A DNA stretch of 64,000 bases from an uncultured Candidatus Binatia bacterium (GTDB lineage Bacteria; Desulfobacterota; Binatia; UBA9968; CAXXLF01). The position numbers were made by a program, and so were the translations under genes. A model generated the notes under the pieces. That model did no database searches, was not told the DNA's origin, and saw nothing but the letters and a program-made list of their open reading frames with translations. The stretch is taken from NCBI GenBank assembly GCA_965218425.1, contig OZ244621.1, positions 864,001 to 928,000 on the forward strand. The letters are read 5' to 3'. Within the stretch, counting starts at the first letter, position 1; every line of letters begins with the position of its first letter. Of the stretch, positions 1-64,000 are shown piece by piece.

Positions 1-708
1 AAAAACTGAACACCGAATTTTACTGTAGTCTGGTCGCGTTGAAGGACGAAAACCTCGGACCTCCCCTTTCGGGGCCAACCGTGCCACCGCACAGGCCTCC
101 CAAACACCCGGCTCCCGACTGGCCTGCCATCGTTGTTCCACAAGATCATCGGCCCACCAGCGCTCGTCATAAAAGAGAACCTTCAGGATCTCCCGCATCT
201 CCTCCCGTTTCCCGTCATAACCGGTAAGTACCTTACGGGCATCGTTGTCCGGTGCCTTACCTCCCCCGCTCACCACAATCACCGAGCGAACATGGAATCC
301 CAACTCCTCCTTTGCGGTCATTTGGAGCACTAGACCTCCACCAAAGGAATTTCCAACCAGGTGTACTGGTCCAATTCCCAGGGTCTCCAAAAATCGACGC
401 AAATGGCCCGCCCGAAAACCCACCGTGTCCGTGAAACTATGGACCAGGTCAGTGCGTCCAAAACCCACCATATCCGGGGCCACCACACGAAAGTGCCTGC
501 CCAATTCCGCGATGTTATAGCGCCAACTAAATTTCGCCCGAGCGCCAAACTCTCCACTGTGAACCAGAAGTATCGTGGCCAGGTCACTGTTGGCGCTTGA
601 CGGCTTGGCCTCCAAATAGTGAGTGTAGATTTCTCCCACCTGGATATAGCCGTTGGTAACGCCTTCGGGCAAGTTTTCTGCTGGTTGTCGCTCAATATTT
701 GCCGGCAT
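1..708 (-). CDS. Alpha/beta-fold hydrolase, 3' end runs off the window (absent from the ORF track)
   Basis: Manual translation from ATG at 708: MPANIERQ...LLVHSGEFG...FRVVAPDMVGFGRTD...VHLVGNSFGGGLVL. Has a GxSxG nucleophile elbow; frame stays open to position 1. Confidence 0.85.
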   Translation of the reverse strand, partial: MPANIERQPAENLPEGVTNGYIQVGEIYTHYLEAKPSSANSDLATILLVHSGEFGARAKFSWRYNIAELGRHFRVVAPDMVGFGRTDLVHSFTDTVGFRAGHLRRFLETLGIGPVHLVGNSFGGGLVLQMTAKEELGFHVRSVIVVSGGGKAPDNDARKVLTGYDGKREEMREILKVLFYDERWWADDLVEQRWQASREPGVWEACAVARLAPKGEVRGFRPSTRPDYSKIRCSVF

Positions 709-829
709 TTCCAGGTTGGAAAGTAGCTTGAAAGATTCCAAGAGTCAAATCGTTTGCCGAGCAGACAAAACTATTCACTTTCAAACGGATTTCATGCTAG
801 TCTCTGATGCTAGAAGGAGGACACGGATC

Positions 830-1633
830 ATGAGTTGGGGAATGCAAAACAGACTTGCGCGAATCATTAAACCTGACCGTCGCCGGGCCGTGATGCTGGC
901 AGTTGACCACGGTTACTTCCTTGGACCCACGGGAGGATTGGAAGAGCCTCGCAAGACCATCGAACCCCTTCTCCCCTACGCGGATTCCATTATGCTCACC
1001 CGTGGGGTGCTACGGACTTCGGTGGATGCCAAATCAACGGCGCCTGTAGTCCTGAGAGTCTCGGGCGGCACCAGTATTTTAAAGGAACTCTCCAATGAGG
1101 ACATTACAGTGTCCATCGACGATGCCATTCGCCTCAACGTCTCTGCCATGGCCCTATCGATCTTTGTGGGTTCGGAATTCGAAAAACAAACCCTCCTCAG
1201 TCTTACGAAATTGGTTGATGAGGGAGAAAAGTATGGGATTCCTATCCTGGCGGTGACAGCGGTGGGTAAAGACATGGCTCGGGATGCCCGTTATTTGAGC
1301 TTGGCGTGCAGAATTGCGGCGGAGCTAGGAGCCCATATCGTCAAGACTTATTATTGTGACGAATTTGAGAAGATCGTGGGAAGCTGTCCCATCCCTGTGA
1401 TCATTGCCGGAGGGAAAAAAATCCCAGAAAGAGAAGCCCTCGAGCTCACCCACAATGCCGTTCAAGGGGGCGCCGTGGGAGTCGACATGGGTCGAAACAT
1501 CTTTCAATCGGACAATCCCGTGGGAATGATTCAAGCGGTACGGGCTATCGTGCATGAGAATGCCTCTGTTCAGGAGGCTTACAAAATTTACGAGGGCTCC
1601 AAGGGTCCCAAGGCCCGGAGGGCTGCAGGCTAA
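830..1633 (+). CDS. lsrF: LsrF-type class I aldolase/thiolase (DhnA/LsrF family)
   Basis: MSWGMQNRL, LAVDHGYFLGPT, AAELGAHIVKTYY (Schiff-base Lys), GVDMGRNIFQ; RBS AGGAGG before ATG 830. Confidence 0.85.
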   Translation: MSWGMQNRLARIIKPDRRRAVMLAVDHGYFLGPTGGLEEPRKTIEPLLPYADSIMLTRGVLRTSVDAKSTAPVVLRVSGGTSILKELSNEDITVSIDDAIRLNVSAMALSIFVGSEFEKQTLLSLTKLVDEGEKYGIPILAVTAVGKDMARDARYLSLACRIAAELGAHIVKTYYCDEFEKIVGSCPIPVIIAGGKKIPEREALELTHNAVQGGAVGVDMGRNIFQSDNPVGMIQAVRAIVHENASVQEAYKIYEGSKGPKARRAAG

Positions 1634-1637
1634 ATCA

Positions 1638-1733
1638 TCGTGATCCGTAACCGTGATCGCGAGAACATCTGCGAGCACGAGCAATTGGAACTAAAAGCGA
1701 ACCGCGGGCACGACCAACGAACACCGATCACGA
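1638..1733. repeat. REP-like intergenic element with terminal 8-bp inverted repeat
   Basis: TCGTGATC (1638-1645) and GATCACGA (1726-1733), with internal CGTGATC and CACGA repeats. Confidence 0.45.
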
Positions 1734-1737
1734 CCTT

Positions 1738-2766
1738 ATGCGCGTTGCAATGTATTACAACAACCGGGACGTACGGCTGGAGGGGCTGCCCGTGCCCTCC
1801 ATCGGTCCCGGTGAGTTGCTGATACGCATCAAGGCCAGCGGCATCTGCGGCACCGACGTCATGGAGTGGTACCGCAGACGAAAGGCACCGTTAGTCCTGG
1901 GGCATGAAGTCGCCGGCGAGGTGGTCAGCACCGGCGAGGGAGTCAAGCAGTATCAACCAGGAAATCGGGTTTTTGTCTCCCACCACGTCCCGTGCAACAG
2001 CTGCCATTATTGCCTAAGCGGCCACCATTCAGTTTGTGACACCCTGCGCACGACCCATTTCGACCCGGGCGGCTTTGCCGAGTACATCCGCGTCCCCAAA
2101 ATCAACGTCGAAACGGGCACGTTCCTTTTACCCGAAGAACTGTCCTTCGAAGAGGGTTCGTTCATCGAACCTCTGGCCTGCGTCGTCAGGGCACAGAGGT
2201 TTGCCAAGCTCCGCGCCAAGCAGAGCGTTCTGGTGATTGGAAGCGGAATATCCGGTTTGCTTCACGTTCAACTGGCCAAGGCCCGTGGCGCCGGGCCCGT
2301 CATGGCAACCGACATCAACGAGTTCCGCTTAAAAGCCGCCAAGGATCTGGGTGCCGACGTTACCATGGCTGCCACTGATGACGTGCTGGCAAGAGTGCGT
2401 AAAGTCAATGAGGGGCGTCTGGCGGATCTGGTCATCGTGTGTACTGGCGCTCCGCCAGCAATCAAGCAAGCCTTGCAATCCGTTGAACGAGGGGGAACGC
2501 TCCTCTTTTTTGCCCCTGCACCGGAGGGGGTCGAAGTACCCATCCCGATCTACGAATACTGGCGCAACGAAATAACCATCATCACCTCCTATGCGGGCAG
2601 CCCGCAGGATCTCACCGAGTCCATCGAGCTGCTCAGGAACCGTCAGGTTCGAGTTCGTGAGATGATTTCGCACCGCCTAACCCTCGAGGAAGCAGGAGTT
2701 GGTTTTCAACTGGTGGCCCAGGCCGAAGACTCCATTAAGGTCATCATCGAACCCCACCGCCGATAA
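1738..2766 (+). CDS. Zn-dependent medium-chain dehydrogenase (sorbitol/L-iditol dehydrogenase-like)
   Basis: GICGTD, GHE, structural Zn motif CNSCHYC...C, GSGISG Rossmann motif. Confidence 0.9.
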   Translation: MRVAMYYNNRDVRLEGLPVPSIGPGELLIRIKASGICGTDVMEWYRRRKAPLVLGHEVAGEVVSTGEGVKQYQPGNRVFVSHHVPCNSCHYCLSGHHSVCDTLRTTHFDPGGFAEYIRVPKINVETGTFLLPEELSFEEGSFIEPLACVVRAQRFAKLRAKQSVLVIGSGISGLLHVQLAKARGAGPVMATDINEFRLKAAKDLGADVTMAATDDVLARVRKVNEGRLADLVIVCTGAPPAIKQALQSVERGGTLLFFAPAPEGVEVPIPIYEYWRNEITIITSYAGSPQDLTESIELLRNRQVRVREMISHRLTLEEAGVGFQLVAQAEDSIKVIIEPHRR

Positions 2767-2964
2767 GGCAGCACACTCCAAGAGAAGCAACGAGCAGCAA
2801 TCAGGACGCTACGCGCTTAGCGCATTCCGCTCCGCTTCCCGCAACCTTGATCGTCTATCCTCGATTATTAGTCTTCCTTACTCAGCACTCGCTACTCATT
2901 GCTCAATTACGCACCAGACCCACTGCGCTCCATATCGGAATGCGACGCGAGGGAGCGAGACGCA

Positions 2965-3022
2965 AGGCCGTGGGCATCGAACGTAGAGCTTCTGATATTC
3001 ACCGGCCTGTCGCCCACGGCCT
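2965..3022. repeat. Perfect 11-bp inverted repeat between convergent genes
   Basis: AGGCCGTGGGC (2965-2975) / GCCCACGGCCT (3012-3022). Confidence 0.6.
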
Positions 3023-3136
3023 GAGAACTCGCCGCCCGAGGAGAGCAGAGGCCTGCGGTATCCGCCTCTAACTAGAAGCCCTTGGACCTTCGAACGAAAA
3101 TATTAAAAACTGACGACAAGGGCGGCCGGTAGCGAA

Positions 3137-4420
3137 CTAAGCCACAGGGACCCTTCCCTCAATGGTCGAAAAGGTTTCTTCCTTCAATTCGATTTGCCAT
3201 ACTGCGCGGACAACCGAGGATATCCCCAGCACGATGATTCCAATCATCCCCACCAGAAAAAGAAGGGTCGGTGTCACACCCAGTTGCGTTGCCACCGTAC
3301 CGATGATGACTCCACTGATGACGCGTGTACCACCCGTGGCAAAATTGTAGACCCCCATGACCCGCCCGCGGACATCCTGAGGTGCCCAGGCCTGGACGAT
3401 ACTCTGTGACATGGAGCTAAAGACGATTTGTATGGCACCGACCATGCACAGGATAACGAGGGAAACCGGATACACCCTCGACAGCGCAAAAATGGTTAGC
3501 AGCACCAGCCATCCCAGGGCGCCGGTGGTGACCACCACAGGCCGAAGCTTAGTGGTCCCAATCCAACCGAGCAAAATAGTACCCACAATGGCTCCCACTC
3601 CATTGGCGGCCAAAAGAATTGTGTAACCTGTAGAGGAAACTCCCAACCGCTCGGCAAAAGGCGGCATAAAAGCCTGGAATGCATTGCCAACCAGAAACGA
3701 AGTGGCCGCCACCATCACCAGCACAGCTATAATGGTCGGACTTTGTCTTACGGCTCCGAGCCCCCTGCGGACGTACTCCCAACCCTTTTCTTCGGACTGT
3801 TTCTCCCTCGCACCTCGATAAGGAAGGCAAAGAATCAAAATGGAAAGTGGAAGATAGATTGAAACATTCGCCACGAATCCCCATCCCGGACCCACCAAGG
3901 CCATGAGAACCCCTCCCACCAGTGGTCCAAGCATGTTGGCTAGCGGCCTCAGGGAAGCATTTAAGCTGATGGCGCTTACTAGTTTTTCTTTTCCGACCAT
4001 TTCGTGAATGATCAACATGGAGCTGGGAGCCGCAATAAGACCGGCCACACCGTGGAAGACCAGCAGTATAGCCACCTGCCAGACTCTGAGTTGGCCAGTG
4101 AGATAGAGCAGCCCCCACCCCAATGAGGCCGTGATATAGAGCCCCTGGGAAATCTGGATCAACCAGCGGCAATCGACTCGGTCCGCAAGGGACCCCGAAT
4201 GGAGTGAGAAAAGGGTGAAGGGAAGCCAATGAGCAATAACAGCGTAGCCCAACCAAAAGGGAGAGTGGGTGAGCTCCCAGATGACCCAGTAGCCAATGAC
4301 ATGCTCGATGTTATCGGCCATCATGGAGAGCCCTGCGGTGATGGCGTATAGCCGAAAATGGGGAATGCTAAGGGCTGGGAATCGTTGTGGTTTACCTCTG
4401 GATGGCTCAGGGGCTTCCAT
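3137..4420 (-). CDS. MFS transporter (MFS_3/EntS-like)
   Basis: About 12 hydrophobic segments; GSLADRVD and RGRVMG MFS motifs; start chosen at ATG 4420. Confidence 0.85.
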   Translation of the reverse strand: MEAPEPSRGKPQRFPALSIPHFRLYAITAGLSMMADNIEHVIGYWVIWELTHSPFWLGYAVIAHWLPFTLFSLHSGSLADRVDCRWLIQISQGLYITASLGWGLLYLTGQLRVWQVAILLVFHGVAGLIAAPSSMLIIHEMVGKEKLVSAISLNASLRPLANMLGPLVGGVLMALVGPGWGFVANVSIYLPLSILILCLPYRGAREKQSEEKGWEYVRRGLGAVRQSPTIIAVLVMVAATSFLVGNAFQAFMPPFAERLGVSSTGYTILLAANGVGAIVGTILLGWIGTTKLRPVVVTTGALGWLVLLTIFALSRVYPVSLVILCMVGAIQIVFSSMSQSIVQAWAPQDVRGRVMGVYNFATGGTRVISGVIIGTVATQLGVTPTLLFLVGMIGIIVLGISSVVRAVWQIELKEETFSTIEGRVPVA

Positions 4421-4525
4421 AATCCCTATTACCTCATACCATGATGACACGCCAGGTCACCTTGCCTAGCGCAACCGTTCCACTTTGGCTAACAAAAACA
4501 GGTGCAATATTGGAGCTGGACGGAA

Positions 4526-4729
4526 CTATTGAGGAGTGAGTTCTTTATTAATCGCTCGTACTTTGCCGGCGGCGATTTCCCGTAATGCCAATACGATATC
4601 GCGATTGTCAGAATCGATGAGTGGTTTTGCGCCCTTGAGAAGCTGTTTTGACCTCTGGACGGCCAACAAAACCAACGAAAAGCGATTTGGGACTTGGATG
4701 AGGCAGTCTTCTAACGTAATTCGTGCCAA
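4526..4729 (-). CDS. rpoZ: RNA polymerase omega subunit
   Basis: [28 protein letters not shown]...[20 protein letters not shown] start. Confidence 0.95.
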
Positions 4730-4795
4730 TGGATTCTCCTCGTTCTGATTGCTTTCAGTATTAAAACAGATTTTTACCCGTCAATCAAACTTCCG

Positions 4796-5773
4796 CTAAT
4801 CCACCCTTTCCTCGATCTCAAATCCAAGATCCTCAATCATTCGGTGGGCATCCGTAGCCTTTTGACCGGGCGTGGTCAAGTAACCGTTGACAAAAATCGA
4901 ATTGGCCGGGTAAAGGCTCAACGGTTGAAGCGAACGTAAGTTGATTTCTCTTCCGCCGGCCACTCGGATTTCTTTGTCCGGATTAACGAAGCGGAATAAA
5001 CAAAGAGTCTTCAGGCACCGCTGGGGTGTCAGGTGACTGGCTCCATTTAGCGGGGTACCCGGGATCGGATGGAGAAAATTAACCGGGATTGAATCCACTT
5101 CCAGCTCCCTCAGCGCAAGGGCCAGATCCATAATATCGCCCTCGGTCTCTCCCAGACCGATGATTCCACCGCAACAAGGAGAAAGGCCGACGGTTTTCAG
5201 GTGCTCTACGGTTGCCACTCGATCCTCATAGGTGTGGGTGGTGCAGATATTGGGATGGTGGCGCTGGCTCGTGTTAAGGTTGTGGTTCACACGGTCCACC
5301 CCAGCCTCTTTCAAAATCTTCGCCTTCGCCTCGGTAAGCAAGCCAAGGGAACAACAGATGTTGATGGGAACCTTACTCTTGATCTCCCGCACCACATCGG
5401 CCATTTCCTGAATCTCTTTGTCCGTAGGACCTCTCCCGCTGTTGACCATGCAAAACCTCACGGCCCCCGCGGCCTTGGCCCTGACGGCTCCTTCCAGAAG
5501 CTTTTCGCGTGATGCGAGAGGATACTTGTCGATGGGTGCAGTTGAAACTGACGACTGAGAACAGTAATGGCAATCCTCTGGGCAGAGCCCGCTCTTGGCG
5601 TTCATGAGCATATGGATCTGAACGCGTTTACCAAAAAAGTGGTGGCGGACACGGAAGGCAGCGTCGAGTAGTTCGGGAACCTTTTCATCAGGCGTCTGCA
5701 AGACCGCCTTCATCTCCCCCCGCGTAAGAATCTCCCCCTGGAGGGATTTTTCAGCTAATTGATTGTAGTCCAC
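4796..5773 (-). CDS. bioB: Biotin synthase (radical SAM)
   Basis: NAKSGLCPEDCHYCSQS, NHNLNTS, CCGGIIGLGE, IPVNFL, AGGRE, GYLTT; GTG start at 5773. Confidence 0.95.
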   Translation of the reverse strand: MDYNQLAEKSLQGEILTRGEMKAVLQTPDEKVPELLDAAFRVRHHFFGKRVQIHMLMNAKSGLCPEDCHYCSQSSVSTAPIDKYPLASREKLLEGAVRAKAAGAVRFCMVNSGRGPTDKEIQEMADVVREIKSKVPINICCSLGLLTEAKAKILKEAGVDRVNHNLNTSQRHHPNICTTHTYEDRVATVEHLKTVGLSPCCGGIIGLGETEGDIMDLALALRELEVDSIPVNFLHPIPGTPLNGASHLTPQRCLKTLCLFRFVNPDKEIRVAGGREINLRSLQPLSLYPANSIFVNGYLTTPGQKATDAHRMIEDLGFEIEERVD

Positions 5774-5884
5774 GAACTCTTCCAGAGTATTTTTGTAACA
5801 TGGACACCTAAAGCTTGCAACAAGCGGGCAGCAGGGGTTGCACTCTGGGAGCAAACTAACGTTGGCTGAACAGGCTCGCAAAAA

Positions 5885-6377
5885 TCAGCGTCTGTAGTGG
5901 AAATGGCCAAAGGCGAACACAAAACCCGCCAATACAAAGTGAAACCAGATGGGGATGGTTCCCCCGAACCACCTCCGCTCTGGGTGAATGGCTATGGTGA
6001 TCCCGTACCGCAGGACCATAGAGGTAAAGTACGGATAGCTGATCCAAATGAGACAACGGCCCATGGTCTTTCGCTGAACAACAAAGAACCCTCGCCCCCG
6101 TGAAAAATCAATGCAAATCCTTGTCAAGATAAATAGGATCAAACCCTGCACAGGAAAGAAGACGACAGGATAAGGGATCAGCCCCGAATACCATTCCTCC
6201 CTGGGTGGAAGATAAAGGGAGGCCAAGAATTGCAACTAGCAGCTGACCTAGAACCCGGAGAAAGAACAACACCAAAGAAACCATAGTATGGGAGCGTATT
6301 TTTGTGATGGGCCAGCAAAATCCCCTTGCATCCTTGCTCCCATTGGATTCATAAGATTTTCCGAAATCCGACATCAC
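5885..6377 (-). pseudogene. Frameshifted small integral membrane protein
   Basis: Hydrophobic sequence split across frames: LFFLRVLGQLLVA / LPPREEWYSGLIPYP...RWFGGTIPIWFHFVLA. Confidence 0.55.
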
Positions 6378-7087
6378 AATGAATCGCTAAACATTTCCTT
6401 ATAATGGCGATACCAGTTGCTTTGAAACTGTTCCTCGGGGTCGCACTTTTTCTTTAGCCGCAGGAATTCGGGAAACTGCGGGTAGCACATTTCCACCTGC
6501 TCGCGTCTTGCCCACCGGTGATAAGTGAGAAAGCAGCTTCCCCCGTACTGGATTCCCCGGTCAATGAGGCGACGAAAATCCTTTAGTGTAAACCTCTGCC
6601 ATGACCATTGGCAGCAAGGGCTGCCCCTATGCTCAAACGATCGGCACCCGCTTGCTTCTGGATGATCCCCCACTGCGGTTCTCGCCCTTTCTGAATATTT
6701 AAAAGAGTGTTGACCAATTCCAGCCATTCCATACCAGCTTCCACTTCCACCTCACCCCTGTGGGGATCAAAGTTTAACACCCGGTTACCCCTCTCATATC
6801 CAACAGCACCGTGTCCGTCCCAAACTGCTGGCCACCCATGGCGTGCCTGCCCCCTGCGATGCTAATTCCTCGCCCCTCGTTGCGAGCAGTCTGGATTGCA
6901 GCCTGAATCGACTCGATGGAATCGGGTGTTAGAATACCAAGGACCCGTGTTTGATTTAACTTGGAATGCGGATCATTGACGGTGATGGCGGTTACTCGGG
7001 CCGGTTTCATGCCGTAACCAAAGGCCAAAGAGTCGCTGCCGTGCCGAGGGTTGGGAACAACTGCAAAAACTTTCTACGGGTTATCAT
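6374..7087 (-). pseudogene. Tat-exported FAD-binding oxidoreductase (FAD_binding_4/ALO-type), frameshifted and internally deleted
   Basis: ATG 7087 MITRRKFLQ (twin-Arg); AGGRHAMGGQQFG; VEVEAGMEW..AANGHGRGL joined directly to C-terminal YPQFPEFLRLKKKCDPEEQFQSNWY; pieces lie in different frames. Confidence 0.75.
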
Positions 7088-7098
7088 AACGCCTCCGT

Positions 7099-7740
7099 TT
7101 AGATGCTCCTCGCTGTTACCCACCATCTGGCGGTCCAGAAAATCATGAACAGGGCAACTGCTTGGATGAGATGATAGAGCGCATTGTGGTTAAAGTACGT
7201 GGGATGGAGCGCGATGCCCCCCTGTTGTACCCCGGCAGCAACAAAGGTTAATAAGAATCCCACCAGACCAATCAGCACCTTGCGCTCACGGGCCTGAATG
7301 TAATTAAGGCTAAAGACAACGGTCAAAAAGACGACGGCCGGAAGGTAGTTCATTACCACGATGGAAAAGGAGTGTGTGATAGACAACACAACCAGACAGT
7401 ATGCGGCAAATTCTATTACTGCTAGAACACTAACCCAGCCGGCGACTCTGGGTGAGAGGCAAATCCTGGCACCAATAATCCAAGCGGCCAGTGCGGTAAC
7501 ACCGATGGCAACCAGAGTTAATGGCCACAGGATCCGATACCCGAGGGCATCCATGTCCGGGGAGAAACCATGAACAGTTCCCCCCGTGATTGCCGCCACG
7601 CTGATGGATCCAAAAAACACAGCAAACCAAATCCAGAGCGGATTCCTTTGGTCCCCGTCACGGAAAAGGAGATAGGCAAATAGAGCACTCTCTAAAGCCA
7701 CAAAATAGTCGGTCAGGGTTACATCAGGCTCTGTGATCAT
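7099..7740 (-). CDS. Multi-pass membrane protein (DUF6962-like)
   Basis: EPDVTLTDY, GGTVHG and FNHNALYHLIQ motifs; about 7 TM segments. Confidence 0.7.
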   Translation of the reverse strand: MITEPDVTLTDYFVALESALFAYLLFRDGDQRNPLWIWFAVFFGSISVAAITGGTVHGFSPDMDALGYRILWPLTLVAIGVTALAAWIIGARICLSPRVAGWVSVLAVIEFAAYCLVVLSITHSFSIVVMNYLPAVVFLTVVFSLNYIQARERKVLIGLVGFLLTFVAAGVQQGGIALHPTYFNHNALYHLIQAVALFMIFWTARWWVTARSI

Positions 7741-7868
7741 AGTTATAAAAGGCGCGATTTTGTATCGGCTGGGCTGCGATTGGAACAGTGCTAGACCGGA
7801 TTGTTCATCGCTCTCGAGAACGAGCCCTTAACCCACCGCTCGTTCAAGGGCCATCATTTTTACTTGTT

Positions 7869-8096
7869 TTAGATCGACCTTTCCTGATCCCAGCAAAGGA
7901 AAAAGGGCAGCATGAACGCCGCGGCAACCAGTGGCAGATACCCGCCGCCAGAACCGGAACTGACGGCCAGGTTAGCAGCCAGCGGTGAGACCACCATCTT
8001 GTGGACGTTATCGTTTAATGCACCCAGAAATTGGGTCCAGAGAAAGGGCTGGAGACCAGGCTGCTTGAGTGTATCTGCGTATTTCCCGCTGGGCAT
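7869..8096 (-). pseudogene. N-terminal fragment of an LplT/Aas-type MFS (lysophospholipid transporter/acyltransferase)
   Basis: FLWTQFLGALNDNVHK...FMLPFFL matches the Aas/LplT N-terminus; stops after 75 aa. Confidence 0.65.
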
Positions 8097-8517
8097 TGGC
8101 TATCCCTTATCATCTCATTTTTTCACGGCCAATTCCGAGTATAACCGGCAACTTGAATTAAGACCACCGTGAAACTATCCTTTTTACTTCTTCACTTGAA
8201 TTTTTCCCTTTCCTGAATTTTCATACAACTTTCAATTTTTTTCTAATGGCTTCTTTTAATCCAATTGAAAGGGCCCCTCCGGGCCATGAAGTCACTTCAA
8301 GTTGACATCACACCACGCTATCAGATAACCTCTGGCCACAATGGTTGGCAGGGCCAGCACATTTCCTGGTGCCACAACCGCTGCAGGAGCCCCGCGAGGC
8401 CATTTTAGACAACTGTTTCTAGAATGTTGAGATGATGTTGTTTACTAAGCCACCAGTGTTAACTGCTATCCCTTGAATCGAGTCCGCGACATATCTCATA
8501 AAAGGAGAGGAGCCACC

Positions 8518-9717
8518 ATGGCCACAGCCAGCACTCAGCTCGACCCCGAAAAACAACCATCTCTTGTACGAATCGACGCCTACGCAGACTGGCGGCAACG
8601 AGAAGGCGCACCGCTCACAGGGGGCGTCTATATTGAGGATATGAATGCAGTGGAGGTGGGCCCATGGCCGCGTAAAGGAAATGGGGTCAAGGGAGCCCTA
8701 TGCTACCTGGATGGAGACGACGAGGCCGACGAGCACATCGTCGAGCTTCCTGCTGGGGGTAACACCGCCCCCTTGAGGCACCTCTACACGGAAGCCACTT
8801 ACGTCCTTTCGGGCCGCGGCTCCACCACGGTATGGCGCGACAACGGAGCGAAGCAGACCTTTGAATGGGGACCTGGAAGTTACTTCGTGCTACCCACCAA
8901 CGCGTCCCATCAGTTTTTCAACGCCAGCCTTTCACAGCCGGCGAGGTGGTTTTCCGTGACAGACCTTCCGGATCTATTGCGCCGCTGGGCCAGTGAGGAC
9001 TTTATCTTCAACAACTCCTACGACTTTCAGGACCGTTACACCGGTGAACCCGACTATTTCAGCGTGGACGCAAAACTGTACCGGGGCCGAGTCTGGGAGA
9101 CTAATTTCATTGCAGACATCAAGAAACTGCCCCTCTACGAATGGAAGAGCCGCGGGGGTGGCGGAACCAACGCATTTATGGTGATGGGCTCCGGCATGAT
9201 GGAGTCCCACGTCTCCCGCTTCGAATCCGGCCACTACAAGAAGGGCCATCGGCATGGCCCCGGGGCACACCTTTTCATCACTGAGGGTGAAGGCTATGTA
9301 CTCACCCAGCGTGAGGATGAGCCCCGCATCCGCTGCGACTGGAAAGTGGGAAGTCTCTACCTTTCAGGTGCCGGGGAAGGCATCTGGCTACACCAGCATT
9401 TTAACGTGGGCTCCACCCCCGCCACTTATTTGGTAATGAACCAGGGTCTGTCACGCAAGTATGCCGCAAATCGTTGGCAGGCGGGAGAATCAACCGTGCT
9501 GCGCGGTGGCGAGGTCAGCAGTAAAAAAGGGGGACGCCAAGTGGAGTACGAAGACGAGGATCTTGAGATCCATCGCATTTTCGAGGAGGAGCTGCGCAAG
9601 CGTGGGGTTACCTGCAGGATGAAGAACATGGTCCCATGGTGCACCGGTGAGCCGGGAGCGGAGACGGCCAAAGCATATTTTCTCGATGAGCATGGGGCGA
9701 ATCCAGCGAACCCATAG
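8518..9717 (+). CDS. Bicupin metalloprotein
   Basis: Two cupin motif sets: RHLYTEATYVLSGRG...HQFFN and GHRHGPGAH...GEG...HQHFN; RBS AAGGAG, ATG 8518. Confidence 0.8.
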   Translation: MATASTQLDPEKQPSLVRIDAYADWRQREGAPLTGGVYIEDMNAVEVGPWPRKGNGVKGALCYLDGDDEADEHIVELPAGGNTAPLRHLYTEATYVLSGRGSTTVWRDNGAKQTFEWGPGSYFVLPTNASHQFFNASLSQPARWFSVTDLPDLLRRWASEDFIFNNSYDFQDRYTGEPDYFSVDAKLYRGRVWETNFIADIKKLPLYEWKSRGGGGTNAFMVMGSGMMESHVSRFESGHYKKGHRHGPGAHLFITEGEGYVLTQREDEPRIRCDWKVGSLYLSGAGEGIWLHQHFNVGSTPATYLVMNQGLSRKYAANRWQAGESTVLRGGEVSSKKGGRQVEYEDEDLEIHRIFEEELRKRGVTCRMKNMVPWCTGEPGAETAKAYFLDEHGANPANP

Positions 9718-9818
9718 GCTGGCCTGGATACTCTCCAGTCCCTCGATATCTGAGATAACCGGTTCAATCGATCCCCGAGTGGGGCCAGAGACAAATCGAG
9801 ATCAATTAGAACAACGTG

Positions 9819-11330
9819 ATGCACGACACCCTACACGATCATGATCACGGCGACGGGCTGCCCCAGCAGGAAGAAGAACACCCTCTCTGGAAACTAGACA
9901 CCATCACTCTCACCAGTGTCGGTATCGACATCGGCACCGCCACCTCGCAGATAATCTTCTCACGCCTGGTGCTGCGCAGGCTGGGTCGGGAGTTGTCCAG
10001 CCGTTTCGTGGTAGCGGAGCGTAAAACTCTTTACCTATCGCCCGTTCAATTCACGCCGTATACCGCCGGACGGGAGCGGATTGACGACAATGCCCTTAGG
10101 CTCCTGGTGGACACCGCATACCGGGACGCAGGGCTCAGCCCACAGGATGTGGACACCGGAGCGATCATTTTGACCGGCGAAGCGATTCGGCGCGACAACG
10201 CTCGCGCCATTGCAGACCTATTTGCGGCTCAGCAGGGGAATTTCGTCTGCGCCACCGCTGGACACAATTTCGAAGCGCTGCTGGCTGCCCATGGTTCCGG
10301 GGCGGTTGCCTACTCATCTGAGCAGCAATGCAGAGTACTCAATGTGGACATTGGCGGTGGCACCACCAAGCTGGCCATGGCTGAAAGGGGCCGCGTCCAG
10401 AGCACAGCCGCCTTTCACATAGGCAGCCGGTTACTGGCAACTGATGACGCTGGCGCCATTGCCATATTGGAGCCCGGGGGACATGCCCTGGCGCGTCAAA
10501 TCGGTTTTCAATGGCAGGTTGGGGACAGGGTCCCACTAGATCAGATTGACCGCTTAGCTGACCACATGGCCCAGGCGATCCTCACTCTCTCGCGGGAACA
10601 GAAACCCTCATCCGAACTCGAACAATTGTGGTTGACTTCACCCCTTCGGGGTTCAAAGAGCTGCGATGCAGTCATATTTTCTGGCGGAGTTGGCGAGTAC
10701 ATTTACGGAAAAGAGTCCAATTCCTTCGGTGACCTCGGCGCACACCTGGGTCAAGCCCTCCGACGTCACACCAGCAAGTCTCCGCATGCCTGGCCATTGG
10801 CCCCGGCACATGAGTGCATCCGAGCCACCGTCATGGGAGCCTCCCAATACACCGTGCAGGTAAGCGGAAATACCATCTACCGCTCCAACGAAAATCTCTT
10901 ACCCCGAAAAAACTTGCAGGTGCTACGTCCCCCGGTGGACCTGAGTCACGACATCGACGTGTCCACGGTGGCGCGTGGAATTCAGGGACATTTCCAGGCT
11001 TTTGATCTGCAGGAGGGGGTAACCGACGTCGTTCTGGTCTTCCAATGGGAGGGGGCACCTGCAGCCATCCGCATTGATGCTTTTTGTCGTGGCCTGCTGG
11101 AAGGCCTATCGGGAACATTAAAGAGTGGTGGACCCATCTATCTGGTTTTCGATCACGATCTGGCGGGGTTGGTAGGAAACATCCTAAAGGAGGAATTCGG
11201 ACTCATAAACGACATCCTCTCCATTGATGGAATCACCCTAAGGGACTTCGACTTCATCGATCTGGGCAAGATGCTAGAACCTTCGGGAACGGTGCCCGTT
11301 ACCATCAAGTCCCTGGTGTTTCAAATGTAA
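9819..11330 (+). CDS. eutA: EutA-like ASKHA ATPase (ethanolamine ammonia-lyase reactivating factor family)
   Basis: SVGIDIGTATSQ, DTGAIILTGEA, ATAG..FEA.LAAHGSGA, NVDIGGGTTK, IRATVMGA, VPVTIKSLVF. Confidence 0.85.
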   Translation: MHDTLHDHDHGDGLPQQEEEHPLWKLDTITLTSVGIDIGTATSQIIFSRLVLRRLGRELSSRFVVAERKTLYLSPVQFTPYTAGRERIDDNALRLLVDTAYRDAGLSPQDVDTGAIILTGEAIRRDNARAIADLFAAQQGNFVCATAGHNFEALLAAHGSGAVAYSSEQQCRVLNVDIGGGTTKLAMAERGRVQSTAAFHIGSRLLATDDAGAIAILEPGGHALARQIGFQWQVGDRVPLDQIDRLADHMAQAILTLSREQKPSSELEQLWLTSPLRGSKSCDAVIFSGGVGEYIYGKESNSFGDLGAHLGQALRRHTSKSPHAWPLAPAHECIRATVMGASQYTVQVSGNTIYRSNENLLPRKNLQVLRPPVDLSHDIDVSTVARGIQGHFQAFDLQEGVTDVVLVFQWEGAPAAIRIDAFCRGLLEGLSGTLKSGGPIYLVFDHDLAGLVGNILKEEFGLINDILSIDGITLRDFDFIDLGKMLEPSGTVPVTIKSLVFQM

Positions 11331-11365
11331 CTTCAATCATGAACTGGAAAGTCCCCGGCCATTTA

Positions 11366-11394
11366 TTGAACCCGAACATCAACCTGAGTATGCT
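11366..11394 (+). promoter_or_regulatory. Putative sigma70 promoter of the dienelactone hydrolase gene
   Basis: TTGAAC-17 bp-TATGCT. Confidence 0.5.
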
Positions 11395-11432
11395 AACGCC
11401 CTGAAATAAAGTATCTGAGCAGGAGGCGCACT

Positions 11433-12137
11433 ATGATCCAAGCGAAAATGGAAGAAGTTCGGTTTCCTGGCGGTGGCGGAGAGATCCAAGCATGGATCGC
11501 TCGACCAACGGAGGCAGGCCGTTATCCAGCCATCGCATTGCTGCATGGCCGCAATGGGCCCAACGACAGCTTCCGTAACGTCGCCACCCGTTTCGCAGAG
11601 GAGGGCATCGTCGGCCTTGCTGTCAACTACATGACCCTCAAGGAGGAGCCTCCCTTAGAGGAAATGAACCGAAGCACCGAAGGCGCCCTCAGCTTTCTCA
11701 AATCCCAGACCCAGGTGGACACCGGGCGCATCGCCGTGGGCGGTTACTGTAAGGGCGGTGGGCTTACCTATCAAGCATTGGCCAAAATTTCCGGTTTCTC
11801 TGCGGGGGCAATTTGGCACGGGGGTTTATCGACAGACAACATGGAGGCGGCCTTGAAGGCCCAGGCATCTATGCTCATCATTCACGGGGCCTCGGACACG
11901 TCCGTGCCCATCGACAAAGTGTACGATCTGACCAAGCAGCTCAACCAGCAAGGCAAGCGATTCGAATTGAAGGTCTACCACGGTTGTGACCACGCATTTA
12001 CCTTGCCAGGTGGTGCTCGCTACGTTGCAGAGGCAGCGGACGATGCCTTTCGGGAGGCCGTCCTGTTTTTACGGCGAACCTACGCAATACCCGTGGGAAC
12101 GGTCCATCCGCTGGTGCCCACATCCTTAGCGGCTTAG
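11433..12137 (+). CDS. Dienelactone hydrolase family protein
   Basis: GYCKGG nucleophile, HGASD, DHAF catalytic triad; RBS AGGAGG. Confidence 0.9.
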   Translation: MIQAKMEEVRFPGGGGEIQAWIARPTEAGRYPAIALLHGRNGPNDSFRNVATRFAEEGIVGLAVNYMTLKEEPPLEEMNRSTEGALSFLKSQTQVDTGRIAVGGYCKGGGLTYQALAKISGFSAGAIWHGGLSTDNMEAALKAQASMLIIHGASDTSVPIDKVYDLTKQLNQQGKRFELKVYHGCDHAFTLPGGARYVAEAADDAFREAVLFLRRTYAIPVGTVHPLVPTSLAA

Positions 12138-12249
12138 CCGTAGGCGAAGTAGAAAGAGCGCTCGTCGCAGTCGCATCGGAGGTGAAATGCCACCACCATA
12201 CGCTTCACGCCACACGTTTGAGCATGACGTGGTTAATCCCCCATGAGAA

Positions 12250-12594
12250 GTGACTGACTTCAAAAAATACAGGACGTCGACGGTGGCGCCACCTCATTTA
12301 ACCCCTTTAAACCAATACCGCCGTGACGGGCACACGATCCTTAGGAACGTTTTTAACCCCGAAGAGATCGCTTCCCTACGGCAAGAGTGTGGGGACAAGG
12401 GGCAAGTGGCCTATATCGGCCCACGTGACCTTAACGAGCCTCCTGATTTCCGAGAAGCTGTGGATCACTTGCCTCAGTTTCTAGGTTCACGCATTGTTTT
12501 GTTTGGCGATTCGAGCTGTAGAAGTGACGACAGAGTGGCGGGCTGGTCTTCACGTCATTTCCACGTGGATGCGCGGGGCGATGACTTTAATTAG
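12250..12594 (+). pseudogene. Phytanoyl-CoA dioxygenase (PhyH)-like fragment ending at the IS boundary
   Basis: YRRDGHTILRNVFNPEEIASLR start and HVD (HxD) motif; its TAG stop is the start of the IS inverted repeat. Confidence 0.55.
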
Positions 12595-13579
12595 TTCTCA
12601 CTAAAAAACTACCGTTGGTAGATGACTCTATGGCCCTGGCAATCACACCCGACTTTCATTTGTGAAAAGGTGCGGTCCTTACCACCATCTTTTACCTCTG
12701 CTGCCACAGATTGTATGCAAAAATGGCCCATCCCGTCCAGATCGCCGTGCCTGGAGCTCCCCTAGCCGGTACTCGACCTAGAGAAAACTTGCCTTTGAGC
12801 ATACCGATCCCCGCTTCTATCCCGCAGCCGACCCCTTGCATCGCCCTAAACCACTGTTTCCCCTCATGGCGGCTTTCCCTCATACTCAAGCCACCAACCT
12901 CCGGGATACCTACCCTCGCTATACCGGCCTTGCCCAACTTCCCGACGTTATCGGCGCCTTAGTATCCTCGGTCCGCTGCCACCTCCTTAGGCTTGACCCC
13001 CAGACGCTTTTCACTCTGGCTCACCACACAAAGCAGTTGAGTGCTGTCGTTGGGATAACTGATGTGAGCTTGCAGCGTGGCCGAGTCGATGCGAATGCGC
13101 CGGGCCTTGATCGATCGGCTCTTAACCAACGATCCGACCAGCTCCTGATTGAGCTTGGCCACCCGCTGTCGGCCAAATCCGTGGTTGAGCTTGATCAAGG
13201 TGGTGGCCTCCGCTACGGCATCCATGAGCGACCAATGGCAGAAATAACGCCACGGAACTCTCTCTCACTCACTTCCCTCTCAACCTCTTCGTAGCTCAAA
13301 CCCCAGCGAAACTTCAGATACATCATTCGAAGGTAAATCCCTACAGGAGTGCCACGACGACCCGGCTCTCATGGAAAACCTCCTCGAAAGGCTTAAGCAA
13401 TCGGGGATTATTCAAAAGCTTCTCAGCCTTGTTAACCTCCTCATCCAGTGCATAAAGAGAGGGGTGGATAAAGCCGTCGCCAGAACTGAACTGCTGAGAT
13501 ATGGGTGTACGCATGGTCTTATTTGTACCACGAGTCGCTAGAGATGACCCAGAAAAAATGACTTTTTCAGTGAGAACTA
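12592..13579. mobile_element. Degenerate IS (IS5/ISNCY-like) with terminal inverted repeats
   Basis: Left TAGTTCTCACTAAAAAA; right end reverse-complements to TAGTTCTCACTGAAAAA; encloses a transposase relic. Confidence 0.8.
12692..13514 (-). pseudogene. DDE transposase relic
   Basis: GRRGTP..YLRMMYLKFRWGLSYE, RIRIDSAT...ISYPNDS, AADRGY*, IEAGIGMLK...AYNL; frameshifts, an internal stop and a missing middle. Confidence 0.8.
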
Positions 13580-13916
13580 GCTAGACGAGGACTCCAACTA
13601 GTGTGGTCGTTGTGCGGATGCCAGATAGACAAGATGCGATAGGAATCATTGGATTTCCCGCCGTCTAAGAGCTTTTCCTCTATATACACCAAAACAACGT
13701 AGCCAAAGATCCTACTCTTCGGGCCATTCCAATTCAACAGGGGGACGAAAGCCGCATAGCTCCCTCAACCGCAGATTCACGCCCAATATCGCAGATTAAT
13801 GGCGGCATCATATGAGAATTCGGCGCCTTCATGTCGGCTGCCGGATTGATAGTCCAGGCATATCTCATTGTTCCGATTGCGTGAGAACATAAATACAGGC
13901 GCAAGTCCCGTCGTTC

Positions 13917-15040
13917 TCAGCACACCGCCCACCAGGGCGCGGCGAGCACGCGCTTGGTGAGCGGGAAGGTCTTCGTGCCCGCGTAAAGCAGCAACCCGCC
14001 GTCAGAGGCATCGGCGTATTCGTCGAGGAATACTTCCAGCCCCTTACCGTCGGCCGGCACCACCCGTGCCGAGGCCTTCACTTCGATGGGCAATAGTCGC
14101 TTTGGGGTCTCGATCATAAAATCTACTTCCTGCCCGACAGCGGTACGCCAATAGAGGATCTCCGGGCGGCGCGCCTGCACGTCGCGCCAGGCGAACAGAT
14201 CTGTAAGCACCAGGTTCTCAAGATGGGGCCCACGCGGACCGGTCTCGCCCGCGAGATGGAGGGCAAGCCCGGTATCGCCCCAGTAGAGTGTGGGCGCCTT
14301 GATGAGGCGACGCGTGCGGTTTACCGAGTAGGCAGGGAGCCGGATCGCCTGGTAGCTCGCCTCCATGAGGTTCATGAAGCGGTGCACCTGAGGCTGGGCA
14401 ACACCCACGTCTCTCCCGAGCTCGGTCTGATTGAGGAGGCCACCGATGCGCAGGCAGGCCGCCCGCATCAGGCGCCGGAAGTCGGCGAGATTTTCCACCG
14501 CGCGCAGGACTTGCAGGTCCCGCTCGAGATAGGTCTGCACGTAGCCCGAGAACCAGAGCGAGCGCGACCCGAGGAGCTCGCTCCAGGCGCCAGCGCACCC
14601 CAGTCCTAAGCGTTCGCGGCGTGTGAAAGGCCGGAGTGTGACATATACCGCACGCCCGGCGAGCGTCTCGCCGATGCGCTCCATCATTAGTAGGTTTGCC
14701 GACCCGGTGAGCACGAAACGGCCCGGCTTGCGCGAACGGTCCTGTCCACGGCGCGCTTGACAGCAATAAGGAGACCCCGTGAGCGCTGTACTTCGTCGAG
14801 TACGAGGGCCGCCGCGCAGGCAACCACCGTCTCGGGATCAGCTTCAGCCTACATACGCAGGTCGAAGTCATCGAACGTGAGGTAAGGGCGGTCAAGAAGC
14901 AGGGGAAGCGAGCGAACCAGCGTGGTCTTGCCGGTTTGCCGGGCGCCCATCAGGACAACTACCGGCGCAACGCATAATGCGCGCTCCACGGCCGCGCCGG
15001 CGGCGCGGGGCAGTATGGCTGTGGATGTCCTAATTTCCAT
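13917..15040 (-). pseudogene. AAA_14 ATPase + DUF4143 protein, disrupted
   Basis: GARQTGKTT Walker A, LDEVQR, FVLTGSANL, TYLERD, EVDF...IEVKAS; in-frame TAG at 14849-14851, a frameshift near 14740, and a shortened middle. Confidence 0.8.
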
Positions 15041-15497
15041 ATAAGTATGATAATCATACTTTTGCAGAATATCCAAGCGTTGTATCGACATGATCTCATG
15101 CACGGGAAGTAATTCCGCAAACGTAAAATTGACGATTGTTATACCGTGGCGGGAGTATGATGAGGGTCCAGGATTGTAGCATCACGCCTGCGGAACAAGA
15201 ATCATAGCACACGGCGCAAAGGGCAAAGCGCCAATAGCTATCAGCCATCATCTTTCAGCTCTCAGCTAGTTTCGACAACAAACTCAAGACACCAACCGCA
15301 GGTTCACGTAGACTAATGTAGACGATTATTTGTTCGCCGCAGCGGCGCAAAGCGACCGGAACACATAAATCGCATAGAGCATAACGCAACGCGCTCAGGA
15401 CTGAGTGTTGAGGACGAATATTGAGCCTGGGGTCGCATATGTAAATAAACCCCGGAATATTGCATCGGGAGGCTGAAACCACCATAATGTGCCCTAT

Positions 15498-16277
15498 ATG
15501 GAACTCGTTTGGCTCAAGGTCCCGCAATGGGAACAGAGAGAAGGATTCATTCATGGCTTTTTCGGCCGTAAGGGAGGTAAAAGCCTCGGGATCTATGCCA
15601 GTTTGAATCTCTCCGTGCGCGTCGGCGACGACATTCAGACCGTCAAGGACAACCTCTGTGATCTCAAGAAGGCGGTGGGACTTCATGACGAGAGGGTTGT
15701 GACCATGACCCAGATGCACAAAGACCATATCACTGAAGTTACGGATAAACGCACCAAAGACGCCGGCGCGGCGGATGGCATGATTACCGAACAAAAGGAA
15801 GTTTTTCTCGGGGTGCTCACGGCTGACTGCGTCCCCATCCTCATCTCCGTTCCCTCCCGCAGGTTAACTGCGGTGGTCCATGCAGGATGGCGCGGCACCT
15901 TAGCAGGCATCACACCCAAAATGGTTAATTACCTTCGGGAGCGATTCCAAGTGGCACCAGAGTCTGTGGAAGTGGCCCTGGGGCCGGCCATCGGTCCATG
16001 TTGTTACGAGGTTCAAGGCGATGTCACCGAACCCCTACTGGCAAAATGGAAGGGGCTGGCGGAGGCATCCCTCCATAAAAAGAGCGGCAGCTACTTTGCC
16101 GACTTGAAAAGCCTTAACGCCCTGCAATTCAAAGAGGCAGGGATACCACCGGACCAAGTATTTTCCATCGGCCCTTGCACCGCCTGCACCCCTGACGAAT
16201 TCTTTTCCTACCGCCGTGATGGCTATGGAGTCAAAGAAGACACTGGCCGCCAGCTCGGCTTTGCCGGTTGGCTTTGA
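15498..16277 (+). CDS. pgeF: Peptidoglycan editing factor / purine nucleoside phosphorylase PgeF (YfiH)
   Basis: SLNL, QMH, TADCVPIL, HAGWRG, GPAIGPCCYEV, CTAC..FFSYRR. Confidence 0.92.
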   Translation: MELVWLKVPQWEQREGFIHGFFGRKGGKSLGIYASLNLSVRVGDDIQTVKDNLCDLKKAVGLHDERVVTMTQMHKDHITEVTDKRTKDAGAADGMITEQKEVFLGVLTADCVPILISVPSRRLTAVVHAGWRGTLAGITPKMVNYLRERFQVAPESVEVALGPAIGPCCYEVQGDVTEPLLAKWKGLAEASLHKKSGSYFADLKSLNALQFKEAGIPPDQVFSIGPCTACTPDEFFSYRRDGYGVKEDTGRQLGFAGWL

Positions 16278-16580
16278 CATCAAGCGTCGTGTCTGGGATG
16301 GTAGATGTTGTGATCAGTCACTTGATACATCGTCTTGCAGCTTGCTTAAGAGGGCATCACCAATCAGCCCGGAGCTGGAGGGCGCGACGAGGTGAGGCCA
16401 TGAGGGAGTCCGTCGAAGCAGATGCCGCAACGGGTTTCCAGGACAAACCAAGGTATAAGGGGGATTGGCTGAAATTAGAGGCGAAATGGATGGGGGGAGA
16501 AGGGGATTGCAGGGACGTAACCTAAGCGGAGCGACCTGCGCCTCATACTATTAGCGTATCCACCTAAAGATCCAGTCTCT

Positions 16581-17432
16581 TCACTCCAGATCTTCCGTCA
16601 GGTCCCTGAGCACGATAATCTCCGGCCCTGCCTTGAGGGTTTCTTTGGATAGTCGGACTCCGTTTCCCTCCATGTTTCGCACCCGTGAAAAGTTCTGCGC
16701 GAATTGCTCTGCGTACCCCTCCCAACGGTAGTGATAAGGAATAACGATTTTGGGTTTCACCGAAGCGACGATCTTTAGCGCATCCTCGGTGGAAATCCGA
16801 TAACCTCCCTGTCCGAGGGGAACTAGAAGAACATCGATTTTACCCATCATTTTGACCTGCGTCTCGTTGAGCAAGTGACCCAAATCCCCAAGATGAGCAA
16901 CGAAAACTCCATCCATGGAGACCACAAAGACGGTATTCTTCCCTCGAAGCATGCCCATCTCGCTGTCATGGTAAGTGGGCAGCGTGAAAAATGAGACGTC
17001 GCGGATGGTCTTGTGCAAGCGGGTCCAGTTCCCATTTTCCATGCTGAGTCCGTGAAGTACGATGGGGTTCCCGCTTGCCATCCAGATAAAGCTGTGGTTT
17101 CCGCCGAAATGGCTCGTGGTCACCACGTGGGGCGAGATATCCATTGGCGGGCTTCCCCTGCCATGGGGATCCATCAGGACCTTCGTCCCGCGCGATGAGG
17201 TAAGATAAAATGCCGAATGACCCAACCACTGGATGGTCAAATTCCGCGGGCCAGATGCTGCCGGGACAACTCGAAAAGGCCAATGGCCAGCCACTTCTGA
17301 CTCGTGGCAAAAGGCACGGGCTAGCTGCGGCAGGAAAAGAACAAGAGCCGCAACAAAAAATAGACGGAAAACCCCTTTGCCCAGATAATGGGGTAAACTC
17401 TGTTTGCGATTTATGAACACGGCAACTCTCAA
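16581..17432 (-). CDS. Exported MBL-fold protein (lactamase_B_3-like)
   Basis: Signal peptide ending ARA; WLGHSAF, MDP, HLGDLGH, IPYHY; exact start uncertain. Confidence 0.75.
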   Translation of the reverse strand: MRVAVFINRKQSLPHYLGKGVFRLFFVAALVLFLPQLARAFCHESEVAGHWPFRVVPAASGPRNLTIQWLGHSAFYLTSSRGTKVLMDPHGRGSPPMDISPHVVTTSHFGGNHSFIWMASGNPIVLHGLSMENGNWTRLHKTIRDVSFFTLPTYHDSEMGMLRGKNTVFVVSMDGVFVAHLGDLGHLLNETQVKMMGKIDVLLVPLGQGGYRISTEDALKIVASVKPKIVIPYHYRWEGYAEQFAQNFSRVRNMEGNGVRLSKETLKAGPEIIVLRDLTEDLE

Positions 17433-17633
17433 CCATCGACCAAGGGCCGACAGTTCAACACTGAAAATAACTTCCAGATACTCATAGATATGATTGAGGA
17501 GACTATTTGATTTATTAAGGACAAATCAATTGCCCCAGGCTTCCCGCAACGACCATGCCGGTGCTTTGACCAGCTCTCCTTGGGGAGCGCGTCGAGCCAA
17601 GAAGGAGGGAGATCGCAAAGGAATCATAAAAAG

Positions 17634-17662
17634 TTGACATCCGAGGGCCTCTCCCGTAAACT
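17634..17662 (+). promoter_or_regulatory. Near-consensus sigma70 promoter
   Basis: TTGACA (17634-39)-17 bp-TAAACT (17657-62). Confidence 0.75.
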
Positions 17663-17693
17663 GGCCCCAGCAGAGAAAGGAGGTGGTCCAGCA

Positions 17694-17735
17694 ATGATAG
17701 ATAATTATTGTGACTGCGAGGTGCCTGAGACTTAG
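17694..17735 (+). CDS. Putative 13-aa peptide MIDNYCDCEVPET
   Basis: ATG directly after AGAAAGGAGGTGGTCCAGC; TAG at 17733-35. Confidence 0.4.
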   Translation: MIDNYCDCEVPET

Positions 17736-17811
17736 GCTCCTAGCCAGTAATCCTAAGTAACCGCTTTTGGGGTTTGTGGCTTTGGAGCCGGGAATTCCAA
17801 TCAGCACACCG

Positions 17812-17850
17812 GGCCCTGGCCGAACATAAGTTTGGCCAGGGCCTTTTTTT
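17812..17850 (+). terminator. Intrinsic terminator
   Basis: GGCCCTGGCCGAAC-ATAA-GTTTGGCCAGGGCC followed by T7. Confidence 0.9.
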
Positions 17851-17857
17851 GTCTATT

Positions 17858-18478
17858 CTATTTAGGCGAGACTTTTTTTGGGGGAATACCCAATCGTTCA
17901 AGTACAAATCCTGCAGCGTTGCGCACTCTTGAATCGGTATCGTCCGAATTGGTTCTCATCAAAACGCTTAACACGTCGCCACTTAATTGAGCATGTTTGC
18001 TCAAGGCTGTCACGGCCGCCACTCGCACCAGTGGATCTGTATCCCCAAGGCACCGAAGTTGTAAGGACGGATCTCCAACACCCAGATCGCGTAGACAGTA
18101 TACCGCCATCCTTCTCTGAACCGGGCTCTCAGAATTTAAGAGATTGCAGACGAGGGTGGGGATTCTCGGGTCATTGTTCCCCAGGCGGATGAGGAGTTGC
18201 AGAGTAGCCCACCGGATATCGGGGTCTTCGCTCCCAAGAGCCGCCGTGAGAACCTCCAGGCATGAGGAGGAAGGTTGTGTGAGCTGGCCAAGCGTATAGG
18301 CCACGGGCCAGCGTTTTTTCGACGAAACCTCCTGGAAGAGTTTGCTTAAAGACTCTCGAATTTCGGGCCTTTCATTTCCAAGGGCAACCAGAGAGTCTAC
18401 GGCCCTTCGAACCACAGCCCGATCCGAGTGAGCCAGGGACTCCATGAGGGAGGCAATATCTCTATCCGCTGGATTCAC
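17858..18478 (-). CDS. HEAT/PBS-lyase repeat protein
   Basis: Repeated units such as LGSEDPDIRWAT, LGDTDPLVRVAAV, DTDSRVRNAA. Confidence 0.8.
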   Translation of the reverse strand: MNPADRDIASLMESLAHSDRAVVRRAVDSLVALGNERPEIRESLSKLFQEVSSKKRWPVAYTLGQLTQPSSSCLEVLTAALGSEDPDIRWATLQLLIRLGNNDPRIPTLVCNLLNSESPVQRRMAVYCLRDLGVGDPSLQLRCLGDTDPLVRVAAVTALSKHAQLSGDVLSVLMRTNSDDTDSRVRNAAGFVLERLGIPPKKVSPK

Positions 18479-18489
18479 AGACCCATGGC

Positions 18490-18749
18490 CTACGTTGGAA
18501 GGGGCAGGTGAACCATGAAGGTGGAGCCTTCCCCCTCTTCGCTCTCGGCCCTAACGGTCCCCTTGTGGGGCTCAGGATGGTCCTGACGATGAAAAGCTCC
18601 AGGCCGGTACCTTCGATCCGTTCCGATAAGCCGCCGGAACCGGGAGAACAGATGGGAAAAAGGATGAGAAACGAGGTGGCAATGGCGATCATCCACTGAA
18701 GGATAATCACCGCATACTGCTTACCTGCTATCAGACGTTCAATGGCCAT
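18490..18749 (-). pseudogene. Collapsed membrane sensor histidine kinase relic
   Basis: First TM helix (IILQWMIAIATSFLILF) fused to a HATPase tail EGTGLELFIV.../HKGTVRAESEEGEGSTFMVHLP. Confidence 0.65.
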
Positions 18750-18778
18750 CAGTCTAGCGGATATCCCAGTGTCTTACT

Positions 18779-19629
18779 CTAAATGAGATGGGACCGAGCG
18801 GTCACTTTATTCGCGGCACCACGCTTGTGGTTCCTAAGGTCTCTAAGGCGAGCCGGGTAATCCGTAACCACCCCGTCCACTCCAAGTTCAATCAACTGTT
18901 CCATCTCCTCGGTCTGGTTGATGGTCCAGGCATGAACTTCAATTCCAAATTCGTGCGCGGCCTTCACGGTCGCCTCCGTGATGAGCCTTAACCCCTCATA
19001 CTCCCGAGGCACCTGAAGGGCCTCGCCCGCTGGAGTAAAGCTGTCGGATTTTTGCTCCCAAACCCAGTTCAGAAACGCGGCCGCTTCTCCGTAGGAAAAA
19101 CCGGTGGCAATGGTGAGACGCTGTTCACGGATTTGACTACGAATCTCCGTCATTATTTTGTCCTTCTCCGTAGCCAAAAGGATTGCCTCCTCTTTGCGAA
19201 ACCGTTTAATGCTCGTAACCAAGCTTTCAATGAAGACGGGGCCGGCATCCTTGATCTCGATGGTGGCTTTGACCTTGGGAAAAGTGGTAAAAAATTCCTC
19301 CAGTGTAGGAATGGTTATTTTTTTTCTCTATAAGGATAAGTCTTTCCACCATCCGGTGTAAACCGATAACCGGCGTCTAATTTCTTCAATTCTTTTAGAC
19401 TCCACTGCTGGACTTCGCCTTGCCCGTTTGTGGTTCGCTCCAGAGTCGAGTCATGGAAAATCACAATTTCTCCGTTTTTGGTCTCCCGCACGTCAATCTC
19501 AATGAAGTCCGCGCCATCGGTGAGGGCCTTTTCGAAAGAAACAAGAGTATTTTCCGGTGCCATCCCGGCGGCCCCCCGGTGCCCGATAATCCTAAACTTA
19601 ACGGCATCAAAAAAAGGAGACTTCGCCAC
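18779..19629 (-). pseudogene. Glycerophosphodiester phosphodiesterase split by a single frameshift in an A8 run
   Basis: IGHRG...PENT, EIDV, IFHD; after the T8 at 19318-25 the other frame reads ITIPTLEEF...IEIK...WTIN...GVDGVVTDYP. Confidence 0.8.
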
Positions 19630-19633
19630 TCGG

Positions 19634-20812
19634 CTAAACCTCTAGGAATTTTGCTGCATGAGTCAGGTTTCGGTTGCCCCTAGGGGTGACCAACACGACA
19701 TCTTCCAATCGGACCCCACCCATTCCCATATAGTAAAGTCCAGGCTCCACCGTAACCACGTGTCCGGTTCGAAGCGTTGACTCGACCCCACCGATCCGGG
19801 GGATTTCATGGATGTCCAAACCCAAGCCATGTCCCGTGCCATGAAAAAACCCCTGCATCCTGCCGTTAAGTTTTCCCGTGGGAAAGCCCTGTTGCTGGAA
19901 AAGGTCTAGGATTTTTCGGTGGACCTCGTGACCGTTGACCCCATCCCGGATGAGGCGAAATCCAATTTCCTGCCCCTGACGCACGGTTTCGTAAGCTTCC
20001 TTCAGGCGCTCCGAGGCCCGACCCCGCACCAGAGTCCGGCTAAGATCTCCAAAGTATCCCGTTTCCTGAGAGCGTGGGAATATATCGAATACAATGGACG
20101 TGTGAGCCTTGATAGGACCGTAGCCCTCGTTGTGAGGATCGCAACACTGGTTTCCAGAGGCCACAATGGTGTGGCTGGGGACCCACCCTTCTGCCATGAT
20201 AGCAGTATTGACCACGGTTTTGATAGCCTCGGACGTAAGTCTCCGCCCGTAAAGATAAAGATAGCCATCCTTGCCAATCCTTGATCGTCTCAGGGCATCG
20301 ATTCCGGCGTCCAATCCCACCTCGGCGATCCGAATAGAGTCCCGAATCTTTCTTACCTCTCCGTTGGTCTTTATCTCCCTGTCATCGAAAAAGGGGTCCT
20401 TCTGAACCACCACGTCAAAGCCACTGAACCTCAGCCGGTCGGCCAGGAGAATTGGAAAATTTGAAGGAACCAGGAGAGAACCAACGCCCCTATCTTTGAA
20501 AATGAGCCCCAACACATCCACAATGGTGACATTCGCCTTACCCCCATTTCGCAGGCGCCTTTGGTATCCGGAAAGGGAAAGTACGGCGTGCACCTTGGCC
20601 TGTTTTTTTGCCCGGTCAAGCTCCAGGTCGCTCATCACCAGGTATTTCCTTCCCCGATGCTGGAAAAAAATAAATGGATCTGGGGCAAAGAAGCTGGTAG
20701 CATAGAGGATATTGGAATCGATTTCACTCGCCGCTACGATCAGACGGGCTCTCCCTTTATCCAACGGCCTCCTGGGCCGGGACGACCCCTTACGGGATCT
20801 GTGTCTCTTCAT
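19634..20812 (-). CDS. Xaa-Pro peptidase family (M24B)
   Basis: DPH, FDIFP, GDLSRT, HGTGHGLGLDIHE, TVEPGLY, GVRLEDVV. Confidence 0.9.
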   Translation of the reverse strand: MKRHRSRKGSSRPRRPLDKGRARLIVAASEIDSNILYATSFFAPDPFIFFQHRGRKYLVMSDLELDRAKKQAKVHAVLSLSGYQRRLRNGGKANVTIVDVLGLIFKDRGVGSLLVPSNFPILLADRLRFSGFDVVVQKDPFFDDREIKTNGEVRKIRDSIRIAEVGLDAGIDALRRSRIGKDGYLYLYGRRLTSEAIKTVVNTAIMAEGWVPSHTIVASGNQCCDPHNEGYGPIKAHTSIVFDIFPRSQETGYFGDLSRTLVRGRASERLKEAYETVRQGQEIGFRLIRDGVNGHEVHRKILDLFQQQGFPTGKLNGRMQGFFHGTGHGLGLDIHEIPRIGGVESTLRTGHVVTVEPGLYYMGMGGVRLEDVVLVTPRGNRNLTHAAKFLEV

Positions 20813-21096
20813 TCGGGAATCCTGTTTTTTTGAGGCATAGCGAGGAATCAATTACGGGCACCGCCCGATGGGGCCGAATAACTCTAAGCTACCAATTTCG
20901 CTGTTATATCTCAAGGACAAAGTGCGAGGACCCATTCATCTTTTCTGTTGACACCCACATTCCTTTGTACTTATGTATGCCCAAAACTCGATATTCAATG
21001 AATAAGACTGGAAAACCATAGCGAGCAACTTGCCGCGAAATATTTGGAACAGGATTTGAAATCGAGGAGAAAATATAAAGTGAGGCCGCATTAACC

Positions 21097-22647
21097 ATGG
21101 GTCTAAAAGAAAACCTGGAAAGGCTGAATCTGCTGAACCAACAGGCCGAATTGGGGGGAGGTCAGAACAGAATCGACCGTCAGCGGGAACAAGGCAAACT
21201 CCTGGCTAGGGAGCGAATTGATATTCTTTTAGACCACGGCAGCTTCGTGGAACTAGACCGTTTCAGGACCCACGACTGTTCCGACTTTGATATGGACAAA
21301 CAGAAGTATCCGGGCGACGCCGTAGTGACAGGTTACGGCTCCATTGAGAGTAGAACGGTCTATGTCTATTCCCAAGATTTCACTGTCTTTGGCGGGAGTC
21401 TCAGTGCGGTGGTTGCAGAAAAGATATGCAAAGTGATGGACCTGGCTCTCCAGAACGGAGCTCCAATCTTCGGCATCAATGACTCCGGAGGGGCCCGCAT
21501 TCAAGAGGGAGTGGCCAGCCTTGCGGGTTATGGGGATATCTTTCAAAAGAACGTCATGGCCTCAGGCGTGGTCCCGCAGATTTCCGCAATCATGGGACCT
21601 TGTGCCGGCGGGGCAGTTTACTCCCCTGCCATCACCGATTTTATCTTCATGACCAAAACAAGCAGCTACATGTTCATCACCGGGCCAGATGTTATCAAGA
21701 CGGTCACTCACGAGGAGGTGTCGAAAGAAGACCTGGGAGGCGCAGAGACCCACAACACCAAAAGCGGTGTGGCCCACTTTTCGGCGGAAAATGAAAAGGA
21801 ATGTCTCTTGATGATGCGGGAACTCATGGATTTCCTGCCCAGCAACAACCTAGAGGAACCTCCTTTCCATCCCACGGACGACGACTTGCTGAGACGCGAG
21901 GCAAAACTCAAAGAACTGATCCCGGATAATCCAAACCGCCCCTATGACATGAAAGAACTAATTAGTGCGGTGGTGGACGAGGGATATCTCTACGAAGTGC
22001 AGCGTGACTTTGCTCCCAACATCCTGGTCGGTTTCGCCCGCCTCGGCGGGTGGCCCGTTGGTATTGTGGCAAATCAACCCGCTCATCTGGCCGGGTGCCT
22101 GGACATCGATGCATCGGTCAAGGCCGCCCGTTTTATCCGGTTTTGTGATTGTTTTAATATCCCCTTGGTAACGTTTGTGGACGTCCCTGGTTTTTTGCCC
22201 GGCACAACTCAAGAATACGGCGGAATTATCCGGCATGGGGCCAAGCTCCTATACGCCTATGCGGAGGCTACCATCCCCAAGCTCACCGTGATTACGCGTA
22301 AGGCCTACGGTGGGGGGTACATCGTAATGTCTAGCAAGCATTTGCGCGGTGACATTAACATTGCTTACCCCACAGGCGAGATCGCGGTAATGGGCCCCGA
22401 GGGGGCTATCAACATCGTGTCGCGCCACGAATTGGAAAAGGCCGAAGATCCGGTAAAGGCCAGAGAAGAACTGGTGGAGAACTATCGGCAGACGTTTGCG
22501 AATCCGTTCAAGGCCGCGGAGCAGGGTTACGTTGACACGGTCATTGCCCCGGAGGATACTCGCCCAACCCTCATTCGTTCCCTAGAGATGTTGAAGAGGA
22601 AGCGGGTCAATAACCCACCTAAAAAACATGGGAACATACCGTTATAA
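21097..22647 (+). CDS. pccB: Acyl-CoA (propionyl/methylmalonyl-CoA) carboxylase carboxyltransferase subunit
   Basis: [54 protein letters not shown]. Confidence 0.9.
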
Positions 22648-22730
22648 GACAGGGACGGAGACAGAGCAAGAAAAAGGAAGCTTAATTCTTTTCCCTATCA
22701 CTGTCTCTATCTCTGTCTCTTTCTATTCAT

Positions 22731-24269
22731 ATGTTTAAACGCATCCTGATTGCCAATAGAGGTGAGATTGCCGTCCGGATTATCCGTGCCTGTAAAGAGC
22801 TGGATATAGAAACGGTGGCGGTCTATTCCGAGGCCGACCGAGACGCTCTGCACGTGAAGTATGCGGATTACGCCTATCTCGTGGGTCCGCCCCCATCGCT
22901 GGAGAGCTATCTTGCCATTGACCGTATTCTGGAGGCGGCAAAAAAGAGTTCTGCAGAGGCCATCCACCCAGGCTACGGATTTCTGGCCGAGAACCCGGAA
23001 TTTGCCCGCAGATGCCAGGAAGAGGGCGTTGTGTTTATCGGCCCCCCTGCCGAGGTCATCGATCAGATGGGGGATAAGGTTAAGGCAGGCGAGATCATGA
23101 AAGCCGCGGGAGTTCCCGTCATTCCCGGGTCGGGGAAGGTGTTGACCTCTGAAGAAGAAGTCCTTGAGACAGCCCAGGCCATTGGCTACCCCCTGATGTT
23201 AAAGGCGGCTGCCGGCGGTGGCGGCAAAGGACTGAGATTGGTCCGCTCGGCTCGGGAGATCCAGTCCGCCTACCGCGCGGTGCGCTCGGAGGCACAATCT
23301 TCATTCGGAGATTCCCGCCTCTATGTGGAGAAGTATCTCGAGCGATGTCATCATGTGGAAGTCCAGATCATCGGCGATCAACATGGAAGGGTGATCCATC
23401 TCTACGACAGGGAATGTTCTATTCAGCGCCGGCACCAAAAAATAATCGAGGAATGCCCAGCACCCACCTTAGACAAATGGGTCAGGCGAAACATCGGTCG
23501 GGTAGCCGTGCAGGGGGCTAAGGCCGTTAACTACGTGGGGCTCGGCACCTTGGAATTTCTTTTGGATTCGGACAGAAATTTTTATTTTCTAGAGATGAAC
23601 ACCCGCCTGCAGGTAGAACATGCCGTGACCGAAAGGGTCATTGGAATCGATCTGGTCAAGGCCCAAATCGAGGTGGCAGCCGGGACCCGTCTTCCCTGGC
23701 GTCAACGCCATATCAGACTGACAGGTCATGCCATCGAATGCCGAATCTATGCGGAGGACCCGGAAACCGATTTTATGCCTTGCCCAGGGAAGATCGAAGG
23801 GCTGCGGCTACCCGAAGGTCTCGGCGTTCGCAATGATTGCGGGGTTTATGAAGGTGCTGAGGTCCCCATCTACTACGACCCCATGATCGCCAAACTGATC
23901 GTATGGGGAGAAAATCGAATGGAGGCCCTCTTCAGGATGCGCAGGGCCCTGCGCGAATACCAGGTGAGAGGGATCAAAACCAACATTCCGTTTCACCAGT
24001 GGATATTGCGCCATCCTCGCTTCATGGCCGGTGACCTGAACACGGCCTTTATCGACGACGAGCACGGATCCAGGGGAAAGGAAGAGCTCTATCCTCACCG
24101 GCATGTGGCCCTGGCATCGGCAGCCATAGCGGCCCTTCACCGAGAAGAGGAGCAGGCCCTTCAGGTTCTGCAACAAGGCGCCAATGAAAAATCCGAATGG
24201 CGCGAAACGGGAAAAAGGGAATCCCTTCGGCGGGCAGCCAATTTAATGGTTCAGAAAACGAAATGGTAG
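22731..24269 (+). CDS. accC: Biotin carboxylase subunit
   Basis: ILIANRGEIAVR, HPGYGFLAEN, RECSIQRRHQK, FLEMNTRLQVEH, YDPMIAKL. Confidence 0.92.
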   Translation: MFKRILIANRGEIAVRIIRACKELDIETVAVYSEADRDALHVKYADYAYLVGPPPSLESYLAIDRILEAAKKSSAEAIHPGYGFLAENPEFARRCQEEGVVFIGPPAEVIDQMGDKVKAGEIMKAAGVPVIPGSGKVLTSEEEVLETAQAIGYPLMLKAAAGGGGKGLRLVRSAREIQSAYRAVRSEAQSSFGDSRLYVEKYLERCHHVEVQIIGDQHGRVIHLYDRECSIQRRHQKIIEECPAPTLDKWVRRNIGRVAVQGAKAVNYVGLGTLEFLLDSDRNFYFLEMNTRLQVEHAVTERVIGIDLVKAQIEVAAGTRLPWRQRHIRLTGHAIECRIYAEDPETDFMPCPGKIEGLRLPEGLGVRNDCGVYEGAEVPIYYDPMIAKLIVWGENRMEALFRMRRALREYQVRGIKTNIPFHQWILRHPRFMAGDLNTAFIDDEHGSRGKEELYPHRHVALASAAIAALHREEEQALQVLQQGANEKSEWRETGKRESLRRAANLMVQKTKW

Positions 24270-24293
24270 GGCCCTCCTCGGACCCAACAGACT

Positions 24294-24797
24294 ATGGCCT
24301 TCATCGCTAAGCTGGGCGATCAGACCTACACCGTAGAGATCGAAGAAATCGGCAAGTCTCTTTACCGGGTGGCCGTGGACGGCAACGAGATCCTCGTTGA
24401 CGGGAAGAAGACGGGTCGAAGCAACTTCTCCCTCATTATCAACAACCGATCCTTCGAGGTGGACGTGGACATCTCCGAGCCGGAATACCGGGTTTTGGTG
24501 GATGGGCGGAGCTATCACATCGACCTTATGGACGAGCGTCGCATGCGTGTGGGTGGATTTCAATCCGGGATTCAACTGCAGGGCAGGCAAAATATCTCAG
24601 TCCCCATGGCAGGAAGGGTCATCGCCGTTCTGGTCAACGAGGGGGACCAAATCGAAAAAGGTCAAGGACTAGTCATCGTCGAGGCCATGAAGATGGAAAA
24701 CGAGGTGCGTTCCCCCATCCAGGCTGAGGTAAAAGAAGTCAAGGTAAAAGCCGGACAAGCTGTGGAAGCTGGCGAGCTCCTCGTCGTCGTGGAATAG
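24294..24797 (+). CDS. Biotin carboxyl carrier subunit
   Basis: EAMKMENE biotinylation motif. Confidence 0.92.
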   Translation: MAFIAKLGDQTYTVEIEEIGKSLYRVAVDGNEILVDGKKTGRSNFSLIINNRSFEVDVDISEPEYRVLVDGRSYHIDLMDERRMRVGGFQSGIQLQGRQNISVPMAGRVIAVLVNEGDQIEKGQGLVIVEAMKMENEVRSPIQAEVKEVKVKAGQAVEAGELLVVVE

Positions 24798-24959
24798 GTA
24801 TTTCAGACCTAGACCTTTCCAGCAGCCGAATTAGGCTTTATCAATTTTGCATCTCGCCGGGCCGTCCGTGAATTAAAATCCCAATTCCGAAGCCCGAAAT
24901 CTCAAACAAACCAAAACACTGAAATCCAAAACTAGATTGTTTGGAATTCTCTTGATCAT

Positions 24960-25721
24960 CTAGTCTTCATCCCCATCTCTTCTCTGTGCGAAATAAGCCA
25001 CACCGATACTCACCCCATATAGGGCTGTGAGCGGCAGCGCCAGCAGGATCTGCGAGACAACATCAGGCGGCGTCAGAATAGCTCCCAAGGCAAAAATGAC
25101 AATAAGCGCGTAGCGAAACTGTCGGATCAAAAAAAGATGATCGATCAGCCCGACACGGGTGAGGAAGAAGGCAAACACCGGCAGTTCAAAAACAACCCCG
25201 AAAGCCAAGAGCAGCTTTGAGGAAAAGGATAAATACTCACCTATTCTAATGTTAGGCTCCACCTCCATGGACTCATAGGTTTTGAGCAGAAACCCAAAGC
25301 CAACGTTAAATATCACTTCATAGCAGAACCAGGCTCCCGCGAAAAAAAAGAGCGTGCCGAAAAAGACAAAGCCTCGTGCATAGCGCACCTCGTGTGCGTA
25401 CAGGCCAGGGGCGACGAACTGCCAGATCTGCCACAGAATCACCGGAAGGGACAAGAATAGGGACGCAACAAAACTGACTTTGATTTTGACGAAGAACGCC
25501 TCAGGAACCCCGGTACCGATCAAGCTGAGACCAGGGGCTTCCAACGCCCTCAGGGGAGCCGCCAGGAAGGCAAAAATGTGTTCGGCAAAGGCAAAGGTCA
25601 CCAGAAAGGCAAGGACCACGGCCACGAGACACTTGATCAACCGAGACCGTAGTTCGTCTAGGTGTCCTAGAAAGGGCATCCTGGCATCGCCAGGCGCCCC
25701 GCTACCCGGTATGCTTTCCAC
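24960..25721 (-). CDS. tatC: Twin-arginine translocase TatC
   Basis: [31 protein letters not shown]. Confidence 0.95.
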
Positions 25722-25959
25722 TCTGCTTCGAAGGTTGGACTGGGGTGGGTGATTCCTCGGCGGAGGCCTTGGAGCTAGTAGGATTCTCTATTTCCTCTTC
25801 CACTTCACGGAACTCGTCCTTCAGCTCGTCCGTGGTCCGGCGAAACTCGGCCAATCCCTTTCCCAGGGCACGCGCAATTTCTGGCAGCCTCTTGGGTCCC
25901 AGTACGATTAGGGCCACTGCGAGGATAAGAATCAACTCCGGCATGCCTATACCGAACAT
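25702..25959 (-). CDS. tatB: Twin-arginine translocase TatA/TatB family subunit
   Basis: MFGIGMPEL...[14 protein letters not shown]; directly upstream of tatC; TatA versus TatB is uncertain. Confidence 0.8.
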
Positions 25960-26063
25960 GGACGGCCTCCAACCCTTGTAACTAATTCATTTTCCAACGA
26001 TTCGCAACCTCTAGGGAAAGGACTTTACAGATCCCGACACGGAGTGGTACACAGGCAACCATC

Positions 26064-27089
26064 ATGTCACGTTCCGCAGTGGTCATCGACCCAGAATTTC
26101 TAAAACATGAACCGGGTGAGTTCCATCCGGAGCGACCGGAGCGCCTCAAAGCCCTTATGGACCTTATCAGTCATCTCCAAGGACAAACGGTTCAAATCCT
26201 CCCTCCCAGGCAAGCAAGATTAGCCGAGATCGAGACCTGCCATGGTAAACAGTACATCGATCTGATCCGATCCACCTCTGAAACCAACCGATTCGCTTTA
26301 GATGGAGACACGGTTACCTGCAGAGACTCCTTTGGCACCGCCCTACTAGCGGTAGGTGGATTTCTCAGGCTGTTGGAGTCCATGGCGGCCGGGGACTTCC
26401 AAAACGGATTTGCCATGGTGCGCCCACCAGGTCATCACGCAATGCGAGACCACGCCATGGGATTCTGCCTATTCAATACCGTGGCCATCGGCGCACAGTT
26501 TCTGCGGACTCAATACAGTGCAAAGCGTATCCTGGTCATGGACTGGGACGTCCATCATGGAAATGGGACTCAGGACAGTTTCTATTGGGACCCCTCGGTC
26601 CTCTATATTTCCACCCACCAGTATCCCTATTACCCCGGCACCGGCGCAATGGACGAAGTCGGTGTGGAAAAAGGAGAAGGGTTTACTGTTAACATTCCCC
26701 TGCCTCAAGGCTGTGGAGATGAGGAATATATCGGGGCCTTCAACCGGATTGTTTTGCCCATTGCGGCGAAGTATGAACCAGAGTGGATCTTGGTCTCTGC
26801 GGGGTTTGACCCCCACCGGCAAGACCCCTTAGGAGGAATGCTCGTCACCGAGGAAGGCTTCGCCACCATGGCTTCGCTGCTCCTCAACCTGGCACAAAAA
26901 TTCGCAGGCGGAAAGGTCGCATTTTTGCTCGAGGGAGGCTATAATCTAAAGGCACTGAAAAGCTCCGTTAGTGCTGTTCTGCGGATAATATCAGGCGAGC
27001 AACAGATCAAGCGGCATCCCCTGATAGATGGAAAGAATATAGAAGTCATCATCCGCAAAATCCTCAGAGTTCAGGAATCCTACTGGTAG
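26064..27089 (+). CDS. Histone deacetylase-family Zn deacetylase
   Basis: HPERPER, RPPGHHA, GFC, DWDVHHGNGTQ, SAGFD, LEGGY. Confidence 0.93.
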   Translation: MSRSAVVIDPEFLKHEPGEFHPERPERLKALMDLISHLQGQTVQILPPRQARLAEIETCHGKQYIDLIRSTSETNRFALDGDTVTCRDSFGTALLAVGGFLRLLESMAAGDFQNGFAMVRPPGHHAMRDHAMGFCLFNTVAIGAQFLRTQYSAKRILVMDWDVHHGNGTQDSFYWDPSVLYISTHQYPYYPGTGAMDEVGVEKGEGFTVNIPLPQGCGDEEYIGAFNRIVLPIAAKYEPEWILVSAGFDPHRQDPLGGMLVTEEGFATMASLLLNLAQKFAGGKVAFLLEGGYNLKALKSSVSAVLRIISGEQQIKRHPLIDGKNIEVIIRKILRVQESYW

Positions 27090-27120
27090 ACAGGCATATT
27101 GCTCCATCTAATTAATTTTG

Positions 27121-27149
27121 TTGACGGCCAGGGCAGCCTAGATTATCCT
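27121..27149 (+). promoter_or_regulatory. Putative sigma70 promoter of fabF-fabH
   Basis: TTGACG-17 bp-TATCCT. Confidence 0.55.
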
Positions 27150-27172
27150 AATACATTCATGGGGTTATAACG

Positions 27173-28423
27173 ATGAGTGAGCCGAATCGCAGAGTCGTTG
27201 TCACAGGCTTAGGACTCGTTACCCCTTTGGGTACCGGGGTAGAAACCAACTGGGAAGCCATTGTTGCTGGGCGCTCCGGGGTCCGGCCCATCACGAGATT
27301 TCCCAACGTAGAGTTCATGGCCGCACGCATAGCAGGGGAAGTGGCCGACTTTCGGGCTGAAGATTTCATCGATCCCAAAGAGATCAAGAAGATGGATCTC
27401 TTCATTCAATACAGTGTTGCCGCAGCTGAGATGGCGATGCGAAGCAGTGGATTGAAGATCGACCCAGAAGAGGCCCATCGTGCGGCAGTCATTATCGGAG
27501 TCGGTCTGTGCGGCATTGCCACCATCGAATATTATCAGCAGGCGTATATGGAGGGGGGACCTCGAAAGATATCGCCCTTCTTTATTCCCAAAGTGATTTC
27601 CAACCTAGCGCCAGGTCAGATTGCCATCCGACATGGCGCCAAAGGAGTTAATTGGACACCCACATCCGCCTGCGCATCGGGGAACCACGCTATCGGAGAG
27701 GCCTTTCACCTGATCAAGCGCGGCGTACAGGACGCCGCCATCGCAGGAGGTGCGGAGTCGGCCATTACACCCCTTGGTGTCGGCGGATTTGCCGCCATGA
27801 AGGCGCTTTCCATACGCAACGACGACCCCGAACGGGCGAGTCGACCCTTCGATAAGGACCGGGACGGATTTGTCATAGCAGAGGGTTCCGGCGTCTTGAT
27901 CCTCGAGGAAAGGGAGAGAGCTCTCAAGCGAGGTGCCAACATTTTGGCAGAAGTGATTGGCTATGGAGCCAACGGGGACGCCTACCATATCACTTCGCCA
28001 TCACCTGATGGCGAGGGTGCTGCCCGTTGCATGGATTTGGCCCTCCAGGACGCGGGGATCGAACCAACCGATATGGACTATATCAACGCTCATGGAACTT
28101 CCACGGAATACAACGACATCAACGAGACACAGGCCATCAAAAAGGTCTTTGGAGAGCACGCCCATAAAATCGCCGTCAGTTCCACAAAATCCATGACCGG
28201 TCACATGCTAGGGGCCGCCGGAGCGGTGGAAGGGGTCTTCACCGTCTTGGCCCTTCATCACGGAACCATTCCTCCAACCATAAATCACGAGACTCCCGAT
28301 CCACTTTGTGACTTGGATTATGTGCCCAATCAAGCACGAAAGGCCGACATCAAAGTGGCCCTCTCCAACTCCTTTGGATTTGGTGGGACCAACGCCTGCG
28401 TTATCTTCAGGAGGGCTGCATGA
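27173..28423 (+). CDS. fabF: 3-oxoacyl-ACP synthase II
   Basis: [38 protein letters not shown]. Confidence 0.95.
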
Positions 28424-29415
28424 GACCACCCCAACACCGCACAGTGATCCTAGGCAGCGGTTCGGAACTGCCAACAAAGGTCGTAACCAATACGGATTTC
28501 GAAAAACTCATCGACACCAGCGACGAGTGGATCACCACTCGAACGGGCATTAAAGAAAGACGGGTCCTGGAAGACGGCAAGGGAACAGCCGACATGGCCT
28601 ATCATGCTTCCATGCGTGCCCTAAAAGCAGCAGGCATGGAAGCCAACGACCTCGATGCCATCATTGTAGGAACATGCACTCCGGACTACCCCATGCCCAG
28701 TTCCGCCTGTGTTCTCGAGGACATGCTGGGGGCACGAAAAGTCTTCTCCTTTGATATCAACGCGGCTTGTTCCGGTTTTCTCAACGCCCTGACAGTGACC
28801 GATTCCTTCGTTCGTACTGGAATGATCCGCAATGCCCTGGTGGTGGGATCCGATGTTCTGAGCCGGGTGCTCGATTGGCAGGATCGATCCACCTGCGTTC
28901 TGTTCGGTGATGGTGCGGGGGCCATTGTGGTTGGGGCTTCCGACGATGGGCAACGCGGTATTCTCAGTGCACGGCTGCGCACGGATGGCTCCTACGCTAA
29001 GACACTCTATGTTCCCGCTGGTGGCTCACTCCAACCGGCCAGTTTAGAGACCGTTGAGCGCAGGCAGCATACCATTACCATGAATGGGAAAGAGGTGTTT
29101 AAGATCGCGGTGCGCGCCATGGAAGAGATCAGCCGTGAAGTACTTGAGGAAGCCAACGTGAGTGTCGAGGAGGTTTCCCTGGTGATTCCCCATCAGGCAA
29201 ATCTTAGGATCATTAACGCTCTAGCAGAGCGCTTAAAAATGCCTCCGAAAAAGGTGGTGGTGAATGTCGACAAGTACGGCAACACTTCGGCGGCTTCCGT
29301 TCCCGTTGCACTGGACGAGGCCTGGCGGCAGGGTCGTATCGCCGCAGGAGATACAGTCCTTCTCAATTCCTTCGGTGCTGGATTTGCCTGGGGGGCCGTG
29401 CTGATCAGGTTTTAA
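28420..29415 (+). CDS. fabH: 3-oxoacyl-ACP synthase III
   Basis: [43 protein letters not shown] overlap with fabF. Confidence 0.95.
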
Positions 29416-29564
29416 TAAGCAACCTGCTTTTATTATTGGGTTCAGCCGCCGAGAACCCAGGATGTCCCCCACCCAACCTCGGGTCAGCCTCCCCTGGAAG
29501 ACCACAGGGGGCTCGCCTATGGGCAAACCAGCCAGCCATTGCCGTATTTTGGGAAAGACCAACC

Positions 29565-30200
29565 ATGCCCGACTCACGTGGCTCGCAAATACTCTTGGCT
29601 TTGGCCACCATCTTGGCATCCAGTATCTTTCTATTTACTCCCTTCCTATCTATAGGTTGGCAACCTGGATGAGTTTGCCACCCCGTTCTCGATTATCCCG
29701 AGTCTCTACCTTCGCCCGGCAATATCTGTCATAAGGACACTAGGGTTGGTGGGCATAATCCTGCCCGCCTCTATTTTTTCCCCGCTACCTGACTCTTCTT
29801 GCGGTCATCAGCCTTTTGGTTTGGTTCCAGGGATACACAATCGTGTGGAATTATGGGGTGCTGGATGGCCGTGCAATCGATTGGAAAATTGGTATGTGAC
29901 GGGGTTGGTTAGATCTGGGAATCTGGCTTGGTGCCATCCTGACGGCCACCTACTATTACCCCCCGGGTTGGAAAGACAATGGTCGTCGCTGCCATAGCGA
30001 TTTTCTTTTTGCAATTAACCTATTCCCTGATTAATGCTGCACAGAATACGTCTCCATTGCTCGCGAAATCTCGGAGCAAGCCAACCGTCGGCGCGCTGAA
30101 GGAGATCTACAGGTTTTCGGCGCATAAAAACGTCCTGCACCTGATACTGGATGGATCTCAGTCCAACGTATTTGAGGAGACTATTGACAACAAACTTGTC
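29565..30200 (+). pseudogene. Membrane-anchored sulfatase-like hydrolase/transferase relic (N-terminal part)
   Basis: Fragments VWNYGVLDGRAIDW and FSAHKNVLHLILDGSQSNVFEE in broken frames. Confidence 0.5.
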
Positions 30201-30546
30201 ACGAAACCATTTAGTCCTCATTCGTTTCGAGGTCTGATCGATAGTTTAAAATCCTCCATCCAAAGACTCACATGGCATCCTCCTTGATTCACCATTTAGC
30301 GATCTCTAATAATCTACCGCTGGATGCATAGCCAGGTTTTTTAGGCAAATATCCTCTTGGCTTATCATTGAACTCATCCCAAAAACGGATTCTCAGGTCG
30401 AAAGACTTCTTTTCACCAGGAAGGACGTATTCCACGAATACGCGCAGGAGAACTTTGAAGCGGAATTCGGCAATCTATTTTTGATACATGATTCTGTGAA
30501 GATACACGACTCTCAGCGCACCCTCTACCTGATGCAAGGGAAATGA
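30200..30546 (+). pseudogene. NoeA-like SAM-methyltransferase relic (middle and C-terminal scraps)
   Basis: GLIDSLKSSIQRLTW joined to LIHHLAISNNLP, then WLIIELIPKTDSQVERLL..RKDVF...RTLYLM*; not in the ORF track. Confidence 0.55.
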
Positions 30547-30604
30547 TATTGGGTAGCGTAAGATATCTTTTTAGCCTGTCACTCCGAAACCGTTAGTGAC
30601 CCTC

Positions 30605-31276
30605 TTATTTTTCAAACCCCATCTTACGACCCCAGCTCACGGGGTCTGCTAAAAAATCTTGAATCTCCCGGCTAGCCTGATCGCTGAAATACTTTTTACT
30701 GAGTCCCGTATTCAACACGTGATCCCAAGTGACGAGGCTATGGAGCTCGATGTTGTGTTCTGCCAGCTTCTTCCTTCCCTCGTGAAGGTTCAGTCGATTC
30801 AAACTGTATTCAAACACGCACAGGCAATGGGTGATGGCAGCTCCCTCGGCACGAATACCATCGTTAAATCCCAATTTACTCTTTCCGTCCGTGATCAAGT
30901 CCTCCACCAGCAGGACCCGCTGCCGGGCTTCCAAAACACCTTCAATCTGTTTGCTCTGACCATAGCCTTTGGCGGCCTTCCTCACGTAGATCATGGGCTT
31001 ACCGATCTTCAGGGAAACAAACGCCGCGTAGGGAATTCCCGCGGTTTCTCCTCCGGCAATGACATCGATGGCTTCCGGACCAATGTCTCTCTTAACGCTG
31101 ATTGCCAAATGTTCGACGATGTGGTCCCTCACCTTGGGAAAGGACAGCAATCGACGGCAGTCGACGTATACAGGGGAGACCCTCCCTGAGACGAAAACAA
31201 AAGGACGGTCCCGGTAAACTTGAACTGAACCGGTCTGTAAAAGCCCTTCAGCGATTCTCTCTTGAAATTCTTCCAT
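30605..31276 (-). CDS. pyrE: Orotate phosphoribosyltransferase
   Basis: SGRVSPVYVDCR, GGETAGIP, YVRK, LLVEDLITDGKSK; RBS GAGGAG before ATG 31276. Confidence 0.9.
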   Translation of the reverse strand: MEEFQERIAEGLLQTGSVQVYRDRPFVFVSGRVSPVYVDCRRLLSFPKVRDHIVEHLAISVKRDIGPEAIDVIAGGETAGIPYAAFVSLKIGKPMIYVRKAAKGYGQSKQIEGVLEARQRVLLVEDLITDGKSKLGFNDGIRAEGAAITHCLCVFEYSLNRLNLHEGRKKLAEHNIELHSLVTWDHVLNTGLSKKYFSDQASREIQDFLADPVSWGRKMGFEK

Positions 31277-31564
31277 GAAACTGTCCACTCCTCGAAGACC
31301 TCCACTCGGATTGCCCTCCGACTTGGAACTGGCTTTGGGCATCCATCTCACCTGTACAATCCGCGTGGGCGTCCGTTTAGTGCAAATCCGGCGGTCCTCC
31401 ATCCCACCGGACATGGGACCGATCCGCAATCTCACCCCTCCTACCACCTCTATTTGACACCCGCAAGTATGGATTTGCTTTAGCCAGTCGATACACGAAA
31501 CAACCGGGCGGATAGATGAGAACGGGAAGTCAAAGAGATCGTATCCCGCCAAGAAGGAACTAAT

Positions 31565-32935
31565 TCAATCATCCAACCGATTTCGAGATATCTGCGCTTG
31601 AATCTCCTCCTGTAGGCGTTTCAGTCGAGAACTGAGCTCAACCGAATAAAGGGCAGGACTTCGAAGGGATTTATAGCGATCATCAAGGTGGGCGAATTCC
31701 TCAAGAAAGTTGGCCCGAATCTCTTTGAGACTGGGAAGGGGAGCAATCTTTTTCCCGTTTTCCATGACCTTGTTGAGCAACGCATCTGCCCCTGGATGAC
31801 TCTCTTCACGAAGACCAAGAACGTCCCCCTTGAGCTCAGCCGAACGAAAAATCTGTTTGCGGCCGGGCAAGGATACTTTGCCGGTACTGAGCTTCAAGAC
31901 CGGCCGTCCGTTGTAATCAACCAACTTGTAAGCCATGTCGAGCCAGGGCTGATCCGCGGAGACTCCCATCCGGGTCCCAACGCCGTACAAATCGTAGGGG
32001 GCATTGGCCGAAGAGAGTTCCGCTAGATCGAATTCGTCGAGGCCTCCGCTACCCACAATTATTACATCACCCAGACCCGCCTCATCGAACATGCGCCTCA
32101 CCTCTCGTGCCAGATAGAGCAAGTCCCCGCTATCAATGCGCACACCTCTCAAGCGTTGCCCTTTGGCTGCCATCTCGTGAGCAACAGCTATCGCCCGGCG
32201 GGCGCCCGCAAGGGTGTCATAGGTATCGATGAGCAACGTCGAGTTGGCAGGGAAGCTCGCAACGAAACTCCGAAACGCATCGATCTCGTGCTCGAAACTG
32301 GAAACAAACGAATGAGCCATGGTTCCGACGATAGGGATGCCGTAGCGTTTACCCGCCAGTGTGTTGCTAGTGGAATTGCATCCACCAATGTAGCTTGCCC
32401 GTGCCGCCTTCATCCCCGCATCGATCCCCTGGGCGCGCCTGAGAGCAAAATCCACCACGGCCCTCCCTTGAGCCGCATGCACACACCGTGCAGCCTTACT
32501 GGCAATCAAGGCCTGCAGATTAACCTGATTGATGATAAACGATTCTACCAGCTGAGCCTCAATGACGGGTGCAGTGACCTCGAGGACGGGTTCGTCCTTG
32601 AAGAAAAGCCGGCCCTCCGGAACAGCCCAGACTTCGCCGGTAAATCGCAAGTCTTTCAAAAAATCCAGAAATTCGTCGGCAAAAATTTCCGTGGAGTGAA
32701 GATAATCAATATCCTCTGGTTGAAAGGCAAATTCCTCCAGGAAGTTTAAGACGTCTTCCAATCCCGCCGAGACGAAATAACCACGGCCCGGCGGATAGGC
32801 ACGGACGAACAGGCTGAAACTTGCAGGCGCAACTTTCCTACTCTGAAAATAGCCCTGGGCCATGGTAAGCTGGTAAAGATCCATGAGCAGGGCAAGCTGT
32901 TTAAATTGATCCAATGAAGATGTCCTCGCCTCCAA
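31565..32935 (-). CDS. pncB: Nicotinate phosphoribosyltransferase
   Basis: DLYQLTM, DFALRR, GTMAHS, LIDTYD, GVRIDSGD, GVGT. Confidence 0.92.
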   Translation of the reverse strand: MEARTSSLDQFKQLALLMDLYQLTMAQGYFQSRKVAPASFSLFVRAYPPGRGYFVSAGLEDVLNFLEEFAFQPEDIDYLHSTEIFADEFLDFLKDLRFTGEVWAVPEGRLFFKDEPVLEVTAPVIEAQLVESFIINQVNLQALIASKAARCVHAAQGRAVVDFALRRAQGIDAGMKAARASYIGGCNSTSNTLAGKRYGIPIVGTMAHSFVSSFEHEIDAFRSFVASFPANSTLLIDTYDTLAGARRAIAVAHEMAAKGQRLRGVRIDSGDLLYLAREVRRMFDEAGLGDVIIVGSGGLDEFDLAELSSANAPYDLYGVGTRMGVSADQPWLDMAYKLVDYNGRPVLKLSTGKVSLPGRKQIFRSAELKGDVLGLREESHPGADALLNKVMENGKKIAPLPSLKEIRANFLEEFAHLDDRYKSLRSPALYSVELSSRLKRLQEEIQAQISRNRLDD

Positions 32936-33065
32936 AATCCCGCCAAGTGTAGTGTATCAACGACACTAAGTAAAGTTACGGATTGGGGATGTTGATTTCC
33001 AATGGCTCTTCTGGTATCCAACTCATAACGTAATTTGAAACCATGGGCCTGAAGAGGAGGTTTTT

Positions 33066-33782
33066 ATGTTTACGGATAAGGTGGATCTTAAAGACGTTGA
33101 AAAATTAGACCCAGAATACCAGGAACTCTTGGGACGGGTCATGACCATTCAATGTGACTGTGAGGTCGGGGGTCCCCACCTATATATAGAGGACATTCTG
33201 CCTACCGCTCCCACCAAGATTGACCAACTGATTGTGGCCCGGACCGCCGCTGAGGAACTGGACCACTATCGCAAGATGGCCCGCATCGCCGGGGATATCG
33301 GAGTGGACACATCTCACGTCCTCAGCTGGCCGAATCAAAAACGGTATGTAGAGGCATTTCGCGGCAAAATCACTACCTGGGAAGACTTCGCTGTTTTCGG
33401 TCTTCTCATTGATCGAGTCGGCCGCTACCAGCTGGAGGAATTTCAGGGCGGAAGCTATCTCCCGCTTGATCGCCTCCTGCCTGATATCTTGAAGGAGGAG
33501 GAGGGGCACCTCGATTTTGGTACCAATAAGACAGCCGAGCTTGCAGCCAAGGGTGGAGAGTCCAAAGAGAGAGTCCAAAAGGCCATCAACTATTGGTATA
33601 TCAAGGGACTCGACATGTTTGGCAAGTCCGAATCACCCAGATCCGAGCGCTACCGCTATTGGGGTCTGAAGCGACGCTCCAATGCCGAGGCCAGAGAACA
33701 GTATAGACAAGAAGTTAATGGTCTTATCGAGCAGATAGGTCTTCAGGTACCAGAATTACAAGAGAAACGGCTCTTCACCTAG
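33066..33782 (+). CDS. PaaA/PaaC-family ferritin-like diiron protein
   Basis: QCDCE, TAPT, EELDH, SYLPL, EEEGH, LDMFG, WGLKRRSN. Confidence 0.8.
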   Translation: MFTDKVDLKDVEKLDPEYQELLGRVMTIQCDCEVGGPHLYIEDILPTAPTKIDQLIVARTAAEELDHYRKMARIAGDIGVDTSHVLSWPNQKRYVEAFRGKITTWEDFAVFGLLIDRVGRYQLEEFQGGSYLPLDRLLPDILKEEEGHLDFGTNKTAELAAKGGESKERVQKAINYWYIKGLDMFGKSESPRSERYRYWGLKRRSNAEAREQYRQEVNGLIEQIGLQVPELQEKRLFT

Positions 33783-33804
33783 AGAACGGAAGGAAGTAAA
33801 TAAG

Positions 33805-33993
33805 ATGGAGAAGGCACCCAATATCGATGCGCTTGACGAGCATCTAAAAGAAGTAATTCAGGCGATCCATGGAGCGGTCAATTGGGCCATGCCCCACCTC
33901 AACGATTCAAAGGTGACGGACAAGGCGATCCAGGATTGTAAGGAGATATTAGACGTCATGATGGAGGGGAAGGTTTCCGAGTGGCTGGAGTAG
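33805..33993 (+). CDS. Small acidic helical hypothetical protein
   Basis: 62-aa ORF 22 bp after the diiron gene, with purine-rich RBS GGAAGG. Confidence 0.6.
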   Translation: MEKAPNIDALDEHLKEVIQAIHGAVNWAMPHLNDSKVTDKAIQDCKEILDVMMEGKVSEWLE

Positions 33994-34109
33994 GCAAGCC
34001 CAGCCGCCCATGGACCTAGCCACAAATTGATTAGTCGCCTAACCCATTATTAAGTGGGTGTGGGATTAGTGTTAATTCACATCCCATTAAATCATCGAGG
34101 ATCAAACCA

Positions 34110-34889
34110 GTGGACGTCGTTGTTTGCGCTAAGGTCATACCCGCCAGTTCTGTAACCATCGAAATTGACCCCGCCACAAAATGCATGATTCGAAAGGGCG
34201 TAACCCATGAGCTGGACCCTGCAGCCGCCAGCGCCCTTGAGGAGGGACTCCGTCTCACTGAAAAACATGGCGGCACGGTCACGGTAGTCACCATGGGAAC
34301 CACGGATGCGACCATTGGTATCCGGACCGCTCTTGCCATGGGAGCGACAGCAGCGGTTCATATTTTAGATGATGCCGTGGCCGGTTCTGATACCCTCGGT
34401 ACCGCCAAGGTGCTGGCAGCGGCCATTAAAAAACAACCCTTCGATTTGATCCTCTGCGCTACGGAAAGCAGTGACAGTTATTCCGGCATCGTACCGGTCC
34501 AAGTGGCTTACCTGTTAGGAGTCACCCCCCTCACTTTTGCCAAAGAGATTACCCTCAACGAAGGTAAAGCAACCATCAAAAGACAGAGTGAAACCGGTTA
34601 CGAGGTGGTGGAAGCAGCTTGCCCTGTGCTCATTACCACCACCAGCGGCATCAACGAGCCCCGTTACCCGCAATTGAAAGGCATCATGGCCGCCAAGAAA
34701 AAAGAGATAAAGAAATTCACCGCCGCCGATTTGGGACTAGGGGCAGATCAAGTGGGTAGCTCGGGAGCCAGGGAAAAGGTATTGAGCGTCGGGAGACCTC
34801 CCGCCCGCCAGGCGGGCAAGGTCATCACGGACGAAGGGGAAGGCGGGAAGCAGATCGTTGACTTTCTCGCCGAGTTGAAGGTAATCTAG
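34110..34889 (+). CDS. etfB: Electron transfer flavoprotein beta subunit
   Basis: VVCAKVIP, ALAMGA, SDTLGTAKVLA, INEPRYP. Confidence 0.92.
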   Translation: MDVVVCAKVIPASSVTIEIDPATKCMIRKGVTHELDPAAASALEEGLRLTEKHGGTVTVVTMGTTDATIGIRTALAMGATAAVHILDDAVAGSDTLGTAKVLAAAIKKQPFDLILCATESSDSYSGIVPVQVAYLLGVTPLTFAKEITLNEGKATIKRQSETGYEVVEAACPVLITTTSGINEPRYPQLKGIMAAKKKEIKKFTAADLGLGADQVGSSGAREKVLSVGRPPARQAGKVITDEGEGGKQIVDFLAELKVI

Positions 34890-35858
34890 ATGGCCGATCT
34901 CATTTGGGTCTACGCCGAAGTGGTGGAAAATGAGATCACGCACACCACCTTGGAAATGCTCGCAAAGGCATCTGAGCTTGGCACGGCAGAGGCAATCCTG
35001 CTGGGTCCTGCTCCCGACAGCGCTGTTGCAACCCTCGGGAATCACGGTGCCAGCAAAGTTTACCGATCCCCCGATGCTGTCTATCGAGATTACTTGACTC
35101 TACCCGCCGCAGAGACCATTGCCGGTTTAATCCGTAAACATCAGCCCGCTGTGATGCTCTTTGCTTCGAGTTACTATGGCAGGGACGTAGCCGCTGCCCT
35201 GAGCGCAACCCTGGACTGCGGCGCCATCGCTGATGTTTCCGACTTTGTGTTAAAAGATGGCTCCGTTGAAGCCACCATCCCCGCCCTCGGAGGCAGTTAC
35301 CAAAGCACCTCCACCCTGGTGAGCCCCGGCACTAAATTGCTCCTGGTGCGCCCAAAATCCTTTGAGCCCAAGCCAGGTAGCAACACTGCCACAGTAGAAG
35401 AGGTGGAAGCGGCCTCCGATACAGCGAATCAGAAGGCCCATGTGACCGATCGGGTGACAGTCAAGCAAGAGGGTCCTCAACTGGAGGGGGCGAAATTTGT
35501 CGTCTCGGGAGGCCGGGGACTAAAAGGTGCCGAACATTTTGAGATGCTACGCGGTTTAGCGGACCTGCTTGGCGGAGCCGTGGGGGCGTCCCGGGCCGCA
35601 GTGGACGCCGGCTGGGTTCCCTATTCCACACAGGTGGGTCAAACCGGTAAGACGGTGAAACCCGAAGTTTACTTCGCCTGCGGGATTTCAGGTGCCATCC
35701 AACACCTGGCTGGCATGAAGGAATCCAAAACTATTATTGCAATCAACAAGGATCCCGAAGCCCCCATCTTCCAGGTGTCCGACCTGGGAGTTGTAGGCGA
35801 TGTTTTTCAAGTCATTCCTCAACTCGTCGAGGAAATCAAAAAACGCAAGGCTTCCTAG
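34890..35858 (+). CDS. etfA: Electron transfer flavoprotein alpha subunit
   Basis: [37 protein letters not shown]. Confidence 0.95.
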
Positions 35859-36065
35859 GCCCTGCGGTGCCGACTCCCAGTTCCCAGAAGATCAGGACCT
35901 GTGCGGTCCGGGCATTCGTTAAACAACCCATGATTTCCCTTTTGCTTACCCGCCCCCATGGAGTTCAAACCGGGAACTCGTATTGGACTGGAAAAAAAAT
36001 CGTGGTAAGTAGCAAAGGACTCATTGTAGACCAGACAGCCTGGCCAATCCGAAGGAGGATAAGAA

Positions 36066-37199
36066 ATGCGCATTATCGACGTTGACGGTCATGTTCACGA
36101 GCCTGAGGAAATGTTTGCGCACTTGCCGGAGGAGTTTTACCCCAGAAGACCCATTCGCGTATTCTTGCCAAGAGATACCATTAGGGAAGATTTCAACGGC
36201 TGCTGGATTATCGATGGGAAAACCCATCCTCACATGGGAGGCCGCGGCCGTACTACTTTTCTGGTGCCAGGCGATGAACGGTCAAAGAGAAAGAACGTTA
36301 CTCTAGGATCGTTGACTTTAGGCGACATGGATGCACGGGTGGCGGACCTGGACCGGCTTGGAATCGATATTCAAGTAATCTTTCCCACCATGTTTCTGGT
36401 ATCCGTTGCGGAGGACGTGAAGCTTGAGGGGGCACTCTTCCAAGCCTACAACACCTATGTGGGTGAAGCCTGCGCCAAGTCCAACGGGCGGGTCAGATGG
36501 GTGGCGCTAGTGCCGTTCCGGGATCCGGATGTTGCATTGCCCGAGATTCGACGGGTCAAGGAGTTGGGGGCAGCGGGAATTTTCACCATGGGAATGGTGT
36601 GGGACCGAACTTTGGCGGACCCCGCTTTTTTCCCCGTCTACCAGCAAGCCGCAGAGTCGGAATTACCCATTTGCGTTCACCTGGGATGGGCGTCGCCTCA
36701 AGTAACGAACCTTTTTTCTGACGCCCAGTCTTTTTTTGCTTCCGCAACCATACCCGTGATTTGGGGGTTCACTTTCGTAATGGGGTACGGTCTCGTGAAT
36801 CGCTTTGCCGGGCTCCGGTTCGGATTTTTCGAGAGCGGGTCTGAGTGGGTCCCCTATTCCATCAAGCAGTTGCGTCGCCGCGCGAAACCCCTCACCCTCG
36901 CGCGCCCATTGGCAAATCGACCAAGTTTTGGAACCGGTTTTGATCAGCAGTACTACCAGGATCCGGAGGAGCTTTTTCGATCCGGGAAGGTCTTTGTGAA
37001 CTGCGAGGGAGACGAAAACTTCAACTACCTCACTGAAAGCATAGGCGAGGATTCATTGATGTGCTCTTCGGATTTCCCCCACGCTGACCCCTCAGCGGAG
37101 GAGAACTTTGTGGATCACTGGCGCAACCGGACCGACATCCCCGACAGGATAAAAAACAAGCTCCTGGGGGAAAATGCTTCGCGCTTTTTTAGGTTTTAA
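36066..37199 (+). CDS. Amidohydrolase_2 family protein
   Basis: IDVDGHVHE, CVH, FESG, SSDFPH, LGENA. Confidence 0.88.
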   Translation: MRIIDVDGHVHEPEEMFAHLPEEFYPRRPIRVFLPRDTIREDFNGCWIIDGKTHPHMGGRGRTTFLVPGDERSKRKNVTLGSLTLGDMDARVADLDRLGIDIQVIFPTMFLVSVAEDVKLEGALFQAYNTYVGEACAKSNGRVRWVALVPFRDPDVALPEIRRVKELGAAGIFTMGMVWDRTLADPAFFPVYQQAAESELPICVHLGWASPQVTNLFSDAQSFFASATIPVIWGFTFVMGYGLVNRFAGLRFGFFESGSEWVPYSIKQLRRRAKPLTLARPLANRPSFGTGFDQQYYQDPEELFRSGKVFVNCEGDENFNYLTESIGEDSLMCSSDFPHADPSAEENFVDHWRNRTDIPDRIKNKLLGENASRFFRF

Positions 37200-37214
37200 C
37201 CCAACCGCATGTAG

Positions 37215-37239
37215 AATGGGAGGTCTTTGACCTCCCATT
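37215..37239. terminator. Perfect hairpin between convergent genes
   Basis: AATGGGAGGTC-TTT-GACCTCCCATT. Confidence 0.6.
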
Positions 37240-37254
37240 TCAGTCCAGGAAAAG

Positions 37255-38352
37255 CTAACGGCCAAATACTTTTCTGAGAATCGGATTAAGTTTCTTCTTT
37301 TTTGCCAAGGCCTCTTCCGTATAGGTCTTGATGGAGTCTTCCCTGGGAATCCGCCATTCCCGAACATGATCCGTCGACACATCCTTGCGTGCACTGACGT
37401 AGCTCATTTCTTGAACGTAAGCCGTCTGGGCCTCCTTGGAAAGGAGCCAGTTGATGAATACTTTGGCGGCATTGGGATGAGGCGCCTTGTCAATCAGCGC
37501 CACAGCGCCGTTTGCAGGGTTTCTATCGGAACCCTCTTTCACAGTACGCGGGTCCACAAGACCGATGGGCACCCCCTGGCGTATTTTATACTCGGCGGTG
37601 GCATCAGAGCTGCCAATTAGAATTGGGTAGCGACCGCGAGCCAATCCATTGAGCTCTTGCTGATAGTCCCGCAGAATTAGGAGATTTTGCTTGGCCAAAG
37701 ACCGGATGTAGTCGACTCCCAGGTCCGGGTGTAAATAGAAAAAGAGAAAGGTGCCGTTTCCCGGGCCGGGTTTGCGTGGGTCGTCCAACGCGATTTTCCC
37801 TTTCCACTTGGGGTCGAGAAGGTCCTTGTGGGAGGTCAGCTCTCCCGGCTTCACCATCTTTGGGTTGATGAAAAGGGTAGCTCGCTGGTAGGGGCTGAAG
37901 ACTAACTGCAATTTTGCAGCCCGATCCGCAAACTCCTGGCTTCCACCACGCCAATTCTTGGGGTCTTTTACCGTCGGGAGAATGAACGTTTCCCTCAAAT
38001 TTGCAAGCGCCCCTCCAGGGGCCAAGGAAGTTAAGCCCGTGGTTGTGCCACCCACATACACGTCCCAAAGGTAGCGTTGAGCCCGTCGCTCGGTCAGGAC
38101 ACGCGGAGAAATGGTACGGCCAGATCCCCCGATATATCGTACCTTAATCCCGTATTTCTTTTGGAACGGCCCCACAAGGACGTCTCGGGCCTGAACCTGT
38201 CTTGGACCCAGCACCGACACAACCCCTTCTTTCTTGGCTGCGGCCAGAGTCTTCTCCCATTCTTCCTGCCAGTCCAGTTGAGACATTGCCTCCGGGACTA
38301 GCCACATCAGCAATGCAATAAACGAACCTGCCGAAATAATCCCTTTCATCAT
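37255..38352 (-). CDS. Extracellular solute-binding protein (ABC, Fe3+/thiamine-like cluster)
   Basis: Signal peptide; AAKKEG, DLLDPKWKGKI, APHPNAAKVFINWLLS; RBS GGAGG. Confidence 0.85.
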   Translation of the reverse strand: MMKGIISAGSFIALLMWLVPEAMSQLDWQEEWEKTLAAAKKEGVVSVLGPRQVQARDVLVGPFQKKYGIKVRYIGGSGRTISPRVLTERRAQRYLWDVYVGGTTTGLTSLAPGGALANLRETFILPTVKDPKNWRGGSQEFADRAAKLQLVFSPYQRATLFINPKMVKPGELTSHKDLLDPKWKGKIALDDPRKPGPGNGTFLFFYLHPDLGVDYIRSLAKQNLLILRDYQQELNGLARGRYPILIGSSDATAEYKIRQGVPIGLVDPRTVKEGSDRNPANGAVALIDKAPHPNAAKVFINWLLSKEAQTAYVQEMSYVSARKDVSTDHVREWRIPREDSIKTYTEEALAKKKKLNPILRKVFGR

Positions 38353-38670
38353 TTGAACCTCCCTGAATGGCGTGTTGCCAATTAAACTTTCGGAAGTCGA
38401 GATAGCATTATAAAGCACAGGTGTTACGGAAGGTCAACCGGATCAGGAGCCGGTGATACTACTTTAGCGTCACAAAAAACTTCAACTCAGGAAACTGTTT
38501 GATAAATCACCCCTTGACGTGCGTCGAGTCGAACTTATCTTTTCAAAATAATTACGGAAAGGAGGCGGCAACCCGGCCGCGCAAGATTACAGTCAAGAGC
38601 GGATAAACGCCACGCAGAAATCTCTTGCTTCACCCTGTTCCCAAATTGATCGCATCGGAGACCAGCGGTT

Positions 38671-39275
38671 CTGCTGACTAAGAATCACTAAATAATCCTT
38701 GGGGTCTCTCAGATCGAAAGTCCTGCTGGCATTCAAGACGCCTTTCGAGAACTAGCCAAGAAATACCGTCCCATGTGGTAGGGCCTGAGGGCACCCAGCG
38801 CTTTCAGGAGGTTTTAGAAGCATACAGGCATCCGATCCAGAATTGAAAGCCCCGTACGACTACACCCGGGAACCTGCTCAGCGGGGGTATGGGAGCAGAG
38901 CGGAACCACTCATTCCTGGTAAGGGCGAGAGACCTGAATCCTTGAATGAAAAGTGCGACAGTATCCGTCTTAAGAGGCTTTCAGACGGTCCGCCCATCCT
39001 TTGATCAGATCTTTGGCCGATTGTTTTGGAATTTTTCTGACATCGGAATTCCGAAAGGGGAGCGCATACAAGTCCTCAACTTGGAAATCATCCTATCCCC
39101 AGGTGAAGCTGCTGAAGGTGGCATCTTACCCCGGGCGTTCCCGTCTTGCGCCGCTTCCCCTAATGCGGGAGATCTGGGCGGGACCGGCTATTTCCCTACA
39201 CCTATTGCCGGGAACAAGGAATGATTGAAGAGGAACAGACGATCCAAATCCGTTCCTCGCAATGGTCCCGGAACT
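38671..39275 (+). pseudogene. DnaJ/J-domain protein relic
   Basis: KNH*IILGVSQ...IQDAFRELAKKYRP / RFQEVLEAY / SDP...YD, then LEIILSPGEAAEGG; stops and frameshifts. Confidence 0.6.
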
Positions 39276-39276
39276 C

Positions 39277-39515
39277 GGCTGTCTAGCATCCGTCTGGCGG
39301 CCTCGTGCCGGCGTTTCGCCCTTATGGCGGCAATGGCCTTCTTGAACTGACGCAGTCTCGGTAGTCCCAGGTTGAACACCATATTCAGCAAAACATTTTT
39401 GCGCACTCCGTTGAGACGGGCGAACCTGTGAGCCTACCCACCGTGTCACGATAAGGCTTGAGGCGAAGCCCTTCATGACGGATGAGGACTTCTTGGAGAC
39501 GACTCGGGCACCCAT
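39277..39515 (-). pseudogene. T4-type (GH24) phage lysozyme relic with internal deletion
   Basis: LIRHEGLRLKPYRDTVGRLT joined out of frame to FARLNGVRKNVLLNMVFNLG..F..A...EAARRMLDSR; RBS GGAGGT. Confidence 0.75.
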
Positions 39516-39644
39516 ACCTCCATTGGTAACGAAACCTACAATTTCACGTCACCCACGACCAGACGCGCCACAGAATCCACGAAACATGAGGTTACACCTT
39601 TGGTGGATTCAAAGGACGAAAGGAAACGAAAAGGGGCTCGGCTG

Positions 39645-41093
39645 CTAGCGAACCCCCCTGATAACGAGCCGGTCGTCAGTGAAGCAGAGGAGCGACTTTT
39701 TCTCGTTGATCTCGGTTTCCAGTACCACCTCCCTTTGCCATAGCTGATGAAGGTACTGGAGAGTTCTCTCAGCGTATTCCAGGTGGAGATCTCTGCCATC
39801 ATGGTGGTGCTTGATATAGAGCGCCCGGTTGTTATGGTAATCTGCGTCTTCGATCCTAATGACGGGAATGGATCCCATGCCAACGTCACGAATCAGGGTG
39901 TCTTTGATGTCCCGCCAGTTTTCCTTATCGGCAACCCGGCTGACGACCTTCTTGTCACCCCGTGTCTGGTACTCGAAAAGGTTTAACTCTCGAATCAGGT
40001 CTTCAGTTAAATAACGGCGCAAAAAGGATGCATCCCTTTCCACCTCTCGAACCTCGAATAGCTTGTCCCGGCCCCCATTTTTCTTGCCGGCACCCTTCTT
40101 CTTTTTTTCCTCCGGGTCGGAATTGTCCCATCTTTTTTCAATGTCTTCCCACATCTTCATTCCCAAATGGTAGGGGTTGATTCCGCCCGGCGCCGGGTTC
40201 AGAACCTGGTTGTGACGAACCATAAACTCCAATTGGAAACCCTGGGGCAGATCTAATGCATCCAGAATACGTTTGTGCCAAAAGCTGGCCCATCCCTCGT
40301 TCATGATTTTTGTCTCGATCTGCGGGATGAAATACTGCGTCTCTTCATGGGCAATGGTGAGAAGATCCTTTTCCCACTCACCGAGAAATGGGTTGTGGTC
40401 TCGAATGAACAGGAGGATATCTTCTTGCGGGTATAGCGGGACTTTGGTCAAGTCCGGGGCCACATACTCCGTGCGACGGTGGATGGACTGAAACGGATCC
40501 ACCGTGGGCTTGGACTGGGCAATGCGTTGCTCTTCCTCCTCGGCCCGGGTCTGCTTTTTGATGGCCATGTTACGACGACATTGGAAAGACAATGCATGGG
40601 CTGCGTCGAGGACGCGTTCCACTTTTTCCATTCCAATGCTGGGATCCTCCACATATTCACGCACACGATCCGCATGGGCCTTGAAGATTTCGATGGTGAA
40701 CTCCGCACGGGTCCACTGAAAGGTAAAATTGTTTTTGAAAAAATCGTTGTGGCCGTACACATGGGCCATGGTGAGGATTTGCAGGAGGAGCGAGTTATCC
40801 CGCATCAAATAGGCGATGCAGGGGTTAGAGTTGATGACCATCTCATAGGGGAGTCCTGAAATCCCATAGTCATAAAGGGTCTTCAACTTTTCGAAGCTTT
40901 TACCGTGGGACCAATGGGGATAGTGCGAGGGCATGCCGGAGTATGCCATATACCCCAGCATTTGCTCGTGATCACAGAGTTCGAATTCCAGGGGATAGAA
41001 ATCCAAGCCGAACTTGTGAACCAAGGCTAGAATTTTCTCGTTCCAGGATTCTAATTCGGAAATTTCGTAAGAGGCCATTCGGAAGCTGGTCAC
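39645..41093 (-). CDS. spoVR: SpoVR/YcgB family protein
   Basis: HWSHGK, YEMVINSNP, AHVYGHNDFFKNN, TKIMNEGWASFWH. Confidence 0.93.
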   Translation of the reverse strand: MTSFRMASYEISELESWNEKILALVHKFGLDFYPLEFELCDHEQMLGYMAYSGMPSHYPHWSHGKSFEKLKTLYDYGISGLPYEMVINSNPCIAYLMRDNSLLLQILTMAHVYGHNDFFKNNFTFQWTRAEFTIEIFKAHADRVREYVEDPSIGMEKVERVLDAAHALSFQCRRNMAIKKQTRAEEEEQRIAQSKPTVDPFQSIHRRTEYVAPDLTKVPLYPQEDILLFIRDHNPFLGEWEKDLLTIAHEETQYFIPQIETKIMNEGWASFWHKRILDALDLPQGFQLEFMVRHNQVLNPAPGGINPYHLGMKMWEDIEKRWDNSDPEEKKKKGAGKKNGGRDKLFEVREVERDASFLRRYLTEDLIRELNLFEYQTRGDKKVVSRVADKENWRDIKDTLIRDVGMGSIPVIRIEDADYHNNRALYIKHHHDGRDLHLEYAERTLQYLHQLWQREVVLETEINEKKSLLCFTDDRLVIRGVR

Positions 41094-42262
41094 GGCCCGT
41101 CTTGAGGGGCGTGCTCCTTGGAAAGAAAGGTCTTGAAGGAGGACCAGACGTCCTCTTTCCGTTGGATTTGCACCGTTTGAAAATTGTCCTTTTTCAGTTG
41201 GGAAAAGAAGTGCACCATGCTGCTACCGTAGTAGCCAGAACCCAAAGGTTTGATTTCCCCATAACCAAACAGATTCGAAATATTGGCTATCTCCTCCGCC
41301 GCTTGAAGCGCATTGGTGTTGTCCGATTCGAAGTTGTCGCCGTCCGAACAGTGAAACACGTAAACGTTCCAATGGGCGGAATGGTACCTTTCCTGGATAA
41401 CATCCAAGGCCTTGCGGTAACCCGATGAGATAAAGGTTCCACCCGACTCTCCCTTGTGAAAGAACTCATCTTCATCCACCTCACGAGCAACCGTATCGTG
41501 GGCAATAAAGACGATTTCCACCCGCCGGTATTTCGCACAGAGAAACTGATAGAGGAGAAAAAAGAAACTCCGCGCCAGGTATTTTTTCATGGTGTCCATG
41601 GAACCGGACGTATCCATGACGCAAAGGACCACCGCGTTGGATTCCTTCCGGGTTTCCACCACTTTGTGGCGATAGATGAGATCGTCGCTATGGAACGGAA
41701 ACCGTTCAGGCTCGTCCCTTTCGTCACGCTTGGCAGCCATTTTGCGCATCACTTTGGCAGCAACGGTGCGTTTTCTGTCCAAATGAACCCGAATCCCTTT
41801 TTTCCGGTAGCCCATTCGGCGCTGATGATGTTCGACTTCCAACTCTCTGAGACCCTTCCTCTGAAGAAAGGGTAGCTCCAGATCCTCGAACATTATCTCC
41901 ACCAGTTCATCCAAGCTCACATCGGTCTCGTAATAATCCACGCCGGGCTTATCCCCAGCCTGCTGACCTCCACCTTTATCCTCACCTTGCCCAATCACCT
42001 GACCCGGTTCGGTACCTTCTCCACCTTGCCCGACTCCGGACGTATTTTCGCCGTAAACGAATTTATACTCCTTAACACCACGGATGGGCACTTTGATGAT
42101 TCGGTCGCGGTCTTTCCCGATGATGGACTCTTCAGCGATGATGTCAGCGATGTTGTGCCGAATGGCCTCTCTCACCTTTTGGCGATGCCGCAGGCGGTCT
42201 CCAGCGCTACGGTCACTTCGCTCTGCCGAAGAGGGACGGTAGGAACGAAAAACGGTTTCCAT
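41090..42262 (-). CDS. yeaH: YeaH/YhbH (DUF444) vWA-domain protein
   Basis: MDTSGSM MIDAS motif, FIAH, ESGGT, SDGDN, YGEI; start uncertain (42262 or 42298). Confidence 0.9.
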   Translation of the reverse strand: METVFRSYRPSSAERSDRSAGDRLRHRQKVREAIRHNIADIIAEESIIGKDRDRIIKVPIRGVKEYKFVYGENTSGVGQGGEGTEPGQVIGQGEDKGGGQQAGDKPGVDYYETDVSLDELVEIMFEDLELPFLQRKGLRELEVEHHQRRMGYRKKGIRVHLDRKRTVAAKVMRKMAAKRDERDEPERFPFHSDDLIYRHKVVETRKESNAVVLCVMDTSGSMDTMKKYLARSFFFLLYQFLCAKYRRVEIVFIAHDTVAREVDEDEFFHKGESGGTFISSGYRKALDVIQERYHSAHWNVYVFHCSDGDNFESDNTNALQAAEEIANISNLFGYGEIKPLGSGYYGSSMVHFFSQLKKDNFQTVQIQRKEDVWSSFKTFLSKEHAPQDGP

Positions 42263-42349
42263 TGATCTGGCCAATAGCGGTATTGATTTCCTGGTCAATA
42301 ATGGGATCTTGAATCCCCCATTGGTCTTTTCACTACCCCTGCGGCCTCA

Positions 42350-44284
42350 CTAGTCCTTCCACAGGTGGTTCGCAGCGTATTTCATCACCACGTCCACACA
42401 GTTGTCACAATAGCCGTTCTCCAAGAGGTTCCTGGCCATCGCATTGTACTTCTCCGATTGCTCTTCATCGCGGGTTCTGGACTTGGTGATGACCCGGCTC
42501 AAGTCACGCACGGAGGTCATGAGTTTTTTTTCAATGGCCTCCTTCAAGGGTTCGTAGCTACGATAGTCGATTTTCTCCCCTCTACGGTTCGCCGCCCAAA
42601 GATAGGCAATGACCTCCTGGCGGAATCCATCGGCGGCCGATCCAATGACCGCAATTTGCTCCTCAATGGATTTCATAAATCCCTCGTCAGGGAGGAGTTC
42701 CTCCTTGGTATTTCGATCCTTTACCTTGCCTTTATTGACATAGGCCTCCGCGTGATCCAAATAGTTCTGGAACAGAGTCTCTGCCTGTTCTTGATAGGAA
42801 TATACAAAGGCGCGGGTGATTTCTTTTTCTAAAAGCTCGAGATATTCTTTGTGCAGGGTGTCCTGTAAAAACTCGATATACTGTTTACGGGTATCGTCAG
42901 GGATATCCGCGTCCTTGATCATATTAATGAGCGCCTCTCGGACGTTGATGGGGTTGATACAGTTTCCGCCAATATTGTCCGAAAGCGCATTGTCCAGAGC
43001 TTTCATGATAAAACGAGTCGATATCCCGCTCATGCCTTCCCTTTTGGTGGCTTCACGCAGCTCGAGATAATCCATTTTCTTTGTCCGACCCTTTTCCACC
43101 ACCTCTTCCCCATTGTAGATTTTCAGCTTGGTCATCAAGTCACACTTACTGGTGGGCTCCAGTCGCGAAAGGATCGCAAACATGGACGCCACCTCGAGGG
43201 TGTGGGGCGCGACATGGGCACGGAATTCCGAGTGGCGAATGATTTTTTGGTAGATCTTTGCCTCCTCGGAAAGCCGCAGGTTGTAAGGGACCCGCACCAC
43301 AACGATACGGTCCAGGATGGCCTCGTTGGTATGATCGGCCTTAAACTTCTGCCATTCTGCCTCGTTAGAATGGGCAACGATCACCTCATCGACATAAACC
43401 AACCCGTGCCTTCCGGGCGCGGGAATCACTTTTTCTTGGGTGGCCGTAATCATGCAGTGAAGGTATTCCACCTCGTTTTTGAACACCTCGATAAATTCCA
43501 CAACCCCCCGATTTCCCACGTTAAGGGACCCGTTCAGCTCCAGAACCCGGGGGTCCCCCTCCGAATAGAGGTCCAGTTTGGAGATGTCCTCACTGCCAAT
43601 CAGCACCGAGGTATCTTGGTTATTGGGGTCCACTGGGGGAACAATGCCAATGCCCACCCGGGCACGTTTAGAAAACTCCATGGTGGCGACAGGAAATTCC
43701 TCGTATCGCCCGTTCAGCTCCTCCTTCAGGCGGTAGCGGCAAACGGGACAGAGATCCCCTTCGATGTGAACATTGAGCATCTTTTCAAATTCCTTACGCA
43801 GGTGGCGAGGAATCAAATGAAGGGGTTCTTCAAACATGGGACACCCCTCGATGGCGTAAAAGGGGCCGCTCTCCTCAAGACCACGATGGATCTTTTCAAT
43901 AAGGGAGCTTTTCCCCGATCCCACTGGACCCATGAGAAAGATGACCTGGCGGCTCTCCTCCCCTTTGAGGGACGCGGATTGGAAATAACGGACGATCTGG
44001 GCAATGGTCTTTTCAATGCCGAAAAATTCGTCGGCAAAGAAGTTGTAGACCTTGACCGGCTCATCCTTATAGAGCCTCTTGACTCGGAAATCTTCCGAAT
44101 CCTGCAAGTCGCCCACCCCGGATTTTAACAGCAGGTTGTAGACGCGGGCGTGGGCTAGTTTCGCAATGGAGGGATCTTGCTTGACCTTTTCCAGATAACC
44201 CAGCAAATTTCCGCGCCAGGACTGGTCATCACGGGTATCGCGGTCTCTTAGGATCAGGCTTTCAAATTCCTTTTGTTGGTTCAT
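42350..44284 (-). CDS. prkA: PrkA/YeaG AAA serine protein kinase
   Basis: LMGPVGSGKSS, CPMFEEPLHL, GNRGVVEFIE, REGMSGISTRF; RBS AAGGAGG. Confidence 0.93.
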   Translation of the reverse strand: MNQQKEFESLILRDRDTRDDQSWRGNLLGYLEKVKQDPSIAKLAHARVYNLLLKSGVGDLQDSEDFRVKRLYKDEPVKVYNFFADEFFGIEKTIAQIVRYFQSASLKGEESRQVIFLMGPVGSGKSSLIEKIHRGLEESGPFYAIEGCPMFEEPLHLIPRHLRKEFEKMLNVHIEGDLCPVCRYRLKEELNGRYEEFPVATMEFSKRARVGIGIVPPVDPNNQDTSVLIGSEDISKLDLYSEGDPRVLELNGSLNVGNRGVVEFIEVFKNEVEYLHCMITATQEKVIPAPGRHGLVYVDEVIVAHSNEAEWQKFKADHTNEAILDRIVVVRVPYNLRLSEEAKIYQKIIRHSEFRAHVAPHTLEVASMFAILSRLEPTSKCDLMTKLKIYNGEEVVEKGRTKKMDYLELREATKREGMSGISTRFIMKALDNALSDNIGGNCINPINVREALINMIKDADIPDDTRKQYIEFLQDTLHKEYLELLEKEITRAFVYSYQEQAETLFQNYLDHAEAYVNKGKVKDRNTKEELLPDEGFMKSIEEQIAVIGSAADGFRQEVIAYLWAANRRGEKIDYRSYEPLKEAIEKKLMTSVRDLSRVITKSRTRDEEQSEKYNAMARNLLENGYCDNCVDVVMKYAANHLWKD

Positions 44285-44445
44285 GATAACTATGCCTCCT
44301 TCGAAGCTTTATTTTCACCCAACAAAAATTCTGTGCTTGGATTGTTTTAGGAGTTGAATGGGTCCTAAATAGGAATGGAGCCGGCTCTTTTGAACTGAGC
44401 CACGGGGAGCTTATAACCACCTATTGAGCTTTGTTATCCTCCTCT

Positions 44446-44474
44446 ATCGTGAAGACTCCTTAGCCTAATGTCAA
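44446..44474 (-). promoter_or_regulatory. Putative sigma70 promoter of the prkA operon
   Basis: Minus strand TTGACA-17 bp-CACGAT. Confidence 0.4.
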
Positions 44475-44697
44475 GTAAATTAAATGATAAATAATGACGC
44501 CATCACAAGTATAGTTTCTCATAATTCCTCCGCAATGTACATATGGGTCGAAAAATTCACCGATACAGGCGAAATTTTAACTTGGAATGGATACAGGCTT
44601 GTACCCATCAGTCGAAACTAACGCTCTCGACGAGGCCTTGTGCTAACTCGTTTGCTGAGATGAAATGTGCTGAATTCTTCAAAAGGATTGCCGGACT

Positions 44698-45441
44698 TTA
44701 AATTTCGGAATCCCTTGGACCCCACAGACGCCGGTGGGTGTTTACCGATTCGTTTCCTTTAGCGCGCGCGGACAGAGTTTTTTTCCAGCTTGCTCCAAGG
44801 GGTGGGCATGCCGCGAGTTCAGCCGCCAGATCCCTGTCCTTGCACCTGCGGTGCATGATATCGTTGGCGCGGTCCACCGTCCATCGAGGGAAAGGCCTTT
44901 CCAAAAGAACCAGCGGGAGCCCCCTTTGGACGTTTCCCTCCTTGAGAACCCGAAAATACCAGCCTGTGCGACCGCAATCTTGAATCCGGAGAGATAGATC
45001 TCGAATACGCCACCGACGAGAATTTTTCCAGCAGGGCTGTCGTGGCTCTGAGATCTGCACGCGAGCATCACCCATAGCGTAAATATCACCAATGGCAACG
45101 GTGCGCTCAGTCATTCCCTCCACGGTAAAGTTTTCGGCAAAACCACCATGTTGTAGATTGGATAACCCTAATTCCTTGCGCCATAGAGGATAATGGTCAG
45201 CCGCATAGGCGAGCACGGCCTTGTCCGGCCCCCCATGCACTTGGAGATTCGCCTGCCCATCGCCTGCCAGGTTTGACTTACCCAGCCACACCAGCCCATC
45301 AACCGGCTCCTTGAAGGCGGCCGTAACCCATGGGCGGTCCATGGGGTCAGGGGCATCCGGAGTCCCCAGATGCTTTGGCAACCCCACTTGGATACTGAGC
45401 ACAATGGGTTCAACGCTCACGGAATCCTCGATATAAGTCAA
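44698..45441 (-). CDS. MOSC-domain protein (YiiM-like)
   Basis: GDGQA...HGGPDKAV, FAENFT, PRQPCWK, GRTGWYFRVL. Confidence 0.9.
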   Translation of the reverse strand: MTYIEDSVSVEPIVLSIQVGLPKHLGTPDAPDPMDRPWVTAAFKEPVDGLVWLGKSNLAGDGQANLQVHGGPDKAVLAYAADHYPLWRKELGLSNLQHGGFAENFTVEGMTERTVAIGDIYAMGDARVQISEPRQPCWKNSRRWRIRDLSLRIQDCGRTGWYFRVLKEGNVQRGLPLVLLERPFPRWTVDRANDIMHRRCKDRDLAAELAACPPLGASWKKTLSARAKGNESVNTHRRLWGPRDSEI

Positions 45442-45478
45442 ACTTATCTCTAAAGCTCCTTTTTGATGGCCTTGTGGA

Positions 45479-45832
45479 CTAATCCTGACTTTTCCCGCTC
45501 ACCCAGGTACCCGCTCGCATACTAATGCTTGTCTCACCATCACCTACGGGCGTTAGCCGAATCTTAATCAAAGTGGAATCAGAACGCCGCGCCTCAATGG
45601 TTGCACCGAGGGCATCAATCCGCTTCTTACGGAAGGTCGGCTGTAATTTTTTCACAGATGAAAGGGTTTTTGGCCGGATCTCCTTAAGGGGTTCGTGATA
45701 GGTCGCCGTCAGCTCACGGTTCATTTTGGAATAGGTTCCCACACCAGCACCGGTATCCACGGGAGCCGCTGCACAACCACCACAGAACATAAGCAGTCTT
45801 AGGATGGATGAGGAATAGAGATGTCGCTTCAT
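45479..45832 (-). CDS. Putative lipoprotein (DUF3568-like), possibly degenerate
   Basis: Lipobox-like GGC, GAGVGTY; RBS GGAGG before ATG 45832. Confidence 0.5.
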   Translation of the reverse strand: MKRHLYSSSILRLLMFCGGCAAAPVDTGAGVGTYSKMNRELTATYHEPLKEIRPKTLSSVKKLQPTFRKKRIDALGATIEARRSDSTLIKIRLTPVGDGETSISMRAGTWVSGKSQD

Positions 45833-45900
45833 CGCTCCTCCAGCAGGTGTCACGTAGAGCAAGGACACGGTTTCCATTTAACACGAAAGGCCTTCCCTGT

Positions 45901-47124
45901 TCAATGATTCCGAGGTGTCAGGGTCAGTAGTCCAGCGATAAAAAGAAACAATAGCCCACAGCTCAACCCCAACGACCAGTGAATACCGATGTAGCTACCC
46001 AGAAGTCCGACGGATATGCCACTGAAGGTGCGCAGTCCCTGGCCGGACATGATGAACAGGCCAATGAGTCTTCCTCGCAGGTGGGCCGGTGCCAACACCT
46101 GGACCATGGTTTGAGCCATAGAGGCGAATGCCAGATGGCTCATTCCGGCGATGAATAAGAGAATCAAGGCCACTGGATAATACGATGCGGCAGCAAACAA
46201 GCCGAGGGCGAGACTCCAAAGCATTGCCAGCAGGATCGCCGTGCGTGGCTTCGGCTGGAGCAACCCTCTGCTCTCTAATAATAATCCGCCCACCACGGCC
46301 CCCGCACCGTTGGCGGCAAGCAAGGTGGCATAACCATAACCCAATTGATCCGTTCCGAGGTCCCGAGCAAACTCCGGCATCTGAGGTTGGTAAGCACCGC
46401 CCACAAGAAGGGATGCCAGACCCGTAAGCATGATCATGGATAGGATCACTCGGCTTCCTTGAATATCTCTTACCGCCCCTAACATTTCCCGCCACGATAA
46501 TTGTCTGGACCTGGGCGCCCCCGAGCCGTGACCGGTATAGGAAACGGTCTGTAACCAGATGGTTAAAGGAAGATAAATGAGCCCATTCACTAAAAGCGCG
46601 AGGGTGGGACCCAGCATAAGCATTAGCGCACCACCCACAGCCGGACCCGCCAGGACTCCCAATTGGCGTCCTGTGGCATTGAGCCTCACCGCGCTCTGTA
46701 GGTGCTCCTGACCCACAATATCGTGGACTAAAAGGACACGAGGGGGATTCCATAGAGTCCCCGCCAATCCATGTCCCACAAGCAAGACCATGGCGTGCCA
46801 CATTTGAAGACTATCTGAGAATATAAGGATCGCCCAGATCCAACTCACCGCGATGAACAGCGCCTGCGAGGCCTGGATGACCTTGCGGCAATCGTAACGG
46901 TCGGCGATCCCTCCAAAGTACCATGAGAGGAGCAGATGTGGCATCCAATGACTAATGACAGCAAAACCGGCCAGGGCCGGGGATTGAAACAACTGGAAGA
47001 TAACCCAATAGCTAACCACATGCTCGATGTTATCGGCCATCATGGATAACACCCCGCCCACAAAATAGGCACGGAAGTCGCGATGACGAAGGGCCGCGAA
47101 TGCGACCGTCTTTGTTTCAGCCAT
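45901..47124 (-). CDS. MFS transporter, paralog of 3137-4420
   Basis: Shares SMMADNIEHV, AVIxHW, ADRxDCR, LLAANGxGA and RGR motifs. Confidence 0.88.
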   Translation of the reverse strand: MAETKTVAFAALRHRDFRAYFVGGVLSMMADNIEHVVSYWVIFQLFQSPALAGFAVISHWMPHLLLSWYFGGIADRYDCRKVIQASQALFIAVSWIWAILIFSDSLQMWHAMVLLVGHGLAGTLWNPPRVLLVHDIVGQEHLQSAVRLNATGRQLGVLAGPAVGGALMLMLGPTLALLVNGLIYLPLTIWLQTVSYTGHGSGAPRSRQLSWREMLGAVRDIQGSRVILSMIMLTGLASLLVGGAYQPQMPEFARDLGTDQLGYGYATLLAANGAGAVVGGLLLESRGLLQPKPRTAILLAMLWSLALGLFAAASYYPVALILLFIAGMSHLAFASMAQTMVQVLAPAHLRGRLIGLFIMSGQGLRTFSGISVGLLGSYIGIHWSLGLSCGLLFLFIAGLLTLTPRNH

Positions 47125-47299
47125 TTTTGTTACCTATGAGACGCAAGGGCCGGCTTACCCTTGATGGCTTCGCAACAAGCTCCTGGGTGAGTCATCTTGT
47201 TTGTCGGATTTTAGATTTCAACTAGCCTATGATTACCGTCGCCCCTTAAAAGTTTCTTGTTAGCTCTGGGCTCTTCGCGTCAAGGATTTTATTCATGGG

Positions 47300-47958
47300 A
47301 ACCTATCCGTTCCCACCCGTGCCACACCTCCCTGTACAGCAAGGGAAGTTGCCGGAGATTCATGAGAAATGGATTCCCATGAACGACCGTCCCAGGAGGC
47401 CAATCCGAGGGGGTAACCAACTAGAGACGTGAAGTGGCGGAATCCGCGGACAGTGCACGAACATCATCGCTCGGCAGGCCGTGCCGGCGGCCGAAAACTT
47501 TCCATTTCGATCCTACACAATGGGCAACGCCAACCCCGGTTGGCACCCAAACTTCCTGGTCATACAGAATGAGGTCCCGAACATCGGCCGTGGGAAAGTC
47601 GCCAGAAGAGACCGAAAAAAAGCTCGTATTCACCGTTACCGTTCACTCGATAAATGCCCCCACCGGAAACAGCCAACCAGGTTTCCTTTCCTATCGCATC
47701 ACCCGCAATGGCCGTCGCGGGCGCTCTGCGAGGGGACTCTATGGCATTCCAGGAGATGATCTGAACATGCACGGTATCGGAAACGGACTTGGCTCCTTCT
47801 CTCAACTCAGCCGTGACTTCGTACCAACCCACCGAAAGGGAACTGGTGGTGAACGAGTCACCCTTCCCCGTAGGTTCGCCATCCACCATCCAACCCATCT
47901 CATCATCTTGAGCTCCGTTGGTCTGGGCCCTAAACTTGACTTTTTCTCCTAACCACAA
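47300..47958 (-). pseudogene. Fragment of an Ig-like + beta-propeller (two-component regulator propeller) protein
   Basis: WMVDGEPTGKG...LSVGWYEVT and HGLPSDDVRAL repeat motif, in different frames. Confidence 0.45.
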
Positions 47959-48060
47959 ATTCGAGGGAATATTTCATATAGGTTTGGTTAGATATGGGCC
48001 GCCGATAATTCGTCACTGAAGGGCGAAAGGCTTCCTGGCTAGTGAAACCAATGTTGGTGA

Positions 48061-48795
48061 CTATAAGAATGCCCCTCCGTCAATGGGAAGGACGGTCCCG
48101 TTTAAGAAATCCTGGCGCAGGATATAGAGAACACTCTCTCCCACATCTTCCACGCTCCCAATTCGCTCGAGGGGAACCCGTTCTTTAGCAATCCTTTTGA
48201 GATAAGCACCGTCCTTCCCTGCAGGAGGTAAGATGGCACCTAAAGCAATACCATTGACAGACACACGCGGTGCCAATTCCAGGGCCAACATCTCGGTCAT
48301 TTGCCATAAAGCGCCCTTGGTAAGGCGATAGACAAAATGATCCGTCCCTGGGCGTCGAACGCGGCTGTCCATGATATTGATGATTTTGCCCGTTCCATTG
48401 GCCGCAATCTGCGCAGCAAAAGCACGGCTCAGCACGAAAGGAGCACGGAGATTGATCGCAAACATGCGCTCCCAGAGAGCCGTATCAGTTTTCGTAAACG
48501 TGTCCGTCTCAGGGAAGATGGCTGCATTGTTGACGAGAATATCCAATTTACGAAATTGCTTCCGGGCGGCTGGGATGATGGATTGGGCGGCCCTTTCATC
48601 CGAAAGATCCGCTGCGTGAATATGGGCATCAACACCCAGGGCTTTTGCGTCTGCCTCCGTTTGCTGAGCAGGTCCCACTGAATGTCCGTATTGGATAAAG
48701 ACATGGCAACCAGCCCGAGCCAGTGCCAGGGTAATCCCCCCTCCTATGCGGACAGCGCCGCCGGTAATCACTGCAACCTTTCCATTGAGCTCCAT
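48061..48795 (-). CDS. SDR oxidoreductase, pteridine reductase/FolM-like
   Basis: TGGAVRIG, LVNNA, YRLTK, LAPRVSVNGIALG, IDGG. Confidence 0.88.
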   Translation of the reverse strand: MELNGKVAVITGGAVRIGGGITLALARAGCHVFIQYGHSVGPAQQTEADAKALGVDAHIHAADLSDERAAQSIIPAARKQFRKLDILVNNAAIFPETDTFTKTDTALWERMFAINLRAPFVLSRAFAAQIAANGTGKIINIMDSRVRRPGTDHFVYRLTKGALWQMTEMLALELAPRVSVNGIALGAILPPAGKDGAYLKRIAKERVPLERIGSVEDVGESVLYILRQDFLNGTVLPIDGGAFL

Positions 48796-48917
48796 ATCAA
48801 AGTCTTTCCATCGACACTTGAATTTTTCAGTTGAAATTTGAATTAGGGAATCAGGAAAAAGATGACTCGTGCAAAAACGCAAAACAAGCCAAATTCAGAA
48901 AAAACTAGAAGATATTT

Positions 48918-50102
48918 TTATACCAGCTTAAATGCGTAGCCAATGATTCCGCCCCCTAAGACCAACCACGCCGAGTTGATTTTATAAGCAAATACCAGGA
49001 AGGCCGCCACCAAAGCCAGCCCTACCGTAACAACGTCCACCAGAGCCGCGCGACCCAATTGCCAGGTCACCGCAGCCATTAATCCCAGCGAAGCCACGTT
49101 GACCCCGTCAAGGAAACCGGACACCCACGGGGAACGGCGCATGCGCGGGATCAAGGGGTTGCTTGCCATCACAAAAAGAAAGGCGGGGAGAAAGATCCCC
49201 ACGGTTGCGAGAACGGCACCGGGAGAACCTCCGATCACGTAACCGATAAACGTAGCCGTGGTAAAGACTGGCCCCGGCGTGAACTGACCAATGGCAATGG
49301 CATCGAGCAATTGCTGAACCGTAAGCCACCGCCAACGTTGCACCAGATCGGCCCTGAGAAAGGCCAGCAACACATAGCCGCTGCCAAATAGGACCGAGCC
49401 GATTTTCAAAAAGAAAAGAATGATTCCCGTAAGACTCACTGGAACCGCAACGACTGTGTGGCTGCTGGCAACGGCCGCATGGGGAATGCCAAAAACGGAC
49501 AAACTTAGGACTGCCAGCCACCCGGGCTTGCACCGATTCCGAATGATTTCAAAACCCATCACCATAGAACCGGCCACAAACAAAAGCGCAACTTCGTTAA
49601 ATCCGAGAAGAAATGAAACAAACACACCTGCACCCACAACACCGGTCAAGGGTCCCTTCACGGCGGTTTTGCCCAGCCCCCATAGAGCCTGGAGCACAAT
49701 GGCGATGATAACGGGTTTAACCCCGTAAAGAAGCCAGATGGCTTGCGGCAACGTACCATAGCGGACATAAAGCCAAGCAAGGACCCAGACGATGACCATG
49801 GCCGGCAGGATAAAACAGCTTCCTGCAACCATGAGACCTTTCCATCCGGCGCGAACCATTCCGATATGGATGGCCAATTCAGTGGAGTTGGGGCCAGGGA
49901 TCAAGTTAGTGGCACCGAGGAGATCGAGGAAGCGTTGCTGGTCGAGCCACTGCCTGCGACGCACCACCTCCTCCTGCATCATGGCGATATGGGCGGCTGG
50001 ACCGCCGAAGGCAATGGTGCCGAGCTTCAAAAACACCCGTGCGAGTTCACCCAGGGAACCCACGGGGCATTTCCCGTTATCATTTCCATTCGTTGCTTGC
50101 AT
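48918..50102 (-). CDS. chrA: Chromate efflux transporter (long CHR family)
   Basis: AFGGPAAH, PGPNSTE, FGSGYVL, GQFTPGP; two homologous halves. Confidence 0.92.
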   Translation of the reverse strand: MQATNGNDNGKCPVGSLGELARVFLKLGTIAFGGPAAHIAMMQEEVVRRRQWLDQQRFLDLLGATNLIPGPNSTELAIHIGMVRAGWKGLMVAGSCFILPAMVIVWVLAWLYVRYGTLPQAIWLLYGVKPVIIAIVLQALWGLGKTAVKGPLTGVVGAGVFVSFLLGFNEVALLFVAGSMVMGFEIIRNRCKPGWLAVLSLSVFGIPHAAVASSHTVVAVPVSLTGIILFFLKIGSVLFGSGYVLLAFLRADLVQRWRWLTVQQLLDAIAIGQFTPGPVFTTATFIGYVIGGSPGAVLATVGIFLPAFLFVMASNPLIPRMRRSPWVSGFLDGVNVASLGLMAAVTWQLGRAALVDVVTVGLALVAAFLVFAYKINSAWLVLGGGIIGYAFKLV

Positions 50103-50116
50103 AGGGGTTGCCCGCC

Positions 50117-51604
50117 TCAGTAACCGCTTGTGGGAATCTGCTTCGAAGAAGTGACACTGAGTAGAATGGGAAGCAATACTCCAAGTCCCAACGCGAAGAG
50201 CCAGAGTGCGGGCGCCGGTGTCCCCACTTTACGACGCCGGCGCGCTTCCCGGGCCGCCAGCCTGGGGTCCAGCAACAACCAATCGGTGTGGCGACACTCC
50301 AGCAAAAGGAAGACAGAGGCCGTGGCCGCACCATAAATTAGATGCCCCACGAGGGAGGGCAAGAGAGCGCCGGCAGCAGTAACGGTCCAGGTAATGGAAC
50401 CACCCAGTAAAATGGGCATCAAGGTCAGCGGGCCGATGAACCACCAGATCAATCCGTAGAGCAAACCCCAAGCGATACCGGAGCCGAAGTTGGGCGCCTC
50501 GTGTTGAAATAGCAACCCGTAACTCATGCCCACAAGGGCACTAATGCCCATGTGAACGATAAATCCTAAAACATGGGAGGAGCCGCCCACCAGGCCCGCC
50601 ACGCTCGGAAGAGCCCCGGTGGCCACCATAACCGGTGTAAACAGCAAACCGCCCATGAGGCCGGCCAGCGCGCCCCACTGCAGGGAGTAAAGGACCCGGG
50701 AACCCGGCCCCTCAGGTTCGCGGTTGATGGGATCGGACTCGGTGAAAAAACCGACCCACAAGCGATCCATGGCGGCATACACCACTCCCACAATCAAGCC
50801 GTAAACGACGTGGCCAATGAGAGATCCAAACAGGGCGCCGCCGCGCACATAGCCCCAGTCAAGTGGATTGCCTTGCCAGAACGGCAGGATGGTAAGCGGT
50901 CCCAAGAACCACCACAACAGGCCGTAGGCCAGGCCCCACCCGAGGTTCGACCCGTAGCCGCGCACATCGCGCTGGAACAGCACGCCGAAGCTAGCCCCGA
51001 TAATCACCGCAAATATAAAATGCAGCGTAACGCCCACCATGGCAGAGTCGGAATTGACCAGGCCGGCAATGAGGGGGTAAAAATTAACCCTTTCCATCCA
51101 TTTGCCGAAGGCCCACCCTCCTACGACACCCGCCAACCCTCCAACCACAAGTGCCCGGCTCAGGCTAAAAGGAACCCGACCAGACTGCGGATGAAAGCTA
51201 CCCCACAACCCCAGCACGACTCCCAGGGGCAATCCAAAGCAAACCACATAGGCTACCAAATCAGGGAAGTGGTCGCGCGCCGCAACCAACATACCCATTT
51301 CCCGCATCCCGCCCGAAATCACCGCAAGGAGACCCGCAGGCACCGCCAACCAGAGGATGAAGGAGTAGCCGAGACCCCAGATGAGCCCAGCGCCTGGGCT
51401 GTCGGCCCTGCGCCAGCACAGCAATGCGAAGAGCAGGCCATAGAGTCCGCCCAGTACGGGGCCGGTGGCGAAGGATGCCTGTCCAAGCAACAAGCACAAG
51501 ACTCCACCCAAAATACCCGTAACAGTAGAGAGAACGGCAGCGATCAGGAGTGAAGAATTCACGACACGACTCCGTTCATATTGGGAGGACCCTGTGAGAA
51601 TCAC
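50117..51604 (-). CDS. Gly-rich polytopic membrane protein with three tandem ~130-aa repeats
   Basis: Repeated WGLxYGLxWWFxGPLTxxP and SLxGHxxYG; RBS GAGGAAGG, GTG start. Confidence 0.8.
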
Positions 51605-51623
51605 GGATAACCTTCCTCAAAAT

Positions 51624-51780
51624 TCGCATGCTACTGAACAGTTCTTCCGGCAGGCTACTCAAAAAGATCTCAGAGGCGAGGCGCGCAAAAAATCGACGAT
51701 CGCAGGCGTACTCTCCTGGTACGCTGGAGCAAGGCGACTGAGCGCAACGAAACATATGAAGCTTTTTCAGCAGCATGCTA
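51624..51780. mobile_element. MITE-like non-autonomous element
   Basis: Left TCGCATGCTACTGAACA plus inner GCAGGCTACTCAAAAAG; right end reverse-complements to TAGCATGCTGCTGAAAAAG; internal palindrome GCGTAC..GTACGC. Confidence 0.65.
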
Positions 51781-53502
51781 TTTGAAGTCAATGGTTTGTA
51801 CGATGTCGCGTGGGAAGAATATTTCGATGACCCAATCCGTGAGGACGCGAACCTTACGCTCCAGACCGGGTAATTTGGACAGGTAAATGGCCCGCCACAT
51901 GAGCCAGGCAAGGAGTCCAGAGAATTGGATCGTATTCTGTCTCGCCAACGGGATTGTAAGTTCGGCGCAAGCGGTGTGGTGACCCACGACACACAACCCT
52001 CCCAGGGAATCGAAGTGGAAGGGTTTGAGAGGTTTCCCCTTGATGCTGGCATGGATATTGTGAGCTAGAGTCGCGGCTTCACGCGAAGCATATTGTGCCG
52101 TAGGAGGACAAGGCTTGCCGGTCCTTGCGTCGGTGATGGCGCCGCAGTCTCCGGCGACCCACAGGCCATGTTGCCCCTTCACAGCCAGAGTGACGTCCGC
52201 CACCACGGCACCACGCCTGTCATGCTCAACGCTTAGGGTCTTAAGCAACGGGTGCGGTGTGTTACCCGCCGTCCATACCAGAGTTTGGGCACGGATCTCT
52301 TCCTGTGGTTTTAATACAACGACTCCGGGGCGGGCATCGGCTAGCCGAGCATTGAGCTTGAAGGTAACGCCTCGGGCCGTCATACGCTCGAGGGCGTAGT
52401 GGGCCAGGGATTCACTCAACTCAGGCAAAATACGATCCCGTCCATGCACGAGAATGATGTGCAGCTCCTCGGCACGCAGTTTGGGATAGTCCGCGAGAAT
52501 TCCCCGGGCGAAATCGTTCAAGGCACCCGCCAACTCCACCCCTGCAAAGCCTCCCCCGGCTACAACGAAGGTCAAGATCTCCTGACGCTTTGACGCGTCC
52601 GGCTCATTGTCCGCTCGCTCGAACATACCGATCACATGGTTTCGAATTTGCATGGCATCCATAAGGCTCTTGAAGTTGAACGCAACCTTCTGAACATTTT
52701 CCAGCCCCATAAAGTTAGAAACCGCCCCCAGGGCCAGTGCCAGGTGGTCGTAAGGGAGTTCCCGTGTGGTCTCCGCTGTATATTCAGCACCAGACAATCG
52801 GTCGTCCATAGACAGAGTTATTTTATTTTTCTCCTGATCAACGCCAGTAACGCGGCCCCTGATCACTTGAGTGCGGTGCAGGCTGGATCGCAAAGGGCTG
52901 CTTATGTGAGTGGGTTCGACGCTACTTCCGGCAACCTCCGCCAGCATCGGGGTAAAAAGCAAAGCGTTGGTGTCGCTGATCAAGGTAAAATCCACCGACG
53001 GGTCCGCACCAAAGGCATGTTCGAGGCTATTGGCAACGGTCATTCCGGCAAACCCGCCACCCAGGATCACGATGCGAGTTTTTTTCACTTCGGGAGGGTT
53101 GGGCGGTAGTGGTTCAGGCCCCAGTCGCCACAGGGCGAGGTCGTTTAACATCTGTACCATCAACCCCAGGGCAGTACCGTACAGCACCCAACCCACAAGT
53201 TCCGGGAACAAGCTTTGCATTCCCACAGCGGTCCACTGTACGGGCTGCCCCAATAGCAAGGGAAATACAATCACACTTAGGGAACACCAAAGAGGGATAC
53301 CCAGAGCACCCGCCGTCATGGCATTGTCCACGTGGGCGGAGGGTACAGGTGGAAAAGCCAGCGAATAGACCACCCCAAACAGAGCGCCAAGTGCAATTCC
53401 TAAACTTACATTGCTCAACGTAACGGCCAGAGCGACACTGCTGACCAACCCCGCCAAGAGGCCAATGGAGCCTCGCCGCACCCGTAAACTCATCGCTTTC
53501 AT
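51778..53502 (-). CDS. Type II NAD(P)H:quinone oxidoreductase (NDH-2) family with extra N-terminal membrane domain
   Basis: [52 protein letters not shown]; about 130 hydrophobic N-terminal residues. Confidence 0.88.
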
Positions 53503-53546
53503 TCTGTCACCACCAACTGCGGTTGAGTTACCCAGTCACTTTTCAA

Positions 53547-55034
53547 CTATTCTTCACCTGCCACTGTGGTTTGATCTTTCCGCAGCAAAGGATAAAGGCT
53601 GATGAAAAGCACAAGCACTAACATGACCAGAACCAGGGGGCGGTAGAGGAACCCCACTCCCAAGCTGGTAATCGAGATGGTGAAATACTTCTCCGCCTGC
53701 TTTCCCAAAATGAGACCGAGGATCATAGGGACCCGGGGCCAATCGAAGGCTTTCATGGCAGTGCCGATGGTACCAAATATCGTCAAAATGACGATGTCGC
53801 CTAGGCTGTTGTTTGTGGCAAAACTCCCCAAGAAAACCAACACCAAAAGAATAGGAACGATTAGTGAGCCGCGCACGAAAGTGATTCGGGCCAACGGATT
53901 CGCCAGTGCAAGGGAAATGGCTGCTCCTATAACGTTTGCAACAACGAGGGCCCACATCATGGAGTAGACCACCGCCGTCTGCTTCGTCAAAAGGTTCAAC
54001 CCAGGGGTTATTCCCTGAATGGTCAATGCACCGAGAAACACGGCCATGGAAATGGTTCCCGGCACCCCAAAGGCCAGAGTAGGAATGAGACCCGCCTCCG
54101 CGGCGGCATTATTGGCTGTTTCCGCGGCGATGACTCCCTCCGGCGCGCCTTTACCGAAACGCTCCGGTTGCTTTGAGGACTGGACCGTTTGCCCATAGGC
54201 GACGAATGAAGCTGCACCTGGACCAAGCCCCGGCACCATTCCAAAGACGGTCCCTATGATTGACGCTCGCAGGGTCACCTTCCAATGGCGCGCGGAGTCC
54301 TTGAATCCATCTAAAACACCACTAGTCTTGAGTGCCGTCCTTTCAACCCGCGCGAGACTGCTCCCTTTAACCGCCAGTTCCACGATCTCCGGAACGGCGA
54401 ACAGACCGATCAACGTGGGCAAGAGTGGCAGACCACTCCATAGGTACAGCGTGCCGAGAGTGTAGCGGTGCGTTGACGTTTGTAGGTCCATCCCCACGGT
54501 GGCGAGAATTAAACCAACCCCGCCGCACAGCCATCCACGAATCGGTGAGCCTCCCCCCAGGGACGAGATAAAGGCGATGCCGAGCAAAACGATCATAAAT
54601 TGCTCAGGAGATCCAAATGAAAGAATCAGGGGCCTAAGAAGAGGGACGGAAACTCCCAGGACCACGGCAGCAAAGATGCCGCCAATGGCCGAGGTCAGTA
54701 TTCCGGCGCCCATCGCACGAGCGGCTTCACCGCGCTGGGTCATGGCATATCCGTCGGCAACGGTAGCTGCGGACCCTGCAGCCGTAGGAATAGCGTAGAG
54801 GATTGCGGTGACGGCGCTCACCGTCGAGTCCACTGCCAATATTCCCATAAGGAGGGAGAACGCCGCCACCGGAGTCATGGTAAAGAGAAAAGGGAGTAGC
54901 AGGGCAAATGCGGTGGTCACGCCCAATCCAGGTAGGAGTCCTGTTGCCAGACCGATACTGACTCCCGCCAGCAACATGGCAAACGGAACAGGCGCCAACA
55001 GGCTCGTTAGGCCAGCAAAAAGCGCGTCAAACAT
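53547..55034 (-). CDS. tctA: Tripartite tricarboxylate transporter large subunit
   Basis: GLLPGLG, ADGYAM, GLFAVPE, EGVIAAETANNA, IPTLAFGVPG. Confidence 0.9.
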   Translation of the reverse strand: MFDALFAGLTSLLAPVPFAMLLAGVSIGLATGLLPGLGVTTAFALLLPFLFTMTPVAAFSLLMGILAVDSTVSAVTAILYAIPTAAGSAATVADGYAMTQRGEAARAMGAGILTSAIGGIFAAVVLGVSVPLLRPLILSFGSPEQFMIVLLGIAFISSLGGGSPIRGWLCGGVGLILATVGMDLQTSTHRYTLGTLYLWSGLPLLPTLIGLFAVPEIVELAVKGSSLARVERTALKTSGVLDGFKDSARHWKVTLRASIIGTVFGMVPGLGPGAASFVAYGQTVQSSKQPERFGKGAPEGVIAAETANNAAAEAGLIPTLAFGVPGTISMAVFLGALTIQGITPGLNLLTKQTAVVYSMMWALVVANVIGAAISLALANPLARITFVRGSLIVPILLVLVFLGSFATNNSLGDIVILTIFGTIGTAMKAFDWPRVPMILGLILGKQAEKYFTISITSLGVGFLYRPLVLVMLVLVLFISLYPLLRKDQTTVAGEE

Positions 55035-55089
55035 ATGGAAAAGGCGGTGCTGCCGCTTCGACCTTAATAACCAACAATGACAAGATGGC

Positions 55090-56109
55090 TCAATTGGGCC
55101 GCTTGAGCATTTCGCGAATCCGCTTGAGGACTTCAGGAGGGGCCTGAGTCAGCTTCCTGATCGTCTTCCCCACCTGCTCACCGTCATTCGGCACTACGGA
55201 GAGGCCGGTTTTTTTGGCATCCGCAAGGAACTTCGGATCGTTCAACGTTTTTAAGTAGGCCTGGCGAAGAATTTGGATCCGCTCCTTGGGTACGCCCGGC
55301 GGTGCCGTCCAAGCCCTGGGCGTTCTAAAAGGAACCACCGCCACCTCAACCAACTTCCTGGTATTCTCGTCTTTAATTAATTCCCAGATGGTGGGGACCT
55401 TAGGCAGCGCCTTATGCCGGGTATCGGAAATGATACCCAGAATATGAAATCCCTGGTCCAACCATTCTCGGCGCCGCGCAAAAACCGTTGAAAAGGTCGA
55501 AGACCTGCCATCCACTTCCTTGCGTTCCACCGCCAGGTCGATTTCCGGAGGCGAATAGCCGAAGACATAATCGAATTTGACGCCCAGGGATTTCTCAAAG
55601 ATTCGAGACTGCATGAAGATTGCATGCCTCGAGGACGGAACACCCAGCTTGGGGGGGCGGTTAGCGTTGCGAATTGCGTCTACATTTGAATAGGGCGTAT
55701 CCACATGAAAGATCAGAATTGAGTTGGGGTCGGCGAAGGTCCCAAGCCAGATAAAATCTTCCACCTTGTACTTGACCCCCCGGGTCCCGAGCAGCTTATG
55801 AAATGCCACGAGAGTACCGTTGAGGCCGATGGTCAACCCGTCAGGTTTGGCCACGTTGTAGAGATAGTTGGCCAGATTTATTCCACCGCCACCCGGTATC
55901 GACTGAACGATAATCGCGGGATTTCCTGGGATATGACGACTGATGTGCCGCCCCACCGTTCGTGCCTCAATGTCAGTTAGTGCGCCGGGAGGCGATGGGA
56001 CCAAAACGCGTAACGCCTTACCGCTATAGAAAGACTGTGCCAGCCCTGTGATGGGGATAAGCCATATGCACACAGAAAGGCAAAGCCACCGGAATATCTT
56101 TCCAAACAT
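55090..56109 (-). CDS. tctC: TTT substrate-binding protein (Bug/TctC)
   Basis: FYSGK, PPG..D, PGGGG...AKPDGLT, LPKVPT, PPGVP. Confidence 0.88.
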   Translation of the reverse strand: MFGKIFRWLCLSVCIWLIPITGLAQSFYSGKALRVLVPSPPGALTDIEARTVGRHISRHIPGNPAIIVQSIPGGGGINLANYLYNVAKPDGLTIGLNGTLVAFHKLLGTRGVKYKVEDFIWLGTFADPNSILIFHVDTPYSNVDAIRNANRPPKLGVPSSRHAIFMQSRIFEKSLGVKFDYVFGYSPPEIDLAVERKEVDGRSSTFSTVFARRREWLDQGFHILGIISDTRHKALPKVPTIWELIKDENTRKLVEVAVVPFRTPRAWTAPPGVPKERIQILRQAYLKTLNDPKFLADAKKTGLSVVPNDGEQVGKTIRKLTQAPPEVLKRIREMLKRPN

Positions 56110-56206
56110 ATGTCACCTCCTGTATTTTTCCTCTGATGTTTTCTATAGAGCTTATTAAATTCTGTCGCACCCTAAAGTATGAATCCCCAGACGTATTACT
56201 TCGACA

Positions 56207-56704
56207 CTAACCCCACATCCGATCCAGCCACTGAAACACAATTCCACTGGGAAAAGGTAGATGGAGGAAACGATCGAAGATACCCCACAGAAAGGCCCAT
56301 GCCACTGCGGTGAGGCCTAGGGAAATAAACCAACCTTCTCGCGATTGAATCTTCAGATAGCCAAATACGACCACGGGTACGGCCACCTGAAACCCTACAA
56401 ACCAGATAAGACCCAAAAACCCGTAAATCCAACAGAAGATATTCAGGTTCCTTTTACGGATCAGCTCGGGTGACAATGTTTCAGAGGAAGCTAGAAACTC
56501 TTCGCCATCGTTAGTGCCCCGTACGGTCTCGCTAACGCCGCGGGTGTCGAGAGCGATCTGTACCAAGCTGAGAAACAGCATCGGAATCCCGATGAACCAA
56601 GGAAAGGTACGAGCTTCCACCGGCCAATCATTGGCCACAATGAGCACCGCAGCGAAGAACACGGCTACAAAAGAACTCACGAATACTCGACGCTCAACCC
56701 GCAT
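56207..56704 (-). CDS. tctB: TTT small membrane subunit
   Basis: 4 TM segments, FPW, GF..A, terminal LxLPFPxG. Confidence 0.8.
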   Translation of the reverse strand: MRVERRVFVSSFVAVFFAAVLIVANDWPVEARTFPWFIGIPMLFLSLVQIALDTRGVSETVRGTNDGEEFLASSETLSPELIRKRNLNIFCWIYGFLGLIWFVGFQVAVPVVVFGYLKIQSREGWFISLGLTAVAWAFLWGIFDRFLHLPFPSGIVFQWLDRMWG

Positions 56705-56842
56705 GTCCCGTCCCCCGTCCTTATCAGTCCCACACCATAGCCTGGGATAACTTCCAAGGCAACAAATTTGAGAGAATTCAGCGTATATTTTAAAGGAGCG
56801 TTCCTATCTGATGTTAGAGAGGATCATTGGCATTACAAGTTG

Positions 56843-56871
56843 TTGAATTCGACCCTCGAGTCTAATATAAT
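56843..56871 (+). promoter_or_regulatory. Putative sigma70 promoter of the amidohydrolase gene
   Basis: TTGAAT-17 bp-TATAAT. Confidence 0.6.
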
Positions 56872-56908
56872 CCTCCCGCAGACTGCCTTTGGATAGGGAG
56901 GGACGCCC

Positions 56909-57997
56909 ATGAGTAAATCAAACCATCTGCCGGTCATTGACGCCGATTCCCACGTGATCGAGACTGCACGGACATGGGACTATCTAGAGCCGTCAGAGCA
57001 GAAGTATCGCCCACTTCTTTACTCCTCTCCTGATAATCCAGCCCGACAGTACTGGATGATGGACGGCAGGATCTGCGGTCTCCGCTTTCCTACCTTGAGC
57101 GAGCGGGAGCTTAAGACAATGTCTGAAAAGACCGGGAGGCACATGGAAACTCCCCAAGAGGCCCGCGAGCTCGATGACGTGAACCTTAGGCTAAAGCACA
57201 TGGACGAGCTCGGGATCGATATTCAGATCTTGCACAACACTTGCTGGATCGAACAGGTCTCGCCGCGACCAGAGATTGAGGCTGCGCTTTGCCGGAGCTG
57301 GAACCGTTGGCTGAGGGATATTTGGCGCCAGGGGAACGGAAGGTTGCGCTGGTCGTGTGTCGTCCCCTCCATGCTCATGGACGAGGCAATCGAGCAGGTG
57401 AAGATGGCAAGGAAGAACGGGGCCGTGGCAGTGTGTCTGAGGCCTCTCGAAGGGGACCGGCACCTTACAGACCCATACTTTTATCCGCTTTATGAAGTGG
57501 CAAGCGATCTGGACATGGCGATAGCCGTGCATATCGCCAACGGCAATCCAGACTATTGCGATCTGTATCGCTATACTCCCGCGAGCACCATGATTATGTT
57601 TCGAATGCCTACAGTAGCCTCCTGCTTCGCTCTATTGATGAGCGAAGTCCCGCAAACCTTCCGGAAATTGCGCTGGGGTTTTATTGAAACGTCGGCCCAA
57701 TGGGTACCGTGGATCTATCACGAGGCCGCAATTCGCTACAAAGGAGCGGGCAGAACGATCCCTGACGACCTGTTTCACGAGTACAACATCTTCGTTACCT
57801 GTCAAACAAACGACGACATTCCATACATTCTCAAGTATGCTGGCGAGCACTCTTTGGCCATAGGTACAGACTACGGACACACCGACACCTCCGCCAAGGT
57901 GGATGCGATTACGGAATTTAAAAATGCTGAAGCAATCAGCCGGCAAGATCGTGAAAGGATTCTGAGTCACAACCCAAAAGCCTTGTATGCCCTCTAA
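56909..57997 (+). CDS. Amidohydrolase_2 family protein
   Basis: IDADSHVIE, AVH, FIET, GTDYGH; RBS GGAGG. Confidence 0.88.
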   Translation: MSKSNHLPVIDADSHVIETARTWDYLEPSEQKYRPLLYSSPDNPARQYWMMDGRICGLRFPTLSERELKTMSEKTGRHMETPQEARELDDVNLRLKHMDELGIDIQILHNTCWIEQVSPRPEIEAALCRSWNRWLRDIWRQGNGRLRWSCVVPSMLMDEAIEQVKMARKNGAVAVCLRPLEGDRHLTDPYFYPLYEVASDLDMAIAVHIANGNPDYCDLYRYTPASTMIMFRMPTVASCFALLMSEVPQTFRKLRWGFIETSAQWVPWIYHEAAIRYKGAGRTIPDDLFHEYNIFVTCQTNDDIPYILKYAGEHSLAIGTDYGHTDTSAKVDAITEFKNAEAISRQDRERILSHNPKALYAL

Positions 57998-58051
57998 AAG
58001 CGCGGAACCAAATCGCCACATTGGCGCCACGAGGAATAGAATCGAGGCAGG

Positions 58052-59578
<1,527 letters not shown>

Positions 59579-60104
59579 CGCGCAGCCAATCTACCATTAT
59601 GGTAGCAGGAAGGGGATCATACTGAAAAACCCATCTGGGGGGAAGAAGAAATAGAGGTCTCTTTCCATGTTTTAAAAATATGAACCAATCTGTGATTTTC
59701 GCTTGAAATTTCGTTTGGGGACACAGACGAAAATCCCTTTGAAAATAATGCCACAGAAGCGCAAAGGGCGTAGAGAACCAAATTTTTGTTTGTCGGGAGA
59801 CGACGACAAACGAAAACATTGTTCAAATTTTAGAGATGTAAGCATTTGCCCAATCGTCGCCTGCCGATCGGGCAAATGGGCTTTCCTCAGCGCACTCTGC
59901 GTCACCGCGGTGGAATCTCCGAATCCTTACCTGCGAAAATCGGCGGTCAAAACTCTTTACACCTTGCGTCTTGGCGCGAAAAACTCTATTTAAGTTCGGT
60001 CTGTTGAATCTTTGACAAAGCCTAAGATTCCCCACGGGCCATCTTGCCAAGAGTTGGAAATCTTGGTAAGAAAATGTATGGATGTCTTGAACCGGCATAA
60101 CCAG

Positions 60105-60134
60105 AAAAACCCAGGTCTTTGTCTGGGTTTTTTT
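60105..60134 (+). terminator. Terminator-like hairpin in the guaB leader
   Basis: AAAAACCCAGG-TCTTTG-TCTGGGTTTTTTT, ending 21 nt before the guaB ATG. Confidence 0.65.
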
Positions 60135-60155
60135 ATCGTTTCTCGGAGGTAAGCC

Positions 60156-61622
60156 ATGTTGGATCAGGAAATGCTACCCCGCGGCTTGACCTTTGATGAC
60201 GTCCTCTTAGTTCCTGCGCAATCTTCCGTCCTCCCAAAAGACACCGACGTCTCTACCATCCTCACTGAGCGAATTAAATTGAACGTTCCACTGCTGAGTG
60301 CCGCCATGGATACGGTAACGGAGTCACGCACAGCCATTGCCATGGCGCAGGAGGGTGGAATCGGACTCATTCACCGCAATATGTCCATTGCGGCCGAAGC
60401 CGCCGAGGTGGAAAAAGTAAAAAAATTCGAGAGCGGAATGATCACCGACCCTATCACAGTGGAGCCGGAGCAAAAGCTGGCGGAGGTCCAGGAGATCATG
60501 GGCAAGTTTCACATTTCCGGGCTGCCGGTGACCCAGAATGGAAAACTGGTGGGAATCATCACCCACCGAGACCTGCGCTTTGAAAAGAGACTCGATCGCC
60601 CCGTCTCGGAGGTGATGACAAAGGAAAACCTGGTCACCACCAAGCCTGGTCTAAATTTTGAAGAGGCCAAGGAGATCCTACATCGTCACCGGATCGAGAA
60701 GCTCCTCGTGGTGGATGATCGCTTTCAGCTAAAAGGCCTGATTACCGTCAAAGATATCGAAAAGAAAACCCAATACCCCTTTGCCTGCAAGGATGACCGG
60801 GGACGGCTAAGGGTGGGGGCCGCCGTGGGGGTGGGGCCGGATTGTGAGGCGAGGGTCGACGCACTGCTCAGGGCGAGTGTTGATTTGGTGGCCGTGGACA
60901 CGGCCCATGGTCACTCGAAAAACGTCCTGGACATGGTGGCTCGCATTCGACGTCACTATCCCGATCTGGACATCGTCGGAGGAAACGTGGCCACTGAAGA
61001 AGGCACCACAGCGCTGATTGAGGCGGGGGTGAATACCGTCAAAGTCGGGGTAGGGCCCGGCTCCATTTGCACCACTCGAGTCATCTCCGGAATCGGAGTG
61101 CCCCAGATTACGGCCATTGCGAACTGCGTGAAAGCGGCAGGGAGACGCAATATCCCTGTGATTTCCGACGGTGGTATCAAGTTTTCAGGTGACATCACAA
61201 AGGCCCTTGCGGCAGGGGCTCATTCCGTCATGATTGGCGGCTTATTTGCGGGTACCGAAGAGAGTCCGGGCGAAACGATCCTTTATCAGGGCAGGACCTA
61301 CAAGCTTTACCGTGGCATGGGTTCCGTAGGCGCCATGAAGGATGGAAGCAAGGACCGCTACGGTCAAGGAGATGTGGAGGAGGAAATGAAGTTGGTCCCT
61401 GAAGGGATTGAAGGACAGATTCCTTACAAGGGTTCACTTGCCTTCAATGTCCATCAGCTGGTTGGCGGATTGCGATCAGGGATGGGGTATCTGGGCTCAC
61501 GGACCATCCAGGAACTGCGCACCAAAGCCCAATTCCTTCAGATTACCTCGGCCGGGCTGAAGGAAGGTCATGTCCATGATGTCTTTATCACCAAAGAGGC
61601 ACCCAATTATAGGTCCGAATGA
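60156..61622 (+). CDS. guaB: IMP dehydrogenase with CBS domains
   Basis: [41 protein letters not shown]. Confidence 0.97.
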
Positions 61623-63148
61623 TCCTCGTTCTTGATTTTGGCTCCCAATACACACAGCTTATAGCTCGCCGTGTCCGCGAGAGTAACGTTTACTGCGAGA
61701 TCCGTCCCTTCAACACTCCCCTGGAAAAAATCCGTCAGCTTCAACCCAAGGGAATCATCCTTTCAGGTGGTCCTGCCAGTGTCTACCAGGAAAACGCCCC
61801 CCAAGTGCGGGGAGAGCTATTCGATTTTCCCGTTCCCTTCTTGGGTATATGTTACGGCATGGGACTCATCAACCGTGCCGGGGGAGGCAAAGTGGCACAG
61901 GCCCAACAACGGGAATACGGCCTCGCCGACATTTCGATAAAAGACAATTCAGATCTATTTCACGGTTTCTCACAAGACATTGGGGCCCCTGTATGGATGA
62001 GCCACGGGGACCACATGACCTCCCTCCCCCATGGCTGGCGTGTCCTCGCGCAAAGTGCCAATTCTCCCATCGCTGCCTTTTCCAATCCGCAACGCCGTCT
62101 GTTTGGAGTTCAGTTTCACCCCGAGGTGACCCACACCCCCCGGGGAAAGGAAACCCTGAATAATTTTCTCTTCCGTATCTGCCGCTGCGAACCCACATGG
62201 ACCATGGCACGCTTTGTCGAGACGTCGGTTGAGACCATCAACAAGCGCGCAGGACATAACCGTGTTCTCTGCGCCTTGAGCGGGGGAGTCGACTCTTCAG
62301 TGGCAGCAACCCTCGTTCACCGGGCCATTGGAGACCGGCTAATCTGTATCTTCGTTAACAACGGACTCCTACGCCAAGGGGAAGCCGAAGATGTATGCCA
62401 ATTGGGACAACGTTTCGCAGAGGGCTTCCGCTACGTGGACGCCAGTGGGCGCTTTGTTGCGGCCCTTCGAGGGGTGGAAGATCCGGAAGAGAAACGGAGA
62501 AGGATCGGGCACCTATTCATCGAGGTTTTCGAAGAAGAGTCCAACAAGCTCGGCGATGTTCCATACCTCGCCCAGGGAACCCTTTATCCCGATGTAATTG
62601 AGTCCGTCTCATCCGTCGGTCCATCCGCCACCATCAAAACCCATCACAACGTGGGTGGACTCCCTGAGAAAATGAAACTTCAAATCATTGAGCCCCTCCG
62701 GGAGCTTTTCAAAGACGAGGTGCGCCGGTTGGGACAAGAATTGGGTCTTCCCGCGCAGATGATTGTGCGCCAGCCCTTCCCAGGTCCTGGACTCGCGGTA
62801 CGCATCCTGGGCGAAGTAACCGAAGAGCGACTCCAAGTGCTGCGCGAGGCGGATGCCATTGTTATGCATGAGATTCGAGCCGCTGGTTTCCACGATAAGG
62901 TATGGCAGTCTTTTGCCGTTCTACTTCCCACCCGAACGGTTGGTGTCATGGGGGACGAGCGAACCTACGAAAATGTCATTGCCCTGAGGGTGGTCGATAG
63001 CCAGGACGGAATGACCGCAGATTGGGTCCCGCTACCCTCGGAATTGCTCGGGCGAATATCCAATCGCATCATCAACGAGGTTCGCGGAGTGGGGCGGGTT
63101 GTCTACGATATCTCTTCCAAGCCCCCTGCAACTATTGAATGGGAATAA
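61619..63148 (+). CDS. guaA: GMP synthase (glutamine-hydrolysing)
   Basis: [39 protein letters not shown]. Confidence 0.97.
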
Positions 63149-63193
63149 CAAAGATATAAAAAATTGTGCAGCCCTTTCATTTGTGCTAGGTTT

Positions 63194-63350
63194 ACCCCGA
63201 CCCGAGCATCCGAGTCCAAGTTTTTTAACGGTCGCAGAGACCTGGATCGTAAGTCCAGAACCAAGCCATATGTGAATTTTTGAAATATGACACGGACCTC
63301 TGATGTTGGCTTGCTGTGATTTCTTAAATCGAGTACGGTCGGATCGGGGT
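63194..63350 (+). ncRNA. Candidate multi-stem structured RNA upstream of dnaE
   Basis: 11/12-bp closing stem (63194-205 / 63339-50) enclosing several hairpins; promoter-like TTGTGC-17-TAGGTT just upstream. Confidence 0.35.
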
Positions 63351-63372
63351 TTACCCGCGGAAAAGAGAACCC

Positions 63373-64000
63373 ATGGAGCATTCTAGTTTCGTCCACCTTC
63401 ACTGCCACACCCAATACAGCCTCTTGGACGGCGCCAATAAGATTGAGCCCCTTTTCGAACGGGTGCGACAGCTAAAACAACCAGCCTTGGCCATGACCGA
63501 TCATGGGAACATGTTCGGAGCGGTGGAGTTCTATACTGAGGCGGTCAAGCATGGCATCAAACCCATTCTAGGTTGTGAAATCTACGTGGCACCCACCACC
63601 CGTTTTGAGCGCAAGGGGGCCGACAAAGGAATGAAAGAATACAACAATCATCTGGTTGTGCTGGCCATGAACCGGGATGGTTATCGGAATCTTTGCAAAC
63701 TCGTCACTGCGGGCTTTACCGAGGGTTTTTACTATAAGCCGAGGGTGGACAAGGAACTGCTCAAAGAGCACAACGGGGGATTGATCGCGCTCAGCTCCTG
63801 TCTCCGGGGCGAGGTGGCTTCATCCTTGTCCGTGGAAGACATAGGTAAGGCCAAGGCCGCGGCCGAGAATTATGCCTCCATCTTTAAGGACCGCTTCTAT
63901 CTCGAGATCCAAGACAACAAGATTCCCGTGCAGGAGAAAGTCAACCGGCTCATCGTCGACATCGGCAAGGACCTGTCCCTTCCCGTGGTGGCAACCAATG
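63373..64000 (+). CDS. dnaE: DNA polymerase III alpha subunit, 5' part (absent from the ORF track)
   Basis: MEHSSFVHLHCHTQYSLLDGA, AMTDHGNMFGAVEFY, KPILGCEIY, HLVVLA, GFYYKPRVD (PHP domain). Confidence 0.96.
   Translation, partial: MEHSSFVHLHCHTQYSLLDGANKIEPLFERVRQLKQPALAMTDHGNMFGAVEFYTEAVKHGIKPILGCEIYVAPTTRFERKGADKGMKEYNNHLVVLAMNRDGYRNLCKLVTAGFTEGFYYKPRVDKELLKEHNGGLIALSSCLRGEVASSLSVEDIGKAKAAAENYASIFKDRFYLEIQDNKIPVQEKVNRLIVDIGKDLSLPVVATN

Follow-up and report, generated by a model that had tools for sequence, protein, structure and literature searches.

An uncultured Candidatus Binatia bacterium carries a small, conserved RNA gene that is, judged by its sequence, self-contained, with a promoter and a terminator of its own. 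It was found in a stretch of 64,000 nucleotides (contig OZ244621.1, positions 864,001 to 928,000; hereafter the window). By analogy, the element fits the rre type of small mRNA, a kind already described in other bacteria. We consider it most likely that the element is an rre-type mini-mRNA of a clade that Rfam partly covers as Ms_IGR-5, and that it would work by tethering the 30S subunit and by translation-coupled remodelling or turnover of the RNA.

Architecture of the element

All features named in a first-pass annotation of this DNA were located again in the window. The promoter of the form TTGACA-17-TAAACT, the 13-codon ORF, the long hairpin starting from the stop codon, the terminator on the plus strand and the two minus-strand neighbours are all in place, and the proposal of a self-contained, conserved RNA gene is supported. 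The features are the following.

16581-17432, minus strand: neighbouring MBL-fold gene
17634-17662, plus strand: sigma-70-type promoter, TTGACA at 17634-17639, 17-nt spacer, TAAACT at 17657-17662 (promoter scan, score 10/12)
17669-17850, plus strand: predicted transcript of ~180 nt, a mini-mRNA or sRNA (the stretch that RF02471 covers when aligned over its full length, model positions 1-184)
17670-17673, plus strand: 5' strand of helix A, GCAG, at the very start of the predicted RNA (pairs with 17714-17717)
17674-17692, plus strand: extended Shine-Dalgarno (SD) AGAAAGGAGGTGGTCCAGC, 19 nt that can pair with the 16S 3' end, 18 of them by Watson-Crick pairs and one as G:U
17694-17735, plus strand: 13-codon ORF MIDNYCDCEVPET, ATG at 17694, TAG stop at 17733-17735 (sequence; in-frame start and stop kept family-wide)
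17714-17717, plus strand: 3' strand of helix A, CUGC, in the region of the second Cys codon (covariation)
17718-17728, plus strand: second SD-like motif GAGGUG(C)CUGA, which is the 5' strand of helix B and covers the Glu-Val-Pro codons (MFE fold and covariation)
17735-17789, plus strand: variable hairpin domain P2, beginning at the last base of the stop codon (MFE fold and covariation)
17792-17798, plus strand: conserved junction GAAUUCC, family consensus GAAUYCC (alignment; aligned to AAUuCC of the RF02471 consensus)
17801-17810, plus strand: 3' strand of helix B, UCAGCACACC, family consensus CAGUCACC (MFE fold, family alignment, covariation)
17811-17850, plus strand: intrinsic terminator with a 15-bp stem (17811-17844), a 4-nt loop and a U-tract (T-run in the DNA)
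17858-18478, minus strand: neighbouring HEAT-repeat gene, downstream and convergent

The transcription start was placed by the -10 box only. Promoters of the form TTGAC[AT]-N17/18-TAnnnT precede the element in all 20 aligned loci of the order, and model R1, built from sequences of the order only, matches positions 17664-17851 at 109.4 bits.

Distribution

The element is no chance occurrence: a DNA search recovered its core from 37 of 40 relatives, spread over three families of the order. In line with what the first-pass annotation had proposed to look for in related genomes, 20 loci can be aligned from the promoter through SD, ORF and fold to the terminator; the indels among them are in frame (+3, +3, -3) and the TGC/TGT changes synonymous. 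The element is single-copy in its own genome, and across the order it lies between a Cu-oxidase_4 (YfiH-like) gene and the HEAT-repeat gene.

Beyond the order, a pattern scan recovered at least 119 related loci. Record titles among the loci listed name Actinomycetota, Acidobacteriota, Planctomycetota, Latescibacterota, Eisenbacteria, Leptospira, Syntrophobacter and Heliobacteriaceae, and related copies are present in at least eight phyla. Most of these cross-phylum sequences were gathered with a pattern that fixes AGGAGGTGGTC and GAGGTGNCTG, so the invariance of those letters is no evidence of conservation. Within its own phylum the element seems nearly confined to one order: the pattern is present in 2 of 401 genomes, and R1, a narrow model for which 17 candidates per genome were scored, matches in 3 of 151.

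Pairing with the 16S rRNA tail

From a generic 16S sequence the first-pass annotation had deduced that 18 of 19 positions match and that the remaining one gives a G:U pair. The 16S rRNA of the source genome ends in ...GCGGCTGGATCACCTCCTTTCT, and the count holds against this tail as well, with pairing that runs over 19 nt and well beyond the core SD. A search of the 4.46-Mb genome with AAAGGAGGTGRTCCAGC, allowing at most one mismatch, returned two sites, the element and the 16S gene itself. Among ~15,000 GGAGG sites, the rRNA gene excepted, the element holds the longest complement to the 16S tail, followed by one site with 15 nt and six with 14 nt. Of the 19 nt, 16 match the single-stranded tail and only the last three (AGC) reach into a strand of helix 45. 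The earlier statement that the complement extends into this helix needs this correction and is not supported by the family, where positions from +13 after AGGAGG are not conserved.

Positions that the search pattern left free are informative here. Across 132 family members, position -1 is A in 114 and G in 18, position -2 is A in 110 and G in 22, position -3 is G in 131, position -4 is a purine in 120, and position +11 is C in 104. The changes at these positions are only those that keep pairing with ...GGAUCACCUCCUUUCU, which supports the proposed pairing of the 5' end with the 16S tail. Conservation of the complement across the family coincides exactly with the single-stranded 16S tail, and this appears to be new. 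A 16S pseudogene fragment on the minus strand was considered as well and rejected, because only the last 19 nt match 16S and the element is conserved as a unit.

Likeness to rreB and rreR

Small mRNAs with an extended Shine-Dalgarno, rreB and rreR, have been described by Hahn et al. (RNA Biol 2016/17, PMC5711450), in that report from Alphaproteobacteria only. There, rreB is strongly 30S-bound and weakly translated, co-sediments with 30S and not with 50S, and is stabilised when a stop replaces its start codon. The 30S-binding reading offered in the first-pass annotation thus has an experimental precedent by analogy.

The two share several features of design. Both kinds of RNA would measure ~165-190 nt, with their own RpoD-type promoter and terminator, which in the window are predicted and conserved. 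Both place a 16-19-nt complement over the whole single-stranded 16S tail a few nucleotides from the 5' end, with the 3' part of the complement predicted to be paired and the 5' part free in rreB and in the fold of the window alike. A tiny sORF lies at or beside the end of the complement; it encodes 14 or 18 aa in the rre mRNAs and 13 aa in the window, where the ATG follows the complement after 1 nt. In four relatives of the order (L015, L018, L019, L021) the start is GTG and its G is part of the complement, just as it is in rreB. In both, conservation of the genomic context stops at the level of the clade.

There are differences as well. The complement of rreB and rreR is perfect, whereas here one position, a G in every one of the order's 20 aligned loci, gives a G:U pair. 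Pairing is split into 12 Watson-Crick pairs, the G:U and 6 Watson-Crick pairs and hence falls short of the 16 or more uninterrupted nucleotides of the rre type; with G:U allowed, it covers the whole 16-nt single-stranded tail plus 3 nt. The host is not alphaproteobacterial, a close relative (L063) is titled Syntrophobacter, and others belong to Actinomycetota, Acidobacteriota and other phyla. Peptide similarity is absent, and the likeness is one of kind, which need not mean common descent. In rreB-like loci the SD, read by eye, faces an internal UCACCUC inside the ORF, whereas in the window a second SD-like GAGGUGG faces a 3' ...UCACC. Finally, experiments have demonstrated 30S binding, weak translation and start-codon-dependent decay for rreB; for the window element these would be predictions by analogy. 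A plasmid search for the Azospirillum rre gene gave three weak, irrelevant matches.

Relationship to Rfam families

At gathering thresholds, Rfam gives no match across the whole window. Below threshold, RF02471 (Ms_IGR-5), an sRNA of Actinobacteria, aligns over its full length (model positions 1-184 of 184, no truncation) at 27.3 bits against a gathering score of 45, with an E-value of 4.5e-4 genome-wide. The first-pass annotation had not recognised a known family; this full-length sub-threshold match, together with the fit to the published rre type, goes against that view. Detection is reciprocal: R1 also picks up confirmed RF02471 members, among them L076, which reaches 39.3 bits under R1 and 175.8 under RF02471. 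Window and family share the order of motifs throughout, namely a 5' helix strand, GRAAGGAGGUGGUC, GAC, GAGGUG-CUG, the stop, a variable hairpin, AAUUCC, CAG-CACC and the terminator. They differ in the host, which here is non-actinobacterial, and in the P2 domain and the peptide. The RF02471 consensus structure also pairs the SD with GCUGCC and is without the covarying helices A and B that we propose for the window clade.

Of 121 actinomycetotal genomes sampled, RF02471 matches 36 at E <= 0.001, and only 17 exceed the cut-off (32 and 16 of 117 when four unpublished genomes are left out), so many likely members score below threshold. One member above threshold (L203) carries a perfect rre hallmark, GAAAGGAGGTGATCCAGTG. 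Sub-threshold RF02471 matches in Caulobacter and Thermus at E <= 1 were gone at E <= 0.01 and were not used.

The consensus 5' end of RF01867 (CC2171), an sRNA of Caulobacter and other Alphaproteobacteria, is cAAcaAucGAAAGGAGGUGAUCCAG, the same giant SD as in the window. Only this segment aligns to the window (18.1 bits; gathering score 75), a likeness that is forced by the 16S sequence. CC2171 and the window element are, by this comparison, the same kind of RNA and not the same family. Four metagenome loci with the rre hallmark (L181, L182, L188, L189) are CC2171 members above threshold at 76.7-101.3 bits, and rreB-like loci match CC2171 below threshold at 39-44 bits.

RNA fold and covariation

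The whole RNA has an MFE of -81.3 kcal/mol compared with -55.7 +/- 4.1 for shuffles (z = -6.2; none of 200 shuffles folds as well). In an alignment of 85 sequences, which was fitted to our own model and includes kin, so that the sequences are not independent, the proposed pairs are filled in 89.8% of cells versus 63.0% in shuffles. The covariation score of 0.416 compares with 0.105 for shuffles, none of 500 reaching it, and with at most 0.076 when partners are slid. Double changes occur in all four pairs of helix A (96.5% of cells paired in the 85 sequences) and, across the family, in all nine pairs of P2, and ten of ten pairs of the terminator stem covary.

Helix B joins the SD-like GAGGUGG to a 16S-like ...UCACC segment just upstream of the terminator; the consensus of its 3' strand resembles the ...AUCACC of 16S. 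In the 85 members the SD-like strand pairs with a distal 3' partner at a median predicted probability of 0.75. Helix A has a median predicted probability of 0.01, and thermodynamic folding alone rarely recovers it. The single-sequence MFE fold of the window pairs 17712-17717 with GUGGUC at 17683-17688 (GUGGUC:GACUGC), in competition with helix A. In the proposed fold, the last five ORF codons and the stop lie within helix A, helix B and the base of P2. The covarying fold encloses the ORF's 3' half in two long-range helices, an arrangement that appears to be new.

Expression of family members

Ribosome footprints lie on family members in M. abscessus and M. smegmatis (PMC4974804), family members are transcribed in Streptomyces (PMC8079986, PMC8780764), and a Northern blot shows expression of CC2171 in M. 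extorquens (10.1101/2022.01.24.477521). One metatranscriptome contains only a 91-nt contig piece (17616-17706) from a relative. Other runs of unrecorded library type hold the stretch near-identically and may be the window's own source. Both kinds of data are silent on transcription. Literature searches on ncRv names near Rv0812 and on peptide words such as TREVAVR and DCEVAET returned nothing, and a search on GGTGGTCC sequence words returned only papers with the 16S-primer word.

Reading frame and peptide

The element could in principle be a purely non-coding 30S sponge, or a chaperone or maturation guide for the 16S 3' end that sequesters or checks subunits, with the ORF incidental. The complement does span the whole single-stranded tail and varies only in ways that preserve pairing, a full duplex and a start codon in the P-site look incompatible with a spacer of 1 nt, and rreB co-sediments with 30S and not 50S (PMC5711450). 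This reading nevertheless has difficulty with the ORF. Of 132 family members, 121 retain an in-frame start at constant distance and 127 have their stop five codons past GAG; the stop codon is TAG in 114 of the 132, TAA in 11 and TGA in 7. Canonical starts 4-14 nt past GGAGG number 121, 9 and 17 in frames 0, 1 and 2. Even where the frame shifts, start and stop stay in place: five members of three phyla start 7 nt past GGAGG, end in TAG 7-9 nt past GGUGG and read the motif in other frames. Footprints on family members also speak against a non-coding RNA (PMC4974804), as does the effect of the start codon on rreB stability (PMC5711450). Also against it, the latter source reports unaffected growth on rreB overexpression and judges ribosomes to be far in excess of rreB RNA, and no conserved neighbour of the rRNA-processing or assembly type was found among the loci of the order and of Actinomycetota. 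We regard the sponge or guide as unlikely. The preference for TAG had also brought an RF1-specific sensor into consideration, a proposal weakened by the 7 of 132 members with TGA and the 11 with TAA.

Alternatively, the 13-residue peptide may be the functional product, a small protein with a partner that it could meet through a Cys, the RNA features tuning its synthesis only. The ORF is kept everywhere in the family, the C-terminal DCEV[APT]ET is constant within the order, where indels are in frame, and RreB and RreR are regarded as conserved within their clades (PMC5711450). Across the family, however, neither the sequence nor the charge nor the length (10-20 codons) of the peptide is constant, and codons 2-4 vary without 3-periodicity. 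The E-V-A codons coincide exactly with the helix B strand, and the residue before Glu (R 65, C 32, S 11, G 10, L 6 of 128) is, on the alignment, dictated by the covarying helix A. Members from Latescibacterota, Eisenbacteria and Planctomycetota read the same nucleotides in other frames, ending in ...GGGCS* or ...QRWLLQ*. Synthetic RreB and RreR were unstructured (PMC5711450). The tiny metal-binding CxC peptide considered in the first-pass annotation is likewise not supported: only the second Cys is constant within the order, and across the family the residue before Glu varies and follows the RNA helix. A peptide product is thus improbable as the main output, and the constancy of DCEV[APT]ET within the order means that a local role may remain. 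That start and stop stay in frame while the peptide itself is not kept appears to be a new observation.

Neighbourhood and possible targets

The junction and the 3' strand of helix B are conserved across phyla, and in some members the predicted ensemble allows the 3' segment to change partners. Both would suit a trans-acting sRNA that pairs through GAAUYCC, the CAGUCACC strand or both, with translation of the mini-ORF merely gating their exposure. The gene also stands by itself, and its surroundings change from phylum to phylum, which fits the usual picture of trans-acting RNAs. The genes next to it are not constant across 27 actinomycetotal loci either: 7 of these have a GCV_T-like gene, others Aminotran_4, LmeA, MDMPI_N, DNA ligase and further genes, and none is a translation or rRNA gene. 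Pairing in helix B, however, already explains the conserved 3' strand, and the cited papers name neither chaperone nor target evidence, which makes a trans-acting role quite improbable. A leader peptide with an attenuator for a downstream gene, suggested by the short ORF, the alternative pairings and the terminator, can be practically dismissed: past the strong terminator lies no co-oriented gene to regulate but a convergent one, here and in most relatives, different phyla have different neighbours, and conservation embraces the gene as one unit.

Proposed mechanism

The preferred reading, a mini-mRNA that tethers 30S and couples translation to the state of the RNA, would work as follows. The sigma-70 promoter would drive the ~180-nt transcript, whose first 4 nt would form the terminal helix A, with the 16-19-nt complement to the 16S tail directly after. 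From the rreB analogy and the geometry, the free 5' part of this complement may seed very tight 30S binding. Since the full duplex would leave almost no spacer to the start codon, initiation would be inefficient. Translating ribosomes would have to melt helices A, B and P2, and ribosome binding and translation would therefore set the conformation and lifetime of the RNA. The product that matters would be the interaction of RNA and ribosome and not the peptide. As its cellular output, the RNA could sense free 30S or translation capacity or, alternatively, expose a segment for base pairing or protein binding. Several points weigh against this reading: the unchanged growth on rreB overexpression and the clade-wise conservation of the small proteins seen by Hahn et al., the low predicted probability of helix A, and the near-confinement of the element to one order of its phylum.

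More speculatively, Ms_IGR-5-like RNAs, CC2171 and rreB/rreR might all represent one widespread bacterial device built as a mini-mRNA, a generalisation that we put forward only tentatively. Such a device would capture 30S through the entire free 16S tail, and within the RNA the SD:anti-SD duplex would be repeated as helix B, the G:U pair included. Capture and one brief, obligatory round of translation would switch the RNA between two states. This would report to the cell on free or competent 30S, in other words on the state of the 16S 3' tail, and the signal would pass on through RNA stability or an exposed segment.

Implications

The analysis suggests concrete mutants, at the G:U position, in helices A and B and at the start and stop codons. 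Streptomyces and M. smegmatis are tractable hosts with members reported as transcribed or ribosome-protected. The rre mini-mRNAs, which bind 30S tighter than any normal mRNA and are barely translated, have been a puzzle for ten years. At the level of sequence, the window element extends the same design beyond Alphaproteobacteria and links Ms_IGR-5 and CC2171, both orphan families in Rfam, to the rre type. Its clade has a covarying fold that buries the end of the ORF, and the pattern of conservation points to selection for ribosome engagement and for the RNA, and not for the peptide.

A probable rre-type mini-mRNA of the Ms_IGR-5-like clade

The element at 17669-17850 (+) is probably an rre-type mini-mRNA of the Ms_IGR-5-like clade. 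This type of RNA is known but unexplained, and the element is a new form of it, located outside the taxa in which the RF02471 or rre families were described. Sequence, fold and terminator analysis found each part that the first-pass annotation had described, namely promoter, 16S complement, ORF, hairpin at the stop codon and terminator, and both flanking genes are indeed on the minus strand.

Features of the element and its neighbours
15489-16277, +, Cu-oxidase_4 gene, separated from the element by the MBL-fold gene
16581-17432, -, MBL-fold gene (Lactamase_B_3), neighbour of the element
17634-17639, +, promoter -35 TTGACA (sequence reading, promoter scan)
17 nt between TTGACA and TAAACT, +, promoter spacer (sequence reading)
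17657-17662, +, promoter -10 TAAACT (sequence reading, promoter scan)
17674-17692, +, 16S complement AGAAAGGAGGTGGTCCAGC (sequence reading)
ATG at 17694, stop TAG at 17733-17735, +, ORF, peptide MIDNYCDCEVPET (sequence reading)
17735-17789, +, hairpin domain P2 (predicted fold), its first base being the last of the stop codon
17811-17844, +, terminator, 15-bp stem followed by a T-run (terminator prediction)
17858-18478, -, HEAT-repeat gene, neighbour of the element

The predicted fold of 17668-17850 has -81.3 kcal/mol, compared with -55.7 +/- 4.1 in 200 shuffles, none of which is as stable (0/200). The element is far from chance, and the observation is confirmed.

At gathering thresholds, Rfam gave no match in the window. 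With E-value thresholds, RF02471 (Ms_IGR-5), according to Rfam an actinobacterial sRNA of unknown function, aligned over its full length (model positions 1-184) to 17669-17850 with 27.3 bits, under its gathering score of 45 (E = 8.6e-5 to 1.4e-4 locally, 4.5e-4 genome-wide, the sole match in the genome). Only the SD stretch of RF01867 (CC2171), whose consensus starts cAAcaAucGAAAGGAGGUGAUCCAG, aligns to the element (18.1 bits). Given the full-length sub-threshold match and the rre-type design, the first-pass annotation, which recognised no known family, overreached as to novelty. Ms_IGR-5 is transcribed in Streptomyces lividans and S. avermitilis (PMC8079986, PMC8780764) and has ribosome-protected reads in M. 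abscessus and M. smegmatis (PMC4974804); the passages of these papers that mention it state no function. The passages on rreB by Hahn et al. describe a 165-nt mRNA with a 14-aa sORF and a 17-nt stretch of perfect complementarity to the 16S 3' end, which takes in the initial nucleotide of the GTG initiation codon. Its RNA co-sediments with 30S subunits and becomes more stable when the start codon is changed to a stop, and its function is termed elusive (PMC5711450). There, rre genes are reported from Alphaproteobacteria only, and the words CC2171, Rfam and Actinobacteria did not come up in a search of the text.

Conservation and synteny within the order

A DNA search detected the core of the element (window 17668-17739) in 37 of 40 relatives, belonging to three families of the same order, at E <= 1.5e-7; the core was not found in genomes G011, G025 and G029. 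Among 20 aligned loci of the order, the promoter occurs in 20/20, CAGCAGRGAAAGGAGGTGGTC is invariant including the G of the G:U pair, the ORF has 12-14 codons with in-frame indels and synonymous TGC/TGT changes, the ...CCCCTCAGTCCACC segment is conserved and the terminator present; the hairpin and the bases after GGTC (CCAGC in the window) vary.

Throughout the order the element is flanked by a Cu-oxidase_4 (YfiH-like) gene and a HEAT-repeat gene. Cu-oxidase_4 directly precedes it in most other relatives, and the extra MBL-fold gene, which the window shares with L005, a relative of the same genus, suggests an insertion specific to this lineage. At two loci of family f3 (L022, L023) the orientation relative to the neighbours is opposite, with the HEAT-repeat gene upstream on the same strand and Cu-oxidase_4 downstream and convergent; an inversion of the small gene at its site would seem to account for this. 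Two nearby ORFs are without Pfam match: 18462-18749 (-), of 95 aa, and 15255-15794 (-), of 179 aa, the latter probably not a gene since it overlaps the Cu-oxidase_4 gene on the opposite strand.

Pairing with the 16S tail

The single-copy 16S gene of the source genome ends ...GCGGCTGGATCACCTCCTTTCT, and therefore the 19-mer forms 18 Watson-Crick pairs and one G:U pair with the genome's own tail, bearing out what had been expected from the typical bacterial sequence. Sixteen of the 19 nt lie opposite the single-stranded tail and only the last three (AGC) opposite the 3' strand of helix 45; with no base preference from position +13 onward (n=132), the suggested pairing into helix 45 goes too far. 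Among ~15,000 GGAGG sites, the element holds the longest tail complement in the genome, and the 17-mer AAAGGAGGTGRTCCAGC with at most one mismatch occurs at two sites only, the element and the 16S gene. Elsewhere in the genome, outside the window, a 15-nt complement, GGAGGTGGTCCAGTC, lies at G000:C1:4288308 (-) and has the same G at the wobble position; it and six further 14-nt sites may serve ordinary genes as strong SDs, or may mark additional mini-ORFs.

Across 132 family members, counted only at positions left free by the search pattern and numbered around AGGAGG, we find A 114 and G 18 at -1, A 110 and G 22 at -2, G 131 at -3, a purine in 120 at -4, C 104 at +11 and a purine in 127 at +12. 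Opposite U residues of the tail, substitutions are solely A to G or G to A, so that pairing is kept. At these pattern-free positions, what the family retains is precisely complementary to the single-stranded part of the 16S tail.

Distribution across phyla

A pattern scan (AGGAGGTGGTC, N15-45, GAGGTGNCTG; one genome per species) returned at least 119 loci. Among the matches listed, Actinomycetota are the majority, and other record titles name Acidobacteriota, Planctomycetota, Latescibacterota, Eisenbacteria, Leptospira, Syntrophobacter and Heliobacteriaceae. Three actinobacterial pattern loci checked are RF02471 members above threshold (175.8, 105.1 and 85 bits); the RF02471 search did not detect one acidobacterial and one Leptospira locus. 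In an even sample of 121 Actinomycetota genomes, 36 match RF02471 at E <= 0.001 and 17 exceed the cut-off (32 and 16 of 117 when the unpublished genomes G445, G462, G492 and G564 are left out). In the source phylum the element occurs almost only in its own order: the pattern is present in 2/401 genomes, and R1, a covariance model from the order's sequences, matches in 3/151.

Scanned metagenomes gave at least 120 loci with a perfect rre hallmark, GAAAGGAGGTGATCCAGTG; 20 of these were searched with Rfam. Four of them (L181, L182, L188, L189) exceed the CC2171 threshold, with 76.7-101.3 bits. Three rreB-like loci on metagenome contigs (L191, L183, L198), with CC2171 matches of 39-44 bits, encode VS[YFC]xKRCHLAGIAR* and adjoin a tRNA gene ~120-170 nt away on the other strand, in agreement with the tRNA-Gly beside rreB in the account of Hahn et al. 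(PMC5711450); their ORF holds UCACCUC, which resembles an anti-SD and faces the giant SD. Scored against RF02471, L203 is a member above threshold (53.5 bits) and L180 reaches 30.8 bits; both, and L185, have the helices and the ...EV... ORF ending of the window's clade. These scores indicate that CC2171 is the alphaproteobacterial rre RNA and that the Ms_IGR-5 clade includes members with the full rre hallmark. The SD common to the two clades is forced by the 16S sequence and would be expected with or without common ancestry.

On a 224-kb Tsukamurella plasmid, an unannotated segment (H1, NZ_LR134464.1:94642-94690) weakly matches the element's 5' half (76.9% identity over 51 nt, E = 7) and may be a plasmid-borne family member; Hahn et al. 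note a plasmid-borne rre gene for Azospirillum (PMC5711450).

A covarying fold

R1 combines a hand-written structure with 14 of the order's sequences, and its search of 100 sources gave 85 matches, aligned as A3. In this alignment, which is fitted to R1 itself and consists mostly of sequences chosen by a pattern fixing part of helix B, 89.8% of cells are paired versus 63.0% in shuffles, and the covariation score is 0.416 versus 0.105 (0/500 shuffles reach it), falling to at most 0.076 with partners slid by 1-3 columns. Helix A pairs the RNA's 5'-terminal 4 nt, which immediately precede the SD, with the 4 nt immediately upstream of GAGGUG (CACG/CGUG, CACC/GGUG, CGCU/AGCG; GCAG/CUGC in the window), with double changes at 4/4 pairs and 96.5% of cells paired. 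It is rarely predicted by single-sequence thermodynamics, and in the window fold a GUGGUC:GACUGC pairing competes with it. In helix B, GGUGGCUG (Glu-Val-Ala codons) pairs with CAGUCACC directly before the terminator. P2 begins at the stop codon and covaries at 9/9 pairs; the junction GAAUYCC is conserved.

Frame kept, peptide not

ATG, GTG or TTG lies 4-14 nt after GGAGG 121, 9 and 17 times in frames 0, 1 and 2. An in-frame canonical start is present in 121/132 members, and most of the rest have CTG; L037, L047, L068, L111, L112, L129 and L143 (the first three titled Acidimicrobiales/Acidimicrobiia) lack ATG, GTG and TTG at the expected place but have CTG in frame. Overall, CTG opens 13/128 ORFs. 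The stop follows GAG by exactly five codons in 127/132 members and is TAG in 114/132. ORF lengths range from 10 to 20 codons, and codons 2-4 of the family ORFs have no third-position excess. The residue before Glu varies (R 65, C 32, S 11, G 10, L 6; n=128) and follows helix A, so the suggested CxC metal-binding peptide fails. Five members (Latescibacterota, Eisenbacteria, Planctomycetota), with a start 7 nt after GGAGG and TAG 7-9 nt after GGUGG, have the GGUGGCUG motif in a different reading frame, their peptides closing with ...GGGCS* or ...QRWLLQ*. Start and stop being kept while the peptide varies, even in frame, argues at the sequence level for selection on ribosome engagement and RNA sequence, not on a protein product.

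Proposed mode of action

The initial interpretation holds in part, for a small RNA directed at the 30S subunit and carrying a tiny ORF; as to the metal-binding peptide, helix 45 and novelty of kind it went too far. The fold with its covariation, a complement conserved exactly as far as the tail is single-stranded, and the retention of frame over peptide appear new to the literature searched, the original Ms_IGR-5 and Caulobacter sRNA papers aside. Translation or rRNA genes are absent among the neighbours at the order's and actinomycetotal loci, and neighbours differ between phyla; genomic context therefore gives no hint of the cellular output.

We propose the complement's free 5' part as the seed at which the 16S tail binds. 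Because 1 nt separates the full 16-19-bp duplex from the AUG, the duplex would tether the 30S subunit instead of placing the start codon in the P site, and its 3' part would have to open for productive initiation. A translating ribosome would then have to melt helices A and B and the base of P2 before it terminates at the P2 foot. In this way the RNA's conformation and lifetime would be set by the binding of ribosomes and a brief round of translation, with which the behaviour measured for rreB agrees, as reported in the passages on it (PMC5711450). Inside the RNA, helix B resembles the SD:anti-SD duplex, with GGUGG opposite ...UCACC and the same G:U pair; as a speculation, its 3' strand might compete with the 16S tail.
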